Shown one piece after another: positions 1 through 64,000 of a stretch of DNA of 64,000 nt. Under the pieces are notes generated by a model that was not told where the DNA came from, made no database searches, and saw only the letters and a program-made list of their open reading frames with translations. Source of the DNA: an uncultured Thermoleophilia bacterium (GTDB taxonomy: Bacteria > Actinomycetota > Thermoleophilia > UBA2241). Each line of letters opens with the position of its first letter. The stretch's first letter is position 1. Where the stretch lies: NCBI GenBank assembly GCA_963709635.1, contig CAVPXA010000002.1, positions 6,858 through 70,857 of the forward strand, in the 5' to 3' direction. The translations under genes and the position numbers were made by a program.

Positions 1-711
1 GTGGGTGATGAAGATGTAGGTGACGCCGAGCTTCTCCTTCTCCTCGACCATCAGCTTGAGGATGTCGTTGCGGATGGAGACGTCGAGGGAGGCGACGGGC
101 TCGTCGGCGACGATCACGTCGGGGTCGAGGACCGTGGCGCCGGCGATACAGACGCGCTGCCGCTGCCCTCCCGAGAGCTCGTGCGGGTAGCGGTACAGGT
201 ACTCCGTCGCCGGCCGCAGCCCGGCCTCGCTGATCGCGGTGATGACCTTCTCTTCCTTCTCGCGCTCGCTCGAGCAGACGCCGTTGACCTCGAGCGGCTC
301 GGCGACGATGTCGAAGATCGTCTGCTTGGGATTGATGGAGTTGTACGGGTCCTGGAAGATGATCTGCGCCTTCTTGCGGTACTCGCGCAGCTCCTTGCTC
401 GAGTACTTGCGCACCGGCTGGCCCTTGTACAGGATCTCGCCGCCGGTGGCCTCCTCCAGGCGCAGGATGGTGCGGCCGGTGGTCGTCTTGCCGCACCCCG
501 ACTCCCCGACGAGGGCGAGGATCTCGCCCTTCATCACCTGGAAGCTGATGTGGTCGACGGCCTTCACGAACTTCTTCTCGGTGGAGACCATGCTCTTGAA
601 GAAGCTCTCGTGGATCGGGAAGTAGACCTCGAGGTCCCTGATGTCGAAGAGCACGTCGCCGGTCTCGGGAGCGAGCTTGAGGTCGGGGCGCTCGGTCTGG
701 TCGGTGGCCAT
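1..711 (-). CDS. Oligopeptide/dipeptide ABC transporter ATP-binding protein (OppF/DppF-like); 3' end runs off the window
   Basis: Hand translation of the minus strand from ATG at 711 gives MATDQTERPDL...GEILALVGESGCGKTTTGR (Walker A), LSGGQRQRV (ABC signature) and VIVADEPVASLD (Walker B). It is absent from the ORF track because it is open at position 1. It starts 2 nt after the upstream ATPase stop. Confidence 0.9.
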   Translation of the reverse strand, partial: MATDQTERPDLKLAPETGDVLFDIRDLEVYFPIHESFFKSMVSTEKKFVKAVDHISFQVMKGEILALVGESGCGKTTTGRTILRLEEATGGEILYKGQPVRKYSSKELREYRKKAQIIFQDPYNSINPKQTIFDIVAEPLEVNGVCSSEREKEEKVITAISEAGLRPATEYLYRYPHELSGGQRQRVCIAGATVLDPDVIVADEPVASLDVSIRNDILKLMVEEKEKLGVTYIFITH

Positions 712-713
712 CG

Positions 714-1792
<1,079 letters not shown>

Positions 1793-1796
<4 letters not shown>

Positions 1797-3331
1797 TCGC
1801 CTCCCTTCTCGTCGTCCTCTATCTTGCCGCCGACCCAGCCCCCGCCGCCCTCAGGACGGATGGAGCCGCCGGCCGGCTTGTTGAAGTCGGGCATGGCGTC
1901 GTCGGTCTGGACGCCCGGCGTGAAGATGCCGCCGCCTCCGCCGACGCCCGCGCCGCCCACGACGGCCACGGCCGGCTCACCGCGGGCGGTGAAGCGGTTC
2001 TCCGAGTTGCTGTCTTCGCGCTTGCGCAGCTTGGGATCGAGCACCTCTTCGTAGGCCGTGCCGATGAAGGTGAACGCGAGCACCACGAGGATGACCGCGA
2101 TACCCGGCGGCAGCAGGTACCACCAGGCCGGCAGGCCGGCGGCGCCGTTGACCCACGCGTAGTACAGCATGGTGCCCCAGCTGAAGTTGAGCGGGTCGCC
2201 GAGGCCGAGGAACGACAAGGTCGTCTCGGAGAGGATGGCGATGGCCACCACCAGCACGAGGTTGGCGAAGATGAGCGGCATCACGTTGGGCAGGATGTGC
2301 CTTCTCATCACGTGGCCCGTGCTGGAGCCGATCGCCCTGGCGCGCTCGATGAACTGCAGCTCGCGCACGCGCAGCGTGTCGGAGCGCACCATGCGGGCGG
2401 TGCCCGGCCAGCTGGTGATGCCGATGATGAGCACGATCATCCAGTAGTTCTGGCCCCAGGCGGCGGCCAGCACCATCGCCAGTGGTAACCACGGGATGAC
2501 CAGGAACGCGTCCGTGAGCCGCATCAGGCTCTCCGACTTCCACCCGGCAGTGTACCCGGCCGTGATGCCGATGCCGGCGCCGAGGATGGTGGCCATGAAC
2601 GCGGCGAGCAGACCGACCATGAGCGAGATGCGCGCGCTCCAGATGAACTGCGCGAGCACGCTCTGACCCACCTGGTCGGTGCCGAACCAGTTGTAGTAGT
2701 AGGCGGTCGGCGGGTGATACGGGCCGAAGAACTCGCCCGTCGCCGGGTCCTTGATCTGCGCGTTGGGGTCGAGCAGGGCGTGGTCGGCGAGGAACGGGGC
2801 GAACAGCGCCATGCCGATGAACACGACGAGGATGGCGAGACCCACCATGCCCTGCCAGTTGGCGCGGTAGAGCTTCCACACCTGGTGCGTGTTCCAGGTG
2901 AGCAGCTCGACCCGCTCCGGGTTGGCGACGGCCCAGACCCAGACGCACGCGGCGGCGAGCACCACGATGACCGTCTGGAGAGCCCAGTTGTACGCGAAGT
3001 CGTTGGCGCCGGCGGACCAGTCGCCGAAGCCGCCGCCGGCCAGCAAGGCCCACACGAGGAACAAGAGGCCCTCGACCAGCAGCAGGATGTTGAACACCCT
3101 GGCCTTGGTCCTGCGGGCCAGGTAGAGGACGCCGAACGCGAGGCACACGACGCCCAGCAGCACCATGATCCACGCGGGGTACGCGCCCACGGCGGGCGAG
3201 AAGAAGCCCTTGATCACCTCGGCGAGGCCGCTGGAGATGGGGACGTCCTTCGGATACGTGAGCAGCTCCAGGACGCACCAGACGATGATGGTCCAGAAGA
3301 TGACCCAGTTCCGGAACCGCCGGGGGATCAT
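1793..3331 (-). CDS. ABC transporter permease (OppC/DppC-like) with an extra N-terminal membrane domain and a Gly-rich tail
   Basis: 512-aa ORF. The C-terminal two thirds is a binding-protein-dependent permease core (ISLMVGLLAAFMATILGAGIGITAGY...ERARAIGSSTGHVMRRHILPNV). The first ~150 aa add predicted TM helices. The tail GGAGVGGGGGIF...GGGGWVGG is low complexity. ATGA overlaps on both sides. Confidence 0.88.
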
Positions 3332-4323
3332 GCCTGCACCCGCGGGTCGAGGTAGTAGTACATGATGTCGGCGATGAGGTTGGCGATGATGACGGCGATG
3401 CTGGCGATGAGGAACACCGCCTGCATCACCGGGTAGTCGCGCTTCTGCATCGACTCATAGGAGAGCAACCCCAGCCCCGGCCAGTTGAACACGCTCTCGG
3501 CGAGGATGGCGCCGGACATGACGAAGCCGAGGTTCATCATCACGACGGTGACCGTGGGCAGCATCGCGTTGGGCACCACGTGCTTCCAGAGGACGGAGTT
3601 CTCGCTGAGGCCCTTGGCGCGGGCGGTGAGCGCGTAGTCCTCCGTCATGACGCCGGTGATGGAACTGCGCATGATGAGGTGGTACTCGCCGACGTAGGCG
3701 ATGGCGAAGGTGAACGCCGGCAGGAACAGGTGCCTCGCCAGCGACTGGAAGGCGGCGAAGCCGCTGAGCTCCACGCCGGGCTCCTCCATGCGCCCCGTGG
3801 GGAACCAGCGGAGCTTGGTGGCGAAGAGCATGATCATCAGGAGGCCGAACCAGAAGGTCGGCATGGCGTACAGGACCATCCCTAAGTTCGTGGTCACGAC
3901 ATCGTAGGTGCCGTTGCGTCTCCACCCCGCGAACACCCCCGTGATCATGCCGATGACGGTGGCGCCGATGGTGCCCACACCCACGAGCAGGACGGTGGGC
4001 CAGATGCGCTCGGCGACCACCTCCGTGACGGGGCGCTTCTCGGAGAACGACATGCCGAACTCGCCCTGCACGGTGTCGCGCCAGTAGAAGATGAACTGCT
4101 GCCACATCGGCTTGTCGAGGTTGAACGTCTTGCGCTGCTTCTCGATGACCGACGGGTCGGTCTTGCCCTTGGGGAGAAGGAGCCGGGCCGGGTCGCCCGG
4201 GAGGATGCGGAAGAGAGCGAAGTTGAACGAGGCCACGAGGATGATCGTGAGCAACGCGTTCAGCAGCTTTCGGATGAAGTACCTGTCGTTTGTCCACTGC
4301 ACTGCGGGTCCCACGCCCGTCAC
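3328..4323 (-). CDS. ABC transporter permease (OppB/DppB-like)
   Basis: 331-aa ORF with N-terminal FIRKLLNALLTIILV and an EAA-type loop TARAKGLSENSVLWKHVVPNAMLP. Multiple hydrophobic spans. Confidence 0.92.
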   Translation of the reverse strand: MTGVGPAVQWTNDRYFIRKLLNALLTIILVASFNFALFRILPGDPARLLLPKGKTDPSVIEKQRKTFNLDKPMWQQFIFYWRDTVQGEFGMSFSEKRPVTEVVAERIWPTVLLVGVGTIGATVIGMITGVFAGWRRNGTYDVVTTNLGMVLYAMPTFWFGLLMIMLFATKLRWFPTGRMEEPGVELSGFAAFQSLARHLFLPAFTFAIAYVGEYHLIMRSSITGVMTEDYALTARAKGLSENSVLWKHVVPNAMLPTVTVVMMNLGFVMSGAILAESVFNWPGLGLLSYESMQKRDYPVMQAVFLIASIAVIIANLIADIMYYYLDPRVQA

Positions 4324-4522
4324 GGAACGCCCGCGGACCCTGACCCCCTTCTCACATCCGTGGTTTGCCGGACCCCTGATGACGCCTGCGTGCTGTGCCT
4401 GCCGGACGGCCCCGGTCAGGGCCTCGGATGATTAGACGGAGGCTGCCTGCGGTTCCGTCGTCTCAGGAAGTCAGGATATGCGCGCAGGCGGAGGCGGGGC
4501 AAGGAGCGGCGTGCGGCCGCGC

Positions 4523-5635
4523 TCAGGCCCCGGGCAACTGCGCGTCGCGACCGGCGCGGCGCAGCGCCTCCACCAGGCGGTCGAGCGGCAGTGCGTACGC
4601 CGTGTTGCCGGCACGGCCGACCGTGGTGGTGGCGGCCGTGAGCGAGTTGCACACGCTCTCGGCGGTGGCGTCGACCGCGGCCTCGAAGAGCTCGTACATC
4701 TGGTCGTTGGCCACGCTGGCGAGCGCCAGCGGCTCGGGTGAGACGCGTGGCACGCGGTGCGCCGTGCTGACCGCGAGCATGATCTCGCCGCTGCCGTCGG
4801 ACGCGTAGCTGCCGGTCGCCGCCAGGCCCAGGGAGCAGCGCTTGGCCATGCGCGTGCACTGCCGGGAGCTGAGCGGCGCGTCGGTGGCGAGCACCACGAT
4901 GCACGAGCCCTCGCGGTTCTCGAGCGGCACGAGGTCGGTGATCTCGCGGCCGACGGGCACGCCGTCCACCAGCAGGCGGTGGCGCACGCCGAAGTTCGTC
5001 AGCGCCAGCACGCCCACCGTGTACCGGCCCCCGTGGGCGGTGACGAGGCGGGACGAGGTGCCGATGCCCGCCTTGAAGTCGTAGCACGACATGCCGGTGC
5101 CGGCCCCGACGCAGCCCTCGGCCACGGGGCCGTCCGCCGCGGACTCGAGCGCGGCCCACACATGCTCCTCGCGCACGTGCATGCCGCGCAGGTCGTTGAG
5201 GAACCCGTCGTCGCACTCGCCCACCACCGGCATGACGGCGTCGTCCAGGCCGACGCGAGGGTCACGCCGGATGAGCCAGCGCACGGTCGCATCGTACGCC
5301 TGCCCGGCGCTCTGCGAGTTGGTGAGGAGGATCGGCGTCTCGACGAGGCCCCACTCGCGGATGGCGCTGATGCCGATGAGCTCTCCCACGCCGTTGGCGG
5401 CATGGGCCCCGGCGACGACGCGGCCGTCCCAGAGGTCGTCGCCGGGCGGGAAGATCGCGGTGACTCCCGTGCGGGCGGGCCCGCTGCCCTGCGGCAGCTC
5501 GGGCCCGCCCCACGAGACCGTACAGTGACCGACGCGCACACCGGGCACATCGGTGATGGCGTTGAGAGGCCCGGCCGGCAACCTGCCGACGGCGACGCCG
5601 AGGTCGCGCAGGCGGCAGCGATCCGGGCGGGTCAA
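4523..5635 (-). CDS. P1/S58 family peptidase (DmpA/BapA-like aminopeptidase)
   Basis: Only the C-terminal ~370 aa of ORF 4523..6085 look protein-like (NAITDVPGVRVGHCTV...GVTAIFPP...CVGAGTGMSCYDFKAGIGTSS...CIVVLATDAPLS). A TTG at 5635 was chosen as the start because the upstream gene ends at 5641. Confidence 0.8.
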   Translation of the reverse strand: MTRPDRCRLRDLGVAVGRLPAGPLNAITDVPGVRVGHCTVSWGGPELPQGSGPARTGVTAIFPPGDDLWDGRVVAGAHAANGVGELIGISAIREWGLVETPILLTNSQSAGQAYDATVRWLIRRDPRVGLDDAVMPVVGECDDGFLNDLRGMHVREEHVWAALESAADGPVAEGCVGAGTGMSCYDFKAGIGTSSRLVTAHGGRYTVGVLALTNFGVRHRLLVDGVPVGREITDLVPLENREGSCIVVLATDAPLSSRQCTRMAKRCSLGLAATGSYASDGSGEIMLAVSTAHRVPRVSPEPLALASVANDQMYELFEAAVDATAESVCNSLTAATTTVGRAGNTAYALPLDRLVEALRRAGRDAQLPGA

Positions 5636-5640
5636 CGCTG

Positions 5641-6444
5641 CTACTCCAGGATGCCGGCGCGGTGGGCCTTGAGGTACGAGCCGCAGAAGTTGTCCTCGCC
5701 GCGGAGCGCCTCGATGGACTTGATGGTCGCCATCATCTGCTTGTTGCGCACGTCGACGATCAGACCGTCGAGGCCGAGGCCGCCGCACATCGCCACGAAG
5801 GTGCGGTTGAGCAGGCCGCGGTTGGGCAGGCCGAAGCTCACGTTGCTGAGGCCGCCGGTGGTGCGGGACGGGAGGCGGTCCTTGACCAGCCTGAGCGTCT
5901 CCATGGTGACGCCGGGAGCGCTCGGGTCGGCGGAGACGGCCATGACCAGCGGGTCGATCCAGAGGTCCTCGGCCGGCAGGCCGGCGCCGGTGCACAGATC
6001 GAAGATCTGCTTGGCGACGGCAAAGCGGTCCTCGGCGGTCGGCGGGATGCCCTCGTCGCTGAGGCACAGGCCCACGACCGGGCACTTGTGCTTCTCGACG
6101 AGCGGCATGACGGCGTCGATGCGCGGCTGCTCACCGGAGATCGAGTTGATGAACGGCACCTTGCCGCCCTTGTCGATGATCGCCTGCACGCCGGCGTCGA
6201 GCGCCTTGGGATTGGCGGAGTCGACCATGAGCTGCATGTCGGTGACGCCCATGACGATCTCGATGAGCCAGAGAAGGTCGGCCACCTCGTCGCCGCCGGC
6301 TACGCCGCCGTTGACGTCGAGCAGGCCGGCGCCGGCGTCGATCTGGTCCTGCGCCAGTGTCTTGATGAACTCCGCGTCACGCGCCTGGATCGCCTCGGCG
6401 ACCTGCTTGCGCGTCCCGTTGATCGATTCACCCATCAACAGCAT
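5641..6444 (-). CDS. Pterin-binding methyltransferase domain protein (MtrH/AcsE/dihydropteroate-synthase-like)
   Basis: ORF 5641..6546 trimmed to MLLMGESINGTRK (ATG 6444). Pterin-binding barrel-like blocks are present: LLDVNGG, VDSANP, FINSISGE, GGLSNVSFGLP. Confidence 0.75.
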   Translation of the reverse strand: MLLMGESINGTRKQVAEAIQARDAEFIKTLAQDQIDAGAGLLDVNGGVAGGDEVADLLWLIEIVMGVTDMQLMVDSANPKALDAGVQAIIDKGGKVPFINSISGEQPRIDAVMPLVEKHKCPVVGLCLSDEGIPPTAEDRFAVAKQIFDLCTGAGLPAEDLWIDPLVMAVSADPSAPGVTMETLRLVKDRLPSRTTGGLSNVSFGLPNRGLLNRTFVAMCGGLGLDGLIVDVRNKQMMATIKSIEALRGEDNFCGSYLKAHRAGILE

Positions 6445-6612
6445 TGAACAACCTCCACGACGATTACCCGGGACGGACGTCTGCAGAGTATATAGGCGGT
6501 GTGCCTGCGGCGCACCGCCTCTTGACCCGGCTGCGTCGGTAATCACGAATGCTTGTGCGCGGAGGAACCACCGCCGTGAGATCCCGGGCGAGGCGGCGGC
6601 GCGACGAGAGTC

Positions 6613-6852
6613 TCAGATGCCGTCGCCGGGCGGGACCATCCACTCAGGCGGTTGCTGCCGGCGATCGCTCGCGCGCCGCTCCCCGTTGCCCGGGCCGTAC
6701 CCTGCGCGCCGCCGCTCCTCGACCCGGCGGTCCATGCGGACCTCGACGTCGTCGCGGCCGTGGAAGATCGCGCTGAAGTGCTCGTAGAGCCGCTGGCGCT
6801 CCGGCCCGGTCACGAACAGGACGTGCTCACGCTGTCTGGTCTCGTCGGCCAT
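6613..6852 (-). CDS. Small hypothetical protein
   Basis: 79-aa ORF with a mixed, non-shadow-like composition (MADETRQREHVLFVTGPERQRLYEHFSAIFHG...). No domain recognised. Confidence 0.4.
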   Translation of the reverse strand: MADETRQREHVLFVTGPERQRLYEHFSAIFHGRDDVEVRMDRRVEERRRAGYGPGNGERRASDRRQQPPEWMVPPGDGI

Positions 6853-6919
6853 GCTGGTACTGTACCCACCGCGGGGCGGCTGCTACAGACCCCATGCGTA
6901 GCCGGGACTGGCCACACCC

Positions 6920-8362
6920 TCACGCATAGGTGATGTAGACCGTCTTGGTACGGGTGTAGAAGTCGAGCGCCGAGGGTCCCTGCTCCTTGAAGGTGTTGGC
7001 GCTGGACTGCTTGAAGCCGCCGAACGGGGCCTGGAGAGCGAGGCCCGTCGTGGGCTCGTTGACCTTGACGACGCCGGCCTCGATGCGGTCGACGAACGTG
7101 AGCGCGCGGCGCAGGTCGTTGGTCACGACGCTCGCCGCGAGCCCGTAGCCGACGGCGTTGGCCTTGAAGATGGCGTCGTCCAGGTCGCGCGCGCGGATGA
7201 TGCCGAGCACGGGCCCGAAGATCTCCTCCTGCGCGAGCCGGCTGTGCGCCTCGACGCCGTCGAAGACGGTCGGGCGCAGGAAGTGGCCGTGCTCGCCGGC
7301 GCGGCCGCCGCCGGCGAGGAGTTCGGCCCCCTCCTCCTTGCCGATGCGCACGTAGTCGAGGTCGGTGGCGAGCTGGTCCTCGCTCACGGCGGGACCCATC
7401 TGCACGCCCTCGTCCAGGCCGTCGCCGACGTTGAGGGCGTTGGCGGCCTCCGCGAGCGCGGCGGCGAAGCGGTCCGCGATGCCCTCCTCGACGATCACGC
7501 GGCTGGTGGCCGTGCAGCTCTGGCCGGTGAGCGCGAAACCGCCCATGACGGCCAGCTTGACGGCCAGGCCGAGGTCGGCGTCCTCGAGGACGATGGTGGG
7601 GTTCTTGCCGCCCATCTCGAGCTGGACGCGCGCGAAGTGCTGCGTCGCGCGCGCGTAGATACGCGACCCCGTGTCGTGCGACCCCGTGAAGGTGAGCCCC
7701 TGCACCAGAGGGTCGCCGGCGAGCGCGGCGCCGACCACGGAGCCGGAGCCCGTGACGAAGTTGAGCACGCCGGCCGGCACGCCCGCGTCGACGAGGCACT
7801 CGACCAGCCGCAGCGCCGTGAGCGGCGTGGGAGAGGCGGGCTTGAAGACCACGGTGTTGCCGTAGACGAGCGCGGGCGCGAGCTTCCAGGCGGGGATGGC
7901 GATGGGGAAGTTCCAGGGAGTGATGGCCGCGACGACGCCGAGCGGCTCGCGGCGGCTGAAGAGCATGCCGTCGGGTGCGTTGGGCGGCAGGACGTCGCCG
8001 CCGGCCCGCCAGCCCTCCCCGCCGAAGTAGCGGAGGATGTCACGCGCGCGGAGGACCTCGCCCCTGGACTCGGCGAGCGTCTTGCCCTCTTCGCGCGTGA
8101 GCGTCCGGGCGACGTCCTCGAGGCGATCGGTGAGCAGCTCGGCGGCGCGGAAGAGGATCGCGCCGCGGGCCGGCGCCGGCGTCGCCCGCCAGGCGGGGAA
8201 CGCCTCGGCAGCCGCGGCGGCCGCCTGGGCGGCATCCTCCGCCGTCGCCGCCGGGAAGACGGCGAGCACCTCGTCGGGGTCCGCCGGGTTCCTCGTCTCG
8301 AAGCCGGCACGGTCGCTCGACTCGACCCATCTGCCGCCGATGAGGTCCTTGCACGTCTCCAT
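6920..8362 (-). CDS. NAD(P)-dependent aldehyde dehydrogenase
   Basis: ORF 6920..8407 trimmed to [12 protein letters not shown]. It carries ITPWNFP, the Glu motif QLEMGGKNP, the catalytic Cys block [10 protein letters not shown] and EEIFGPV. Confidence 0.92.
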
Positions 8363-8416
8363 CGTCGCCCCCCGCAGTCGCGATGCCGTGAGCTCACCTG
8401 GGCGCAACGATACTAC

Positions 8417-8461
8417 GGACGGCGCCCGCCGCGGCCGTACTCGTCGCGGCGGGCGCCGTCC
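8417..8461 (-). terminator. Strong GC-rich hairpin downstream of the PHP gene
   Basis: Perfect 16-bp inverted repeat GGACGGCGCCCGCCGC / GCGGCGGGCGCCGTCC with a 13-nt loop. It lies 27 nt past the PHP-gene stop and is followed on the minus strand by GUAGUAUCGUU. Confidence 0.5.
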
Positions 8462-8488
8462 GAGCCCGGAGTGGCCGGGACCCCAGGG

Positions 8489-9262
8489 TCAGGCCTCCGG
8501 CAGCGGCACGAGCGCCCGGTCCGAGAGGCGCAGCGTCTCGCGGTACCCGGCCGCACGTGCGTACGCGATGCCCTCGTCCCAGGCGCGGCCGACGTGCTCG
8601 ACCTCGTGGGCGTCGGAGTCGATGGTCAGTGGGATGCCGCGCGCCCGCGCCGCGCGCAGGATCTCGGCCGACGGGTACATGACGCCCGCAGGGTCGGTGA
8701 AGCGGTCCGTGTTCAGCTCGATGGCGGCGCCGGACGCCGCGAGGGCGTCCAGCGCCGCGTCGATCTCGGCCTGCGCCGCCGGACCCGGCCGGTGCCCCCA
8801 CAGGCTGATGTAGTCGAGGTGCGCGAGGATGTCGAACCGGCCCCACTCCGCCGCCTGCCGCGCGATGCGGTAGTAGGCGGCGAGCAGCGCATCCGGGTCG
8901 TCCCAGCGCGGGTCGCCGCGCAGCGCCGGATCGTCGAACACGAAGCCGTCGACCTCGTGGATGCCCAGCACGACGACCTCGAACGGCCAGGCCGAGAGGG
9001 CCACCTCCAGCTCGGCCTCCCGCCCCGCGACGTACTCGGCCTCGACGCCGAGCAGCACGCGGACGTCGTCGTGCCGCGCGGCCGCGGCCCGGACGTCGGC
9101 GACGTAGTCGCCGAGCTGCTCGGGCCGCAGCCACCAGTCCTCGTCCGGCCCCGGCGACGGCGTGAAGTGCTCGGCCACGGCGATCTCGGGCAGCCCGAGC
9201 TCGGCGGCCCGGCGCACGACGTCCTCGACCGTGCCCGACCCGTCGGACCACGCCGTGTGCAC
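8489..9262 (-). CDS. PHP-domain (histidinol-phosphatase family) metal-dependent phosphoesterase
   Basis: 257-aa ORF (HTAWSDGSG...IAVAEH...LLGVEAEY...LAHLDY...IDSDAH). The conserved first motif GDYHVH extends upstream of the first in-frame start (GTG 9262), with no start codon before the stop at 9368. The true start is therefore uncertain. A GTG at 9336 overlapping the SBP stop would fit if indels are present. Confidence 0.75.
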   Translation of the reverse strand: MHTAWSDGSGTVEDVVRRAAELGLPEIAVAEHFTPSPGPDEDWWLRPEQLGDYVADVRAAAARHDDVRVLLGVEAEYVAGREAELEVALSAWPFEVVVLGIHEVDGFVFDDPALRGDPRWDDPDALLAAYYRIARQAAEWGRFDILAHLDYISLWGHRPGPAAQAEIDAALDALAASGAAIELNTDRFTDPAGVMYPSAEILRAARARGIPLTIDSDAHEVEHVGRAWDEGIAYARAAGYRETLRLSDRALVPLPEA

Positions 9263-9332
9263 GTGGTAGTCACCCGGCGGACGCGGCGCGCGCTTCGTCC
9301 CGCCGGCGCGGGGCCCTGCCCGGTGGGCGCGC

Positions 9333-11199
9333 TCACTCCTCGACCGCGCGCCCGCGGCTGCGGCGGTTCAGCACCACGAGGATGACGACGCATGGCGACG
9401 GCGATCACGACGCCGACCACGACCCACAGCGTCGTCGACGATCCCTCGTTCGCCGCCGTCTCGGCCTCCGCCACCTTCGGCTTCAGCTCGAGATAGCTCT
9501 GGCGGTCGAGGAAGTTGTTCCACACGCTGCCGCCGACGTAGGGCTGCCAGCCCTCCCAGCGCTCGACGTTGACGGCCTGCAGCACGGACGGGTAGTCGAT
9601 GACGATCATCGGCTGCTCCGCGTACATCACCGCCTGGCCCTGCTTGAGCAGCTCCATGCGCGCCGCCGGGTCCATCTCGCGGTACTGCTCCAGCGTGAGC
9701 CCGTCGTACTCCGCGTTGGACCAGTTCATCTCGTTGTAGTTCTCGATCTGGTCGGTGGTGAAGCAGGCGGCGGAGTCGCCGGGGTCGATGTAGCCCATGA
9801 AGTCCCAGAGCGCGAGGTCGTAGTCGGGCGCGTAGGTGTCGCCCTTGTAGTTCCAGATGTCGTCGCCGAGCGCGCCCTCGTCCACCACGGAGTAGTCGAT
9901 GTCGAGGCCGATCTCCTGCAGCCAGCCGGCGATGAGCTTGCCCTGCACCTGGCTCTCCGGCGAGATGTCGCGAGCCCACAGGCGGAGCTTGATGGGCTCA
10001 CCCTTCTTGTCCTCACGCACGCCGTCGCCGTCCGCGTCCTTGTAGCCGGCGGCGTCCATGAGCTGCCTCGCCTTCTCGAGGTCGAAGCCGATGGTGTCCG
10101 CCGCATCGGGCTGGTAGTAGGGGTTCGCCGCCTCGGGCCAGCCCTTCTCGGGGAAGAGGCCGTACCCCGGGTCGGCGAGGCCGCTCCAGGCGAGGCTGGC
10201 GCACTTCTCCCGGTCGATCGCCCAAGCCATGGCCACGCGGAACGCCGGGTCGACCAGGACGGGATTGCCCAGGGAATCCGGACTGTCGTAGCAGTTGACG
10301 TCGATGTACTCCCAGTTGTAGAGCGGATACGGGATGGCCTTGATGCCGGGTTCGCTCTGCAGTTGCTTGAACTGCGTGGCCGGGATGACCTGGGCGCCGT
10401 CGACAGCGCCGCTCTTGAGGTCCTGCACCATCGTGTCCGAGTTCGTGTAGTACTGGAAGATGACCTCGTCGATCGTCGGCTGCTTGCCCCAGTAGGTGGG
10501 ATTGCGCACCAGCTTGACGTACTCGTCCTTCTCGAACTCCACCGTCTGGAACGGCCCGGAGCCGACGATCGGCACGGGATTGCGGAAGGTGTTGCTCAGC
10601 TCGTCCACACTGAGGTCGCCCCAGATGTGCTCCGGCAGGATGTAGATGTAGACCTGCGTGAGCAGCATGTTGGCTTTGGGCGCCGTGCAGGTGACCTTGA
10701 GGGTGGTGTCGTCGACGGCGACCGCCTTCTCGACGTCCTTCAGGTAGATCGCCAGGCTGAGCTCGTTCTCGATGATGGTGTTGAAGGTCCAGGCGACGTC
10801 GCGCGCCGTGAGCGGCTCGCCGTCCTGCCACGTGACGCCCTCGCGGATCTTGAAGGTCCACTCCTTCTCGTCCGCGGAGAGCGTCCAGTCCTCGGCCAGG
10901 CCCGTCTCTTTGGACGGCAGGCCGTCGGCGCCGACGGCGACCAGGGTGTCGTAGTTGAGGAGCCAGATCTCGTACGAGTTGCTGTAGCCGATGAAGGGGT
11001 TGAGGTTGAGAGGGCTCTCGCTCCACCCGAGCCGGAGCGTGACCTTCTCCCCGGCGGGCGAAGGCGATGACGAGGTGGCCGCGGAGACCACACCGGCGCA
11101 GGCGGCGACGAGTGTGAGCAAGACGATCACGGTGATGGTGAGGGTGACGACGCGATGTCGTCCGTGCCGTCCGCGCCGCCCGTTCCTGCGTCCGCTCAT
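9333..11199 (-). CDS. Family-5 peptide/nickel ABC substrate-binding lipoprotein with a C-terminal TM anchor (frameshifted as sequenced)
   Basis: N-terminal signal with lipobox LVAAC, then a typical SBP_bac_5 body (LRLGWSESPLNLNPF...WQDGEPLTARDV...). Near 9391-9394 the frame breaks inside the C-terminal helix. Removing one nt gives ...LWVVVGVVIAVACVVILVVLNRRSRGRAVEE followed by TGA at 9333. Unrepaired, the ORF reads through to 8713 across the PHP gene. Confidence 0.85.
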
Positions 11200-11438
11200 C
11201 TCGGTCTCCCTTGGTGCGGGTCCGGCGCTGTACGCAACGCCGACGATACCCGCGACGGTATCGAGCGTACGGTCGCACAGTCAAGCCTGAAGCGCCGCGG
11301 CGACGGCAGATGCTGCCGCGGCGTGATGAGCAGGCGGTCAGCGTCGCGTGAGCAGGCGGCGAGCGGCGGCGAGCAGCAGGTCGCCGGCGCCGGTCGACCC
11401 CTCGGAGCAGCCCAGCGCCGCGGGGGACATGTGTGATC

Positions 11439-11564
11439 GGGGGTCGGAGCCCGATGCGGAGCCTGATGCGGAGCCTGAGCGCCTGATGCGGAGCCTGATG
11501 CGGAGCCTGCATGCGGAGCTGATGCGCTCCGTGCCGAGAGGCTCCGGAAGAGGCTCCGACCCCC
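11439..11564. repeat. 12-nt tandem array (GATGCGGAGCCT, ~6 copies) bracketed by a perfect 13-bp inverted repeat
   Basis: GGGGGTCGGAGCC at 11439-11451 pairs with GGCTCCGACCCCC at 11552-11564. The interior reads cgatgcggagcctgatgcggagcctgagcgcctgatgcggagcctgatgcggagcctgcatgcggagctgatgcgctcc. Confidence 0.85.
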
Positions 11565-11663
11565 ACGTCGCATACCCCCTCCCCCTCCCCCAGCGCCGCC
11601 CGAAGCCGGCCCGACAGCCGATCTCGACGGCCGCGCCCGAGCGAAGGCGGGTGCGTCGCGCGG

Positions 11664-11738
11664 CGGCGAGCGTCCGGCGGCGAGCAGGTCCGGCGGGAGC
11701 GTCCGGCGGCGAGCGTCCGGCGGCGAGCGTCCGGCGGC
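11664..11738. repeat. 14-nt tandem repeat (GCGAGCGTCCGGCG, ~5 imperfect copies)
   Basis: Direct reading gives ggcgagcgtccggcggcgagcaggtccggcgggagcgtccggcggcgagcgtccggcggcgagcgtccggcgg. Confidence 0.8.
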
Positions 11739-11759
11739 TGAGTCGCCCCGAACGGCGGA

Positions 11760-11820
11760 GGCCGGCGGTGCAGCCGCACCGCCGGCCTCCGACCGGACGC
11801 GAAAGAGACGTGCTCTTTCG
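11760..11820 (-). terminator. Two hairpins immediately downstream of groEL
   Basis: First hairpin: perfect 11-bp stem GGCCGGCGGTG-cagccg-CACCGCCGGCC (11760-11787). Second hairpin: 8-bp stem CGAAAGAG-acgtg-CTCTTTCG (11800-11820). They lie 24-85 nt past the groEL stop. Confidence 0.5.
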
Positions 11821-11844
11821 TATGAAGCGCTGAGCTTCTGAGGA

Positions 11845-13485
<1,641 letters not shown>

Positions 13486-13498
13486 TCAGCCTCCCCTC

Positions 13499-13795
13499 TT
13501 ATTTTCCGACTACGGCCAGGATCTCGCTGGCGCGCAGAATCAGCAGTTCGTCACCGTCGGCGGTCTTGTACTCGGTACCCGCGTACTTGCCGTAGATGAC
13601 CTTGTCGCCCTTCTTGACGTCCATGGGAACGCGGTTCTTGCCGGCCTCGTCCCACTTGCCGTCACCCGCCGCAACGACCTCACCCATCATCGGCTTCTCT
13701 TTGGCCGTGTCGGGGAGAACGATGCCGCTGGCGGTCTTCTCTTCTTCCTTGACCGCCTTGATGATGACGCGGTCTTCGAGCGGCTTGAGCTTCAT
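13499..13795 (-). CDS. groS: Co-chaperonin GroES
   Basis: 98 aa ([35 protein letters not shown]...). AAGGAGGG RBS; sits 19 nt upstream of groEL. Confidence 0.98.
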
Positions 13796-13845
13796 GCAGC
13801 AACCCTCCTTGGTGTGTACACCGTGGTTTCCATCAGGCTTGGTTC

Positions 13846-13871
13846 TGGCACTCTCGGGGAGAGAGTGCTAA
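13846..13871 (-). promoter_or_regulatory. CIRCE operator (HrcA binding site)
   Basis: The minus strand reads TTAGCACTC-TCTCCCCGA-GAGTGCCA, against the consensus TTAGCACTC-N9-GAGTGCTAA. It lies between the predicted promoter and groES. Confidence 0.9.
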
Positions 13872-13886
13872 TCCACACAGCTGCGT

Positions 13887-13915
13887 ATGGTATGGCCGGT
13901 GGCGGGAGAAGTCAA
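13887..13915 (-). promoter_or_regulatory. Sigma-A-type promoter of groES-groEL
   Basis: The minus strand has TTGACT (13915-13910), a 17-nt spacer and TACCAT (13892-13887), directly upstream of CIRCE. Confidence 0.6.
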
Positions 13916-14181
13916 ACCAGCGGCCGTCTCCGCCCCTGAGTCACATCGCACGCACCGAATACTGCCCCCATGCAGGGCTTTCGTCGCTCTGAAGTTGCAT
14001 GGCAGTCAGACTCGGCGAGTGCCGTCCCGGCTGCTGCCGGCCCGCGCGCGCGACTGGTCCGTGGCGGCGGGCGCAGCTAGGATGCGGGCATGAGCGCCGA
14101 CACTCACCCGCGCCCGACGCACTCGCGATCGACCTGCCCTCGCGCGCGTTGCCCTCGCGCGGCTCGCGGGCGCGCTGCCGC

Positions 14182-14619
14182 GTGAGGGTGCTGCTGCAGC
14201 GCGTGAGCCGCGCGTCGGTGACCGTGGACGGCGCAGAGTGCGGCGTGGTCGGCCGCGGCTTTCTCGCCCTCGTGGGCGTGACCCACGAGGACGGTCCGGC
14301 CGCGGCCCGCAGACTCGCCGCCAAGACGGCGCGGCTGCGCGTGTTCGCCGACGACGCCGGGCTCATGAACCTGGCGCTCGCCGACGCCGGCGGCGCCGTG
14401 CTCGCCGTCTCGCAGTTCACGCTGTACGCCGACACCCGGCGCGGCAACCGCCCGAGCTTCACGGACGCCGCCCCACCCGAGCAGGGCGAAGCCGTCTACG
14501 AGGCCTTCGTGGAGGCGCTGCGCGCCGAAGGCGTGCCGGTCGAGACCGGCGTGTTCGGCGCGCACATGCAGGTCGACCTGGTCAATGACGGCCCGGTGAC
14601 GATCCTTCTCGAAGCCTGA
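14182..14619 (+). CDS. dtd: D-aminoacyl-tRNA deacylase
   Basis: Tail of ORF 13999..14619. From GTG 14182 it reads [17 protein letters not shown]...[18 protein letters not shown]...[23 protein letters not shown], colinear with Dtd (~145 aa). Confidence 0.9.
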
Positions 14620-14906
14620 CTCCACTCTCCGGGCCTGGTCTGCGGCAACAGAGACCGCTGAGAATGGTGACTGCAGGGGCACTCTGTCGTGCGACCACAT
14701 TCGGCCGTGACTTGTGACCACAGTTGAGACCGGCTCTCCAGGAAGCGGTCACGAGCTGGCTGCCCCCGCCCGGACGCCGGCGTGTGGTCGCAGATGGCCT
14801 GGCTCTGCGACCACAAACAGAGTGGGCCGCGTGCACCTCCATTCGCGTCATCGGAGGCACGGTCCGGCGAGCGCCGCGCGTGCCTGCGAGCGAGCGCGTA
14901 CGCGAC

Positions 14907-14944
14907 GAAGGGACGGGGCTGCCCTCCGGCGGCCCCGCCCCTTC
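14907..14944 (-). terminator. Hairpin downstream of the small membrane-protein gene
   Basis: GAAGGGACGGGG ... CCCCGCCCCTTC forms a 12-bp stem with one mismatch and a 14-nt loop, 15 nt past the stop at 14959. Confidence 0.4.
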
Positions 14945-14958
14945 GCCGGCGCTCTCTC

Positions 14959-15396
14959 TCAGACCTCGTAGCCCTCCGCGTGCCGCGCGTCGGCGAGCTT
15001 CTCGCCGCTCTGCGGCACGTTCCTGTAGGCCGCGTAGCCGGCGAAGATGCCGCAGATCCAGGCGAACAGCCACGGGCCCCACCAGTAGTACAGGTACGGG
15101 GTCCAGCGGTACTGGCCGCGGTTGTACGTGTAGATGAGGCCGATCATCGCCGCGACGCAGACGATGACGCCGCCGACGCTCGGCCACTTGAAGCTGAGCA
15201 GCCCGCCGACCACCATGACGATCCCCAGCCCGACGAGCACGTGCACGCCGGACAGGTAGTCGGAGTAGATGCCGAAGAACTGCGGGATCCCGAAGACCGA
15301 ATCGATCGAGCGGGCGTAGAGCCCGCCACCGATCGCGAACGCGCCGGCGATGATGCCGGCGATCGCCGTCAGGTTGGCGTACTTCTGGCCCTTCAT
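14959..15396 (-). CDS. Small integral membrane protein, function unknown
   Basis: 145-aa ORF with four hydrophobic spans and aromatic-rich loops (YRWTPYLYYWWGPWLFAWICGIFAGY). The start overlaps the permease stop (ATGA). Confidence 0.6.
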   Translation of the reverse strand: MKGQKYANLTAIAGIIAGAFAIGGGLYARSIDSVFGIPQFFGIYSDYLSGVHVLVGLGIVMVVGGLLSFKWPSVGGVIVCVAAMIGLIYTYNRGQYRWTPYLYYWWGPWLFAWICGIFAGYAAYRNVPQSGEKLADARHAEGYEV

Positions 15397-16821
15397 GCCT
15401 GGCCTCCCTCAACCGCGGCGCCGAACTCGGTGAGCTCGCCGGCTGGCGTGATCGTGGAGCCCTCGAGCGCCTCGTCGGTGGTCCCCTTGTAGATGTTCTT
15501 GAAGATGAGGTAGGCGATGGGCCCGGTGAGGATGCCGGCAAGGCCGCCGATCATCCAATCCATGCCGTTCACGAACAGGGCGATGATGGCGATGGCGATG
15601 GGGAACGCCACCCAGACGCCGAGCGCGAAGGTGGGGAGCGGGACCCTGAAGGAGCGCGGCGCGTCGGGCTCCTTGATGCGCATGATCATCACCGTCAGGA
15701 AGATGAGCACGTAGGGGAACATGAGCAGGAACACGTCGATGGTGATGAGCGCGTCGAAGTTGAAGTTGATGAGCACCGCGTTCACGACGGCCATGAGAAG
15801 GATGGCCGCCCACGGCGTGCCCCAGCTCTTGTGGGTGCGCGCCGAGGAACCTCGGCAGCAGCCGGTCGCGCGACATCTGGAACTGCGGCCTGCGCGCCCG
15901 TCGCGAGGTAACCCGCGTACAGGCCGATGTTGGAGAGGATCGCGGACATCAACATCAGATAGCCGAAGAAGGTGCCGCCGGCGACCTTGGCGAGCACGAC
16001 GAAGTCCTGGCCGCCGCCGCCCGTCCACATGTTGAGGTAGTTGTCCGGGCCGGCGACATTGGCGATACGGATGGCCGCCCAGACGGTCACGAAGTAGGTG
16101 GCGATGACCAGCGGGGTGCCGATCATCAGCGCCTTGGGGATGACCTTCTGCGGGTTCTGGATCTCGCCCGCGAGCGTGGACATCGACTCCCAGCCCGAGT
16201 ACATCCACATCATGATCGCGAGCCCAAGGTTCAGGGAGGTGAGGAAGCTCTCGCCCTCAAGGAGCATCGGGCTGAACCCGCTGCCGGTGCCCTTGGTGAT
16301 GCCGTACACGGTGAAGATGAGCAGCGGGCACCATGACGCCGATCTGGATGATGGTGAGCGACCAGCCGGTGAGCTCGAGGCCCCGTGATGTTGATGAAGG
16401 TGAACACGGCGACGATGGCGATGCCGATCGCCGCCCGTTCGGCGCCGCCGAACCCCCACTGGTTCTGCATGTAGTCGAGGGCGAGGGCCACGTAGACGGC
16501 CGAGTCGACGTACAGGGAGAGCGTCCACCACCAGCCGGCCTGGAAGCTCCAGTACTCGCCCATGCCGCGGCGGACCCAGCGGTACAGACCGCCGGCCTCC
16601 GGGACCATGGAACCGAGCTCCGAGGCGACGAACGCCATCGGCACGCTCCACACGAGCGGCAGGATGAGGATCATCAGGAGCGTCATGCCGGGGCCGGAGG
16701 ACGAGACGACGTCCTCCATGCCGAACGAGCCGGAGCACGTGAGCGTGAACACGAACACGACTGCTGTGATCAGCCGCATCCGTACGCGCTTCAGCCCCTC
16801 ATTGCGAAGAATCTCCGTCAT
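15393..16821 (-). pseudogene. APC-family amino acid permease, interrupted by four +1 frame shifts as sequenced
   Basis: Permease sequence is spread over three frames (ORFs 16231..16821, 15782..16738, 15409..15876, 15393..16208). The pieces join as ...FTFINITG/LELTGWSLTIIQIGVMVP/LLIFTVYGITKG...GYLATGA/RPQFQMSRDRLLPRFLGA/THKSWGTPWAAILL.... Breaks are near 16379-16384, 16325-16328, 15891-15895 and 15836-15840. Length is 1429 = 3n+4. Confidence 0.85.
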
Positions 16822-16854
16822 ACGGACCCCCCCAAGAGCACGTTTGACTACGTT

Positions 16855-18558
16855 CTACGACAGCGCCTCAGGGGCGAGTTGCCAGAGGTCCACCGCCAGC
16901 TTGTCGTTCTCACGGTAGTCTATCGGGACGTCGATGACAACGGGTCCCGGGTGACGGAGGGCGCGGGCGAGGAGGGGCTTGACGTCGCCCGCCTTCTCGG
17001 CGCGGAACCCCTCCACGCCGAACGAGCGGGCCAGAGTGACCAGATCGGGGTTGTCGAAGCGCGTGCCGGCGATGCGCCCGAACTTGCGCCGCTGGTGCAT
17101 CTCGATGAGGCCGTAGCCTCCGTCGCTCCACACCAGGATCACGAACGGGAGGCCGAGCCGGCGCGCCGTCTCCAGCTCCTGGACGTTCATCAGGAAGCCG
17201 CCGTCGCCACTGATGCAGACGACCTTGCCGCGGCCGCGGCGCGCCAGCGCCGCGGCGATGGTCGCCGGCAGGCCGAAGCCCATGGCGGCGAACCCGTTGC
17301 TGATCAGTACCGTGTTGGGCTCGCGTGCCTCCCAGAAGCGCGCCACCCAGAGCTTGTGCGCGCCGACGTCGCTGACGAGCACGTCGTCCGGCGCCATCAG
17401 CTCGCGCAGGTCGTGGAGCACCCGTTGCGGCTTGATGGGGAAGTCCTCGTCGGTGCCGGCGTCGAGCACGCGGCGGAACGCGCGCCGGTACGGGCGCGCC
17501 TCGATGCTCGAGACCTTCTTGCCCTCGAGCAGCCCGGTGAGCTGGAAGAGGATACGGGAGAGGTCGCCGATGAGCTCCACCTCGGGGATGAACTGGGCGT
17601 CGATCTCGGGCGGCACGGTGTCGACGCAGATGATGCGCTGCCGCCCCTCCGGGTTCCAGGCGGAGGGCGGCCACTCGATCATGTCGTAGCCGATGGCCAC
17701 CACGAGGTCGGCCCGGCCGAGCAGCCCCTGCGGGTAGTCCTGCCGGCGCAGGCCGGCGGTGAACAGGAAGTGCGGGTCGGAGGCGTCAAGGACACCCTTG
17801 CCCATGAAGGTCGTGATGACGTGCAGCCCCGTCTGCTCGCAGAACGCGCGCAGCGCCGGCGCGGCCTCCTGGCGCACCACGCCGTTGCCGGCCAGGACGA
17901 CAGGCCGCTTGGCGCCGGTGATGATCTCCGCCGCGCGCAGGAGGCTGACGGGGTCGGCCTCGACCATCGCCTCGGGGCCGCGGGGCAGCGGCGCGCCGGT
18001 GACCGCGGTGCCCATGATGTCCTCCGGCAGCTCCAGGTGCGTCGCTCCGGGCTTCTCGGCGGCGGCGATGCTGAACGCCTTGCGCACCGCCTCCGGCACC
18101 ATGCGCGGGTGATGGAGCCGCGTGTTCCACTTGGTCATCGGCGCCAGCATGTCGACGGTGTCGATGAACTGGTGCGTCGTGTCCTTGTGCATGCCGGCGA
18201 GGCCGGTCTGGCCGGTGAGCGCCACCAGCGGGGCGTGGTCGAGCGTGGCGTCGCCGACGCCCGTGGCCAGGTTGCTGGCGCCCGGGCCGAGGGTCGCTAG
18301 ACAGACGCCCGGGCGCCCGGTGAGGCGGCCGTAGGCGTCGGCCATGAACGCGGCCCCCTGCTCGTGCCGCGTGGGCACGAAGGTGATGAGCTGCGAGCGG
18401 TCGAGGGCCTCACTGAGGTCCAGTGTCTCCTCGCCGGGGATGCCGAACACGAACTCCACACCCTCGTTCTCGAGGCAGTCGACGAAGAGGTCGGCGGCGG
18501 TACGAGGAGTCTCGCTGGTGGGCGCGGGCGGGAAGACGGAGTCGGGACGGTGCGTCAT
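16855..18558 (-). CDS. Thiamine-diphosphate enzyme, acetolactate synthase large-subunit family (AlsS-like)
   Basis: ORF 16855..18636 trimmed to MTHRPDS. Conserved blocks: FGIPGEE, TRHEQGAAFMADAYGR, GPGASNLATG, and the ThDP motif GDGGFLMNVQELETA. Confidence 0.9.
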   Translation of the reverse strand: MTHRPDSVFPPAPTSETPRTAADLFVDCLENEGVEFVFGIPGEETLDLSEALDRSQLITFVPTRHEQGAAFMADAYGRLTGRPGVCLATLGPGASNLATGVGDATLDHAPLVALTGQTGLAGMHKDTTHQFIDTVDMLAPMTKWNTRLHHPRMVPEAVRKAFSIAAAEKPGATHLELPEDIMGTAVTGAPLPRGPEAMVEADPVSLLRAAEIITGAKRPVVLAGNGVVRQEAAPALRAFCEQTGLHVITTFMGKGVLDASDPHFLFTAGLRRQDYPQGLLGRADLVVAIGYDMIEWPPSAWNPEGRQRIICVDTVPPEIDAQFIPEVELIGDLSRILFQLTGLLEGKKVSSIEARPYRRAFRRVLDAGTDEDFPIKPQRVLHDLRELMAPDDVLVSDVGAHKLWVARFWEAREPNTVLISNGFAAMGFGLPATIAAALARRGRGKVVCISGDGGFLMNVQELETARRLGLPFVILVWSDGGYGLIEMHQRRKFGRIAGTRFDNPDLVTLARSFGVEGFRAEKAGDVKPLLARALRHPGPVVIDVPIDYRENDKLAVDLWQLAPEALS

Positions 18559-18679
18559 GCTGCGCTCGAGTCTAGCATTCCGGCACGGCGGGACGATGCA
18601 GCAGACCGGCCCAGTCCGAGCTGTTCGGACGGACACGATGTCGAGAGGGGGCTCGGGCGGCGGGCGGAGCGGGGCCGCG

Positions 18680-19740
18680 TCAGGCGCGGCGGGCGGCGCG
18701 CTTGCTCGGCGGGCGCGCCGCCTTGGCCTCGGCGTCGCTGGCGAAGGCGTCGAGGCCGAGGTAGTCCGGCCAGGGCAGCGCCGGCAGGAACCCGGCCGCG
18801 AGGCCGATCATGCCGGCGTTGTCGGTGCACAGGCTGAGCGGCGGCAGCGAGAGCTGCAGGCCCTCGGCCTCGCAGGCGTCCGTCAAGGCGCGGCGCAGGC
18901 CGGAGTTGGCGGCCACGCCGCCGGCGACGGCGACGCTCCGCAGGCCCTCGTGCCGCGCCCCGGCCACCGTCTTCTCGACGAGCTGGCGGACGATGGCCGC
19001 CTGGTACGAGGCGGCGATGTCGGCGCGGTGCGCCTCGACCTCCGCCTCGTCACGGCCCCTGAGGTCGTAGAGCAGCGCCGTCTTGAGGCCGCTGAAGCTG
19101 AAGCCGCGGCCCTTGCGGCACGGCGCGCGGAAAGCGGGCGAAGCCCGGGTCGCCGCGCGCCGCCAGCCGGTCGAGCTCCTTGCCGCCCGGGTACCCGAGG
19201 CCCAGCAGCCGGGCGCCTTTGTCGAACGCCTCGCCGGCCGCGTCGTCCATGGTCTTGGCGGCGACGCGGTAGCGCACGCCCTCCTCGACCACGGCGAGCA
19301 GTGTGTGCCCGCCGCTGGCGACGAGGCACACGAACGGCGCCGCCACGCCGAGGGCGTAGTTGGCGGCGATGTGCCCCTGCAGGTGGTTCACGGGGATCAA
19401 GGGCAGCCCGCGCCGGTAGGCGATGGACTTCGCCGTCGCCAGCCCCACGAGCAGGGCGCCGATGAGCCCCGGACCCTGCGTGACCGCGAGGGAGGCAAGG
19501 TCGTCCCAGCTCGCGCCGGCCTGGCTCATCGCCTCCGCGACCACCTCGTTGACGAGCTCCGTGTGGCGGCGTGAGGCCACCTCCGGCACCACGCCGCCGA
19601 ACTGCGCGTGCAGCTCGTTCTGGGACGAGACGATCGACGAGAGCACTTCGCGGCCGCGCACGACCGCCGCGCTGGTGTCGTCGCAGGAGGTCTCGACGGC
19701 AAGGATGAGGCCGGCGGGAGCGAGCCTGCCGCGGTCACGC
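18680..19740 (-). CDS. tsaD: tRNA N6-adenosine threonylcarbamoyltransferase TsaD (frameshifted as sequenced)
   Basis: ILAVETSCDDTSAAVV...NHLQGHI...VASGGHT in ORF 19050..19871 continues in another frame as RKGRGFSFSGLKTALLYDL...VAVAGGVAANSGLR (ORF 18680..18967). The break is near 19117-19121. A GTG at 19740 overlapping the rimI stop needs a second shift near 19705-19735. Length is 3n+2. Confidence 0.85.
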
Positions 19741-20223
19741 CGAGTCCCCTTCCCAGTCCTTCCACATGATGACGGCGTCCTCGCGGTCGTCGCTGTAGTA
19801 GGCCGGCCGGACGCCGGTGGAGACGAACCCGAAGCTCCGGTAGAGCTCGATCCCGGGTGCGTTCGAGACACGGACCTCCAGCGTGTGCCCCCGGTGCCCC
19901 TTGCGCTCGGTGATCTCGAAGTACGCCTCCAGCAGGTCCGACGCCACGTGCTCGCGGCGGGCCTCCTGGGCCACGCACAGGTTCATGAGGTGCCACACAT
20001 CGACGAACATGTCGGCGATGAGATAGGCGACCACGCGTCCGCCCTCCTCGCAGACCAGGCAGATACCGGTCTCGCGAGCGAGCTGGCCGTGGAAGATGGC
20101 CAGCGACCAGGGCAGGGTGAACGTGCGCGCCTCGAGCGCCGCGACCGCCTCGAGGTCGGGGAACTGCATGGGGCGGATGACCCGCCGGCGGTCGATCCTG
20201 TCGGGGACGACCTGGAGGCTCAC
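19735..20223 (-). CDS. rimI: GNAT N-acetyltransferase, ribosomal-protein-alanine acetyltransferase RimI-like
   Basis: Tail of ORF 19735..20925 (FPDLEAVAALEARTFTLPW...HTLEVRVSNAPGIELYRSFGF). GTG start at 20223 overlaps the tsaB stop (GTGA). Conserved tsaE-tsaB-rimI-tsaD context. Confidence 0.85.
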   Translation of the reverse strand: MSLQVVPDRIDRRRVIRPMQFPDLEAVAALEARTFTLPWSLAIFHGQLARETGICLVCEEGGRVVAYLIADMFVDVWHLMNLCVAQEARREHVASDLLEAYFEITERKGHRGHTLEVRVSNAPGIELYRSFGFVSTGVRPAYYSDDREDAVIMWKDWEGDSA

Positions 20224-20957
20224 GAGGCGCCGCCGGCTGAGGGAGGCACGGGCGGCGCCGGAGCGGGCCGCACGGCAGCGACGCGCGGCTGCGCGTCGGG
20301 CGCGCGGCCGTAGATGGGCAGCACAGCGTCGGGGCCGCGGACGAGGCCGGGCGCGCCGCAGGCGGCCGCCCGGCCGACCATCGCGGCCGTCGGCGCCACG
20401 ACGCCCGCGGCGCGCGGCGCCGTCGCGGGCAGCAGGTCGGCGTAGAGCACCGCGCCGTCGCCGCCCGTGAGCACGTCGCCGCGGGCGGCGAGCCAACTGG
20501 CGAGGTCGTCGGCGGGTACCACGGCGACGTCCTCGACCTGACGCAGGACGCCTCCGTCGCGCTCGAACACGGCCGCGAACACCTCGCGGCGGCGGCCGTC
20601 GACGAGCGGCACGAGCCTGCGGCCGGCCGCCTCCGGCGCGTCCGCGAGCGCGAGCGCGACGGCCGCGAGCGTCGGCACGCCGGCGAGGCCGGCCCTGCCG
20701 TCCGCCTGCGCGAGCGCCCGCGCGGTGGCGATGCCGATGCGCAGGCCGGTGAAGGCGCCGGGGCCGAGGCCGACGGCGACCGTGCCGACGGCCTCCCAGC
20801 CGGCGCCCGCCTCCTCCAGCACCTCGCGCACGAACGGCAGCAGGAGCTGCGAGTGCGCGGGGCCGCTGAGCGCCAGGCGCTCCGCGACGACGGACCCGTC
20901 GGCGGCGCAGAGCGCCGCCGAGCACGCCGTCGTCGCCGTCTCCAGCGCGAGGATCAC
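20220..20957 (-). CDS. tsaB: tRNA threonylcarbamoyladenosine biosynthesis protein TsaB
   Basis: Reads VILALETATTACSAALC...VAVGLGPGAFTGLRIGIATARAL. GTG 20957 overlaps the tsaE stop (GTGA). Confidence 0.88.
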   Translation of the reverse strand: MILALETATTACSAALCAADGSVVAERLALSGPAHSQLLLPFVREVLEEAGAGWEAVGTVAVGLGPGAFTGLRIGIATARALAQADGRAGLAGVPTLAAVALALADAPEAAGRRLVPLVDGRRREVFAAVFERDGGVLRQVEDVAVVPADDLASWLAARGDVLTGGDGAVLYADLLPATAPRAAGVVAPTAAMVGRAAACGAPGLVRGPDAVLPIYGRAPDAQPRVAAVRPAPAPPVPPSAGGAS

Positions 20958-21469
20958 GCTCGCGCCTTCGTCGCGTCGCCGGCGCCGGCTCGGCGGCTCC
21001 GAGACCCCTGGTCGGCCGCGCCCGCCGCCACCGCGGCCTCGAGCGCCGCCGGCCCCGAGAGCCGCGCCGTCCGGCTGCGGAGCGTGCGGTGGTCCAGCTC
21101 GATGCGCACGTCTGGAGTGGGAAGCGCGTCGCTGCCGGCGGCCGGCCACTCGACGAACGTCACGGCGTCCGCGCCGAGGTAGTCGTCCCAGGCGAAGAGC
21201 TCGGCGTCGGCTCCGCTGCTCAGCCGGTACAGGTCGAGGTGGTGCAACCGCTCCCCGTCGCGGCCGTGGTAGCTCTGCGCCAGCGTGAACGACGGGCTGG
21301 TGATGGCGCCGCGCACGCCGCGGGCGCGCAGGACCTCCCGCACCAGCGTGGTCTTGCCGGTGCCCAGGTCGCCCTCCACGGTGAGCAGCATCGGGGGGTG
21401 CAGGCGGGCGGCCAGCACGCGTGCGAGCTTCCGCGTCTGGGCCGGAGAGGCGAGGGTGAACGCGATCAT
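20954..21469 (-). CDS. tsaE: tRNA threonylcarbamoyladenosine biosynthesis ATPase TsaE
   Basis: 171 aa with P-loop GDLGTGKTTLVR, SPSFTL and HLDLYRL. The ATG directly abuts the UDG stop. Confidence 0.9.
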   Translation of the reverse strand: MIAFTLASPAQTRKLARVLAARLHPPMLLTVEGDLGTGKTTLVREVLRARGVRGAITSPSFTLAQSYHGRDGERLHHLDLYRLSSGADAELFAWDDYLGADAVTFVEWPAAGSDALPTPDVRIELDHRTLRSRTARLSGPAALEAAVAAGAADQGSRSRRAGAGDATKARA

Positions 21470-22471
21470 CTAGAAGAGGCCGAGCTGCTCCGGTTCGGCC
21501 GGCGGACCTGCGGGGGCCGGCGGTGCCTGGGGCGCGGACGCGACGGCGGCCGGTGCGGGCTCGTCGCGCTCGGGTGGAGCCGCCTCTGGTTCACGCGACG
21601 CGGCTTCGGCCGGCGCGGCGCGAACGACCGGCGGCGCTGCCGCAGGGTCCGGCGCCGGTACAGCGGCGGCCGGGTCCGGCGCTGGGGCGGCGGCCGTCTC
21701 CGATGCCGACGCGACCGGGGCGGCGGCCGGGGCGGCATCCGCCGGCGAGAAGGCGCCCAGGACCGGGGCCGCATCCTCGTGCGCCGCGGCGGCCGGCGCC
21801 ACGTCGCGGCGCAGGTGCTCGGGCGGCCGCCAGGCCGGCCGCTCCGCGGCCGGCGGCGCGGCCGCCTCTTCTCCCGGGGCGGGCGCCGCGTGCGCCAGCA
21901 GCTCGGGCAGCCGCGCGAAGTCCTCTTCGAGCGTGGTGCGCATAGCCGGCGTGTAGAGCGCCGCGGCCGGATGGAAGATCGGGTACAGGTACAGCGAGTG
22001 CCCGGCGATCTCCGTCGCCCTGGGCCGGCCGTGCACCTTGGTGATGCCGGTGGGATCGCCCGTCAGGAGCTTGGTGGCGAAGTTGCCGAGCGTGCAGATG
22101 ACCTTGGGCCTGATGATCTCGATCTGCCGGAACAGGTACGGGCGGCAGGCGTCGATCTCCTCGGGCTGAGGGTCGCGGTTGTTGGGCGGACGGCTCTTGA
22201 GGACGTTGGCGATGTAGACCTGCTCGCGCGTCATGCCGATGGACGCGAGCAGCTGCTCGAGCAGCTTGCCGGCCTGGCCTACGAACGGCCGGCCCTGCTG
22301 GTCCTCGTGGTAGCCGGGCGCCTCGCCCACGAACATCAGGTCGGCGCCGGGGTCTCCCTCGCCGAACACGGCCTTGGTGCGCGTGGGCCCGAGCGCGCAC
22401 CGGGAGCAGCTCTCGACCTCCTCGCGGAGGGCGTCGAGCGCCGCGATGACGTCGTCAGTGGCAGGTGCCAC
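21470..22471 (-). CDS. Family-4 uracil-DNA glycosylase with a ~150-aa Ala/Pro-rich C-terminal tail
   Basis: Core blocks CSRCALG...FVGEAPGYHEDQQGRPFVGQAGKLL...IFHPAAALY in ORF 21470..22933. A GTG at 22471 was chosen as the start (VAPATDDVIAALD). The tail ends in EQLGLF. Confidence 0.85.
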   Translation of the reverse strand: MAPATDDVIAALDALREEVESCSRCALGPTRTKAVFGEGDPGADLMFVGEAPGYHEDQQGRPFVGQAGKLLEQLLASIGMTREQVYIANVLKSRPPNNRDPQPEEIDACRPYLFRQIEIIRPKVICTLGNFATKLLTGDPTGITKVHGRPRATEIAGHSLYLYPIFHPAAALYTPAMRTTLEEDFARLPELLAHAAPAPGEEAAAPPAAERPAWRPPEHLRRDVAPAAAAHEDAAPVLGAFSPADAAPAAAPVASASETAAAPAPDPAAAVPAPDPAAAPPVVRAAPAEAASREPEAAPPERDEPAPAAVASAPQAPPAPAGPPAEPEQLGLF

Positions 22472-22673
22472 AGGACCCGGTGGCGCAAGTGGAGCAGCTC
22501 TTCTTGGCTCCCTTGCCGCCCATGTCGAGACTCGAGGAGTGGACGGCGAACGTGGAGAGCAGCCGGCAGACGTCGCCCGAGTGGCACTCCGGGCACACGG
22601 GCTTGGTGCCGTTGCGGATGAGCTCCTCGAACGCGGTACCGCACTGGTTGCAGCAGAATTCGTAGATCGGCAT
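22455..22673 (-). CDS. FmdB-family CxxC zinc-ribbon protein
   Basis: Reads MPIYEFCCNQCGTAFEELIRNGTKPVCPECHSGDVCRLLS... with a Cys-rich tail CSTCATGSCGTCH. This is ORF 22455..22859 trimmed to M63. Confidence 0.8.
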   Translation of the reverse strand: MPIYEFCCNQCGTAFEELIRNGTKPVCPECHSGDVCRLLSTFAVHSSSLDMGGKGAKKSCSTCATGSCGTCH

Positions 22674-22851
22674 GGCGGTAGTGTACCGCAACGACGAGCT
22701 GATTGACCGCGCGCGCGCGAGGCCGTACGCTTGATGCTGGCCCGGCGCCGAGCCTCGGCAGGCGACCGGGACATCGCCTGTGCTGCACAGGCCTTGCGGC
22801 AGGCGCGGTACCTCCCCCACCGGGCGGACCGCAGCCGGAGAGGTCGGAGGC

Positions 22852-23806
22852 TTGACCATCGACGCCTATCGCTTCTGCGTCGTCGGTCCCGGACGTCTGG
22901 GATCGACCGTGCTCGCGGGCCTGCTCGAGGCACACCTCACCGTCTCCGCCGTCGGCGTTCACGCGGACGACGACACCAGCCTCTTCGACTTCGTCCCGCA
23001 CGTACGCGTGCGCGACGCGGCGCTCGAGGCCGACGCCTGGTGGCTGGCCGTCCCCGACGACGAGATCTACACCGTCGCCGGGCGGCTGGCCGAGTCGCTG
23101 CCGGCGGTCCGCCGGCCGGGCGCGCCGCAGCCGCTCGCCATCCACTCGAGCGGCCTCGGGTCGGTGCACCTGCTCAAGCCCCTCTACGAACAGGGCGTGC
23201 GCGTCCTGTGCCTGCACCCGCTGCAGACGTTCGCCGGCGAGCCCAGGGCCGAACTGCTGCAGCGACGTCCCGTGCGCCGTCACGGCGCTGGAGGAGCGTG
23301 ACCTGCAGCTCGGCGAGGAGCTCGCCGCCCGGCTGGGCATGCGGCCATTCCGGCTGGCCGACGAGCAGAAGACGCTGTACCACCTCGCGGCCGTCGTCGG
23401 CTGCAACCTGCTGGTCGCGCTCGAGAGCGAGGCCAAGCGCCTGATGGACGAGGCCACGGGCGACTCCCGCGGGCTCGACCACCTGGGCGCGCTGCTGCGG
23501 ACGACCATGGAGAACCTGCTGCGGAGCGGCGAGCCGGCGTTCGCGCTCACCGGGCCGGTCGCCCGCGGCGACATCGGCACGGTGCGCGCGCACCTCCGGC
23601 TGCTCGACCGCGAGAGCCCGCGGCTGGCGCGCACGTACCGGGCGCTGAGCCTGGAGGCCCTCACCCTGGCGGCGCCGCGGCTCGACGACGAGCAGGTGAC
23701 GACCCTGCAGGGGCTGCTCGGGGCCGGGGACGCCGGCTCCGCCGGCCCGGCCGGCCCCGAGGGGGCCGCGCCCACCGGCGGCCACTGGGCGGGGGGCCAG
23801 CCGTGA
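22852..23806 (+). CDS. Rossmann-like/DUF2520 domain protein found upstream of panC (frameshifted as sequenced)
   Basis: ORF 22780..23301 (FCVVGPGRLGSTVL...CLHPLQTFAG) continues in ORF 23339..23806 via ...AELLQ/DVPCAVTALEERDLQLGEELAARLGMRPFRLADEQKTLYHLAAV. The break is near 23261-23264. TTG start at 22852. The stop overlaps the panC GTG. Length is 3n+1. Confidence 0.75.
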
Positions 23807-24705
23807 TCGTCGCCCGGACCATCGCGGAGGCGCGGGCGGCGCTGCGCGAGCTCCCGCGCCCCCTCGGCTTCACGCCGACCATGGGCGCCCTCCACGCCGG
23901 GCACCTCAGCCTCGTGGAGGCGGCGAAGGCGCGCTGCGCGAGCGTCGCCGCCTCCGTCTTCGTCAACCCCACGCAGTTCGGCCGCGGCGAGGACTTCGAC
24001 GCCTACCCCCGCGACGAGGCCCGCGACCTGCGCCTCCTTGAGGAGGCGGGCGTCGCGGTCGTCTTCGCGCCCGAGGCCGACGAGATGTACCCGGAGGGCT
24101 TCGCCACGAGCGTCCACGTCGGCGGCCCGCTCACCGAGAGCCTCGAGGGCGCCTCGCGCCCGGACCACTTCGACGGCGTCGCCGTCGTCGTCACCAAGCT
24201 GCTCGGCGTGGTGCAGCCCGACGTGCTGTTCCTCGGCGAGAAGGACGCGCAGCAACTCGCCGTCGTGCGCCGGTTCGTGCGCGACCTCGACCTGCCGGTC
24301 GAGGTGGCCGGCGTGCCGACGCTGCGCGAGCCGGACGGTCTCGCCATGAGCTCGCGCAACGTCTACCTCACGGCGGGCCAGCGCGCGCTGGCGCCGGACC
24401 TCTACCGCGCGCTGCTCGCCGGCGCCGCCGCGGCGGGCAAGCCCGGCGCGGCCGCCAAGGACGTCGTCGTGGCGGCCACCAGCGCCCTGCTCCTCCCCGC
24501 CGGCGGCCTCGACCCCGACGCCGTGGACGAGGCGCTCGCCCGCCCGCGCTTCAAGCTCGACTACATCGCCGTCGTGGACGAGGACTCCTTCGTCCCCGAG
24601 GGCGATCTGGGGCCGCGCTCCCGTCTCGTCGTCGCGGCCTTCCTCGGCTCCACCCGCCTCATCGACACCGTCTCGGTCGCCGTCGGCGGCCCACCAGCAC
24701 AGTGA
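23803..24705 (+). CDS. panC: Pantoate--beta-alanine ligase
   Basis: 300 aa with PTMGALHAGHLSL, VSVFVNPTQF-like SVFVNPTQFG, and GEKDAQQL. Confidence 0.95.
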   Translation: MIVARTIAEARAALRELPRPLGFTPTMGALHAGHLSLVEAAKARCASVAASVFVNPTQFGRGEDFDAYPRDEARDLRLLEEAGVAVVFAPEADEMYPEGFATSVHVGGPLTESLEGASRPDHFDGVAVVVTKLLGVVQPDVLFLGEKDAQQLAVVRRFVRDLDLPVEVAGVPTLREPDGLAMSSRNVYLTAGQRALAPDLYRALLAGAAAAGKPGAAAKDVVVAATSALLLPAGGLDPDAVDEALARPRFKLDYIAVVDEDSFVPEGDLGPRSRLVVAAFLGSTRLIDTVSVAVGGPPAQ

Positions 24706-24758
24706 CCCCCCAGCGCGTACCCCGTCCAGGACGCGACCAGCACGGAAGGAAGGACATC

Positions 24759-25232
24759 GTGAACCCAGTCGTCACCCCAGTCACCGCAGAGCCCAAGGTC
24801 TGCGAGGGCCTCCTCCGCGTCGTCACCGGCGCCGTGGAGTTCTCCAGCCGTGGCAATGCCGACATCATCCGGATCACGGACGAGGTGCGCGAGCGCGTCG
24901 CCGAGAGCGGTGTGCGGAGCGGCACCGTCACCGTGTTCGCCCCGGGCGCGACCGGCGCGATCACGACCATCGAGTACGAGCCCGGCGTCATCGAAGACGT
25001 GCAGGACGTGCTCGAGACCCTCACGCCGAGCGACCGCCTGTGGCAGCACAACATCAACAACGGCGACGGCAACGGGCACTCGCACATCCGCGCCGCGCTG
25101 GTCGGCCCGTCGGTGACCATCCCGGTCGTGGACGGCCGCCTCACGCTGGGCACCTGGCAGGAGATCGCCTTCTGCGACTTCGACGCGCGCCCGCGCGAGC
25201 GCAGCGTCGTGGTGCAGGTGATGGGCGTATGA
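24759..25232 (+). CDS. YjbQ/UPF0047 family protein (secondary thiamine-phosphate synthase)
   Basis: GTG 24759 follows GGAAGGAAGG. Conserved blocks: ITDEVRE...GTVTVFAPGATGAITTIEYEPG...NGHSHIRAALVGPSVTIPVVDGRLTLGTWQEI. Confidence 0.85.
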   Translation: MNPVVTPVTAEPKVCEGLLRVVTGAVEFSSRGNADIIRITDEVRERVAESGVRSGTVTVFAPGATGAITTIEYEPGVIEDVQDVLETLTPSDRLWQHNINNGDGNGHSHIRAALVGPSVTIPVVDGRLTLGTWQEIAFCDFDARPRERSVVVQVMGV

Positions 25233-26525
25233 GCGGGCGCACGCTCGTCCAGGTCGCGCTCGACTTCGTCGACCTGCCGCGCGCGCTGGAGGTCGCCCGC
25301 GAGGCGGTCGCCGGCGGCGCCGACTGGGTGGAGGCCGGCACGCCGCTCATCAAGGCCGAGGGCCTGAACGCCGTCAGGGCGCTGAAGGCCGAGTTCCCCG
25401 ACAAGGTCATCGTCGCCGACATGAAGACGATGGACGCCGGCCGCACGGAGGTGGAGTACGCGGCCAAGGCCGGCGCCGGCGTGGTCGGCGTGCTCGGCGC
25501 CGCCAGCGACAGCACCATCAAGGAGTGCGCCGAGGCGGCGCGCAACTACGGCTGCAAGCTCATCGTCGACATGATCGAGGTCGCCGATCCCGTCGCGCGC
25601 GCGAATGCGCGCGCAGGAGCTCGGCGCCGACTACATCGGCATCCACACGGCGATCGACCAGCAGATGCGCGGCGAGGCCCCGTTCGACACCCTGAAGGCC
25701 GTCGCCGAAGCCGTCGACATCCCCGTCTCGGTGGCCGGCGGCATCAACAGCGAGACGGCCGCCGCGGCGGTCGAGGCGGGCGCCGCGATCGTCGTCGTCG
25801 GCGGCGCGATCATCAAGTCGGCCGACGCGGCGGCCGCGGCCGCGGAGATCCGCCGCGCCGTCGACGAGGGCGTCTGCATCGAGACCACCCTGTACAAACG
25901 CGCCGGCGAGGCCGACATCCGCACCGCGCTCGAGCAGGTCTCGACGGCCAACATCAGCGACGCCTGGCACCGGCAGCCGAGCCTGCCGGGCATCCGGCCG
26001 CTGCTGCCGGGCGCGCACATGTGCGGCCCGGCCGTCACCGTCCGCACCTACGCCGGCGACTGGGCCAAGCCGGTCGAGGCCATCGACGTCTGCAGGCCGG
26101 GCGACGTGCTCGTCGTCGACGCCTGCGACGCCACGCCGGCCATGTGGGGCGAGCTGGCCACGCACAGCGCGATGGTCAAGGGCATCGCCGGGCTGGTGGT
26201 GTGGGGCGCGATCCGCGACACGCCGGAGATCGCGCGCCTCGGGTTCCCCGCCTTCAGCAGCAAGGTCTGCGCCAACGCCGGCGAGCCCAAGGGCTTCGGC
26301 GAGATCAACGTCGGCATCACGGTCGCCGGTCAGACGGTGCGCCCGGGTGACTGGATCGTCGGTGACGACGACGGCGTCATGGTGCTGCCAAAGGAGCAGG
26401 CCGTGGAGCTCGCCAACCGCGCCATGGACGTGCTCGAGAAGGAGAACCGGATGCGCGGCGAGATCGACGCCGGCAAGACGCTCGCCGAGGTCGCCTACCT
26501 GCAGAAGTGGGAGAAGAAGAGCTAG
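25229..26525 (+). CDS. Bifunctional 3-hexulose-6-phosphate synthase (OMP-decarboxylase fold) / RraA-family domain protein (frameshifted as sequenced)
   Basis: N-terminal half MSGRTLVQVALDFVDL...VIVADMKTMDAG... (in ORF 25040..26350) joins ORF 25605..26525 (QELGADYIGIHTAID...VAGGINSET...). This is followed by an RraA-like half (ANISDAW...GELATHSAMVKGIAGLVVWGAIRD...). The break is near 25601-25605. ATGA overlap with yjbQ. Length is 3n+1. Confidence 0.8.
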
Positions 26526-26550
26526 GAGCAGAACAGCGCCCCGGAACGAC

Positions 26551-26597
26551 GAAAGGGCGCGGCGGGCGGCCGGAAGAGCCGCCCGCCGCGCCCTTTC
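26551..26597. terminator. Bidirectional intrinsic terminator between convergent genes
   Basis: Perfect ~20-bp stem GAAAGGGCGCGGCGGGCGGC-cggaaga-GCCGCCCGCCGCGCCCTTTC with flanking A/T runs. Confidence 0.8.
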
Positions 26598-26605
26598 TCA
26601 CGTCG

Positions 26606-27694
26606 TCACTTGACCGTCGTCCAGCTGGATCCGCCGTTGGCGGTCTTGAGGACCGTCGCGGCCTTGCCGGCGGAGGTGCGGCCTACGGCGTAGCCGGTCG
26701 CGCCGGCAAGGTCCACCGCGTACAGGCTCTTCGCGAGCGGCGCGGAGACGGCGCTCCAGGAGGTGCCGCCGTTGGAGGTCTTGAGGACGGCGGCTGCGCC
26801 GGTGCCGACGACGAGCCCCGCGGTGGCGCTGGAGAGGCACACGCCGCGCAGCTGGGTCGGCCCCGTGCGCGGCCCGGCCACGTACTTCCAGGCGGCGCCG
26901 GCCGTCGTGCTCGAGAACGCGAACGGGGTGGGCGGCAGGAGCTCGCAGTAGTCGCCGACGACGACCGCCGCGGCGGAGGTCTTGGAGGCGAACATGGCCG
27001 CGCCGCCCACCTCGCCGGTGGCGCCGACCGCCGGCCGCAGCAGCGCCGGAGCGGTCCAGGTGGCGCCGTCGGTGGTGCGCACGGCCGCCGGAGCGTTCGA
27101 GCCGGTCGCGCCGGAGCCCACACGCTGGATGCCGGCGCAGATCGCGCTCGTGGCGCTCACGGCGTCGAGCGCGATGGGGCACCAGCCCGCCGAGACGGCG
27201 GCCGCCTGCCACGTCACACCGCCGTCGGTCGTACGCAGTATCGCGCCCGCCGGCGTCCCCTGGAACGTCCCCGCGGCGACGCCGCCCGCGATCCAGCCGT
27301 TCTTCTAGTCGACGAACTTGACGGCCGAGTAGGCGTACGAGGCGTCGAACGCGCTCGAGAAGACCTTGATCCACGTCTTGCCGTCGGTGGTCCGCAGCAC
27401 AGCGCCACCGGTACCGACCGCCCAGCCTGTCTTGCCATCGCTCAGCACGCAGACGTCCAGCAGCGTCGCCCCACCGGGTGTGGTCGTCTGGGTCTGCCAG
27501 GTCTTGCCGGCGGTGACCGTGCTCAGCACGGTGGCGTCGGATCCCACGACCCACCCGCTGCTTGCGCCGATGAAGTCCACCCCGAAGTACCCGGGGACGG
27601 CTGCTGCGGCCAGCCCGGGGAGCGCGAGCAGCGCGGCGACCACGATCGCGGCGAGGATGGCGGCCACTCCGGACCGGCATACGCGTGGGGTCAT
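26606..27694 (-). pseudogene. Secreted Ycf48/BNR-like beta-propeller protein with an in-frame TAG (27305-27307)
   Basis: ORF 27305..27808 (signal peptide MTPRVCRSGVAAILAAIVVAALLALPGLAAA, then LRTTDGKTW) and ORF 26606..27217 (ILRTTDGGVTW, VRTTDGATW, LKTSNGGTSW, LKTANGGSSW) are in the same frame. Only a TAG separates them, within KFVD*KNGWIAG. The paralog has KFVSATTGWVCG at that point. Confidence 0.8.
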
Positions 27695-27737
27695 GCGCTT
27701 TGCTCCTCTCTGAGCAGGCCGAACACTGGACGCCGGG

Positions 27738-28820
27738 CTACTTGACCCGCGTCCAGGTCCGCCCGCCGTTGGTCGTGCGGATGACGAGCGGCTTCTGCGT
27801 GGCCACATGCAGCCCGGCAGCGTACCCGGTGGTCCTGCTCACGAAGTCCACCGCAAGAAGCTCGCGGCCGTAGGGGGTGCTCCTGACGCGCCATGTCTCG
27901 CCGCCGTCGGTCGTCTTGAGCACCGAAGGCGCATCCAGGCCCACCGCGTAGCCCACGGTGCCGCTCGCCATCTTCACCCCGGTGAGCTGCCGGGGACCGA
28001 CGGGGGGCATGACCAGGCCCCACACGCCGCCGTGGTCCGCGCTCGTGAAGCCCCAGGTCAGCGGATGGTCGGTGAACGCCCCGACGACCACCATGCGGCC
28101 TCCAGACTGGTCGAAGTCCCCGACCTCGACGGAGCCGGGGAGCAGAGTCCACACCTGAGCCTCGGTGCCCCAGGTCTCCCCGTCGAACGTCTGCACGCAG
28201 CCGGGGTGGTTGGACCGCCTGCCCTCCTCCGCGCCCAGGCGCTGGACGCCCCAGCAGGTGGCCGAGTACGCACTGGAGGCGTCGAGAGCGACGGGACACC
28301 AGCCGCTGAACGTCGCGGCCGGAGCCGACCAGGTACGGCCGCCGTCGGTGCTCCTCCAGATGCCGCCCCACGGCATATCGGCGACGTACGCCGAGGGCGC
28401 CTGCCCGCCGCAGACCCAGCCCGTCGTCGCGGAGACGAACTTCACCGAGGTGAGGTCCGCTCCCGGGTCCGGGACGCTGAACCCGGTCACTTTGCGCCAG
28501 GTGCGGCCGTTGGTCGTGCGGTACACAGCGCCGCCGCTGCCCACCGCCCAGCCGTGGCGGCCGTCCCGCAGCATGCAGATGTCGGCGAGCAGCGGACCGC
28601 GCCGCTGGTAGTTCTGGCGGGTCCACGTCTTGCCGCCGTCGGTGGTGCGGACGATCGTCGCATTGCGCCCGACCGCCCACCCCTTCGTGGCCGAGATGAA
28701 GTCGACGCCGCGATATGCGGCGTTGACGGCCCGCGCGTCGGCGGCGCCCGCCATTTGCGCCGCCGCGACCAGCAGCAGGAACGCGGCAGACATGGTCAGC
28801 GCTCGAACGGATGTCCTCAT
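27738..28820 (-). CDS. Secreted Ycf48/BNR-like beta-propeller protein (paralog)
   Basis: ORF 27738..28931 trimmed to MRTSVRALTMSAAFLLLVAAAQMAGA. It contains repeated [ST]-[TS]-[DN]-G-G-x-T-W blades: VRTTDGGKTW, YRTTNGRTW, WRSTDGGRTW, LKTTDGGETW, IRTTNGGRTW. Confidence 0.85.
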   Translation of the reverse strand: MRTSVRALTMSAAFLLLVAAAQMAGAADARAVNAAYRGVDFISATKGWAVGRNATIVRTTDGGKTWTRQNYQRRGPLLADICMLRDGRHGWAVGSGGAVYRTTNGRTWRKVTGFSVPDPGADLTSVKFVSATTGWVCGGQAPSAYVADMPWGGIWRSTDGGRTWSAPAATFSGWCPVALDASSAYSATCWGVQRLGAEEGRRSNHPGCVQTFDGETWGTEAQVWTLLPGSVEVGDFDQSGGRMVVVGAFTDHPLTWGFTSADHGGVWGLVMPPVGPRQLTGVKMASGTVGYAVGLDAPSVLKTTDGGETWRVRSTPYGRELLAVDFVSRTTGYAAGLHVATQKPLVIRTTNGGRTWTRVK

Positions 28821-29036
28821 GGCCTTCACTCCCCTCCGGTGAGCCTCCGGATCGCACCCGGCTCGGTCAGGTGCGGCGCGGCGTCCCGAGCCGCCGCTCT
28901 CCAGTCGTTCTGGTATCGGCGCGCGGCACACCGTTCGCGACTGGCGAGACGCGTGACAGCGCGAGGACGCGGGTTGCGAGCCGTGAGGATCAGGTGAGGT
29001 CCGGCCGGGGCGCGCCGACGGCGGAGAGCGGTCGCG

Positions 29037-29645
29037 TCAGCGCGCGCGGCGCGCGTACCAGTTGAACTGCAGGCTGGTGCCGGCCTGCTGGAAGCGGTCG
29101 TCCATGCTCGGCCCGCCCTCGGGGAAGAGGACGGCGAAGGAGTAGGTCCTCGTCTCCCTGGGTCTGAACACGCCGAGCTTGAGCATCGGCATCTGACGCA
29201 GGGGGCCGGTGTAGACCAGCTGCGGGCGGCGGCGCGCGGAGAGCCGCTTCACCGTGAGGACGAGACGGTACGAGAGGCGCCCGCCGCCCGTGCCCGGGGT
29301 CTCGAGGAGCTTGGAGAGGCCCAGGTAGAAGCGGGCGCGCACGCGGCCGGCGTTGCCGATCTTGACCGTGCCGGTCGTGCTGTCGCCGGGCAGCATGCCC
29401 TGCATGCCGACGAGGGCGTCGCCGCCCTTGCTGTTCTTGATGCGCACGCGGCCGCTGCGAGCGAGCTCGCGGAAGGCGTCGTCGTCCGTCGGCTTGACCG
29501 CCGCGTAGGCGACGGTGCCGAGCAGCACGAGGATGACGGCCGCTGCCGCCGCCACGGCAAGGCCGCGGCGGCCGAGGCGGCCACGTCCGATTCCGCGAGG
29601 GTGTCTGCCCTGTGTGTCCGTCGTTCCTCTCTCTGTCTTCTGCAT
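29037..29645 (-). CDS. TasA/camelysin-like (SipW-associated) secreted protein
   Basis: N-terminal TM/signal AVAAAAAVILVLLGTVAYA, then LPGDSTTGTVKIGNAG...SYRLVLTV...RTYSFAVLFPEGG...QQAGTSLQFNWYA. The layout matches TasA-family proteins, and the gene is adjacent to sipW. Confidence 0.55.
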   Translation of the reverse strand: MQKTERGTTDTQGRHPRGIGRGRLGRRGLAVAAAAAVILVLLGTVAYAAVKPTDDDAFRELARSGRVRIKNSKGGDALVGMQGMLPGDSTTGTVKIGNAGRVRARFYLGLSKLLETPGTGGGRLSYRLVLTVKRLSARRRPQLVYTGPLRQMPMLKLGVFRPRETRTYSFAVLFPEGGPSMDDRFQQAGTSLQFNWYARRAR

Positions 29646-30085
29646 GCTTGCCCGCACGCGCACGAGAGCGTACCGCGTCGCGAGCGGCGCGTAGTCTGGT
29701 TATCGGCAGTCAAGAGCGAAACCGTAGCCTTCTCTGGCAATGGAGCCGCCCCGCCGGATGAGCGTGCCGACGAGGCGACATTCTGCGATCGGTGTGAGCC
29801 GGGCGAGCGGCCCGGCCCGGACGGCGGCGAAGTCAGCCGGTCGACGCCGCCGTCCGGTCGAGCTCGATGGAGACGGGAGGCCAGGCGAGGTGGGCGCCGG
29901 GTCCCGTCTCTCCCCGTGAGGCACTGAGGGGGTGATGCACGCAGGCATCTGCCATGTGCAGAGCATCGGGCCTGGCTTTCCCACGGCCAATGAGGAAATG
30001 AGGACGAGGGTGGGGGGAGGCAGCCCGGGAGTGGGCGCCGGCGACGGTGTGCGGTCGTCCTCGGGGCCCGGAAGACCCCGGGGCC

Positions 30086-30646
30086 TCAAGCCCTCCCGGT
30101 GGCGTCGTGCGGGAGCCCGTCGTCCTCGATCTGCCGGGCGACCTGCTCGCCGGCCTCGCGCCACAGCGACCAGAGGAGCGAAAGCGCGATGAGGATGGCG
30201 GGGAGGCCGATCAGCGCGATGCGCACCGTGCGCATGCTGAGCGCCGCGAGCACATACCCGAGCAGCGGTACGTGGAAGGAGTAGCGCGCCTGCACCGGCT
30301 CGTTCAGGGTGATGGGGTTCCAGGGGTCTTCGGTCTCGTTGAAGTCGCCCTTGGTGCGGAACGCCGGCTGGCCCTCGGGGCCGGTCTCGACGGCGATGAT
30401 GCGGTGCGTGACGGCGCCGGACATGCCGGGCGGGGTGAAGGTGATGATGTCGCCGGTCTCGAGCTGGGCGAGCGGCGTGATGCGCGAGTAGATGACCGAG
30501 CCCTTGGGGATGGTGCCGGTCATCGAGCCGCCGGTGATCACGTAGCGCTGCAGGCCGAGCAGGCCCGGCAGGAGGATCGCGGCGACGGCGAAGACGAGCG
30601 CCGCGACGCAGAGAGCCGTGACCAGGCGGCCGAGGTGGCGCTTCAT
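30086..30646 (-). CDS. sipW: Signal peptidase I, SipW (archaeal/ER) type
   Basis: 186 aa with an N-terminal TM, the catalytic Ser block VITGGSMTGTIPKGS, ITFTPP, AVTHRI, FRTKGDFN and a C-terminal TM. Confidence 0.85.
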   Translation of the reverse strand: MKRHLGRLVTALCVAALVFAVAAILLPGLLGLQRYVITGGSMTGTIPKGSVIYSRITPLAQLETGDIITFTPPGMSGAVTHRIIAVETGPEGQPAFRTKGDFNETEDPWNPITLNEPVQARYSFHVPLLGYVLAALSMRTVRIALIGLPAILIALSLLWSLWREAGEQVARQIEDDGLPHDATGRA

Positions 30647-30831
30647 CGCGGCGCCCCCTGCCTGAGCCGCCGCCGTGCGTCACGCAGACGACTCGAGACG
30701 GCGCGTGCGCCGGAGACGACCAGGCCACGACCGCCGCGGACGACGAGAGGGCCGTGCGGGCCTTCGTCTTCGTCGGGTGGTTCGTGGTCACGTGGGAGCT
30801 CCTTGTCGGGTCGTCTCGGGGGCGGAAGAGC

Positions 30832-30873
30832 GAGGGGGCGGGGCTAGGCCGTGTGGCCCGGCCCCGCCCCCTC
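30832..30873 (-). terminator. Hairpin downstream of the decayed TasA-like gene
   Basis: Perfect 13-bp stem GAGGGGGCGGGGC ... GCCCCGCCCCCTC, 21 nt past the stop at 30895. Confidence 0.5.
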
Positions 30874-30894
30874 GGATCAGAGTCAGGTCAGGGA

Positions 30895-31512
30895 TCAGTC
30901 GCTGACAGCCGCCCAGTCGAACTGGATGCTCATGTTCGCACCCTGATAGGCGTTGTCACCCGTGGAGCGTACGAGGCACGCCGGGTCGGGGAAGGTGACC
31001 GTGAAGCTGAACGTCGTTGGCCGTCGCCGGCGCGCCAGAGCGAGGCCGCCGTTCAGGTCGAGGCGTTCGCGGGGACGGCGTCGAGCTTGCCGGCGTAGAC
31101 CACATAGCCGGTGGTGGTCTTCATGATGACGCACGTCGAGCTGCAGCGACAGAGACTGCACCGCCGTCACGCCTGGCCGGGCTGACCAGATGCTGGTCGA
31201 AGCGCGACCCTGACGGTACCATGTCGTCCAACGTTGGTGATGGCGCGGTGCCCGTCGCGGAGTCGCCCGGCGCCATCTTGCTCGATCGAGTCGACCGTGC
31301 TGAAGATCGGCATTGTGGGCGCGTGCCGTCGGGCCATCTGGAGTTGCCGATGTCATGAGGGCACCGGCACTGAACACGTTGCCGGGGTTGGCCGAAGTGG
31401 CCGTGAAGCTGGCGCTCGACGCGACGAGTGCGGCGGCGGTGAGCACCAGGATGGCGAGCGTGGCGAGGACCATGATCCTCCGCTGGCCGAACAGGACCTT
31501 CATGCGCTTCAT
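30895..31512 (-). pseudogene. TasA/CalY-like protein gene, heavily frame-scrambled
   Basis: Intact ends: MKRMKVLFGQRRIMVLATLAILVLTAAALVASSASFTATSANPGNVFSAGAL at the N-terminus and TTFSFTVTFPDP...GDNAYQGANMSIQFDWAAVSD at the C-terminus. The interior family-like segments (DIGNS, KMAPGDSATGT, AITNVG, VIMKTTTGYVVYAGKLDAVPANA, LDLNGGLALA) lie in all three frames, so there are at least six frame changes in ~450 nt. Confidence 0.7.
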
Positions 31513-31850
31513 TTCTTCTATCCTCCGTGTGCCTCACTCGCGCCTTGCGAGTGCCACTTCGGCCCGGCCCCCCGGAGAGTGCGGGGCCGATCCCTTGCCG
31601 GTCTTGCGGGGTGACTCTCCTGGTGTCGCCTTGATGGGCAACAACCCGCAGCGGGAGCATGTATCGGCAGGGATACCTAGGCCTTTAGCCCTTTTCTGGG
31701 CTCGGCTAGACGGATGTACTAGGTATCCGTACCTAGATGCCTGGGTACCAGCCGGGAAAAGTGCTGCGCTTTGCAGGACGAAGATGGGCGGAGCATCGAA
31801 GACGGCCTGGATCGCGGACGACGGGGGCGGAGGCCTGGAGGGACGGGTGC

Positions 31851-32336
31851 CTAGGCGCCGCGGAAGGTCCTGACGGAGCGGCGTTCGGGGGCGCCGGCGG
31901 CGTGCGCCGCGGCGACGATGTCGCGGCGCAAGGGCCGGCGTGGCAGACGCACGAGGTGGCCGGCGCAGCGGCAGTCGCCGGCGCCGAAGCGGCGCGGCCG
32001 GCGCTCCGCGCCGGCGACCGCCGCCAGCGCGCCGGCGAGCTCGCACTCCCCCGCCGCGCCGTCGACCAGCCAGGCGCGCTCGGCGGGGAAGGCCGTGAAG
32101 AGGTAGTCGGCGTGCCAGCGCAGCGGCTTCTCGCGGGCGAGGTGGCGCGCCACACGCGCCTCGCGGGCGCGGAGCGCGCTCCCCACGTAGGCGTACCAGC
32201 CGCGCTCGAGGGTCACCGCGCCGAGCGAGCCGACGGCCAGCGTGGAGCGGCGCGGGACGCGCGTGAGGACCACGTACAGGCGGGTGACGACGGCGGCGCG
32301 CCGGCGGAAGTCCGGAGCGGGCGCCGGCGAGGTCAC
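31851..32336 (-). CDS. DUF123 / GIY-YIG-like nuclease superfamily protein
   Basis: Tail of ORF 31851..32510: LERGWYAYVGSALRAREARVARHL...LRWHADYL...GECELAGAL...FGAGDCRCAGHL. GTG 32336 overlaps the mutM stop (GTGA). Confidence 0.7.
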   Translation of the reverse strand: MTSPAPAPDFRRRAAVVTRLYVVLTRVPRRSTLAVGSLGAVTLERGWYAYVGSALRAREARVARHLAREKPLRWHADYLFTAFPAERAWLVDGAAGECELAGALAAVAGAERRPRRFGAGDCRCAGHLVRLPRRPLRRDIVAAAHAAGAPERRSVRTFRGA

Positions 32337-33334
32337 CGGTCCGGCGCCTCCCAGTCGGCCGGCTTGGCCGAGCGCGGCGGCAGGGTCGCTCCGCGGAGCC
32401 GGCGCGAGCCGGGCGCCATGCCGCCGCGGCGCGGCTGGCAGCGCGGGCAGTAGTGGGTGCCGCGGCCGCCGACGACGACCCGCTCCACGGTCGTCCCGCA
32501 GACGCGGCACGGCTCGCCCGTGCGCTGGTACACGCTCAGGATCTCCTGGAAGCTGCCGCGCTGCCCCGCGGGGTCGATGAAGCTCTCGATGCTCGACCCC
32601 TCGTGGTCGATGCCGGCCTGCAGGGTCTCGAGGACGGCCGCGTGCAGGCGCAGCGCCTCACGCGGCCCGACGCTCCCGGCCGCCCGCAGCGGGTGCAGGC
32701 GGGCGCGGAACAGCGCCTCGTCGGCGTAGATGTTGCCCACGCCGGCGATCCGCCGCTGGTCCATCAGGAACGCCTTGAGCGGCGCGCGTCTGTCCCGCAG
32801 CGCGCCGCGCAGGTACGCAGGCGTGAACTCGGGGCCGAACGGCTCGGGACCCATGCTCCGCGAGCCGAAGAACTCGTCCTCGGCCGCCGGCTCGAAGGCC
32901 CACAGGCGGCCGAACCGGCGCACGTCCTGGAAGAAGAGCGACGTCTCGGGCTCGAGGCGCCACACGAAGCGCGCCGGCCGCTCGCCCGGCTCCTGCCGGA
33001 ACACCAGCTGGCCGGTCATGCGCAGGTGGACGACGGCTACGGACGGGCCGCGGTAGCCGCCGGTGGCGGCCCGCAGCGGGTCGCCCGCCTCGCCGGGGCC
33101 GGCCGGCCCGCCGGCAGCGCGGCCGGCCCTTCCGCCGCCCCAAGGTCCACCAGCAGGTACTTGCCGCGGCGGCGCAAGCCCGTCACCCGGCGCCCCGCCA
33201 GAAAGCCGTTCAGCTCCTGCTCCGTCTGCGCGCTCACCGTCCAGTCGTTGACCACGACCTCGCGCGAGCAGCAGCCCCGGCAGGCACGTCAGCAGGCGCC
33301 GCCGGACGGTCTCGACCTCGGGGAGCTCAGGCAT
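32333..33334 (-). CDS. mutM: Formamidopyrimidine-DNA glycosylase (frame-disturbed N-terminal third as sequenced)
   Basis: MPELPEVETVRRRL starts at ATG 33334. The expected continuation EVVVNDWTVSAQTEQELNGFLAGRRVTGLRRRGKYLLVDLG lies in another frame (ORF 33037..33255). The original frame resumes at VAVVHLRMTGQL...DQRRIAGVGNIYADEALF...CRVCGTTVERVVVGGRGTHYCPRCQ. Confidence 0.85.
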   Translation of the reverse strand: MPELPEVETVRRRLLTCLPGLLLARGRGQRLDGERADGAGAERLSGGAPGDGLAPPRQVPAGGPWGGGRAGRAAGGPAGPGEAGDPLRAATGGYRGPSVAVVHLRMTGQLVFRQEPGERPARFVWRLEPETSLFFQDVRRFGRLWAFEPAAEDEFFGSRSMGPEPFGPEFTPAYLRGALRDRRAPLKAFLMDQRRIAGVGNIYADEALFRARLHPLRAAGSVGPREALRLHAAVLETLQAGIDHEGSSIESFIDPAGQRGSFQEILSVYQRTGEPCRVCGTTVERVVVGGRGTHYCPRCQPRRGGMAPGSRRLRGATLPPRSAKPADWEAPDR

Positions 33335-33378
33335 CGCGTGAGCCCGCGCGGGGGCCGGCGGCCGCGTCGTCGCCCGCC

Positions 33379-34825
33379 TCATCGTCGTCGGCCCGGTCTC
33401 CACCACTCCAGCAGGAACGCTCTCGCCGTCTCGGCGTCGGTCACTTCGCCCGCCTCGACCTCCTCCTCCAGCGCGTCCAGCGCCTGCCCGACAGCCGGTC
33501 CCGGCTCGATGCCGAGCAGCACCATCACGTCGTCGCCGCCGAGCAGCTTGCGGCGCCGGCGCCTTGCTCACGCCGGTCCAGACCGTGCGCGCCAGGCGGT
33601 AGTGCCGCGCCATGGAGGTCAGCGAGGTCTTCTCCCCGCGCGTCGCCAGCCGGTCGCAGAGCGAGACGACCACCGACTCGAACACCCACGGGTCCACGTC
33701 GCGCCGGTACCGGGCCAGGGCCCGGCGCGTCAGCGGCTGCTCGCGCGTCAGGAACCCGAGACGGAGGTGCTGCCGGACGAGGGTGCCCACGTACTCCACG
33801 AAGCGGTTGCTGAAGTTCAGCCGCCGGCCGATGTCGGCGGCCATCTGGCGGCCGGTCTCGTCGTGGTGCCAGAAGATCACCCGGCCCTGGTCGTCCACCA
33901 CCCGGACCACGGGCTTGCCGATGTCGTGCAGGAGGACGGCCCAGGCGACCGGGACCAGGGGCTCGACCCCGGGCATGCCCGCCTCCGCCGGGGTCGCAAG
34001 GAACCTGCGCCCGCCGAGCTGCGCGACCACGCCGACGACGTAGGTGAGCGCCTCGAGCGTGTGCTCGAACACGTCGAGGTGGTGGTACGGGTTCTGCTCG
34101 ACGCCGCGCAGGCGGTCGACCTCGGGGAGGATGACCGCCAGCGCGCCCCACACGGCGAGGTCGCGGAGGGCGAACGGCGCGCCGCGCGTGGCGAGCAGCG
34201 CGCAGAGCTCGTCGCGGACGCGCTCGCCGCTCACACGCGCGAGGCCGGGCGCGGCGCGGAAGGCGGCCTCCGTGGCCGCGGCGTCCGGCACCAGGTCGAA
34301 CACGCGCGCCAGGCGCGCCAGGCGCAGCACGCGCAGCGGGTCGTCGTCGAGCGACACCGGCGAGCACAGGCGCAGACGGCCGGCGGCGAGGTCGGAGAGC
34401 CCGCTGAGCGGGTCGACGATGTCGTCGCCGTCCAGCGGGCGTGCGAGCGCGTCCACGGTGACGTCGCGCGCTCGCAGGTCGGCCTCCAGGCGGACGGCGC
34501 GCGTGGCCGGGTCCGGCGGGTCGCCCGCCGGCCCCGCGCGCAGCGCGGCGACGTCGATGTGCAGCTCGCCGATCACGACCCGCCAGGTACCGAAGACGTC
34601 GGACGTGGAGTAGACGCCGCCGCCGAAGCGGTCGCCGAGCGCCCGCGCCAGCGGCTCCGGCCGCCCGTCGACGGCGATGTCGACGTCGCGGACGCGGCGC
34701 CCGAGCAGCTCGTCGCGCAGGCAGCCGCCGACGAGCCAGCCGGCCTCTCCGGGCGCGAGCGCCGTCAGCGCCGCCCGGGTGATCTCGTCGGAGGTCGGTG
34801 GCGTGACGAGGTACCGGGCGTTCAT
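33379..34825 (-). CDS. cca: CCA-adding enzyme / poly(A) polymerase family tRNA nucleotidyltransferase with HD domain (frameshifted as sequenced)
   Basis: MNARYLV...[20 protein letters not shown]...LLHDIGKP...WHHDETG lies in ORF 32333..35434. After ...KAPAP (near 33550-33553) the real C-terminus [36 protein letters not shown]...[14 protein letters not shown] is in the +1 frame. Length is 3n+1. Confidence 0.85.
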
Positions 34826-34830
34826 CGCGC

Positions 34831-36011
34831 TCAGGCCGAGGGCGAGACGCCGCGGTAGATGCGCACCACCCGCGGCGCCACGTCGCAGGCGACCTCGTAA
34901 TTGATGGTCCCGAGCATGCGCGCCATCTCCTCGCAGAGGATGCGCGGCGTCTCCGGCGCGTCGAGACGGGGGCCCTCGGGAGCGCTCCAGGCGACGGTGG
35001 ACCCGCCGGCCACGCCGTCCCCGGCGGGTCCGAAGAACACCACCTCGTCGCCGGCCACGCCCCAGTCGTCCGGCAGCTTGACCGTCATCTGGTCCATGCT
35101 GATGCGGCCGATGATGGGGCAGCGCCGGCCGGCCACGAGCACCTCCGCGCGGTTGCCCAGCGCGCGCCGCACGCCGTCGGCGTAGCCGACCGGCACGATG
35201 CCCACGCGCGTCAGCTCCACGCAGAAGTAGGTGCGTCCGTAGCCGATGGAGTCGCCCGGCACCATCTCGCGAACGCCGGCGATGTACGACATGAGCTTCA
35301 TCGCCGGCCGCAGGCCGTCCCTGAAGGGGTCGTCGTTGGCCGGCGCCAGACCGTACAGGGCGATGCCGGTACGGACCATGTCGAAGTGGGCGCGCGGCCC
35401 GCGCAGCGTCGCCGCGCTGTTCGCCGTGTGGCACATGAGAGCCCGGGTACTTCTCCTTGAGCTCCTCGGCCAGCGTCTTGAAGCGGCTGCAGCTGCAGCT
35501 CGAAGAAGTTGGTCTCGGCCTCGTCGGCCGTGGCGAAGTGGCTCATCAGGCCGTGCAGCACGCCGCCGGCATGGGCCCGCTCGCACAGCTCGCGGGCCTC
35601 GTGCGCCATCACGCCGAGGCGGCCCATGCCGGTGTCGTACTTGACGTGCACCGGCACGCCGAGCCGGATCGCCTCGTCGATGAACTCGGGCGACCAGGCG
35701 ACGACCTCGGCGCACGCCCGCGCGGCCCGCTCCAGCCCTGAGCCGGTGAGCGGCCCGAAGATCAGGATCGGCGCCTCCAGCCCCGCCTCGCGCAGCTCCT
35801 CGGCCTCCGGCGCCGTGGCCACGCCGAGCCAGGTGGAGCCGGCCTCCAGCGCCGCCCGCGCCGCGGGCACGGCGCCGTGCCCGTAGCCGGCGGCCTTGAC
35901 GACGGCGCAGTGCACGGCGCCCTCGGGCAGGTCTCGCATCAACCTCCGGACGTTGTGACGGATCGCCTCGAGGTCGACCTCTGCGATCGCCCGGTGTCGT
36001 CCTGCCAGCAC
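34831..36011 (-). CDS. alr: Alanine racemase (two frame shifts as sequenced)
   Basis: ORF 35298..36011 (AEVDLEAIRHNV...AVVKAAGYGHG...) joins ORF 34831..35715 (HTANSAATLR...FDMVRTGIALYG...GYGRTY...VPVGYADG) via RFKTLAEELKEKYPGSHV in a third frame. Breaks are near 35485-35489 and 35430-35433. Length is 3n+2. Confidence 0.88.
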
Positions 36012-36500
36012 TCAGACCCCCAGGATCTTCATGATGTCGTGCCGGGTGACGATGCCCACGACGACGCCGTCGTCGTCCACCACCGGCACGCGGTCGAACC
36101 GGTGCTTGCTCATGAGCGTGGCGGCCATGCGCGCCGGGTCGTCGGGCCCGATCGTCTTCACCTTGTCGCCGTCGGTCATGAGCTGCTCGACGTTGGCCGC
36201 CGCGGCCTTCTCCACGCGCTCCCTGAACTTCTTCTCGCTCTCCAGGTAGATGATGCTGTCGAAGATCTCGAAGTAGTGCGGCAGGGCGATGTCGGCGTCC
36301 ATCGCCATGAGGTCGCCCTCGGTGACGACGCCCACGAGCCGGCCGTCGTCGTCCACGACCGGCGCGCCCCCGATGCGCTGGTCGCGGAACAGCGCCACGA
36401 GGTCCTTGACCGCCAGGTCGGGCTTCACGGTGATGACCGGCGCGGTCATGATGTCGCGGGCCAGCGGCTCGCCCGGCACCGGATCAGTGGTGGTGCTCAT
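36012..36500 (-). CDS. CBS-domain pair protein
   Basis: ORF 36012..36695 trimmed to MSTTTDPV (GGAGGAG RBS). It has two CBS repeats (DIMTAPVITV...GGAPVVDDDGRLVGVVTEGDL; ...RVPVVDDDGVVVGIVTRHDI). Confidence 0.85.
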   Translation of the reverse strand: MSTTTDPVPGEPLARDIMTAPVITVKPDLAVKDLVALFRDQRIGGAPVVDDDGRLVGVVTEGDLMAMDADIALPHYFEIFDSIIYLESEKKFRERVEKAAAANVEQLMTDGDKVKTIGPDDPARMAATLMSKHRFDRVPVVDDDGVVVGIVTRHDIMKILGV

Positions 36501-38067
36501 CGCTCTCCTCCTGTGGACCGGCCTTGAGCCGCTCCACGGCGGCGGGCAGGTAGTGGAACAGGTCACTCGCGACCATCGCCTCGGTACCGACGGCCTCCTC
36601 GGACGCCAGATCGGCCGCGAGGCCGTGCAGGTACGCTCCGAGGCAGGCGGCCTCGGTGGCCGGCAGGCCCTTCGCGAGTTGCGCGGTGATGACACCGCTC
36701 AGCACGTCGCCCGTGCCGGGCGTGGCGAGGCCGGGGTTGCCGACCGGGACGACGTAGGCCACCCCGGATGGATCGGCGACGATGGTCGCCTCGCCCTTGA
36801 GGACGACGGTCGCGTTGGCGCGGTGCGCGGCCGAGACGGCGCACTCCAGCCGCTGGGCCGCCACCTCGTCGGCCGGACGGCCGATCAGGCGGCCCAGCTC
36901 GCCCTCGTGCGGCGTGATGACCGTGGGCGCGGTGCGCTCGGCGAGCAGCTCCAGCTTCTGGCCGAGCGCGTACAGCCCGTCGGCGTCCAGCAGCAGCGGG
37001 ACGTCGATGCCGAGCAGCTCCCGCACGAGCGCCTGGGCGCCGTCGGTGCGGCCGAACCCGGGCCCCACGGCGGCCGCCTTGAGCTGCTCTGCCTGCTCGA
37101 AGAGCGCGGACCGGGCGGCCATGCCGAACTGGCCGTCCTCGCCCGGCACCGTGACGGTGATCACCTCGGCGTACGGCTTCTGCTCGCCGGCGCCGTCGGG
37201 CAGCGCGACGTGCACGAGGCCGGCGCCGCCCCTGAGGGCCGCGAACGCGGCCATGTGGGCGGCGCCCTCCATGCCCCTGGACCCGCCGGCGACGAGGACC
37301 GTCCCGACAGACCGCTTGTGGTCGAGCGACCCCTTGGGCACGACCAGCTCGCCCATCGCCTCGTCGGTCAGCAGCCACACCTTGGGATCCTGGTCGCACA
37401 GCGCCGGGATGCCGATCGGCGCCACGACGACCTCACCCGAGAAGGCGCCGCCGGGGGTGACGAAGTGGCCGACCTTGGCCGCGTGCAGCGTCACGGTGAC
37501 GTCGGCGATCACGGCCGGGCCGTGGATCGAGCCGTTACTCGCGCCGACGCCGCTCATGATGTCGATGCTCACCACAGCGCCGGGCGCCTCGTTGATCAGC
37601 TGGATGACCGCCGCGGCCGGCCCCTTGGCGGCGCCGGTGAAGCCGGTGCCGAAGATCGCGTCGACCACGACGTCGGCCATCTCGGTGAGCACCACGGTGT
37701 CCTCTTCCAGCGCCCCGCCCGAGTCCGTCGCGGGGCGCACATCCACGCCGAGGCGCCCGAGGATCTCGAGGTTGAGCCTGGCGTCGCCCCGGTACTCCTC
37801 GGGCGCCGCCAGCACGAACACGGTGACCTCCACGCCCTGGTCGAAGAGCTCGCGCGCCACCACGAACCCGTCCCCGCCGTTGTTGCCCTTGCCGGCGAAC
37901 ACCACGGCCTCCTCGGGCTCGTAGCGCTCGAGGATCTCGGCGGCCACGGCCATCCCGGCGCGCTCCATGAGGTGCCCGCCGGGGATGCCGATGCCCTCGA
38001 TCGCCAGGCCGTCGACCTTCTGCATGCCGTCGGCGCTGTACAGGGCCAGCAGCAGGGACTCATCCAT
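36484..38067 (-). CDS. nnr: Bifunctional NAD(P)H-hydrate repair enzyme (epimerase/dehydratase)
   Basis: ORF trimmed to MDESLL. The YjeF-N half carries FAGKGNNGGDGFVVAR. The carbohydrate-kinase half carries KRSVGTVLVAGGS...DADGL...TPHEGE...GNPGLATPGTGDVLSG. Confidence 0.9.
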   Translation of the reverse strand: MDESLLLALYSADGMQKVDGLAIEGIGIPGGHLMERAGMAVAAEILERYEPEEAVVFAGKGNNGGDGFVVARELFDQGVEVTVFVLAAPEEYRGDARLNLEILGRLGVDVRPATDSGGALEEDTVVLTEMADVVVDAIFGTGFTGAAKGPAAAVIQLINEAPGAVVSIDIMSGVGASNGSIHGPAVIADVTVTLHAAKVGHFVTPGGAFSGEVVVAPIGIPALCDQDPKVWLLTDEAMGELVVPKGSLDHKRSVGTVLVAGGSRGMEGAAHMAAFAALRGGAGLVHVALPDGAGEQKPYAEVITVTVPGEDGQFGMAARSALFEQAEQLKAAAVGPGFGRTDGAQALVRELLGIDVPLLLDADGLYALGQKLELLAERTAPTVITPHEGELGRLIGRPADEVAAQRLECAVSAAHRANATVVLKGEATIVADPSGVAYVVPVGNPGLATPGTGDVLSGVITAQLAKGLPATEAACLGAYLHGLAADLASEEAVGTEAMVASDLFHYLPAAVERLKAGPQEESDEHHH

Positions 38068-38479
38068 GCGCGTCCTCCTTGAGTGCGGCGGCGATGGCGT
38101 AGGCCAGACCACCGGTGTGGCTGAGCGAGACCTCGACCCGCGTCACGCCAAGGCGCCGCGCGATGTCGGCGACGCCCCCGTGCAGCGCGATGAACGGTTT
38201 TCCCCCCGAGAGTACCTCGATGTCGCGCCAGACGAACCCGATGATACCGATTCCCAGCGCCTTGCCGACCGCCTCCTTGGCGGCGAAGCGGGCGGCGTAG
38301 CGCAGCCAGGGATCGGAGAAACCGTCGCAGTACGCGCGCTCCTGCTCGCTGAAGAGCCGCTCGTAGGCGCGCGGCAGCCGCTCGAGCAGCCTGCGGATGC
38401 GCGCGGCCTCGGTGACGTCGATACCGAGGCCGAACAGCATCCCGGCGGGCGGGATCTGCGGGAAGCTCAGCTCACTCAT
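38060..38479 (-). CDS. acpS: Holo-[acyl-carrier-protein] synthase
   Basis: 139 aa with GLGIDVTEAARI, FAAKEAVGKALG and VSLSHTGGLAYA. Confidence 0.88.
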   Translation of the reverse strand: MSELSFPQIPPAGMLFGLGIDVTEAARIRRLLERLPRAYERLFSEQERAYCDGFSDPWLRYAARFAAKEAVGKALGIGIIGFVWRDIEVLSGGKPFIALHGGVADIARRLGVTRVEVSLSHTGGLAYAIAAALKEDAHG

Positions 38480-38528
38480 GCAGGCATTCTATCCGCCTTG
38501 CAGCTCGCGCTCCCCCGCCGCTCGGCGG

Positions 38529-40358
<1,830 letters not shown>

Positions 40359-40404
40359 GCGTGCTCCCTTCGGTGGGTCAGGGCGCAGATGGGCAGGCTG
40401 CGGA

Positions 40405-40575
40405 CAGGCACCCTCGAGTCGCTTTGTCTCCGCCGTTACCAGCGGGGTTTGTCGACTCGATGACGACCGTGCCGGGCCGGGAGGCATCCGCCGAGTCTTT
40501 CGATGAACCTCCACCTCGTCACCCGCGCGGAGCCGCTCCCCCCGGGGGAGCCCGCCGCGCGGGCCAGGCGCTCAG
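40405..40575 (-). ncRNA. glmS ribozyme (GlcN6P-dependent self-cleaving riboswitch)
   Basis: The minus strand reads AGCGCCUGG...GACGAGGUGGAGGUUCAUCGAAAGACUCGGCGGAUGCCUCCCGGCC...GACAAACCCCGCUGGUAACGGCGGAGACAAAG. It matches the conserved core GACGAGG-GGAGGUU-AUCGAA...CGGCGGAUGCCUCCCGGC and the A|GCGCC cleavage-site context. It lies in the glmS 5' leader, with a TACAAT -10 box at 40620-40625. Confidence 0.85.
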
Positions 40576-40656
40576 TTGCTGACAGGTGTCCGCACCACCG
40601 GTCTGCTATGTCGGGGCGTATTGTACCCCGCCCGGCCGCTGCGCGTTCGCCGTCGG

Positions 40657-41103
40657 CTACGCGCGCTCGATGACCGCCGTGACGTCGAACTCCACGAGGA
40701 ACTCGGGGCGGGCGAGGATCGCCGGCTGCACGTAGGTGCTGGCCGGCGGCTCCGAGACGAGGCGCGGCGCGTACTCCTGGTAGTACTTGAGCTCGGCGGC
40801 GCGCATCTGCTGGTAGTACTCGAGGTCCTTGAGCAGGATGATGGTCTTCACGATGTTCTCCATCGAGCTGCCCATCTCCTCGAGCACGGCGCGCACCTTG
40901 TCGAGGCAGGCGAAGACCTGGGCCTCGACCCCGACCGTCAGGCACGATCCGTCTTCGGTGCTCTGCGGCGTCATGCCCGAGAGGAAGGCGATGTTGCCCA
41001 CCACGATGCCCGCCGCGTACTTGGGCGTGCCCGGATGCACGTTGGGATACGTCTGCTCGACTCCACCGATCTTGAACGGGTAGTACTTGACCTCATCACT
41101 CAC
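40657..41103 (-). CDS. RidA/YjgF/endoribonuclease L-PSP family protein
   Basis: 148-aa ORF (GTG start after GGAGGGGA) with IAFLSGMTP, VFACLDKVRAVLEEMGSSMENIVKTIILL and VEFDVTA. Confidence 0.75.
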   Translation of the reverse strand: MSDEVKYYPFKIGGVEQTYPNVHPGTPKYAAGIVVGNIAFLSGMTPQSTEDGSCLTVGVEAQVFACLDKVRAVLEEMGSSMENIVKTIILLKDLEYYQQMRAAELKYYQEYAPRLVSEPPASTYVQPAILARPEFLVEFDVTAVIERA

Positions 41104-41118
41104 GGGCGATCCCCTCCG

Positions 41119-42456
41119 TCAGGCCAGATGCTCCTCCACGACCGCCACGATGCGGTCGCAGGCTGTGTCCACGTCGTCCTGCGTGGGCGCCTCGGCCATC
41201 ACGCGCACGAGCGGTTCGGTGCCGGACGGCCGCACGAGCACGCGGCCGGTGCCGTCCAGGCGGCGGGTCTCCTGCTCCACCGCCGCCCACACCGCGGCCG
41301 CGCCGTCCAGCTCGCCCAGGTCGCGCACGCGCACGTTGACGAGCTTCTGCGGCAGCCGCTCCATCACCGTCGCCGCCTCGGCCAGCGGCACGTCCATCTG
41401 TCGCAGCGCCTGCAGCAGCAGAAGCGACGTGGCGAGGCCGTCGCCGGTGGTGCTCACGTCACGGTTGATGATGTGGCCGGACTGCTCGCCGCCGAGCAGG
41501 TAGTCGCCCCTGAGCATCTCCGCCACCACGTAGCGGTCGCCGACCGCGGTGACGATCGCCTGGATGCCCTCTCGCTCCATGGCGAGATGGAAGCCCAGGT
41601 TGGTCATGACCGTGGTCACCACGGTATCGGCGCGGAGCTTGCCCTGGGCCTTCAGGTGCTTCGCGAGGATCGCGATGATGAAGTCGCCGTCGACGAGGTT
41701 GCCGGCGGCGTCGACGGCGAGCACGCGGTCGCCGTCGCCGTCGAAGGCGAGGCCGAGGTCGAAGCCGTCGTCGGCCACGACCTTCTGCAGCGCGGCCATG
41801 TGCGTGCTGCCGCAGCCCGCGTTGATGTTGGTGCCGTCGGGCCGGTCGAACAGCACCTCGACCTGCGCGCCCGACTCCTCGAGCGCCAGCGGCGCCGCCA
41901 GGTGCATGGCGCCGTTGGCACAGTCGATGGCGATCTTGATCCCGCTGAGGTCCAGCGGGATGCGCTTGACGACGTCCCAGACGTAGCCCTCGACGGCCCC
42001 CTCGAGCTGCTCGGCGCTGCCGAAGTCGGCGCCGGCGAGCGAGCTGAGGTCGTGGTGCTCGATGTGCGCCTCGATCTCGGCCTCCTCCTCGTCGCTCAGC
42101 TTGGTGCCGGCGCTCGAGAAGAACTTGATGCCGTTGTCGGCGAAGGGGTTGTGCGAGGCGCTGATGACGACGCCGGCGTCCGCGCCGCGCTGGTGCACCA
42201 GCGCGGCGAGCCCCGGCGTCGGGATCACGCCGGCGACCTCCACACGCGCGCCGCCGCTGGTGAGGCCGGCGGTGAGCGCCGCCTCGAGCATGGGGCCGCT
42301 GAGGCGCGTGTCGCGGCCGATGACGAACAGCGGATGCGGGCCGGCCTTCTGCGCGAGCACGACGGCCGCGGCGCGGCCCACCTGCACGGCGAACTCGGGC
42401 GTCAGCAGATCGCCGGCGACCCCACGGATGCCGTCCGTGCCGAAGTACTCACCCAT
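41119..42456 (-). CDS. glmM: Phosphoglucosamine mutase
   Basis: 445 aa with MGEYFGTDGIRG, the active-site block ISASHNPFADNGIKFF, FDGDGDR and GGEQSGH. Confidence 0.97.
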   Translation of the reverse strand: MGEYFGTDGIRGVAGDLLTPEFAVQVGRAAAVVLAQKAGPHPLFVIGRDTRLSGPMLEAALTAGLTSGGARVEVAGVIPTPGLAALVHQRGADAGVVISASHNPFADNGIKFFSSAGTKLSDEEEAEIEAHIEHHDLSSLAGADFGSAEQLEGAVEGYVWDVVKRIPLDLSGIKIAIDCANGAMHLAAPLALEESGAQVEVLFDRPDGTNINAGCGSTHMAALQKVVADDGFDLGLAFDGDGDRVLAVDAAGNLVDGDFIIAILAKHLKAQGKLRADTVVTTVMTNLGFHLAMEREGIQAIVTAVGDRYVVAEMLRGDYLLGGEQSGHIINRDVSTTGDGLATSLLLLQALRQMDVPLAEAATVMERLPQKLVNVRVRDLGELDGAAAVWAAVEQETRRLDGTGRVLVRPSGTEPLVRVMAEAPTQDDVDTACDRIVAVVEEHLA

Positions 42457-42745
42457 CAGCGACCTCAGCCCTCTGCCGGACTTCGTCCCAACTGCCGAGA
42501 CTGAGTCTCACGCCGAGCGCCTTCGCCATCAGCCAGACGGCCGCCACGGCGACGACGACCAGCACGGGGAAGAACACGATCTGCGGCCACTCGTCGGCGT
42601 TGAGCAACCGGATGATGAGGATCATGGCGACCGGCGCCGCCAGGACGATCGCGATCTTCTTCCACGCCGGAGCGGAGTTGCGCCGGTAACCGGGCGAAGT
42701 GCTGGAACGGGCCATCGAGGACTCCTCGGATTCGACTCGCGCCAT
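42449..42745 (-). CDS. Small membrane protein upstream of glmM
   Basis: 98-aa ORF with two hydrophobic spans (KKIAIVLAAPVAMILIIRLL; IVFFPVLVVVAVAAVWLMA). It overlaps the glmM start by 8 nt. Confidence 0.45.
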   Translation of the reverse strand: MARVESEESSMARSSTSPGYRRNSAPAWKKIAIVLAAPVAMILIIRLLNADEWPQIVFFPVLVVVAVAAVWLMAKALGVRLSLGSWDEVRQRAEVADG

Positions 42746-42844
42746 GGTAGCACCCGCGGAGCCGGCCCGCCGCCCTCACGCGCGCTTGCTGACGTCCACT
42801 CCCTTGAGGATCTTCAGGTTGAGTCCTGGCGCGACAGGCAACCC

Positions 42845-44089
42845 TCAAGGGCCCAAGGCGCCGATCGGGATGACCGCGACACCGTCGGGGCGAGTGAAGG
42901 CGTAGCCGGATCCCACGATCACGCCGAGCAGCAGAGGCTTGCCGCCCGCACTCGCATCTACCCTCCCGGCGAGCGCGAGCAGCGAAGCGGCGCCCGCATG
43001 AACCTGATTGGCGCCGAGCTTGATCTCGAACGCTGCCCAGTTCCCATCGGGCATCTCGACGACCGCGTCAACTTCGAGACCGGTGTTGTCGCGGTACTGG
43101 AGCACCTGAGCGTCCAGCGCCTGCGCGTAGACGCGCAAGTCTCGCACCACCAGCGACTCGAACAGGAAGCCGAAGAGGCCAAGGTCCTTCAGCAGTTGGG
43201 CAGGCCCGATGCGCAGCGCCGCAACGGACAGTGACGGATCGACGAAGTGGCGCTTCACGCCACTGCGCATGACGGACTTGGAGCGCAAACGAGGCGACCA
43301 TGGCGGCTGGTCCTCGATGATCATGAGCCTGTCGAGTGCATCCAGGTATTCGCGTACGGTCTCGCGGTCGAGCGGGCCATCGACACCTCCCGTGTCGCCA
43401 GCCAGGGTGACGATTGAGGCGTACGTGGCCACGTTACGTCCCAGTGAGCGCAGGAGACGCCCGATCCGATTGGGATCCCTGCGTGGCGCGATGCGACCCA
43501 CGTCGACGCGTCTGATCTCGTCGAGGTAGTCGCGGTTGGCGCGGAGCGATTGCTCGGCCGGCCCAGAGTGGCCAGGCCATCCTCCGACCGCAACTCGCTC
43601 CGCGATGTCGGCGACCGCCAACCCGGGATCGGGGCATCTGACAGCTGCACCCGTGAGGAGTCGCGCCAACGACAGCTCACCGTTGGAGTGCCCCGTCTCG
43701 AAGAGGCTCATCGGCCGCATGCGCAGGCGAGAGATCCTGCCCGCACCCGTGTGTCTGGTGGCGTCGTCGGCCGGGACGGCCGAGCCGGTGAGGATGAACT
43801 GCGCCGGCTTGCCGCGATCGTCCACCGCTCGCCGCACATGGTTCCAGATGTTCGGCTCGAGCTGCCACTCGTCGATGAGGCGAGGTGCAGCGCCGTCGAG
43901 GACGAGGGAAGGATCGACGGCGGCGGCTTCCCGCGCCGTGGTGTCGATGTCAAGCAGGACCTCGCTGACCGCGGCACGCCGGGCCGTCTCGGTCTTGCCA
44001 CAGGCTTTGGCCCCCTCGATGAGCACGGCCCCGCTTGCGCTCAACCGTGAGATCAGCTCGTCGTCGACGACTCGATTGATGTAGGTCAT
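42845..44089 (-). CDS. AAA-type ATPase with DUF4143 C-terminal domain
   Basis: 414-aa ORF with P-loop GAKACGKTETARR, LIDEWQ (Walker B-like), and the C-terminal part KRHFVDPSL...FLFESLVVRDLRVYA...YRDNTGLEVDAVVE. Local composition is visibly less GC-rich than the flanks. Confidence 0.8.
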   Translation of the reverse strand: MTYINRVVDDELISRLSASGAVLIEGAKACGKTETARRAAVSEVLLDIDTTAREAAAVDPSLVLDGAAPRLIDEWQLEPNIWNHVRRAVDDRGKPAQFILTGSAVPADDATRHTGAGRISRLRMRPMSLFETGHSNGELSLARLLTGAAVRCPDPGLAVADIAERVAVGGWPGHSGPAEQSLRANRDYLDEIRRVDVGRIAPRRDPNRIGRLLRSLGRNVATYASIVTLAGDTGGVDGPLDRETVREYLDALDRLMIIEDQPPWSPRLRSKSVMRSGVKRHFVDPSLSVAALRIGPAQLLKDLGLFGFLFESLVVRDLRVYAQALDAQVLQYRDNTGLEVDAVVEMPDGNWAAFEIKLGANQVHAGAASLLALAGRVDASAGGKPLLLGVIVGSGYAFTRPDGVAVIPIGALGP

Positions 44090-44157
44090 GGTTCCTTGGT
44101 GGTCGCGTTCAGTGGACCAACGGGGCCCGAGATGTCGGACCGAAGGTGGCTCAGGCC

Positions 44158-44217
44158 TCAGATTGTAACGGCGTCAAGCCTCAGAATGCAACGACTTCAG
44201 CCATCAGAATGTAACGG
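44158..44217. repeat. Three direct repeats TCAGAATGTAACGG at 23-nt spacing
   Basis: tcagattgtaacgg (44158), tcagaatgcaacga (44181) and tcagaatgtaacgg (44204). They lie 69-128 nt upstream of the ATPase start, in an AT-richer stretch. Confidence 0.8.
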
Positions 44218-44355
44218 CAAGGCGGCCATGGCGATGCCCGCGACTTGCGCAAAGCGCACGAACGGCTCGACACCGTCATCGACGGGCTCTACCGGCTGAA
44301 GAAGCCTACAGAGGTCGAGCGTCTGTCGCGGCTCGGCGCGGAATACGCTGGGTGG
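44215..44355 (+). pseudogene. C-terminal remnant of an MmeI/PglX-type (type IIG/BREX-like) DNA methyltransferase
   Basis: The plus-strand frame opening after TAA at 44212 reads ...DLRKAHERLDTVIDGLYRLKKPTEVERLSRLGAEYAGW. This matches the characteristic C-terminal pattern L.xAHxxLDxxVdxxYr......eRlxxLfxxY of that family. No upstream coding body is present. Confidence 0.35.
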
Positions 44356-44384
44356 ACGATCGCGTCCGACATGGCTGGGAACGA

Positions 44385-44412
44385 CGACGGGCCGCCTCTC
44401 GGCGGCCCGTCG
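44385..44412 (-). terminator. Intrinsic terminator of rplM-rpsI
   Basis: Perfect 12-bp stem CGACGGGCCGCC-tctc-GGCGGCCCGTCG, 24 nt past the rpsI stop, followed on the minus strand by UCGUUCCC. Confidence 0.7.
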
Positions 44413-44436
44413 GAGAAAGCAGATCTGTGCGCAGCG

Positions 44437-44832
44437 TCAGCGCTTGCTGAACTGCGGCTTCTTGCGCGCCTTGTGGAAGCCGGCCTTCTTGCGCTCGACC
44501 TGACGGTCGTCGCGCGTGAGGAACCCGGCGCGCTTGAGCGGCGTGCGGAGGGTCTCGTCGGCCTCGCAGAGGGCGCGGGCGATACCATGACGGACCGCGC
44601 CGGCCTGGGCGCTGATGCCGCCGCCGTACACGTTGACCCGGACGTCGAACTTGCCGGTGGTACGGGTGGTCTCGAACGGCATGAGCGCGATGGTCTCGAG
44701 GACCTTGCGACCGAAGTACTGGTCGATGTCGCGGCCGTTGATGGTGGTCTTGCCGGGGCCCGGAATGAGGATGACGCGCGCGACGCTGGTCTTGCGCTTG
44801 CCGGTCGCGCGATAGGTCACTGCATCAGCCAC
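44437..44832 (-). CDS. rpsI: 30S ribosomal protein S9
   Basis: 131 aa ([14 protein letters not shown]...[19 protein letters not shown]...), ending in the C-terminal KKPQFSKR. Confidence 0.98.
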
Positions 44833-44835
44833 GCC

Positions 44836-45270
44836 TTACTCCTTGATCTCGAGCACTTCGGGGTTCTGCGCCTCGTGGGGATGCTCCGTGCCGGCGTAGA
44901 TCTTGAGCTTGCGGAGCTGGGCGCGCCCGAGCTTGTTGTGAGGCAGCATGCCGCGCACGGCGTGGCGGATGATCTCCTCGGGGCGGCGAGCCTGGAGCTT
45001 GGCGTACGACTCGCTCTTGATGCCGCCGGGGTAGCCCGAGTGATGGTAGTACATCTTCTGCTCGGGCTTCTTGCCGGTCACGACGATCTGCTCGGCATTG
45101 ACGATGACGACGAAGTCGCCGGTGTCGATGTTCGGCGTGTAGATTGCCTTGCGCTTGCCGCGCAGGCAGTCTGCGACGACGGTCGAGAGACGGCCCAGGG
45201 TATGGCCCTTGGCGTCCACGACGTACCACTTCTTCTCGATGGTGGAAGGCTTGGCGACGTAAGTCTTCAT
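44836..45270 (-). CDS. rplM: 50S ribosomal protein L13
   Basis: ORF 44836..45516 trimmed to [20 protein letters not shown]...[10 protein letters not shown]...[10 protein letters not shown] (144 aa). Confidence 0.97.
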
Positions 45271-45325
45271 GCGCTCACTCGTTCGGTAGCAGGAACGCAC
45301 GCCCGGCTCGGGCGCGCGAAGGGGG

Positions 45326-45354
45326 ACTATAGCGAATCTGAGCGGGCGGCGCAA
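45326..45354 (-). promoter_or_regulatory. Candidate sigma-A promoter of rplM-rpsI
   Basis: The minus strand has TTGCGC (45354-45349), a 17-nt spacer and TATAGT (45331-45326), ~55 nt upstream of the rplM ATG. Confidence 0.5.
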
Positions 45355-45397
45355 CACGAGGCGCCGTGGACGCCGCCCGCCGCCTCGCGCGCCCTGC

Positions 45398-45691
45398 TCA
45401 GCCGACCGGCGTGGCGCCGGCCTGCTCGTGGAACGACAGCGCGCCGACCGCGCAGCCGATCCCTCCGACCACAGAGCGGAGGGTCTCGTCCTCGAGCGCC
45501 GCCGCGCCTGCTTCACCGGCGGCGGCGTGCAGGTCCTCGTCGCTCACCGCGAAGCCCTCGGCCGCCGCGAGCTCACAGAGCGCGCGCGGACGGGCGGCCT
45601 CCTCGAGGCCGCTCAGCGCGCGGGCCTTCTCCTGCAGCTCCTCGTCGGTCTCCAGCCGGGCGAAGAACGCCTTCAGGTCCTCTGCCGACAT
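45398..45691 (-). CDS. Nif11-type leader RiPP precursor peptide (copy 2)
   Basis: ORF 45398..45808 trimmed to the ATG after GAGAGGAG. Leader: [77 protein letters not shown]. Core: [20 protein letters not shown]. Confidence 0.8.
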
Positions 45692-45719
45692 GCCGCTCCT
45701 CTCGTCCGGCGGCGTCCGC

Positions 45720-46022
45720 TCACCCGCGTGCGGTCGCGTCGCCCTTGGGATTCCCCGCCAGGAAGCCGGGCTCCACACACGAGACGCCGCCCGCGGCCGC
45801 GACCCCACGCAGCGTCTCGTCGTCGAGCGCGGCCGCTGCCGGGCCGTCGGCGGCCGCAGCCAGATCGTCGGCGGTCACCGAGAGGCCGAGCTCCGCCGCC
45901 AGCGCGCACAGCGCGGCGTCGCGAGCGTCCCCCGGCTCGCCGCTCAGCGCCCGCGCCCTCTGCTGCAACTCCGCGTCGGCCTCCAGCCTCGCGAAGAAGG
46001 TCCTCAGGTCCTCTGCCGACAT
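45720..46022 (-). CDS. Nif11-type leader RiPP precursor peptide (copy 1)
   Basis: 100-aa ORF after a GGAGGAG RBS. Leader: MSAEDLRTFFARLEADAELQQRARALSGEPGDARDAALCALAAELGLSVTADDLAAAADGPAAAALDDETLRGVAAAGG. Core: VSCVEPGFLAGNPKGDATARG. It starts 21 nt downstream of the rSAM gene stop. Confidence 0.8.
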   Translation of the reverse strand: MSAEDLRTFFARLEADAELQQRARALSGEPGDARDAALCALAAELGLSVTADDLAAAADGPAAAALDDETLRGVAAAGGVSCVEPGFLAGNPKGDATARG

Positions 46023-46043
46023 CGCTCCTCCCGTCTGTCGCCG

Positions 46044-47441
46044 TCAGCCGCGGCCGGCGATCGCCGCCAGCCGCCGCCGGTAGGGACTCCTGTACAGCTC
46101 GCACGCGGCCGGGTCACGCCCCAGCAGGTCGCCCGTCGCGGCGTAGGCGAGCGCCCAGCACCCCGCGCCGCACTCGCCGAACTCGGCGCACGCCGCGCAC
46201 TCCGGATTGTGCTCCAGGATCCGCGCCTTGGTCACCGTTACGGCCGCACGCAGGGAGTCGTCGTCCCATGCCTCGGAGAGTTCCGTGGCGAGCAGCGACG
46301 GCATCGCGTCCTGGAGCGGCGTGTCGATGAACCGCGGGCAGAGGATGAGCCGTCCGTCCGGCATCACGTAGACGGTCTCCTGGAGCAGCGCCCCGCAGTG
46401 GAGGTCCTCAGGCGAGCAGCGGTGGACGGGGCCGACCGGCGGCACGAACCCGCCCGGCGCCCCGGAGTACATGCCGCACAACGTGATCAGGTACGGGCGT
46501 CCGAGATCGAGCCAGCGGCGCAGGATCGCCGCCGCGGCCTCAGCCTGCGCATCGAGAGACAACGCGGTCGGCGCGCCGACCCAGCAGCCCACGGGGATCG
46601 GCGCGCTCACGTGCCATCCCGTCACGCCGAGCTCGGCCATCAGACCGGTCGCGGCGACGATGCCGTCCCGGGTCTCGGCGTCGAGACTGCTCGTCACGCT
46701 CACGCGGAAGCCGGCGGCCACGGCCCGGCGCGCCGCTTCCAGCGCCGAGCCTTCGGCGCCGGCACGGCCGCGCATGCCGTCGTGGGCGCCGACGCCGTCG
46801 TAGCTCAGGTGGATGACGGGGTCGGCGCCCAGCTCCCGCAGACGAACCAGCGCGTCGTCGTCCAGCAGCAGGCCGTTGGTGGAGATCTGGTGCACGCCGA
46901 TGCGCCGCTCGATCAGCCTGCCGATGAGCTCCCAGATGTCGGCGCGCAGCAGCGGCTCGCCGCCGGTGAGGTGGACGCGCTGCACGCCGGCGCGCTCGAG
47001 CTGGTCAACGATGCGCAGCATGTCCGCGGTCGGAAGCTCGCCGTACCGCGCCTCCGGGGCCTCCATGTAACAGTGCCGGCAGGCGAGGTTGCAGCGCCCG
47101 GTGACCGCCCAGTTGGCGAACGCCAGATAGCGGTTGGCGGCCTGCCGGTGTCGCTGCCGCGGGTCGAGCTGCGTCCCCCGCGGGCACTCCAGGGCCATGC
47201 CCTTCTCGATCATGAGGTCGAGCGTCGCGCGGTGCGCGGGGAGGAAGAACGGCGAGGTGAAGTCGGTCGCGCCGTCGCAGCTTCGCGCGACCCAGGCGGC
47301 CGCCGGCGTGAGCGCCGGGTCCTCGCCCGTACGCCAGTTGACGAGGACCGCCGGACGGTCGCTGTAGCCGCGGAGGTGCCAGTCGGGCGCGAGCACCGCG
47401 TAGCGGCCGCTCGCGCCTTCGCTCGGGGACATCGGCGTCAC
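46044..47441 (-). CDS. Radical SAM/SPASM-domain peptide maturase with an N-terminal RRE-like region
   Basis: CX3CX2C at GRCNLACRHCY. SPASM signature: CGALLQETVYVMPDGRLILC (CX13GX4C) and CAACAEFGECGAGC (CX2CX5CX3C). N-terminal PqqD-like stretch: YAVLAPDWHLRGY...LTPAAAWVARSCDGATDF. Start is GTG 47441 (after GAGGAG) or ATG 47432. Confidence 0.9.
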   Translation of the reverse strand: MTPMSPSEGASGRYAVLAPDWHLRGYSDRPAVLVNWRTGEDPALTPAAAWVARSCDGATDFTSPFFLPAHRATLDLMIEKGMALECPRGTQLDPRQRHRQAANRYLAFANWAVTGRCNLACRHCYMEAPEARYGELPTADMLRIVDQLERAGVQRVHLTGGEPLLRADIWELIGRLIERRIGVHQISTNGLLLDDDALVRLRELGADPVIHLSYDGVGAHDGMRGRAGAEGSALEAARRAVAAGFRVSVTSSLDAETRDGIVAATGLMAELGVTGWHVSAPIPVGCWVGAPTALSLDAQAEAAAAILRRWLDLGRPYLITLCGMYSGAPGGFVPPVGPVHRCSPEDLHCGALLQETVYVMPDGRLILCPRFIDTPLQDAMPSLLATELSEAWDDDSLRAAVTVTKARILEHNPECAACAEFGECGAGCWALAYAATGDLLGRDPAACELYRSPYRRRLAAIAGRG

Positions 47442-47496
47442 GCACTCTCCTCGGTCGGCGGGGCCTCCCACCGCCGGGCGGCTCCGGCGCCCGGCG

Positions 47497-48303
47497 TCAG
47501 TCGAGACGCCGTATCCTGATCTCGTCGCCGGCGTCGAGCCCCAGCACCTCGGCCGCCGACCCGTTGTTGACCGCCACCGACGCCTGGCCGTAGCTGTCGA
47601 TGAGCACGACGATGTCGCTGCGGCGCACAGACTGGAAGGTGCGCGCCACGCTCGCGAGGTAGCGCTCGTCGCCGGTGAGGAGCTCGACGTGGCCGGTGAG
47701 CCCGGCCTTCTCCAGGTCGCGGGCGCGGATGTTGAGCGCGACGTTGCCGAACCGGTCGACGAGCACCGCGACCGCCGTCAGGCCGTCGCGGTGCCGGCGG
47801 GGCTCCGGGTAGTCGATACGGTCGAGGTGGTCGGCGTCCAGCTCGGCTCCGACCGCGTCCAGCGAGAGGCCGGCCGCCAGACGGGCCGCGGCCGGCGCGA
47901 ATACGTCGCGGCCGTGGAAGGTGGCGGAGAGCGGCATGAGCCACAGCTCCTGGTTGCTGAGCTCGTAGGCGGCGGCGACCCCGCCGTCGAGGTCGGCGGC
48001 GTGCATGAGCAGCCCGTTGTCCGGGCCGACGAAGAGCCGATCGCCGTGGCTGCGCAGGGCGATCGGCCGCCGCGGCCCGCCCACGCCCGGGTCGACGACC
48101 GCCAGGATCACCGCCCGGACCGGCATGTAGGGCAGCGTGTTGCGCAGCACCACCGCCCCGGCGAGCACGTCGCGCTCCGGCAGCCCGTGCGTGACGTCGA
48201 TGACCCGGACGTCCGGCGCCAGCCGGGCGATGACCGCACGGCACACGCCGGCGAAGTCGTCGGTGTAGCCGTAGTCGCTGAAGAAGCAGATGGGCCTGTC
48301 CAT
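47497..48303 (-). CDS. DUF62 family SAM hydrolase (SAM hydroxide adenosyltransferase / halogenase-like)
   Basis: ORF 47497..48717 trimmed to MDRPICFFSDYGYTDDFAGVC. Conserved blocks: IDVTHG, VVDPGVG, GPDNG, ATFHGRDVFAPAAARLA. Confidence 0.88.
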   Translation of the reverse strand: MDRPICFFSDYGYTDDFAGVCRAVIARLAPDVRVIDVTHGLPERDVLAGAVVLRNTLPYMPVRAVILAVVDPGVGGPRRPIALRSHGDRLFVGPDNGLLMHAADLDGGVAAAYELSNQELWLMPLSATFHGRDVFAPAAARLAAGLSLDAVGAELDADHLDRIDYPEPRRHRDGLTAVAVLVDRFGNVALNIRARDLEKAGLTGHVELLTGDERYLASVARTFQSVRRSDIVVLIDSYGQASVAVNNGSAAEVLGLDAGDEIRIRRLD

Positions 48304-48590
48304 GGCCCCGAACCTACGACGAAGCCACGCCGCGCGCAACAGTTTCGGGGGCACTCCCGGAGCCGATGCCGGCCTGCGCTCCGGATACACTTGCCTCCGA
48401 TGCCCCTGGGGACGACCTCGCGGCGCGGCTCGAGCGCCCGACAGAGCGTCGGCGACGCCGTGCACCCCACACGCGAGAACGCGGGGCGGATCATCAAGCG
48501 CGCCGTGGAGCTCGCGCCCGAGTGCTTCGAGTGATCGCGGGCGCCGCGCGCCGCTGACCCGGCCCGGGAGGATTCCGCCCGGCAGCCCGG

Positions 48591-49430
48591 TCAGCGCGAG
48601 CGGGCGTCCTCCGCGATGGCCGAGACGAGGCCCGCGGCCGTGTACTCCCGGGCCTCCACCGCCACCGGCAGTCCCAGGCCGCGCAGCGTCTCGCTGGTGA
48701 TCGGGCCGATGGAGCAAAGGCGGGCGCCGGCCAGCCGCTCGACGAGCGGGGTCCCGGCGCGGCCCGCGCCGGCAGCCACAGCCTCCAGAAGGCCGGCGAG
48801 CCGCTTGGCGGTGCTCGCCGAGGTGAACGTGATGTAGTCTGCCGCCTCCACGCGCGCCGCCGGCTCGGCGAGCTCCTCCACGGCGACGGTGTCGTAGATG
48901 TGGAGCACGTCGACCACGGCTCCCCGCGCGCGCAGCGTCTCAGGGAGCACGTCGCGCGCGTCGGCCGCGCACGGGATGAGCACACGGGCGCCGGCGGCGG
49001 CCGCCTCCGTGCCCTCGAGCGCATCCGCGAGCCCCTCAGCGACGTACTCGTCGGGCACCAGGTGGCACGAGAGGCCGTGCTTCTCGAGGGCCGCGGCGGT
49101 AGCGGGCCCGACGGCGGCGAGCACGGGCCCGGGCGGCATGCCGCCGTCCTCCGTGCCGCGCGCCAGGTAGCCGGCCCACACGCGCACGGCGTTGGTGCTC
49201 GTGAACACCACGAGCTGGTAGGCGGCGAGCTCCCGCAGGACGGCCGCGACCTCTTCGTCGAGGGGTCGCGGCTCGATACGGATGGTGGGCACCACGAGCA
49301 CCTCGGCGCCGAGCGCCTCGAGCGGGCGCGCGAGTGAGGCCGCCTGCTCGCGCGGCCGGGTGACGACGACGGTGCGGCCGGCCAGCACGCGGTCCGGCGA
49401 GGACGCCGTGTCCGGGCCGGACGAGGTCAC
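48591..49430 (-). CDS. hemD: Uroporphyrinogen-III synthase
   Basis: Tail of ORF 48591..50843 (RTVVVTRPREQAASLARPLEALGAEVLVVPTI...VFTSTNAV...ITFTSAST). GTG 49430 overlaps the hemC stop (GTGA). Confidence 0.85.
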   Translation of the reverse strand: MTSSGPDTASSPDRVLAGRTVVVTRPREQAASLARPLEALGAEVLVVPTIRIEPRPLDEEVAAVLRELAAYQLVVFTSTNAVRVWAGYLARGTEDGGMPPGPVLAAVGPATAAALEKHGLSCHLVPDEYVAEGLADALEGTEAAAAGARVLIPCAADARDVLPETLRARGAVVDVLHIYDTVAVEELAEPAARVEAADYITFTSASTAKRLAGLLEAVAAGAGRAGTPLVERLAGARLCSIGPITSETLRGLGLPVAVEAREYTAAGLVSAIAEDARSR

Positions 49431-50399
49431 GGCGTGCGGATCTCGTCCAGGATGCCGCCGGCCCCGCGCTCGAGCAGCTCGGCGGCGAGGAGCACGCCGA
49501 GGCCCTCGGGGTCGCCGGCGGGCCGCGCCTGCGCGCCGCGCACCGAGCGCGCGCCGTCGAGCGAGCCCACGTAGGCGGCGAGCGCCAGCGTGCCGGCGGC
49601 GCTCTCGCCGGCCTCCCAGAGAGCGTGCGCGGCGATCGGCACCTGGCAGCCACCCTCCAGCGTGCCCAGGAGCGCCCGCTCCGCCTTGACGCAGAGCGCC
49701 GTCTGCGGGTGGTCGAGCGCCGCCCTGATCTCGAGCAGCCGCGGGTGGTCGGCGCGCGCCTCGATGGCGAGCGCGCCCTGGCCCACGGCCGGCAGCATCT
49801 CGTCGAACGCGAAGGCGAACCCGACAACCTCGGAGCGGCCGAGGCGCGAGAGCCCCGCGGCCGCGAGGATCGTCCCCGTCATCTCCTCCTCGACGAGCTT
49901 GCGCAGGCGCGTCTCGACGTTGCCGCGGATGTCGACCACGTCGAGGTCCGGGCGCAGCGCCAGGAGCTGCGAGCGCCGGCGCAGGCTCGAGCGTGCCCAC
50001 GCGGGCGCCGTGTGGCACATCGTCCAGAGTGAGCGGCCCGTCGACGGACGCGCGGCCCTCGAGCAGCGCCGGGTTGGGCACGAACACGTCGCGCACGTCC
50101 TCGCGCTCGGTGAAGGCGATGATGTCCAGCCCCTCGGGCACGGCGGTGGGCATGTCCTTGGCGGAGTGCACGGCCACGTCGATGCGGTCCTCGAGCAGTG
50201 CGCTCTCGAGCTCCTTGGTGAAGAGTCCCTTGTCGCCGATCATGGCCAGCGGCGCGTCGAGGATCCTGTCGCCCTTGGTGCTGATGACCTCTATCTCCAC
50301 GCGCAGGCCCGGGTGGCGCTCCGCCACGCGGTCGCGCACCCACTCCGCCTGCACGAGCGCGAGGCGGGAGCCGCGGGAGCCGATCCGGATCAGGTCCAT
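49427..50399 (-). CDS. hemC: Hydroxymethylbilane synthase (frameshifted as sequenced)
   Basis: MDLIRIGSRGSRLALVQAEWV...ISTKGD...FTKELE...HSAKDMP...GARVGT (frame of ORF 48591..50843) continues as SSLRRRSQLLALRPDLDVVDIRGNVETRL...PAVGQGALAIE (ORF 49427..50020). The break is near 49991-49994. Length is 3n+1. Confidence 0.9.
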
Positions 50400-51844
50400 C
50401 AAGCGTCCTCCGTTCCGGTGCCGCGCAGGTGGTGGACGGTGCCGCCGGCGGAGGGCGCGGGCGGCTCCTCGGCCTCCTGGGGCTGGGTGGTGGTCGAGGA
50501 CGGCGCCGGCTGCGCCGGCGCCTCGCCGGGCGCCGCCTCGCCGGGCGCCGCCTCGCCGGACGGGGCCTCGCCCGCTTCCCCCGTCTCGAGGTCGAAGAGC
50601 GTACGCACGGCGTCCACGTACAGGTAGCACTGGTCGCGCCCCGCGACCTCCTTCATCTTCACGGTCGGCACGTGCAGGATCTTGTTGACGATGCTCGTGG
50701 TGAGCATGTCCACCCGCGCCCGCTGCTCCTCGGTGAGGTCGCTGAGGCGGTTGCCCAGGCGGTCGAGCTCGCTGCGGCGGATGTCCTCCACTGCCTCCCG
50801 CAGCATGGCGATGGTCGGCACCACCTCGAGGCTGCGCAGCCATTCGTTCATGCCCCCGAGCTCCTGCTCGACGATGCGCTCGGCGTGCGCCGCGTCCTTC
50901 TCGCGCTCGTGGCGGTTGTGCTCCACCACGTGCTGGAGGTCGTCGATGTCGTAGAGGTAGGCGTCGCGCACACGGTTGATCTCCGGGTCGAGGTCACGCG
51001 GCACGGCGATGTCGATGAGGAACATGGGGCGGTGCTTGCGGCGCTTGAAGGCGCGCTCCACCGTCTCCCGGGTGATCACGTAGTGCGGTGCGGAGGTCGA
51101 GCTGATGACGATGTCGGCGCGGGAGAGGTGCTGCTCGAGGTCCTCGAAGCGCACCGCCTCGCCGCCGACGCGCTGCGCGAGCTCCAGCGAGGTGTCGAGC
51201 GTGCGGTTGGCCACCAGGATCTTCTCGATGCCGTGAGCCTTGAGGTGCGTCGCCGTGAGCTCGCTGGTCTCGCCGGCGCCGACGATGAGCACGGTGTGGT
51301 CGCGCAGCTTGCCGAACACCTGCAGGGCGAGCTCGACGGCGGCCGAGCTGACGCTCACGGGCCGCTCGCCGATGGTGGTCTCGGTGCGCACGCGCTTGCC
51401 CACTTCGAGCGCGTGCCGGAACAGCCGGTTGAAGACCACGGCCGTGCAGCCGCCGTCACAGGCCATCTGGTAGGCGGCCTTGAGCTGGGCGACGATCTGC
51501 GCCTCGCCGACGACCATGCTGTCGAGGCTCGAGGTGACGCGGAAGAGATGCGAGATGGCGCCGTCGCCGGAGTAGCTGTAGAGCGACGGCTCGAGCTCTC
51601 CCGGCTCGACGCCGGCGTGCCGCGCCAGGTGCTGCAGCGCCGCCTGGCGCGCCGCGAGCGAGTCGCGCCCGTACAGGTACAGCTCGGTGCGGTTGCAGGT
51701 GCTGAGCGCGACGACCTCGCAGGCCACGCCCTCCTCCAGGAGTTCCTGGCTCAGACGCAGCGCGGCCTCCTCGTCCAGGGCAAGGCGCTCGCGCAGCTCC
51801 AGCGAGGCGGTCTTGTGGGAGATGCCGGCGACGACGACGTGCAT
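50399..51844 (-). CDS. hemA: Glutamyl-tRNA reductase with a Pro/Ala/Glu-rich C-terminal tail
   Basis: 481 aa with VVAGISHKTASLELRE, LSTCNRTELY and GAGETSEL. The tail is GEAGEAPSGEAAPGEAAPGEAPAQPAP.... Confidence 0.95.
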   Translation of the reverse strand: MHVVVAGISHKTASLELRERLALDEEAALRLSQELLEEGVACEVVALSTCNRTELYLYGRDSLAARQAALQHLARHAGVEPGELEPSLYSYSGDGAISHLFRVTSSLDSMVVGEAQIVAQLKAAYQMACDGGCTAVVFNRLFRHALEVGKRVRTETTIGERPVSVSSAAVELALQVFGKLRDHTVLIVGAGETSELTATHLKAHGIEKILVANRTLDTSLELAQRVGGEAVRFEDLEQHLSRADIVISSTSAPHYVITRETVERAFKRRKHRPMFLIDIAVPRDLDPEINRVRDAYLYDIDDLQHVVEHNRHEREKDAAHAERIVEQELGGMNEWLRSLEVVPTIAMLREAVEDIRRSELDRLGNRLSDLTEEQRARVDMLTTSIVNKILHVPTVKMKEVAGRDQCYLYVDAVRTLFDLETGEAGEAPSGEAAPGEAAPGEAPAQPAPSSTTTQPQEAEEPPAPSAGGTVHHLRGTGTEDA

Positions 51845-51848
51845 GCGC

Positions 51849-52676
51849 TCAGCCCCCGTAGGTGTGGAAGCCGCTGAGGTACGGTACCGCAGCGAAACGG
51901 ATGACGAGCAGCAGGACGAGGCCGGCGACGGCCAGCCACGAGACGGCGCGGCCCGACCAGTCGCCGCGCACGCGGCCGGCGATGAGCACCAGGTAGACGA
52001 CCCAGGCGGCGCCGGAGAGCAGCACCATCGGGTCGGTCGCCCAGTCCGGCACCTTGAACGTCTCGGCGCGGATGACGCCGGCCGCCATGCCCATGGTGAG
52101 GAACGGGAGGCCGAGCAGCGTGGCGTGGTAGATGAGCCGCTCGAGCGCCGCGAGAGAGGGCAGGCGTCCGAGCACGCCGCCGGTCTTGCGGCGGTGCAGC
52201 AGACGCTCCTCGATCAGGTAGATGATGGCTGCGCCGCCGGCCACGTAGAGGCAGCCGATGGCGACCAGCATGACGATCACGTGGACGATGACGATGTCGC
52301 TGCGCAGCGCCGGGACCATGCCCTGCGGCGGGTCGTAGGAGATGAGGGCGATCGTGAGCAGCACGAGCACGACCGGCATCACGTACAGGCCCACGGCCTT
52401 GATCTTGGTGAACGACTCGAGCACGTGCCACACGAGCACGATCGCCCACGCCACCAGCACCAGCGACTCGTAGAGGCCGACGAACGGGAACCGGCCGGCG
52501 TCCACGCCGCGCAGGATCAGGCCGAGCGTCTGCGCGACCAGGCCGGCCGCGGCCACGACGAGCCCGAGCCGGTTCATCCACGGGCGCTGCGTGAAGAACC
52601 CGATGAGGAACACGGCGAACGCGGCCGCGTACAGCAGGTACGCGAGCCAGATCAGGATGACGGACGTCAGGGCCAT
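51849..52676 (-). CDS. Cytochrome c assembly family membrane protein (HemX/CcsA-like)
   Basis: 275-aa polytopic ORF immediately upstream of hemA, as in hemAXCD-type operons. No WWD tryptophan-rich motif was seen. Confidence 0.7.
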   Translation of the reverse strand: MALTSVILIWLAYLLYAAAFAVFLIGFFTQRPWMNRLGLVVAAAGLVAQTLGLILRGVDAGRFPFVGLYESLVLVAWAIVLVWHVLESFTKIKAVGLYVMPVVLVLLTIALISYDPPQGMVPALRSDIVIVHVIVMLVAIGCLYVAGGAAIIYLIEERLLHRRKTGGVLGRLPSLAALERLIYHATLLGLPFLTMGMAAGVIRAETFKVPDWATDPMVLLSGAAWVVYLVLIAGRVRGDWSGRAVSWLAVAGLVLLLVIRFAAVPYLSGFHTYGG

Positions 52677-52732
52677 CGGTCTCTGTCAGGCCGCCCCGCG
52701 CCCCGTGAGGCGCGTCGTGTGGGCGCGGAGCG

Positions 52733-52906
52733 TCACTCCGCGCCGCCGGCCGGCGCCTGCCGGCGCTTGGCCTCGTCCTCGAGCAGTTCGATGTCGCGCC
52801 TGAGCCCGCTGACGCGGCGCGCGCTCATGAAGTAGTAGACGATCAGCACGGCCAGGATGACGGCATAGGCCGCGGCGACGTACTTGACGCCTTCTTCGAT
52901 GGTCAT
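52733..52906 (-). CDS. ccmD: CcmD-like small heme-exporter subunit
   Basis: Hand translation (too short for the ORF track) gives MTIEEGVKYVAAAYAVILAVLIVYYFMSARRVSGLRRDIELLEDEAKRRQAPAGGAE. It has one TM helix followed by a basic segment. GGGAGG RBS; sits 4 nt after the ccmC stop. Confidence 0.6.
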   Translation of the reverse strand: MTIEEGVKYVAAAYAVILAVLIVYYFMSARRVSGLRRDIELLEDEAKRRQAPAGGAE

Positions 52907-52910
52907 GGGT

Positions 52911-53600
52911 TCAGCCTCCCAGCGAGGTCTTGAGGTCGGTCACTCTGTCTTTGAGCATCTCGATCGCGAGGTCGCGGCGGATGAGCGCCGCGAGCAGCAG
53001 GGTCATGCCCACCATACTGATCATGAAGGCGACGAACATGCTCGTCTCCATGCCCGTGTCGCCGGCGGTGATGACCACCGGGTGCAGACCCTCGGGCATC
53101 AGGCGCGTGGCGAACCAGGTGATCGGCACGTCGATGAACGCGATGATGGCGAACACCGCCGCGTAGGTGGCGCGCCGCTGCTCCTCGTCGACGACGGAGC
53201 GCAGCACCCAGTACGCGGCGTAGAGGAAGCAGACGAGCAGGAACGTCGTCAGGCGCGGCTCCCAGGCCCACCAGGTGTCCCAGCTGGCCTTGCCCCAGAT
53301 CATCCCCGTGATCATCACGAGGATGGCGAAGAGCAGGCCCAGGCGGATGCTGACGTAGCTGAGGCGGTCCCACTTGAGGTCCTGCGTGCGCAGGTACATG
53401 ATCGCCGCCACGAACGCGACGCCGAACGCCACCAGCGACGTCTCGGCGATGGGCGCGTGGTAGTAGAAGATCTTCTGGCTGAAGCCCATCGACGACGAGT
53501 CGACGGGAGCCCACCAGAAGCCGAGCATCAGTCCGACGATGAGGAAGGCGCCGGCCCCGATGAACAGCGCCGGCGCGCTGACGAGCTTCTTCACGCTCAC
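52911..53600 (-). CDS. ccmC: Heme exporter protein CcmC
   Basis: Tail of ORF 52911..54284 with FYYHAP and the Trp-rich motif GMIWGKASWDTWWAWEPRLT. GTG 53600 overlaps the ccmB stop (GTGA). Confidence 0.9.
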   Translation of the reverse strand: MSVKKLVSAPALFIGAGAFLIVGLMLGFWWAPVDSSSMGFSQKIFYYHAPIAETSLVAFGVAFVAAIMYLRTQDLKWDRLSYVSIRLGLLFAILVMITGMIWGKASWDTWWAWEPRLTTFLLVCFLYAAYWVLRSVVDEEQRRATYAAVFAIIAFIDVPITWFATRLMPEGLHPVVITAGDTGMETSMFVAFMISMVGMTLLLAALIRRDLAIEMLKDRVTDLKTSLGG

Positions 53601-54284
53601 TCTCCTATGGCGAAGTCGTAGGTACCCCAGGCGACGACGAGGAACACCGCGTCGAACCCGAGGATGAACAGTATCCGGCCGCCCACCGTACCGAACCCCG
53701 CGCCGTCCGCGAAGACCAGCGTGGTCGCGCTGGTGGCGGCGACCAGCAGAGGGACGATGAGCGGCAGGAACAGGATCGGCAGCAGCAGGTCGCGCGAGCG
53801 CGTGTTCATGGAGATGGTCGCGAGCAGCGTGCCGAGCGCGCAGATGCCGACGTCGGCGAGCAGCAGCACGACGACGAACGGCAAGAGGTCGCCGACGAAG
53901 CTGCGCTCGATGAAGAAGAGCGCGAACACCGGCACGGCCACCACCTGGATGATCAGCAGGAACACGAGGTTGCCGAAGGTCTTGGCGAGGAAGATGGTGA
54001 CGCGGTCCACCGGGCAGAGCAGCAGGCCGTCGAGGCAGTGCTCGTCCTTCTCCTGCGCGAACGAGCGGTTGAGCCCGAGCAGCATGGCGAAGATGAACGT
54101 CACCCACAGCATGCCGCCGGTGAAGTAGGTGAGGTCGGTCTGCCCCTTGACGGTGAACGCCCAGTGGAAGATCACCATCGCCAGCAGCACGAAGAGGATC
54201 ATGCTCACGAGCATGTCCCGCGTGCGCAGCTCGCGGATGAGGTCCTTGCGGACGATCGCCTTGAACTGGGACCAGCCGCGACAC
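53597..54284 (-). CDS. ccmB: Heme exporter protein CcmB (probable +1 shift just after the start)
   Basis: 205-aa ORF 53597..54214. The conserved N-terminus WSQFKAIVRKDLIRELRTRD continues upstream in frame with no start codon. A GTG at 54284 (VSR...) is one nt out of frame, with the break near 54274-54278. Length is 3n+1. Confidence 0.85.
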
Positions 54285-54286
54285 TT

Positions 54287-55034
54287 CTACATCACGCTCC
54301 CGTCGTGGACGTGCTCACGGTACACGGCGCTGAACGACTCGTGGTCCACGCCGGCCGCGTGCTCGTAGGCGATGCGGCCGGCCTCGATGATCATCAGGTC
54401 GGTCCCCCACTCCAGGCCCTTGGCGATGTTGTGGGTGACCATGACGAACGTGTGCTCGTCGCGGATCTCGGTGAGCAGCCCGTCGAGGATGTCCACGGCG
54501 CGCGGGTCGAGCCCCGAGTGCGGCTCGTCGAGCAGGAGCACGCGCGGGCGGTGCAGGATGGCCCGCGCGATCGCGAGCCGCTGCCGCATGCCCTTGCTGT
54601 ACGTGCGCACCACGTCGTGGCGGCGCGCGGACAGCTCGAGCCGCTCGAGCAGCTCGGTGATGCGCGCCTCGCGACCCTCCACGCCGTACATGTCGGCGTA
54701 GAAGCGCAGGTTCTCGTGCGCGGTCAGGTCCGGGTAGAGCATGGCGTTGTGCGAGATGAAGCCGATCGCCTTGCGCACCGGCATGGGGTCCTCACGGACG
54801 TCGTGGCCGGCGACCCTCACCGCGCCGCCGCTCGGCGCGAGCAGGGTGGCGAGCACGCGCAAGCGTCGTCGTCTTGCCGGCCCCGTTGGGGCCGAAGATG
54901 CTCAGGAACCCGCCGCGCGGCACGCCGAACGAGATGCCCTTGAGCACCTCGCGGCGGCCGAACGTCTTGCGCAGGCCCTCGACCTCGATCTCGAGGGGGG
55001 TCGCGCCGTCGTGCCGGTCGTGTTCGTCCGACAT
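54287..55034 (-). CDS. ccmA: Heme exporter ATP-binding protein CcmA (frameshifted as sequenced)
   Basis: ORF 54792..55034 (…FGPNGAGKTTTL) joins ORF 54287..54862 (RVLATLLAPSGG...YSKGMRQRLAIARA...LLLDEPHSGLD). The break is near 54858-54861. Length is 3n+1. Confidence 0.88.
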
Positions 55035-55047
55035 CGGCCGGCCTCCC

Positions 55048-57042
55048 TCAGGCGGTCGCGTCCGCCCCGGCGGGCTCGCCGACGCGGGCCTCCTGCTCCT
55101 GCTTGCGGCCCTTGGGCCACAGGGAGACGACGGCGCCGACGCACAGCAGGATCGAGCCGATCCAGACCCAGCGGATGAGCGGGAAGATGACGATACGCAG
55201 GGCGATCGTCTCGGAGGTGCCGTCGAACGGCTCGTCGGCGACCACGAACAGGTCCTCGAACGGCCGCCCGAGGATCACCGCGCGCACGGCGGCGCCGCTC
55301 ATCGGGTAGACGTCGGTGTGCGGCACGACGGTGCCCAGCGACCGTCCATCCCTGGTCACGTCGAACGTCGCCTCGGCGCGCGTGGAGTTCTGCGCGCCAC
55401 CGATCTCGGTCATGCCCTTGTAGGTCAGCGTGTAGCCGTTCAGGCTCGCGCTCTCGCCCGGCTTGACCTTGACGATGGTCGACTGCTCGACCTTGTACAC
55501 GGTGGACCCGAGCAGGCCGGCGACCACGAGCACCATGCCCATGTGGACGACGTAGGAGGCGGTGCGGGTGCGGCTGCCGCTGAACGCCTTGCCGAGGCCG
55601 GACCAGAGGCTCTTGTCGGGTCCGGCCGCGCGCTTCGCCGAGCGCAGCACGAACTGGATGACGGCGCCGAAGGCGAAGCCGCACACCAGCATGCCGATGA
55701 AGCCCCAGATGTTGCTCTGGAACCCGAGGTACAGCCACAGCGGGATCGACAGCACCATGGTGACGGTCGGCAGGATCAGCGTCTTGCGCAGCTGCGCGCC
55801 GTCGGTCTTGCGCCAGGCGAGCAGCGGGCAGACGGCGATCATCGCGAGGATGACCACGCCGAGCGGCCGCGCCACGAGGTCGTAGGTGCTCGCGCCCACG
55901 GCGCGGTCCGGGAAGATGAGCGGCACGGCCACGGTGGCGAAGGCGACCGCCACGGCGAACAGCGTGAGCAGCAGGTTGGTCACGTAGTAGAGGAAGTCAC
56001 GGGACAGCCAGCTCTCCACGTCGTCGTGGCTCTCGAAGGCACGCCAGCGCCAGGCGATGAGCCCGATGCTGCCGAGGGCCGTGACCACGAGGAAGGAGGA
56101 GAGGATCCAGATGAGCACCGGGTTCTTGCCGAAGGCGTGCACCGAGCTGATGAGGCCGGTGCGCGTGGTCCAGGTGGCGAGGATGGTGAACCAGAAGGTC
56201 AGCACGGCCAGGCCGAGCGACCAGCGCTTGAACAGCCCGCGCGCCTTGTAGAGCGTGAACGAGTGCAGCAGCGCGGTCGCCGTGAGCCACGGCACCAGCG
56301 AGGTGTTCTCCACGGCGTCCCAGGCCCAGTAGCCGCCGAAGCTGAGCACCACGTAGGCCCACCAGGCGCCGAGACCGATGCCCAGCGAGAGGAACAGCCA
56401 GCCGAACACGGCCCACTTCTGCGCGCGCCGCACCCAGAGCTTGTCCCCGCGGCCCAGCAGCAGCGTGCTGATGGCGAAGGCGAACGGCACCGCCAGGCCC
56501 ACGTAGCCGATGAACAGCGTGGGCGGGTGGAAGACCATGCCGGGGTGCAGCAGCAGCGGGTTGAGGCCGAACGGGACCATCCCGGCTTCGGCCGCCAGGA
56601 ACGGGTTGGAGCCCGGGTCGAACACCATGAGGGCGGCGAACACGGCGGAGATGACGCCGAGCACCGCCACCGCGCCGCCCGTCAGCCGCTCGAGGCGGTT
56701 GAGGTCGATGATGGCGACGATGATGGTCGCGATGGCGAGCACCACCAGCCAGAACAGGAACGAGCCCTGCTGCCCGGCCCAGAAGCCCGCGATACGGTAG
56801 AACGTGGACAGCGACGCGTCCGAGTTCTCCGCGACGTAGGCGAAGCTGAAGTCCTTCTTGAGGAACGCCTGCAGCAACACGGCCGCGGCGATCACGGTGG
56901 TCAGGAAGAACCCGTAGACGGCGTAGTAGCCGTTGCGCTGGAGGTCCTTGCGGTCCCAGCGCATGCCCATGAAGAGGAAGCCCGCCGCTGCGCACGCGAA
57001 GAAGAGCGCAGCCCAGAGCGAGTAGCGTCCGAGCTCGAGCAT
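55048..57042 (-). CDS. ccmF: Cytochrome c-type biogenesis protein CcmF (heme lyase)
   Basis: 664-aa polytopic ORF with FWAGQQGS and the WWD-type motif GGYWAWDAVENTSLVPW. Confidence 0.95.
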   Translation of the reverse strand: MLELGRYSLWAALFFACAAAGFLFMGMRWDRKDLQRNGYYAVYGFFLTTVIAAAVLLQAFLKKDFSFAYVAENSDASLSTFYRIAGFWAGQQGSFLFWLVVLAIATIIVAIIDLNRLERLTGGAVAVLGVISAVFAALMVFDPGSNPFLAAEAGMVPFGLNPLLLHPGMVFHPPTLFIGYVGLAVPFAFAISTLLLGRGDKLWVRRAQKWAVFGWLFLSLGIGLGAWWAYVVLSFGGYWAWDAVENTSLVPWLTATALLHSFTLYKARGLFKRWSLGLAVLTFWFTILATWTTRTGLISSVHAFGKNPVLIWILSSFLVVTALGSIGLIAWRWRAFESHDDVESWLSRDFLYYVTNLLLTLFAVAVAFATVAVPLIFPDRAVGASTYDLVARPLGVVILAMIAVCPLLAWRKTDGAQLRKTLILPTVTMVLSIPLWLYLGFQSNIWGFIGMLVCGFAFGAVIQFVLRSAKRAAGPDKSLWSGLGKAFSGSRTRTASYVVHMGMVLVVAGLLGSTVYKVEQSTIVKVKPGESASLNGYTLTYKGMTEIGGAQNSTRAEATFDVTRDGRSLGTVVPHTDVYPMSGAAVRAVILGRPFEDLFVVADEPFDGTSETIALRIVIFPLIRWVWIGSILLCVGAVVSLWPKGRKQEQEARVGEPAGADATA

Positions 57043-57052
57043 CAGATCTGCC

Positions 57053-57466
57053 TCACTGAACGGCTGCGGGGGAGGCCGACCCCTTGTACTTGCTCGGGCA
57101 CTTGGTCTGGAGCTGGTCGGCGGTGATCAGCGCGCCGGTGCCGGCGTACTTGCCGATAACGACGACGTCCACCCCCGCCTCGAAGGTGTTGGGCATCTGC
57201 CCGCTGTAGAGCACGTTGACCGTGCCCTGCTTGCCGGTGAGGTCCTGGATGGCGAAGTGCACGCCGGTGGCGTCACGCTCGATGGTGCCGTCCAGGACCC
57301 TGCCGCCGACCTTGACGTTCTTGCCGTCGTACTGCCCGGTGGTGAGTTCCGAGACCTGACGGTAGTACGCGCCCTGCCGCTGGACGAGGACCACGACGCC
57401 GACGATGAAGACGACGACGATGACGCCGGTAGCGACGAGCAGACGAGTGCGGGATTTCTTGTTCAA
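57053..57466 (-). CDS. ccmE: Heme chaperone CcmE, CxxxY variant
   Basis: 137 aa (TTG start) with an N-terminal TM and an OB-fold region (KNVKVGGRVLDGTI...FEAGVDVVVIGK). The heme-binding position reads LQTKCPSKY, i.e. CxxxY instead of the canonical HxxxY. Confidence 0.9.
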   Translation of the reverse strand: MNKKSRTRLLVATGVIVVVFIVGVVVLVQRQGAYYRQVSELTTGQYDGKNVKVGGRVLDGTIERDATGVHFAIQDLTGKQGTVNVLYSGQMPNTFEAGVDVVVIGKYAGTGALITADQLQTKCPSKYKGSASPAAVQ

Positions 57467-57654
57467 GCGGATACCCCTGGTTGTATTGCCGGAGCTCGAC
57501 TAGTGTAGCCGACGAACGGCATTCTTGCCATTTCCACTACGTGAAGGTGAGTATGCCTCGCGCCCGGCCGCCGCGCGACCCGGAGTCGCGCTCGCGGCGG
57601 CCTCCCCGTCCTCTCACGGCAGGAGAACTCGTGCGCGGCGGCGTAGCTAGCACC

Positions 57655-58299
57655 ATGCCCATCGACAAACGTCGAGAGACGAAGGTCATCGCCGTCGTGG
57701 TCGCGGAAGTGATGGATGCCGGCGCCGGGGACCGCGAGAGAGTGCGGCGCACACTCGAGCGCGTCAACCAGCTCTTCCGGCCGGCGATCGCCGAGCCCTT
57801 CGGCCTCGCCGGCGACGACCGCGTCGACGGCGCCCTGGCCGACCCCGCCCAGACGCCTCTGTGCCTGAGCGTGCTGCGCGAACTGCTCGCCCCGCTGCAG
57901 TTGCGCGCCGGGGTCGGCGTCGGCGTCGTCGGCCATCTGCGCGAACCGGTCGGGACCGAGCGCGACGCCTACTCGGTCGCCCGTCGCGCCCTCCAGCTCG
58001 TGATCCGCGACAAGGGCCTCACCCGCTACCTCGGCACCGGCGACGCCGGCGACGTGCTGCTCGGCGCGCTCTGCCGGCTGGTGGATCCGCTCATCCGCGC
58101 GCGCACCGGCAAGCAGTGGGAGGCCATAGCGGCCTACCGCGAGCTCGGCCACCAGCGCGAGGTCGCCGAGCGTCTGGGCGTCACCCGCCAGAGCGTCGGC
58201 GACCGCCTGAGCGCCGGCAACCGGCGCGCGGTCGAGGAGGCCGACGCGGCTGTCGCCACCTACCTGAGCTACCAGCGCCGGCAGCTGTTCCGCGGCTGA
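57655..58299 (+). CDS. SatD-family putative DNA-binding regulator
   Basis: ORF 57481..58299 trimmed to [16 protein letters not shown]. The layout matches SatD: an N-terminal GDxxxG-like region ([10 protein letters not shown]), [16 protein letters not shown], then [33 protein letters not shown] (HTH). Confidence 0.55.
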
Positions 58300-58401
58300 G
58301 CCGGCGCTCCGGCAGCTGTTCCGCGGCTGAGCCGGCGCTCCGGCAGCGGTTCCGCGGCTGACCCGGCGCTCCGGCAGCGGTTCCGCGGCTGACCCGGCGC
58401 G
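58269..58401. repeat. 31-nt tandem repeat, ~4.3 copies, beginning inside the last codons of the satD-like gene
   Basis: Units at 58269, 58300, 58331 and 58362 read gccggcgctccggcagc[tg]gttccgcggctga. Each unit reproduces the gene's final CGGCAGCTGTTCCGCGGCTGA. Confidence 0.9.
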
Positions 58402-58606
58402 TGAGCCGACCGCCGGGAGGCGGCGAGAGCCCAGTCGAGCCGGGCGCGACCGACGGTCGTGAGGCCGAGGTGCCCGCGCCAGACTGGTCCCCTATACGTT
58501 CTTCGAGATACCGGACCAGTCGCGCGCACGGACGCACGGGCGGACGAGCCCCGCGCGAACCGCGTCGGGTATCGGCCGGTGAGAGGCCGGCCGGGCTCCG
58601 TGAGGA

Positions 58607-59578
58607 TCAGCCGGCGGGCGGCGCGCTCAGCGGCGCGTTGAGCGGAGCGCAGTCGCCGCCCAGGTCGAGCAGCTTCTCCACTCCGTGCGGCAGCGCCGCG
58701 GCGACCATCGAGAACTGCTCGCCACACGCGCGCGGGCTCCCCGGCATGTTGATGATGAGCGTCTTGCCGCGGATGCCGCTCACCGCGCGCGAGAGCATGG
58801 CGTGCGGCGTTTTGGCGAGCGAGCCGGCGCGCATGGCCTCGGCGAAGCCGGGCGCCTGACGGTCGAGCACCGTCAAGGTCGCCTCGGGCGTCACGTCCCG
58901 GCTGGTCATGCCGGTGCCGCCGGTCGTCAGGATGAGGTTGACCGGCGTCTCGTCGGCCCAGTGGCGCAGCGCCGCGGCGATCTGGTCGGCCTCGTCGGGC
59001 ACGATCGCCCGCTCCACCTGCGCCACGCCGAGCTCGCGCAGCGCCTCCTCGAGCACGTCGCCGCTCGCGTCGTCGCGCTCGCCGCGGGCGCCCTTGTCGC
59101 TGGAGGTGAGCACGGCGGCGTGGATGAGGCTCCTCTTCTCCACGCGGATCTCGTCGCCGGCCTTGACCTCGCCGCCCTCGAGCACGCGCACGAAGATGCC
59201 CTCGCGCGGCATCACGCAGTCGCCGACCTGGTGGTAGATGGCGCAGTGCGCGTGGCACTCCTTGCCGATCTGGGTGACCTCCACGAGCGCCGGCCCGAGG
59301 TGCAGGCGCGCGCCGACGGGCAGGTCGCAGACGCGGATGCCCTCGGTGGTGATGTTCTCGCCGAAGTCGCCGACGTCCACGTCGCCGCCGGCGTCGCGCA
59401 TCTTCTGCGCGCTCTCGTCGGCGAGCAGGCTGACCTGGCGGTGCCAGGGGCCGGCGTGGGCGTCGCTCTCGATGCCGTGCTCCACGACCAGCGTCACGGC
59501 GTCGACGGGCTTCTTCTGCACGCCCTTCTTCTCCGAGACGTTGACGGAGTGGACGCGGCCGTCCGGCGGGTGGCTCAT
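58607..59578 (-). CDS. MOSC domain / MogA-MoaB (molybdopterin adenylyltransferase) fusion protein
   Basis: ORF 58607..59758 from MSHPPDG. MOSC half: VSEKKG...GIESDAHAG...GENITTEG...[21 protein letters not shown]. MogA half: [20 protein letters not shown]...[20 protein letters not shown]...[22 protein letters not shown]. Confidence 0.85.
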
Positions 59579-60086
59579 GCGCTGCTCCTCGGCGCCGCGC
59601 GCGTCGCCGGCCTCCGCGCGTCCAGTGCCCGCTGCGGCCGCCGCTCTTCTCCAGCAGGCGCACGCCGGTGACCTCCATGCCGCGGTCCACGGCCTTGCAC
59701 ATGTCGTAGACCGTGAGCGCCGCCACCGACGCGGCGACCAGCGCCTCCATCTCGACACCGGTGCGGCCGCGCAGCCGCGCCTCCGTCGTGATGCGCAGGC
59801 CGGGGAGCGCCTCGTCGGCGTCGATCTCCACCGCCACCTTGGTGAGGTTGAGCTGGTGGCAGAGCGGGATGAGCTCGTGCGTGCGCTTGGCGGCCATGAT
59901 GCCGGCCAGCCGCGCCACGGCGATCACATCGCCTTTGGGCGCGGCCTCGGAGGCGATGAGCGCGAGCGTCTCCGGCGCCATGACCACGGCCGCCTCGGCG
60001 CGCGCCACGCGCTCCGTCTCGTCCTTGCCGCCGACGTCCACCATGGCCGCGCGGCCGCGGTCGTCGAGGTGGCTGAGCCCGGACAT
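59575..60086 (-). CDS. moaC: Cyclic pyranopterin monophosphate synthase MoaC (3' end uncertain; possibly fused to the downstream MOSC-MogA ORF)
   Basis: [21 protein letters not shown]...[13 protein letters not shown]...[21 protein letters not shown]...[12 protein letters not shown] lies in ORF 58269..61406. There is no stop in that frame. Removing one nt near 59614-59618 fuses it in frame to MSHPPDG. A -1 shift instead gives a TGA overlapping that ATG. Confidence 0.85.
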
Positions 60087-60088
60087 CC

Positions 60089-61069
60089 TCACCCTCCGAT
60101 CTGGGACATCGACCGCTCGTTGGCCAGGGCCTCGCTGCAGCGGTCGAAGGTCTTGCCGGCGACGGCCTTGCCGATCTCCGCGCGCAGGCCGTCTGGGTCC
60201 CCGAGCAGCGGCCTGATGTTGACCTCGCGGCCGGAGAACAGGCAGGTGCGCAGCCGGCCGTCGGCCGTGAGGCGCAGGCGGTTGCAGGTCTCGCAGAAGT
60301 GGTCGGACACGCCGGCGATGAAGCCGATGGTGCCGCGCGCGCCCGCGACCTTCCAGTACTGCGCCGGCCCGTGGCCGTAGGGCCCGTCGTGGCCGATGAG
60401 CACGTACTCCTGCATGAGCCGGCGCAGCACGTCCCCCGCGGGGAGCAGGCGCCCCTCGCCGCCGAGGTCCTCGTCTCCGGCGATGCGGCGGTCGAGCGGC
60501 ATGAACTCGATGAAGCGCACGTGCACTTCGTACTCGCGCGTGAGCGCGACGAAGGCCTCCAGCTCCTCCTCCACGCCGGGCAGGAGCAGGGTGTTGATCT
60601 TGATGGGTGCGAACCCGGCGGAGAAGGCGGCGTCGATGCCGGCGAGCGTGTCCTCGAGGTGGCCGCCGCGGGTGATGCGCGCGAACCGGTCCGCGTCGAG
60701 ACTGTCGAGGCTGATGTTGACCCGGTGCAGGCCGTTGGCTGCCAGCTCGCCGGCGTACCTGGGGAGCAGCAGACCGTTCGTCGTGAGCGAGATGTCGTGG
60801 ATGCCGCTGGTGCGGCTGATCATGCCGACGAAGTCGGCGCAGCCGGTCCTCACCAGCGGCTCGCCGCCGGTGATACGCACCTTGGAGATGCCTGCGTCGG
60901 CGGCGGCGCGCGCGAACACGGCGAGCTCTTCGTAGCTGAGGATCTCGCCGTGGTCGCGCGCCTTGATCCCCTCCTCCGGCATGCAGTACGTGCAGCGGAG
61001 GTTGCAGCGGTCGGTGATGGAGAGGCGCAGGTAGTCGACCCGGCCCTGTTCGCGCGGCGTGGCGTCCAT
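60089..61069 (-). CDS. moaA: GTP 3',8-cyclase MoaA (radical SAM)
   Basis: 326 aa with [21 protein letters not shown] (CX3CX2C), ITGGEPL, and the C-terminal double Gly ...SQIGG. Confidence 0.96.
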
Positions 61070-61378
61070 GGGGGCCCAGTGTACCGCCCGGCCGAGCGTT
61101 CGTCACACTGAAAGATAACGAAGGCGGCGCCCGTCGCGCCCGGTGCGCCGGGCGCCCGGATCCCGGAAGACGACGGACGCCGGGCGGCTGTGCCTGCACT
61201 CCCATCAGGAGTGGCCGCCCGGCGTCGCGTCGCGCCGGCCCCGGCGCGCGAGAACTGCCGGGGGACCGGGTGGCGCGGACGGGAGAATGGGCGAGAAACC
61301 CCGACCGCGCCGCCACGTCCCCAGGCGCCGCCGCGGACCGGCAGGCAGCAGGGAAAGGAGACCCGGCGCGAAGCCGGT

Positions 61379-61487
61379 GCTTTCTCCTTTCCGCACTGGG
61401 AGACACGGCGGTTTCCCGCTGTACCCTGCCGGCATCCGGCTCCGTAGGCGATGCCCGTAGGAGTCCGGCGCTCGGAGAAGCGCTGCC
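61379..61487 (-). promoter_or_regulatory. Moco (molybdenum cofactor) riboswitch
   Basis: The minus strand reads GGCAGCGCUUCUCCGAGCGCCGGACUCCUACGGGCAUCGCCUACGGAGCCGGAUGCCGGCAGGGUACAGCGGGAAACCGCCGUGUCUCCCAGUGCGGAAAGGAGAAAGC. It contains the conserved CUCCGAGC, GGGAAACC and GGAAAGGAG blocks of the Moco RNA motif. It lies upstream of moaA. Confidence 0.7.
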
Positions 61488-61539
61488 AGTATAAGGAATC
61501 CCTTAGCGTCCCGGCAAGGCGATTCTGCGCGGCCGGCCG

Positions 61540-62649
61540 TCAGCCTGCCGTCAGCACCGGTACGTCGGCCGGCAGCACGTGTACGTCGGCCGGTCGCACG
61601 CGCACGGCGACCTCGTGGCCGACGCCGATCCCGGCCGCCTCCAGCTCGGCGGCCGGGACCAGGGCCTCGAGCGGCGCGGGAGCGTCGAGGCCCACCAGGA
61701 CGTGGCCGCCCTGCAGCGTGAGGCGCGTGACCGTGGCCGCCGGAGCTCCCGCCGCCGGAGCCGCCGAGAGGCGCACGTCCTCCGGCCGGATCACGACGGT
61801 CACATCGCCGTCGGGGAGCGGCCGGGCGACGGCCAGCCTGCCGCCGGCCTCCAGCACCGCGACGCTCGGGTCGGCCGGGTCGCGGCGCGCGGCCAGCACG
61901 TTACGCGCGCCGAGGAACCGGGCGACCGCCGCGTCGGCCGGCCGCCGCAGCACGTCCAGCGGCCGGCCCTGCTGGTGCAGCCGCCCGCCGATGAGCACGC
62001 TGCACTCGTCGGCGAGCGCGAACGCCTCGTCGCGGTCGTGGGTGACGTGGAGCACGGGCAGGCCGCGCTCGCGACAGACCTGCCGCAGCAGGTCCTGCAG
62101 CGACTCGCGCGCCTCGGGGTCCACGGCGCTGAGCGGCTCGTCGAGCAGCAGGGCGCGGGGCCGGGCGGCGAGCGCCCGCGCCAGCGCCACCCGCTGGCGC
62201 TCGCCGCCGGAGAGCGTGTCCGGGCGGCGACCGAGCAGGTCGCGCACGCCCACTGCGTCCGCGAGCCGCACGACCTCGGCCTCGATGCCGTCCCTGCCGC
62301 GTGCCGCTGAGCCGCCCTCTCCAGCCGCACCGGCGTCTCCTGCCCGGCCCGCGGCCCGCATCCCGTAGGCGATGTTCTTCGCCACGGTCAGATGCGGGAA
62401 CAGCAGCCCGTCCTGGAACACGAGACCCACTCGGCGTCGCTCCGGCGCGAGGTCGCCGACGTCCGCGCCGGCGAGACGGATCTCCCCGCCGGAGGCGGGG
62501 AGCACGCCGGCCACGGCCTCGAGCACCAGGCTCTTGCCGGCGCCGCTCGGGCCGAGCAGCACGCCGTAGCTCCCGTCGGCGACCGTCAGGTCGACCGGTC
62601 CCACACGGAAGCCGCCGGCCACGACCTCGAGTCCGCGGAGCTCGATCAC
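61540..62649 (-). CDS. modC: Molybdate/tungstate ABC transporter ATP-binding protein
   Basis: Tail of ORF 61540..62892 from GTG 62649 (GTGA overlap). Conserved blocks: GPSGAGKS, LSGGERQRVALARA, LLLDEPLSAVD, plus a C-terminal TOBE-like domain. Confidence 0.85.
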   Translation of the reverse strand: MIELRGLEVVAGGFRVGPVDLTVADGSYGVLLGPSGAGKSLVLEAVAGVLPASGGEIRLAGADVGDLAPERRRVGLVFQDGLLFPHLTVAKNIAYGMRAAGRAGDAGAAGEGGSAARGRDGIEAEVVRLADAVGVRDLLGRRPDTLSGGERQRVALARALAARPRALLLDEPLSAVDPEARESLQDLLRQVCRERGLPVLHVTHDRDEAFALADECSVLIGGRLHQQGRPLDVLRRPADAAVARFLGARNVLAARRDPADPSVAVLEAGGRLAVARPLPDGDVTVVIRPEDVRLSAAPAAGAPAATVTRLTLQGGHVLVGLDAPAPLEALVPAAELEAAGIGVGHEVAVRVRPADVHVLPADVPVLTAG

Positions 62650-63446
62650 CGTGCACCGGTCCCGGAGCGGCGGCGCGGCACCAGGAACGAGCGCACCAGC
62701 AGGAACACCACGAACGCGACGATGACGATGAGCACCGCGGGCGGCTGCGCCGCGCGGAGCCCGAACCCCTCGAACCGCTCGAAGGTCAGCACCGAGATCA
62801 CCTTGGGGTTGTACGCGAGGATCACGACGGCCCCGAACTCGCTGATCCCTCTCCCCCACATGAGCAGCGCGCCGGCCATGACCCCGCGCCACGCCTGCGG
62901 GAGCGTCACGCGGGCGAAGGCCCCGAACCGCGACGAGCCCAAGGTCCGCGCCACGTGCTCGTAGCGCGGGTCGACGAGCGCGAACGCCTCGCGCGCGCCG
63001 TCGACGAGGAACGGGAGGCTCACGAAGATCATCGCCAGCACGATGCCGGCGACGTTCTCGGTGAAGGTGATGCCAAGCGGCTCGAGGAGCCGTCCGACGA
63101 CGCCCTGCCGGCCGTAGACGGTGAGCAGGGCGATGCCGGCGGCGGTGTGGGGAAAGACGATCGGCAGGTCGATGACGCCCTCGACCGCGCGCTTGCCCGG
63201 GAACTCCTTGCGCGCGAGCAGGTACGCGAGCGGCACGCCGACCACAAGGCCGATGACCGTGGTGATGAGCGCCGCCGTCAGCGTGAGGACCAGGGAGCGG
63301 CGCACGTCGTCCTGCCGCAGGGCCTCGCCCAGGAGGCCGGCGCCGGCGCCCACGATCATGCTCGCCGCCGGCAGGGCCACGAACGTGACGAGGACGACGC
63401 CGGCCACGGCGCAGAGCGCCCAGAACGGAGACACCCGGAGGCGCAT
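62646..63446 (-). CDS. modB: Molybdate/tungstate ABC transporter permease
   Basis: 266-aa polytopic ORF with an EAA-type loop (DPRYEHVARTLGSSRFGAFARVTLPQA). Confidence 0.88.
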   Translation of the reverse strand: MRLRVSPFWALCAVAGVVLVTFVALPAASMIVGAGAGLLGEALRQDDVRRSLVLTLTAALITTVIGLVVGVPLAYLLARKEFPGKRAVEGVIDLPIVFPHTAAGIALLTVYGRQGVVGRLLEPLGITFTENVAGIVLAMIFVSLPFLVDGAREAFALVDPRYEHVARTLGSSRFGAFARVTLPQAWRGVMAGALLMWGRGISEFGAVVILAYNPKVISVLTFERFEGFGLRAAQPPAVLIVIVAFVVFLLVRSFLVPRRRSGTGAR

Positions 63447-64000
63447 CAGGCGGCGCTGGTCACTCCGCCGCCGCGCACGCCCGCCTCACCTCCTGCGGTG
63501 CGGCCGCCGGAGTCGTCCAGCTCCGGCGGCGTGAGCAGCGGCTGGTGGTCGGCCTCGAGGATGCGCCTTCCCTCGGGGCCGAGCAGGAAGGCGACGAACT
63601 CCCGCGCCAGCCCGGGCTCGGGCGCGTTGGCGGGGATCGTGAGGGCGTAGCGGATCACGTCCCCCGTGAACTCGGGGGTGACGCTGGCGAAGCGCTGGAA
63701 GTCGAGCTTGACGCTCACGGTCGCGTACTCCTCGCGACGGTCCGCGTCGCCGAGGTCGATCGCCTCGGGCAGCTCCACGTACTCGAGCCCGTGCTGGCGG
63801 GCGACGCTCTCGTACTCGAACGCGCAGTCCAGGTCGCCCGACTGGAGCAGTGCGACGAGCTGGATGCTGGCGCCGCGCAGGACCACGTTGGAGCCGCTGC
63901 TGGTCTCGAGGATCTCCGGGACCTCGATCACGTCCACGCCGTCATCCGCGCCGCCACGGTGCTCGACGGTGATGGGGGTGGTGAAGCGGCCCATCAGCAT
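63446..64000 (-). CDS. Molybdate/tungstate-type ABC substrate-binding protein; 5' end runs off the window
   Basis: Open to the window edge, with PBP-like sequence (...DLDCAFEYESVARQHGLEYVELP...YALTIPANAPEPGLAREFVAFLL). The stop overlaps the modB ATG. Confidence 0.7.
   Translation of the reverse strand: MLMGRFTTPITVEHRGGADDGVDVIEVPEILETSSGSNVVLRGASIQLVALLQSGDLDCAFEYESVARQHGLEYVELPEAIDLGDADRREEYATVSVKLDFQRFASVTPEFTGDVIRYALTIPANAPEPGLAREFVAFLLGPEGRRILEADHQPLLTPPELDDSGGRTAGGEAGVRGGGVTSAA

Follow-up and report, generated by a model that had tools for sequence, protein, structure and literature searches.

What does a 2-kb insert of three genes, coding for a radical SAM enzyme and two small precursor peptides, contribute to the genome of an uncultured soil actinobacterium of the Thermoleophilia? 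The window analysed here, a stretch of 64 kb, carries these genes on its minus strand in the order maturase, precursor A1 and precursor A2 (Table 1). A preliminary description read them as a RiPP cassette, in which an RRE-radical SAM/SPASM enzyme is accompanied by tandem Nif11 precursors and which belongs to no named class, and this reading passed every computational test that was run. The close packing of the genes was recovered exactly when the sequence was re-read, as were the coordinates of both precursors and the ribosome-binding site ahead of each. All three ORFs are intact, each has its own ribosome-binding site, and their GC3 of 0.90 to 0.93 is like that of the adjacent housekeeping genes. 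The cassette is very probably a genuine and functional RiPP biosynthetic unit, minimal and self-contained, and it is most likely that its radical SAM enzyme cross-links both precursors through their single cysteine.

Table 1. Features of the cassette and their positions within the window.
Feature	Position	Strand	Remarks
Insert with whole cassette and its RBSs	45405..47478	(-)	about 2,074 bp; absent from the closest related genome
GAGGAG ahead of maturase GTG start	47452-47447	(-)	
Radical SAM/SPASM peptide maturase	46044..47441	(-)	465 aa, GTG start; PF04055 E = 4e-23
N-terminal RRE-like (PqqD-like) leader-binding domain, predicted	47142..47408	(-)	residues about 12-100
CX3CX2C (C117, C121, C124), [4Fe-4S] SAM-binding cluster	47070..47093	(-)	read from sequence
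SPASM region (C349, C368, C415, C418, C424, C428, C447)	46101..46397	(-)	two auxiliary clusters
Gap maturase/A1	46023-46043		21 nt
RBS of A1, GGGAGGAG	46032-46025	(-)	
Precursor A1	45720..46022	(-)	100 aa; PF07862 33.2 bits
A1 core, VSCVEPGFLAGNPKGDATARG	45723-45785	(-)	residues 80-100
Gap A1/A2	45692-45719		28 nt
RBS of A2, GAGAGGAG	45703-45696	(-)	
Precursor A2	45398..45691	(-)	97 aa; PF07862 39.2 bits
A2 core	45401-45460	(-)	residues 78-97, 20 residues

The maturase is identical to a protein in a public collection (P0001). The GTG start at 47441 has two alternatives, an ATG at 47432 and a further GTG at 47471 that would lengthen the ORF. The radical SAM motif CNLACRHC, recognised previously, supplies the three cysteines of the SAM-binding cluster, and the Pfam Radical_SAM model scores 82.8 bits against a cut-off of 29.5. 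The GGE motif is also kept. Of the SPASM signature that had been called complete, the cysteine pattern stands: CX13GX4C is present as C349, G363 and C368, and CX2CX5CX3C as C415, C418, C424 and C428, followed by C447. These seven and the three of the radical SAM motif, ten cluster ligands in all, are invariant across 33 aligned homologs. The Pfam SPASM model, however, reaches 15.1 bits, under its cut-off of 21.5, and the assignment of this region is therefore supported by the pattern of its cysteines and by the fold, which fits, and not by the HMM.

The AF2 model of the maturase (pLDDT 92.4, pTM 0.90) has the RiPP maturases SkfB, SuiB, PqqE and CteB as its top Foldseek matches. SkfB is the first of these (E = 2e-18) and CteB is also significant, with further significant matches to ChlB, TigE, anSME and the epimerase EpeE. 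The best superposition over the full length, including the N-terminal RRE, is with SuiB (about 480 columns, TM 0.62). The N-terminus, which had been described as PqqD-like, has no match to Pfam PqqD, yet its predicted fold agrees with the description. When the first 105 residues are modelled alone (pLDDT 88), the best matches are the lasso-peptide B1 RRE, the SuiB N-terminus and TbiB1, all with weak E-values: 7.6e-3 for the B1 RRE (6jx3_B; prob 1.0, TMt 0.59) and weaker for the others. The predicted elements are strands at residues 14-17, 21-25 and 32-35, helices at 46-54 and 68-79, and a strand at 83-86.

The leader of A1 covers residues 1-79 and ends in GVAAAGG, and that of A2 covers residues 1-77 and ends in SVVGG. 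Their proposed identity as Nif11-type leaders holds for both peptides with Pfam PF07862, where each exceeds the cut-off of 23.8 bits. With NCBIfam TIGR03798 (cut-off 32.3) it holds for A2, at 42.3 bits, but not for A1, at 27.8. The cores contain one Cys each (Cys82 in A1, Cys80 in A2) and neither Tyr nor Trp, and they terminate in ARG and PVG. An ortholog 84% identical to A2 has the core ISCAVGVMSFYEQAGAGPVG. A search with a single precursor sequence gave only 3 matches, and relatives were retrieved by profile search. In the peptide alignment and 48 further peptides, leaders end in L-R-x-V-V-G-G and are followed by variable cores. The leader is conserved, and in the hypervariable core Cys is the sole invariant residue.

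Among 27 single-Cys cores of the close clade, 24 have a Gly at Cys+4 and the other 3 have it at Cys+3, and 14 have a Pro at Cys+3; only the Cys and this Gly are fixed. The residue after the conserved Gly, at +5, is usually hydrophobic or aromatic (F, A, I, L or Y). Both cores of the cassette retain the clade motif, that of A1 agreeing with C-x3-G-Phi. At loci with a radical SAM enzyme of 40% identity or more, a Cys is present in all candidate ORFs for Nif11-type peptides, a few of which are apparently frameshifted or mis-delimited. Below 40% identity, Cys-free cores occur in 17 of 97 peptides, which suggests that the wider enzyme family is probably polyfunctional.

Since Cys is the only core residue that is invariant in the clade, it is probably the one that is modified or cross-linked. 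The fold of the enzyme and the conserved pairing of the genes suggest that the Nif11-type leader of each precursor, about 77 residues long, would be bound by the N-terminal RRE domain. The radical SAM/SPASM domain would then split SAM, and the resulting 5'-deoxyadenosyl radical would abstract hydrogen from the core of 20 to 21 residues. The invariant Cys could thereupon form a thioether, of either the sactionine or the ranthionine type, with a carbon close by. The simplest guess places a small ring inside the conserved Cys-x2-(Pro)-Gly segment; alternatively, the Pro-Gly turn may position the Cys next to a hydrophobic residue further downstream. Cleavage of the leader after the double-glycine motif would be left to a protease/exporter encoded elsewhere, and the end product would be a peptide with a single ring and some 20 residues. 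Taken as a whole, thioether step included, this best explanation stands about an even chance of being correct. That the link is a thioether closing a small ring is a tentative proposal, falling slightly short of an even chance, and the +4 Gly is a doubtful candidate for the acceptor.

The sacti- and ranthipeptide maturases (SkfB, CteB, PapB, StsB and GggB-type) resemble the cassette enzyme in having an N-terminal RRE, a radical SAM core and a SPASM/twitch region, with SkfB and CteB being among its structural matches as given above. These systems are also alike in being small enzyme-plus-precursor units with Cys-containing cores, and the donor Cys of a sacti- or ranthipeptide core is present in both A1 and A2. 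In two relatives with 41-45% identity (L014 and L018), G-x2-L-G-x-[YW] comes after a C-x3-C-x3-C core, an arrangement that resembles hairpin sactipeptides such as thuricin CD. The cassette differs from the sacti- and ranthipeptides, however, in its long Nif11 leader domain, where theirs is a short leader, its single Cys per core, its Cys-x2-Pro-Gly motif and the absence of a linked protease/exporter, and its thioether is a predicted one. The maturase is also far under the family cut-offs, with 70.3 bits versus 625 for StsB (NF045574). No NCBIfam equivalog cut-off, including those of SCIFF and AlbA, is reached by the maturase or by 24 of its relatives, in line with the earlier view that no named RiPP class applies. 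None of the PDB sequence matches of the maturase reaches beyond the radical SAM core. By sequence, the characterised homologs are too distant for their chemistry to be transferred to this enzyme.

The fold matches C-C cross-linkers such as SuiB as well as thioether formers. It is possible, with something under one chance in three, that this is a genuine RiPP cassette with chemistry other than a thioether: the residue that follows the Gly, hydrophobic or aromatic, might be cross-linked by a C-C or C-O bond, residues might be epimerised, or the Cys might itself be converted (to a thiooxazole-type or formylglycine-type product, for example). The significant structural matches to SuiB, which makes a Lys-Trp C-C bond, and to PqqE, ChlB, TigE, anSME and EpeE are consistent with this, as are the residues usually found after the conserved Gly and the Cys-free cores of distant relatives. 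In addition, A-Y-G and G-Y-G, the type of site used by Nif11 spliceases (PMC11002830), occur in cores of the same clade that are built of several repeats. The invariance of the Cys argues for its involvement instead, while the type of residue at Cys+5 is not conserved and A1 and A2 offer neither Tyr nor Trp. For the streptide maturase SuiB/StrB in particular, the close full-length superposition is accompanied by a sequence identity of 14-15%; the Lys-Trp pair of streptide is absent from A1 and A2, and both leader type and genomic context differ.

The spliceotide systems (PlpX/PlpY) and the proteusin-type epimerases (PoyD/OspD) share with the cassette leaders of the Nif11 type that end in double glycine and a radical SAM (SPASM) maturase beside its precursors, with several paralogous precursors per enzyme (PMC11002830, PMC10849128). 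The novelty argued in the preliminary description was overstated, Nif11-associated radical SAM spliceases and epimerases having already been characterised (PMC11002830). A PlpX-type splicease (TIGR04103 / IPR026482) was itself rejected, since the maturase scores 77.4 versus 725 bits, the A1 and A2 cores have no X-Tyr-Gly site, and the RRE is fused to the enzyme rather than encoded separately as in PlpY. The host also belongs to the Thermoleophilia and not to the cyanobacteria. Mycofactocin was rejected as well (MftC 87.1 versus 265 bits, no Val-Tyr core ends, no MftB-like gene in the cassette), and so were the NirJ/AhbD heme enzymes, with scores far under the cut-offs and partner features missing.

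Relatives of the maturase are found at no fewer than 562 species-level genome loci, in 279 clusters at 50% identity, and span the Actinomycetota, Planctomycetota, Verrucomicrobiota, Pseudomonadota and many gut/rumen Bacillota. A scan of metagenome contigs with the maturase gave only two relatives. Nif11-type double-glycine peptides adjoin the enzyme in 63 of the 87 loci examined, across many phyla, and in every locus of the close clade. The family has neither a curated name nor a structure, and a characterised member was not found in the general reviews consulted, most subscription journals being out of reach.

The cassette lies between hemA/hemC/hemD with SAM_HAT (DUF62) on one side and rplM/rpsI on the other. 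The window's hemC contains a frameshift, a lesion of the assembly or of the genome. The flanks had been correctly described as hemD, DUF62 and rplM, but SAM_HAT and the hem genes are not parts of the cassette; they are core genes of the lineage, whether or not the cassette is present. A functional link of the cassette to SAM_HAT or to the heme genes was rejected, since about 43 relatives that lack the cassette have kept the order hemD-SAM_HAT-rplM-rpsI-glmM. A promoter/terminator scan and Rfam detected nothing at the cassette, and its transcription is probably by read-through from SAM_HAT.

In the closest genome, L133 (Thermoleophilia MAG CAWCAH010000012), the SAM_HAT-rplM spacer is uninterrupted. 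Using blastn, L133 4769-4989 corresponds to window 47700-47479 and L133 4988-5190 to window 45404-45205, and the two segments are contiguous in L133. Window 45405-47478 is therefore a precise insertion, its boundaries being fuzzy by about 20 nt in the GC-rich spacer, with a GC content of 74.3% versus 71.1% for the window. There is no integrase or transposase in the insert, its GC resembles that of the host, and no convincing direct repeat was seen at its junctions. Genome comparison thus indicates that the cassette is an accessory (or recent) element of a Thermoleophilia genome, placed between SAM_HAT and rplM. About 43 syntenic Thermoleophilia species are without it, and one, L116, retains a remnant: at the neighbouring site the enzyme survives as a decayed fragment of 122 aa. 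This neighbouring hot spot carries 0, 1 or 2 cassettes and a decayed remnant, and copy numbers vary from 1 to 2 enzymes and 1 to 4 precursors. In 7 loci the cassette abuts SAM_HAT, with an overlap of 11 nt in one.

Such a decayed fragment, together with the hemC frameshift and the score of A1 below the TIGR03798 cut-off, might be taken to mean that the cassette is a non-functional hitch-hiker heading for decay. This is highly improbable given that the three ORFs are intact with their ribosome-binding sites, the enzyme still has the GGE motif and every catalytic cysteine, and both cores conform to the clade motif. Furthermore, an independent contig has the same layout, its enzyme being 70% identical and accompanied by two Nif11 peptides, which means that the cassette has long persisted under constraint.

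The reported lack of further biosynthesis and export genes was borne out: the 64-kb window yielded neither a C39 peptidase nor an ABC exporter, a LanM or a YcaO, and its ABC ATPases are importer-type or CcmA. Among the scanned window ORFs there is also no LanM-sized or LanC-like gene, and a LanM class II lanthipeptide was rejected. Prochlorosin-type class II lanthipeptides have Nif11 leaders, a GG cleavage motif and hypervariable cores in common with the cassette, and in the case of ProcM/ProcT the processing and export functions are likewise encoded away from the precursors. The cassette cores, however, are without the Ser/Thr-Cys pairs needed for lanthionines, and their maturase belongs to the radical SAM enzymes.

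A protease/exporter is absent not just from the window but also from about 10 close-clade loci, which would be accounted for if the modified peptide were not exported. It could then serve the cell as a cofactor derived from a peptide or as a redox factor, in the manner of mycofactocin or PQQ, or could be a small protein that carries a modification. The housekeeping surroundings, the proximity to the SAM-cleaving SAM_HAT gene and the presence of MftC and PqqE among the better family and fold matches would fit such a role. It is nonetheless improbable. Sporadic distribution, copy number variation, hypervariable cores and double-glycine leaders are typical of secreted bacteriocin-like RiPPs and not of cofactors, as are exporters: two distant members of the family are flanked by true C39-ABC exporters and three others by ABC exporters and an S8 protease. 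SAM_HAT, for its part, is a core gene that is independent of the cassette.

The cassette, with its predicted cross-linking through Cys, is a real natural-product lead of a familiar kind and not a new principle. The combination of Nif11 leaders and radical SAM enzymes is an established theme, and current views are not overturned. It is rather unlikely that the cross-link is one new to RiPPs, such as a ring of five residues from Cys to Gly(+4) or a bond other than a thioether for which the Cys-x2-Pro-Gly turn is the template, in a new class that would be spreading as a 2-kb enzyme-plus-precursor module without dedicated protease, exporter or immunity gene and repeatedly lodging beside SAM_HAT in Thermoleophilia. 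Were such an unprecedented cross-link real, it would define a new RiPP class, and new chemistry would provide a compact tool for leader-guided macrocyclisation. The size of the family makes it a lead for genome mining, and a test substrate from its Thermoleophilia branch would be unusually simple, with one enzyme, a 20-residue core, one Cys and one conserved Gly, so that the chemistry should be easy to solve. The precise presence/absence polymorphism is a clean natural case of the gain and loss of a RiPP cassette in an uncultured lineage.

The cassette is made up of three closely packed genes on the minus strand, the arrangement that the preliminary description had proposed and that the strand reading and ORF list bear out. 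The genes are separated by gaps of 21 and 28 nt. The enzyme gene starts at a GTG at 47441, five bases downstream of GAGGAG, with an in-frame ATG at 47432, and both precursor genes, A1 and A2, are preceded by a GGAGG-type ribosome-binding site. GC at the third codon position is 0.90-0.93 in the three ORFs, the same as in the flanking housekeeping genes, and on this measure all three seem to be genuinely coding.

Genes of the cassette, with positions in the window
Feature	Position	Strand	Basis
Radical SAM enzyme gene, 465 aa	46044-47441	-	ORF listing, minus strand of 45200-47700 read
A1 precursor peptide, 100 aa	45720-46022	-	ORF listing
A2 precursor peptide, 97 aa	45398-45691	-	ORF listing

All of the previously quoted enzyme motifs were found: CNLACRHC (C117/C121/C124), CX13GX4C (C349-C368), and CX2CX5CX3C (C415-C428), with C447 as the last cysteine. 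The Pfam Radical_SAM model scores 82.8 bits. The SPASM model scores 15.1 bits, under its 21.5 cut-off, therefore the SPASM assignment depends on the seven cysteines, invariant in 33 homologs, and on the predicted fold. The AlphaFold2 model is confident (pLDDT 92.4, pTM 0.90) and its best structural matches in the PDB are RiPP maturases of RRE-rSAM-SPASM/twitch architecture; matches are to SkfB (E = 2e-18), SuiB (~480 aligned columns), PqqE, CteB, TigE, ChlB, and anSME. The PqqD-like recognition stretch suggested for the N-terminus is supported by the fold and by no sequence model. Residues 1-105 modelled alone (pLDDT 88) have leader-binding RRE domains as top matches, these being 6jx3_B (a lasso-peptide B1 protein; prob 1.0, TMt 0.59), the SuiB N-terminus, and TbiB1, with weak E-values (7.6e-3 at best) and a consistent ranking. 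The window has another radical SAM gene (60089-61069, minus strand), which encodes MoaA, with Radical_SAM and Mob_synth_C domains, and is unrelated to the cassette.

Both peptides score above the Pfam Nif11 threshold. For NCBIfam TIGR03798, A2 passes with 42.3 against a cut-off of 32.3 and A1 falls below it with 27.8. A peptide HMM was built from A1 and A2 and iterated over the small ORFs of the fetched loci. Of 87 loci, namely the window and 86 fetched ones, 63 have Nif11-like peptides whose leader ends in a double glycine; these nearly always directly adjoin the enzyme gene, and tandem groups of several are frequent. In all close-clade loci, where the enzyme is 59-71% identical (L004, L089, L090, L091, L092, L173, L174, and the contig of homolog P0005), between one and four Nif11 peptides are encoded right beside the enzyme. 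The pairing of enzyme and peptide is conserved. Two of the outcomes that the preliminary description had named as counting against it, a failure of the precursors in the Nif11 model and an enzyme family without small peptides as neighbours, are therefore not what is seen.

A word-indexed search gave about 50 full-length relatives of the enzyme, and scanning a single genome from each GTDB species with a pattern gave at least 562 relatives; an exhaustive phmmer search of 1.84 billion 50%-identity representatives gave 279 clusters at E <= 1e-30. No equivalog of NCBIfam (release June 2026) was matched above its cut-off, whether by the enzyme or by any of 24 diverse relatives. The best matches span the radical SAM core only (bits/cut-off: NirJ 104/515; MftC 87/265; TIGR04103, the Nif11 splicease family, 77/725; the sactisynthase StsB 70/625), and the PDB sequence matches also end there. 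By these sequence comparisons the enzyme belongs to no named family, in keeping with the earlier remark that no named RiPP class could be assigned. A literature search, with subscription journals mostly outside its reach, returned only reviews and no paper characterising the family. Some members have large additional N- or C-terminal regions, including P0174 (983 aa, the maturase part being residues 497-946), P0192 (671 aa), and P0202 (760 aa). Distant relatives are encoded at seven loci of gut and rumen Bacillota and Coriobacteriia (L043, L049, L058, L063, L065, L067, L082). The precursors there have a core motif in common that is strikingly conserved, D-W-x3-G-C-A-A-T-V-E-x-G-S-x-C-W, with CxxC pairs after it, and by sequence look like a separate, well-defined RiPP subfamily.

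A profile from ten close-clade precursors retrieved 48 peptides. Their leaders are well conserved (M-S-x-E-D-L-x-A-F-F-A-R-L-E ... L-E-D-E-x-L-R-x-V-V-G-G) and their cores are not. Two core types are seen: long cores, in which the unit G-C-G-x-S-[VL]-G-[AYFWK] occurs three to five times and the terminus is ...GCG, and short cores of 16-23 residues with a single cysteine, as in A1 and A2. In the 27 single-Cys cores compiled, the cysteine is at core position 2-5 and is always followed by a glycine (Cys+4 in 24 cores, Cys+3 in three). The residue after this glycine is usually hydrophobic or aromatic, proline is at Cys+3 in 14, and 18 have a C-terminal glycine. Cysteine is the sole invariant core residue in the close-clade precursor alignment. 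It is present in every candidate Nif11-type peptide ORF found where the enzyme is at least 40% identical; below 40%, 17 of 97 candidates lack it, and the wider family is therefore probably polyfunctional. At L014 (Heliobacteriaceae) and L018 (Micromonosporaceae), with enzymes 41-45% identical, the cores are C-x3-C-x3-C-G-x2-L-G-x-[YW]-x-G-[RK]-Q and are reminiscent of hairpin sactipeptides. Upstream of the cassette in L004 (4608-4871 and 5664-5975) and L008 (2830-2988), beside a TetR gene, are small ORFs whose short leader-like motif is another one (...ELADDELEGVTGG...); they may encode double-glycine peptides of a second kind.

The enzyme combines an RRE, fused to it, with a complete SPASM domain, and its substrates have an invariant cysteine of donor type beside a conserved glycine; together these are the signature of sacti-/ranthipeptide maturation. 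On these features a Cys thioether in the core is tentatively favoured, at a little under even chances. The bond could close a small ring inside Cys-x2-Pro-Gly, with the glycine C-alpha as an attractive acceptor, or the Pro-Gly turn could present the cysteine to a downstream residue. PapB-type enzymes join cysteine to a carbon alpha to a carboxylate, the C-terminus included (PMC12373016). Many of the cores have Asp/Glu at Cys+1/+2 or a C-terminal glycine, but A2 and several others lack this acidic residue. C-C cross-linking, epimerisation, or direct conversion of the cysteine is the less probable alternative, although the fold matches enzymes of these kinds to the same degree.

The ABC ATPases of the window are importers (Opp-type, TOBE) or CcmA, and no C39 peptidase is present within the 64 kb. 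Neither protease nor exporter was found in any close-clade locus examined. True C39-ABC exporters lie less than 5 kb from the enzyme in the distant members L043 and L082, and the loci L001, L016, and L019 have ABC exporters and an S8 subtilase. The simplest assumption is that the precursors are processed by trans-encoded functions.

GlmM (41119-42456) is 84-95% identical to that of many uncultured Thermoleophilia MAGs, which places the window in this class of the Actinomycetota. About 43 of 55 fetched glmM loci share the order hemD-SAM_HAT-rplM-rpsI-glmM, or the part held by the contig (SAM_HAT is DUF62, SAM hydroxide adenosyltransferase). None of these has the cassette, their SAM_HAT-rplM spacer being only about 110-200 bp. 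The closest genome, L133 (SAM_HAT 96% and RpsI 99% identical), aligns contiguously over the junction, with 4769-4989 corresponding to window 47700-47479 and 4988-5190 to 45404-45205. By this alignment, window 45405-47478 (about 2,074 bp) is a precise insertion of exactly the three genes with their ribosome-binding sites. The insert is host-like in GC (74.3%) and contains no mobility gene.

Related cassettes sit in the adjoining hemD-SAM_HAT gap of relatives, one each in L004 and L090. In L173 (690-3395) one enzyme is followed by four precursors mixing single-Cys and multi-Cys core types, and in L174 (2709-6773) two enzyme genes in tandem, with 66% identity between them, are interleaved with three precursors. 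L116 has between hemD and SAM_HAT an ORF of 122 aa (5374-5742) whose similarity to the enzyme is confined to the SPASM part (61% identity; E = 4e-31 with the family HMM); by this match it is a decayed cassette remnant. The P0005 contig (70% identity) has the layout of the window, SAM_HAT-rSAM-Nif11-Nif11-rplM, and its enzyme gene overlaps SAM_HAT by 11 nt, which suggests transcription by read-through. Other close relatives, L091 and L092, are among toxin-antitoxin genes. The cassette thus appears as an accessory element, with gain, duplication, and loss at one local hot spot. Bacteriocin-like RiPPs typically behave in this way, which speaks against a role as a cofactor.

The cassette directly abuts SAM_HAT (window 47497-48300), on either side, in seven Thermoleophilia-type loci (the window, L004, L090, L173, L174, L116, and the P0005 contig). 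A functional link behind this recurrent proximity of a SAM-cleaving and a radical SAM enzyme is no more than possible, SAM_HAT being a core gene also present without the cassette. Between rpsI and glmM, a gene for a 414-aa AAA_14/DUF4143 ATPase (42845-44089, minus strand) was without a match by tblastn in all 55 related Thermoleophilia loci, where this gap is about 0.2 to 2.4 kb; it seems to mark another site of accessory insertion by the ribosomal-protein operon. The minus-strand hemC is divided over two frames (N-terminal part in ORF 48591-50843, C-terminal in ORF 49427-50020) by a 1-nt insertion relative to L133 at about 49985-49995 (GGCACGCTCGAGCC vs GGCACG-TCCAGC); the frameshift may be genuine or an indel of the assembly.

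The preliminary description was right in its observation and core interpretation, an RRE-rSAM/SPASM maturase with two Nif11-leader precursors. Its significance was overstated, as Nif11 leaders are already well established as partners of radical SAM/SPASM enzymes, and published surveys, such as a compendium of roughly 15,000 proteins (PMC10288494), list orphan families with this enzyme architecture in large numbers. What is specific here is an unnamed and structurally uncharacterised enzyme family, the consistent absence of processing genes from the examined loci of the Thermoleophilia clade, a very simple one-Cys Cys-x2-Pro-Gly core, and a cleanly documented insertion.

Follow-up and report, generated by a model that had tools for sequence, protein, structure and literature searches.

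The 64-kb window examined here (the whole stretch of DNA that was analysed) comes from an uncultured high-G+C actinomycete and holds a cassette of three genes that is a real, uncharacterised variant of the radical-SAM RiPPs. A radical-SAM/SPASM maturase is followed directly downstream by two tandem genes for short, single-Cys peptides with Nif11-type leaders, and the family to which they belong is marked by a simple core signature of Cys, three residues and Gly.

Results

A first-pass annotation of this DNA had proposed two tandem ORFs encoding RiPP precursors, and both were found on the minus strand with the ORF and core coordinates given there. Precursor copy 1 (45720..46022, minus strand) encodes 100 aa and consists of a Nif11-type leader (45786-46022) with the C-terminal end AAAGG, followed by the core VSCVEPGFLAGNPKGDATARG and a stop codon (45720-45785), in which the unit C-V-E-P-G places Gly at Cys+4. 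Precursor copy 2 (45398..45691, minus strand) encodes 97 aa, with a Nif11-type leader (45461-45691) ending in VVGG and a 20-aa core plus stop (45398-45460) that carries the C-x2-G variant CAVG and ends in the clade motif TPVG. The sequence also shows Shine-Dalgarno-like stretches on the minus strand, conserved between the two copies in a DNA alignment: GGGAGGAG (46025..46032), 2 nt 5′ of the copy 1 ATG, and GAGAGGAG (45696..45703), 4 nt 5′ of the copy 2 ATG. The ORF listing lets copy 2 begin further upstream, with a GTG at 45808, but a Shine-Dalgarno (GAGGAG) and an MSAEDL N-terminus that match those of copy 1 mark the ATG at 45691 as the real start.

Codon composition and profile matches agreed with these assignments. 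The GC3 of both precursor frames was 0.90-0.91, like that of the real neighbouring genes. The long ORFs that overlap them, whether on the opposite strand (plus) or in another frame, had a GC3 of only 0.62-0.77 and were rejected as artefacts of DNA with 71% G+C. Both copies exceeded the Pfam Nif11 cut-off of 23.8 (copy 1, 33.2 bits; copy 2, 39.2 bits). The TIGR03798 Nif11 leader profile scored copy 2 at 42.3, over its cut-off of 32.3, and copy 1 slightly under it at 27.8; its alignment ended at the GG itself in copy 2 (residue 77) and at residue 76 in copy 1, where GG occupies residues 78-79. Single-Cys cores of 20-21 aa directly follow GG in both copies, and the cut sites of homologues are mostly GG or AG, with AA, DG or GS in a few. 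These data, together with the family logo for copy 1 and an 84% identical orthologue of copy 2 (P0162; core ISCAVGVMSFYEQAGAGPVG), showed that copies 1 and 2 are genuine tandem genes for Nif11-type RiPP precursors.

The two copies form a 215-nt direct repeat of 73% identity with a start-to-start distance of 331 nt, which bears out the 331-bp period reported earlier. Their proteins are 55% identical (BLASTP, E = 1e-24), and in a gapped alignment 49/79 leader residues (62%) were identical as against 6/21 core residues (29%), in keeping with the proposal of conserved leaders and divergent cores. A recount of the first 74 leader positions gave exactly the 47 identities claimed, and the core features listed at that stage (Cys at position 3, Phe at Cys+5 or Cys+7, an A-T pair and a terminal Gly) were all seen. 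Calling the cores "almost unrelated" went too far: the family signature C-x(2-3)-G-hydrophobic and the terminal Gly are common to both.

The maturase gene (46044..47471, minus strand) encodes 475 aa from a GTG at 47471, whereas the database form (P0001) starts at 47441 and has 465 aa. On the same strand, 21 nt separate its stop from the start of copy 1. Its identification draws on Pfam, an AF2 model and synteny: Radical_SAM matched at 82.7 bits, and SPASM alone was sub-threshold (15 vs 21.5). The CX3CX2C motif (C127, C131 and C134; 47070..47093, minus strand), the site of the SAM-cleaving [4Fe-4S] cluster, was invariant in 30/30 aligned sequences. In the SPASM domain (46101..46397, minus strand), alignment column counts identified seven conserved Cys in the pattern C359-x13-G-x4-C378, C425-x2-C428-x5-C434-x3-C438 and C457, each conserved in 29-30/30 sequences; an eighth, C352 in the window enzyme, had a Cys at its column in 11/30.

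In the AF2 model of the maturase (pLDDT 90), the nearest solved structures were the RiPP maturases SkfB, SuiB, PqqE and CteB, and also TigE. Residues 20-112 (47136..47414, minus strand), modelled alone at pLDDT 94, had RREs as all of their top PDB matches. The best was the lasso B1 protein 6jx3_B, a weak match at E = 3e-3 with a TM of 0.55-0.59; the others (the SuiB N-terminus, TbiB1, TigE and TruD) had Foldseek E-values of 3e-3 or worse. As modelled, the N-terminal domain is thus an RRE-like fold and a predicted leader binder. The maturase reached no NCBIfam equivalog cut-off, and ten spread representatives of its family likewise failed every NCBIfam cut-off. A phmmer search against the PDB gave generic rSAM-core matches only (SkfB, E = 6e-11 over residues 120-309). 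The RREs nearest to the N-terminal domain were solved with bound leader peptides.

The size of the enzyme family depended strongly on the search used. A word-indexed protein search suggested ~54 clusters, a large underestimate relative to an exhaustive HMM search, in which the best 150 representatives at 50% identity matched over their full length with E < 1e-99. In all, the family counts roughly 2,900 hits. Scanning genome contigs with the rSAM alignment caught generic CRHC.. and TGGEP.L motifs in 80 unrelated SPASM enzymes, and its only useful match was the L001 enzyme (30% identity, full length). No description of this maturase family was found in the literature. Judged from these searches, the family is separate, uncurated and large.

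The cassette sits between SAM_HAT/hemD and rplM-rpsI, with hemA, hemC and hemD 1-4 kb upstream of the maturase. Pfam searches of ten neighbouring ORFs identified nine as housekeeping genes (glmM, glmS, nnr, RidA, CBS, moaA and others) and left one without a match. Neither a leader protease nor an exporter was found within the 64-kb window, where a search for ABC/Walker motifs returned CcmA-type and short ABC ATPases only. Scans for promoters and terminators (45100-48500) and for Rfam families (43-49 kb) were negative, and no third precursor, whether a GG-leader or a Nif11 peptide, was found in the window. Wherever the small ORFs of a related locus were read, in more than 12 other loci (L081-L088, L091-L095, L100 and L001), the family rSAM adjoins at least one Nif11/GG-leader precursor; only L098 and L099 showed none. 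The other neighbours of the pair vary from locus to locus, and in L082-L087, L094, L095 and L100 the pair is present and heme genes are absent. Loci L091-L093 encode two maturase paralogues, each of which precedes its own precursor type.

Several relatives carry larger precursor arrays. Locus L091 has five copies, with leaders 91% and cores 42% identical, and L094 has six; the arrays of syntenic relatives, which reach five precursors and have conserved leaders and variable cores, support the combinatorial pattern proposed in the first-pass annotation, and relatives had 2-6 tandem precursors with near-identical leaders and hypervariable cores. A profile scan of metagenome contigs with the precursor alignment returned three loci only. 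The same annotation had read the window's pair as a tandem duplication followed by core diversification. As a recent local event this did not hold up: the copies, at 55% identity, are no closer to each other than to precursors of other genomes, many of which are 52-68% identical to copy 1, while those compared with copy 2 (its orthologue apart) are 52-58% identical. By these comparisons, the window's two copies are an old pair.

The presence of Cys was counted over 85 precursors, and other core positions over 54 unique single-Cys relatives. A Cys lay 1-3 residues past the cut site in 85/85 precursors and was the sole invariant core residue, so the conserved Cys position expected of homologous precursors was borne out. 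The conserved Phe expected along with it was not, Phe occurring at Cys+5 in 12/54 unique cores. Gly was found at Cys+4 in 51 of the 54, with P, V, T, S, I or G before it at +3. The distance from Cys to the C-terminus was 15-21 aa with a mode of 18, and the C-terminal residues included Phe at -3 (37/54), Glu at -4 (33/54) and Gly as the last residue (48/54), in a motif that differed by clade (EFxG, or TP[VM]G/PLG).

More distant cores had Cys in every one, often within several C-x3-G units per core, and 17/18 of the Cys in distant loci had Gly at +4, with F, V, L, A, I or Y at +3. For L094 and L095 combined, the count was 16/17 (binomial p = 7e-11 against a Gly frequency of 0.20), and the L100 core unit is CFTFG. 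Such units were found at the very C-terminus of distant cores (LCVILGT, CGGVG), and therefore only ~5 residues are needed downstream of Cys. Within the window, CVEPG of copy 1 fits C-x3-G; in copy 2, as in its orthologues, the Gly comes one residue earlier, at +3. Actinobacterial multi-Cys cores mostly read C-G-x-S-V/L-G, which puts Gly at +5, and their closing G-C-G leaves the final Cys without an x3-G partner.

Discussion

Much of the new chemistry for crosslinking peptides comes from radical-SAM RiPP maturases. The novel elements here are a large enzyme family for which no curated model or publication was found, a very simple and statistically strong substrate motif (Cys, three residues, Gly) and a prochlorosin-like pattern of one enzyme and many cores. 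An earlier forecast of a small, uncharted scaffold was right as to "uncharted", but the system is part of a large family and not a small oddity. In the window, a single enzyme with two short single-Cys substrates (C-x3-G and C-x2-G) makes up a minimal system, near ideal for defining the reaction; an enzyme as tolerant of different cores as the arrays suggest might also yield a compact peptide-stapling tool. Should the product be an ordinary sactionine, the outcome would be a new subfamily and a new recognition motif, which is useful though not surprising.

No core residue other than Cys is invariant, which makes a radical-SAM modification centred on Cys the sensible reading. From the sequences, we consider the chances about even that the enzyme forms one thioether per Cys, most likely inside the C-x3-G unit. 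In such a mechanism, the Nif11 leader would be bound by the RRE domain and the core Cys thiolate would occupy the open iron site of auxiliary cluster I; a 5′-deoxyadenosyl radical would then take hydrogen from a nearby carbon, and the Cys sulfur and that carbon would join as a thioether, one bridge per Cys. Conservation would best fit an acceptor at the C-alpha of the unit's Gly, four residues after Cys (three in copy 2), or else in the preceding residue, and the product would be a small, local sactionine-type ring. Removal of the leader at GG and export of the peptide would fall to a protease or transporter presumably encoded elsewhere. The earlier limit of at most one bridge per core is true of the two window cores, but sister cassettes have 3-5 Cys per core.

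In PapA, the donor and its partner are spaced as Cys-X3-Asp, i to i+4, the same as in C-x3-G. The maturase of PapA's freyrasin system, PapB, installs local thioethers that each join a Cys to an Asp/Glu C-terminal to it (PMC12373016), and in PapB and Tte1186 the substrate Cys/Sec binds the auxiliary cluster (PMC10177961), as we propose for the present family. Four-residue sactionine rings occur in streptosactin (PMC9389541), and such local rings and alternating donor/acceptor units have precedent (PMC9389541, PMC6231123). The family-wide SPASM Cys count of seven, not eight (alignment of 30 sequences), is also that of AlbA and of CteB, in which Aux I has an open site (PMC6231123). Seven Cys are no proof of an open site: sequence does not reveal cluster ligation (PMC6231123), a non-Cys ligand may serve, as in PqqE, and the window enzyme itself has an eighth Cys (C352). 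Gly at +3 in copy 2 and its orthologues, and at +5 in most actinobacterial multi-Cys cores, speaks against a ring fixed at C-x3-G. The conserved Gly could serve conformation rather than the acceptor role, and a purely local ring explains neither the fixed Cys-to-C-terminus distance nor the conserved C-terminal motif. A bolder proposal, which we regard as tentative and on balance doubtful, is that a new RiPP class has C-x3-G as its substrate motif and that a phylogenetically broad rSAM/SPASM family installs an undescribed bond or topology, for example an i+4 Cys-to-Gly C-alpha thioether per unit, or a Cys-Fe-templated change that is not a thioether.

The C-terminal conservation might instead reflect a long-range, subtilosin-like hairpin sactionine, in which the N-terminal Cys would be joined to a residue of the C-terminal motif in a macrocycle of ~14-18 residues; we consider this unlikely. 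The acceptors, equally unlikely in our estimate, would be Phe -3 or Glu -4 in the EFxG clade and Thr -4 or the terminal Gly in the window clade. A Cys-to-C-terminus distance held at 15-21 residues in the 54 unique cores and the frequent Phe -3, Glu -4 and Gly -1 fit such a hairpin, as does the A-T that lies four or five residues from the end in both window cores. In subtilosin A, whose context is similarly rich in Gly and Ala, Phe and Thr act as acceptors. PapB, moreover, can couple an internal Cys to the peptide's C-terminal residue (PMC12373016). No single C-terminal residue is conserved across clades, however: the window clade lacks Phe and Glu at -3/-4, and P0162, for all its 84% identity to copy 2, lacks the Thr. 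In distant cores, the Cys units are spread over the whole length, even to 5 residues from the end, which is unlike nested hairpins, and C-x3-G is the only feature common to all clades.

It is quite improbable that the enzyme carries out some other radical reaction, with Cys only anchoring the substrate on auxiliary cluster I or serving a later step. Several such reactions come into question, at the same low probability: the hydrophobic residues flanked by Cys and Gly might be epimerised, a C-C crosslink might form, Val of the S-V-G repeats might be cyclopropanated, or Cys itself might be converted, for instance to formylglycine. The structural neighbours do include such enzymes (SuiB, C-C; PqqE; TigE, cyclopropylglycine; EpeE, an epimerase; anSME, formylglycine), but the similarity to TigE, EpeE and anSME is below phmmer detection against the PDB. 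Hydrophobic or beta-branched residues predominate between Cys and Gly, and long actinobacterial cores contain S-V/L-G repeats reminiscent of the TVGG repeats of cyclopropylglycine precursors (TvgA). Positions +1 to +3 are nevertheless not conserved in identity and there is no conserved aromatic residue; Cys and Gly alone are invariant, Gly offers only its C-alpha, and for the known epimerases and C-C crosslinkers a Cys in the substrate is dispensable. Crosslinking of a Phe or His carbon, raised in the first-pass annotation, is unlikely as the family reaction because neither Phe nor His is conserved. The Cys of the leader motif LCxLAA, which that annotation had also singled out, is present in both copies but proved lineage-specific across the family: in sister clades its place is taken by H, Y, R, Q, T or S, and the leaders of L094 and L100 lack it; it is therefore unlikely to be a crosslink partner.

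The reading of the rSAM as a heme or primary-metabolism enzyme (AhbD/NirJ-like), with the small ORFs as unrelated Nif11 proteins or unmodified double-glycine bacteriocins, is highly improbable and effectively refuted by context: NirJ and AhbD are the best partial NCBIfam matches, JGI names some homologues 'Fe-coproporphyrin III synthase' and hemA, hemC and hemD lie upstream, but those matches cover the generic rSAM core only (NirJ, 103.7 vs a cut-off of 515; AhbD, 93.6 vs 500), the maturase has an RRE-like N-terminal domain, and the Nif11 pairing is kept both in the loci without heme genes and by the L091-L093 paralogues, each before its own precursor type.

Among known classes, the cassette most resembles on the precursor side the Nif11-leader (N11P) RiPP precursors, which include the prochlorosins and are described by TIGR03798 and PF07862 (Haft, Basu and Mitchell, 2010; PMC2887384). 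Common to both are a long Nif11 leader (~77 aa) with a double-glycine cut site, many precursors for one enzyme, conserved leaders with hypervariable cores, and a protease and exporter that are not necessarily adjacent. Unlike the prochlorosin systems, with their ProcM-type lanthionine synthetase and cyanobacterial hosts, the present one has a radical-SAM/SPASM maturase, a single Cys in C-x3-G without Ser/Thr-Cys pairing, and an actinomycete host. A lanthipeptide was rejected, there being no LanM-like gene among the 17 window ORFs scanned (32-62 kb) and one Cys with 1-2 Ser/Thr that lack conserved pairing.

On the enzyme side, the order RRE, rSAM and SPASM/Twitch is that of sactisynthases (streptosactin/GggB, QmpB, and the AlbA, SkfB and CteB type), AlbA sharing the seven rather than eight SPASM Cys, and the core Cys is proposed from sequence to be the donor, as in sactipeptides. 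Membership of a known sactisynthase family was rejected (StsB NF045574, 70 bits vs a cut-off of 625), and SkfB is 19% identical to the window maturase in structural alignment. The leader here is Nif11, unlike that of type 2 sactipeptides with their small, unnested rings, and C-x3-G is not a described sactipeptide motif. The repeated local units resemble those of ranthipeptides, where each Cys of PapB freyrasin is joined to a residue C-terminal to it (PMC12373016), and PapB tolerates C-terminal carboxylate acceptors. A ranthionine at +4 is impossible because Gly has no side-chain carboxylate, beta or gamma carbon. Across clades, no Asp, Glu or Thr stands at a fixed offset from Cys, the fixed partner being Gly at +4, and on this ground a ranthipeptide was rejected; the maturase reached none of the ranthipeptide/SCIFF maturase models, and the precursors, unlike those of CteB and Tte1186, are not SCIFF-like.

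Other classes were set aside on core composition or gene content. Spliceotides have an X-Tyr-Gly motif in the core (PMC11002830) and a separate RRE partner protein, and a splicease (PlpX/PlpY) was rejected: the window cores have no Tyr, none of the adjacent genes is PlpY-like and the enzyme carries its RRE as a fused domain. A triceptide cyclophane was rejected for want of a conserved aromatic residue, a cyclopropylglycine synthase because Val at +3 is not conserved, and the leader Cys as crosslink partner because its conservation is confined to this lineage. The nif11-class peptide radical SAM maturase 3 (TIGR04103) is likewise an rSAM/SPASM enzyme paired with Nif11-leader precursors, and the short Cys-Gly repeat peptides of the ACGX-repeat system (TIGR04340) recall the G-C-G-x repeats of a sister cassette. 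Both systems are also chemically uncharacterised, and the window maturase differs from them in scoring 77 against a cut-off of 725 and 54 against 400, respectively.

Finally, there are hints that in this actinomycete lineage the cassettes occupy a conserved hemACD / SAM_HAT / rplM-rpsI locus and are inherited vertically while the arrays turn over. Such a housekeeping location, with vertical inheritance, may point to a part in physiology or signalling and away from a classical mobile bacteriocin.

Tandem precursor genes and the adjoining maturase

The window carries two small minus-strand ORFs in head-to-tail order, copy 1 (45720-46022; 100 aa) and copy 2 (45398-45691; 97 aa). Each is preceded by a GAGGAG Shine-Dalgarno sequence, and both predicted proteins begin with MSAEDL(R/K)xFFARLE. 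The ORFs, their coordinates, their start-to-start spacing of 331 nt and the 47 identities among the first 74 residues, all described in a first-pass annotation, were reproduced. The copies share a 215-nt direct repeat (73% identity) and were aligned by BLASTP at 55% identity (E = 1e-24); a gapped alignment gave 62% (49/79) for the leader and 29% (6/21) for the core. The GC3 of both frames was 0.90-0.91, equal to that of real genes nearby, whereas long overlapping ORFs on the opposite strand or in other frames reached only 0.62-0.77 and were rejected as artefacts usual for 71% G+C DNA. Both copies matched Pfam Nif11 above threshold, and NCBIfam TIGR03798 (Nif11-like leader) was matched above its cut-off by copy 2 and just below it by copy 1. 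The TIGR03798 match ended exactly at the double glycine in copy 2 and three residues short of it in copy 1, in agreement with the core boundaries proposed earlier; the predicted cores are therefore VSCVEPGFLAGNPKGDATARG (copy 1) and a 20-aa peptide (copy 2). Judged by these sequence features, both copies belong to the Nif11-leader precursor family.

The radical-SAM (rSAM) maturase gene (46044-47471, minus strand; 475 aa) lies upstream of copy 1 at a distance of 21 nt. Its product carries the invariant CX3CX2C motif and a canonical seven-Cys SPASM motif, and its AlphaFold model (pLDDT 90) was nearest to the RiPP maturases SkfB, SuiB, PqqE, CteB, and TigE. When modelled alone (pLDDT 94), the first ~110 residues were nearest to RiPP recognition elements (RREs) solved with bound leader peptides (lasso B1, SuiB N-terminus, TbiB1, also TruD), with Foldseek E-values that are weak (3e-3 at best). 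The enzyme reached no NCBIfam curated cut-off, the best score being that of NirJ (104 vs 515 bits, generic core only), and no close relative was found among solved structures. Motifs and models place it in the RRE-rSAM-SPASM maturase class. The curated sactisynthase, SCIFF/ranthipeptide, nif11-maturase-3, ACGX, splicease, AhbD/NirJ, and cyclopropyl-synthase families were each rejected, as the scores fell well short of the cut-offs and none of the defining substrate motifs is present.

Extent of the enzyme family and its pairing with precursors

A word-indexed search returned ~54 clusters of full-length rSAM homologs before falling abruptly to generic SPASM proteins. The few named homologs came from uncultured "Actinomycetes bacterium" MAGs and, more distantly, from Sporomusaceae, Spirochaetales, and Lachnospiraceae. 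An exhaustive profile search found 2,921 family representatives at E <= 1e-30; the best 150 of these, each standing for one 50%-identity cluster, were nearly all full-length matches with E < 1e-99. None of ten representatives spread down the list passed any NCBIfam cut-off which, with the extent of the profile search, indicates that the family is large and uncurated. Full-text literature searches found no description of it. Some members (and one more distant SPASM match) bear the JGI labels "Fe-coproporphyrin III synthase" or "AdoMet-dependent heme synthase" (proteins P0008, P0012, P0029, and P0069), which probably over-interpret generic rSAM similarity.

At every related locus whose small ORFs were read (L081-L088, L091-L095, L100, and L001), the rSAM gene abuts at least one Nif11/GG-leader precursor gene, while the other neighbors vary. 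The exception is L098/L099, a multi-rSAM and YcaO cluster in which no precursor was seen. There, the family representative P0350 (L098:693-7305) is clustered with three further radical-SAM genes and YcaO. Members of the wider family need not all act on peptides with the C-x3-G signature described below. In the distant locus L082 (3050-6374), two tandem rSAM paralogs, one broken by frameshifts, accompany a Peptidase_S8 gene and a Nif11 ORF with an apparently frameshifted core region; the locus may represent a degenerating copy of the system, in which the peptidase would be a candidate leader protease.

A conserved Cys-Gly signature in the cores

Precursor homologs were collected (n = 86), and 83 were analyzed together with the two window copies. 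All 85 precursors have a Cys 1-3 residues past the cut site, and the Cys-centered radical chemistry inferred in the first-pass annotation accordingly appears right. Among 54 unique single-Cys cores, Gly occurs at Cys+4 in 51 and at Cys+3 in the other three, copy 2 among them; 48 end in Gly, and the C-terminus lies 15-21 residues from the Cys (mode 18). The C-terminal motif is (R/H)EFxG in the main clade and TP(V/M)G or PLG in the window's clade. In a sister clade (n = 21), each precursor contains 2-5 Cys, placed in G-C-G-x-S-(V/L)-G repeats ~12 residues apart, and most end G-C-G. At the distant loci L094, L095, and L100, the hydrophobic, Gly-rich cores contain several Cys, 17 of 18 of which are followed by Gly at +4; for L094 and L095 the count is 16/17 (binomial p = 7e-11 with the Gly content of the cores themselves as background). 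These counts identify C-x3-G as the family signature, newly recognized here family-wide. Copy 1 carries it as C-V-E-P-G, and copy 2 has C-A-V-G, one residue shorter, as in its orthologs P0162 and P0193, so that the earlier description of the cores as almost unrelated was overstated. A suggested role for Phe or His did not hold, since only 12/54 single-Cys cores have Phe at Cys+5 and His shows no conservation. Sister clades have H, Y, R, Q, T, or S in place of the leader Cys, and the leaders of L094 and L100 lack this Cys.

The idea of a combinatorial RiPP family is borne out family-wide by arrays at L091, with five tandem precursors ~350 nt apart (leaders 91%, cores 42% identical), and L094, with six precursor ORFs, one truncated. 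A recent duplication in the window is contradicted by the comparisons: copy 1 is 52-68% identical to many precursors of other genomes, and copy 2 is 52-58% identical to them apart from one 84% ortholog. At 55% to each other, the copies are no closer than to many foreign precursors, and the pair is old.

Predicted chemistry

The identity of the precursors, the domain architecture of the enzyme, its pairing with precursors, and an invariant Cys and Gly are shown, and the locus very probably represents an rSAM-modified, Cys-dependent RiPP system. The RRE would bind the Nif11 leader, and the enzyme would make one thioether per core Cys. A thioether is somewhat probable, because Cys is the only invariant core side chain and seven SPASM Cys, rather than eight, are conserved across the family. 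The seven-Cys pattern gave rise to the proposal of an open Aux I in AlbA and is seen in CteB (PMC6231123). Direct binding of the substrate Cys to an auxiliary cluster in PapB and Tte1186 (PMC10177961) also counts toward a thioether, whereas an eighth Cys in the window enzyme, C352, counts against the open-site argument.

A local ring is a tentative reading, and a rather doubtful one. A long hairpin bridge from the core Cys toward the C-terminus would fit some features better, namely the tight Cys-to-C-terminus distance and the conservation of C-terminal motifs in single-Cys cores. A local acceptor is favored by C-x3-G being the only feature common to all clades and by the presence of C-x3-G units <=5 residues from the C-terminus. 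Units in PapB have the spacing Cys-X3-Asp. C-x3-G parallels the local units in which PapB joins Cys to Asp/Glu (PMC12373016), and streptosactin, with 4-residue sactionine rings (PMC9389541), offers a further parallel. The sister-clade repeats, with Gly at +5 and G-C-G ends, count against a local C-x3-G acceptor, and the conserved Gly may serve conformation only. Were Gly the partner in a local ring, only a C-alpha (sactionine-type) bond would be possible. The window system can be likened to a sacti-/ranthipeptide system operating on a prochlorosin-like Nif11 precursor scaffold, and its significance would be greater if the chemistry proves new.

Genomic surroundings

The window system is a minimal three-gene cassette within a housekeeping region. 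Downstream lie rplM and rpsI, then glmM, RidA, glmS, and nnr; upstream are a SAM hydroxide adenosyltransferase gene (SAM_HAT; PF01887/PF20257; 47497-48300, minus strand), which directly adjoins the cassette, followed by hemD, hemC, hemA, and cytochrome c maturation genes. Motif screens of the 64 kb and Pfam scans of neighboring ORFs revealed no protease, C39-ABC exporter, extra precursor, or second modifying enzyme, and scans around the cassette gave no Rfam family and no promoter- or terminator-like site.

Loci of the closest lineage show synteny with the window yet are richer in genes, arranged in the order hemA, hemC, hemD, small GG peptides, TetR, rSAM_A, one to five short-core precursors, SAM_HAT, rSAM_B, one long multi-Cys precursor, rplM, and rpsI. 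Both paralogous cassettes (A and B) are present in L091-L093, and L081 has only cassette A with one precursor. Cassette B, between SAM_HAT and rplM (L091:7525-9526; L093:7544-9497; L092:3942-5943), encodes an rSAM of greater length (517-533 aa) together with a precursor of 124 aa that has four Cys in an S-L-G-rich core ending G-C-G. The single cassette of the window occupies the cassette B position, yet has single-Cys cores, and its rSAM is about equidistant from A (64-67%) and B (61-62%).

SAM_HAT also adjoins the cassette in L081 and L091-L093 and is absent from the non-syntenic L082-L087, L094, L095, and L100; this neighborhood may reflect a link to SAM turnover or nothing more than synteny within the lineage. 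In the syntenic relatives, TetR is preceded by one or two additional small ORFs (L091:2549-2707; L093:2948-3148 and 3280-3450; L081:4664-4975). Their peptides, of which the window has none, are Cys-free with an acidic double-glycine leader (e.g., MKPADAGDEKLGTDTLRGDELADDELEGVTGG followed by FLGPSEESVAKKDAPPQEII) and may belong to another peptide system, unrelated to the cassette, that shares the locus. Elsewhere in the window, a 288-aa ORF (57433-58296, plus strand) has a gene-like GC3 of 0.85 without a Pfam match at E <= 1e-5, and the HemA (glutamyl-tRNA reductase) ORF (50399-51844, minus strand) ends in a low-complexity Gly/Glu/Ala/Pro-rich tail (GEAGEAPSGEAAPGEAAPGEAPAQP...).
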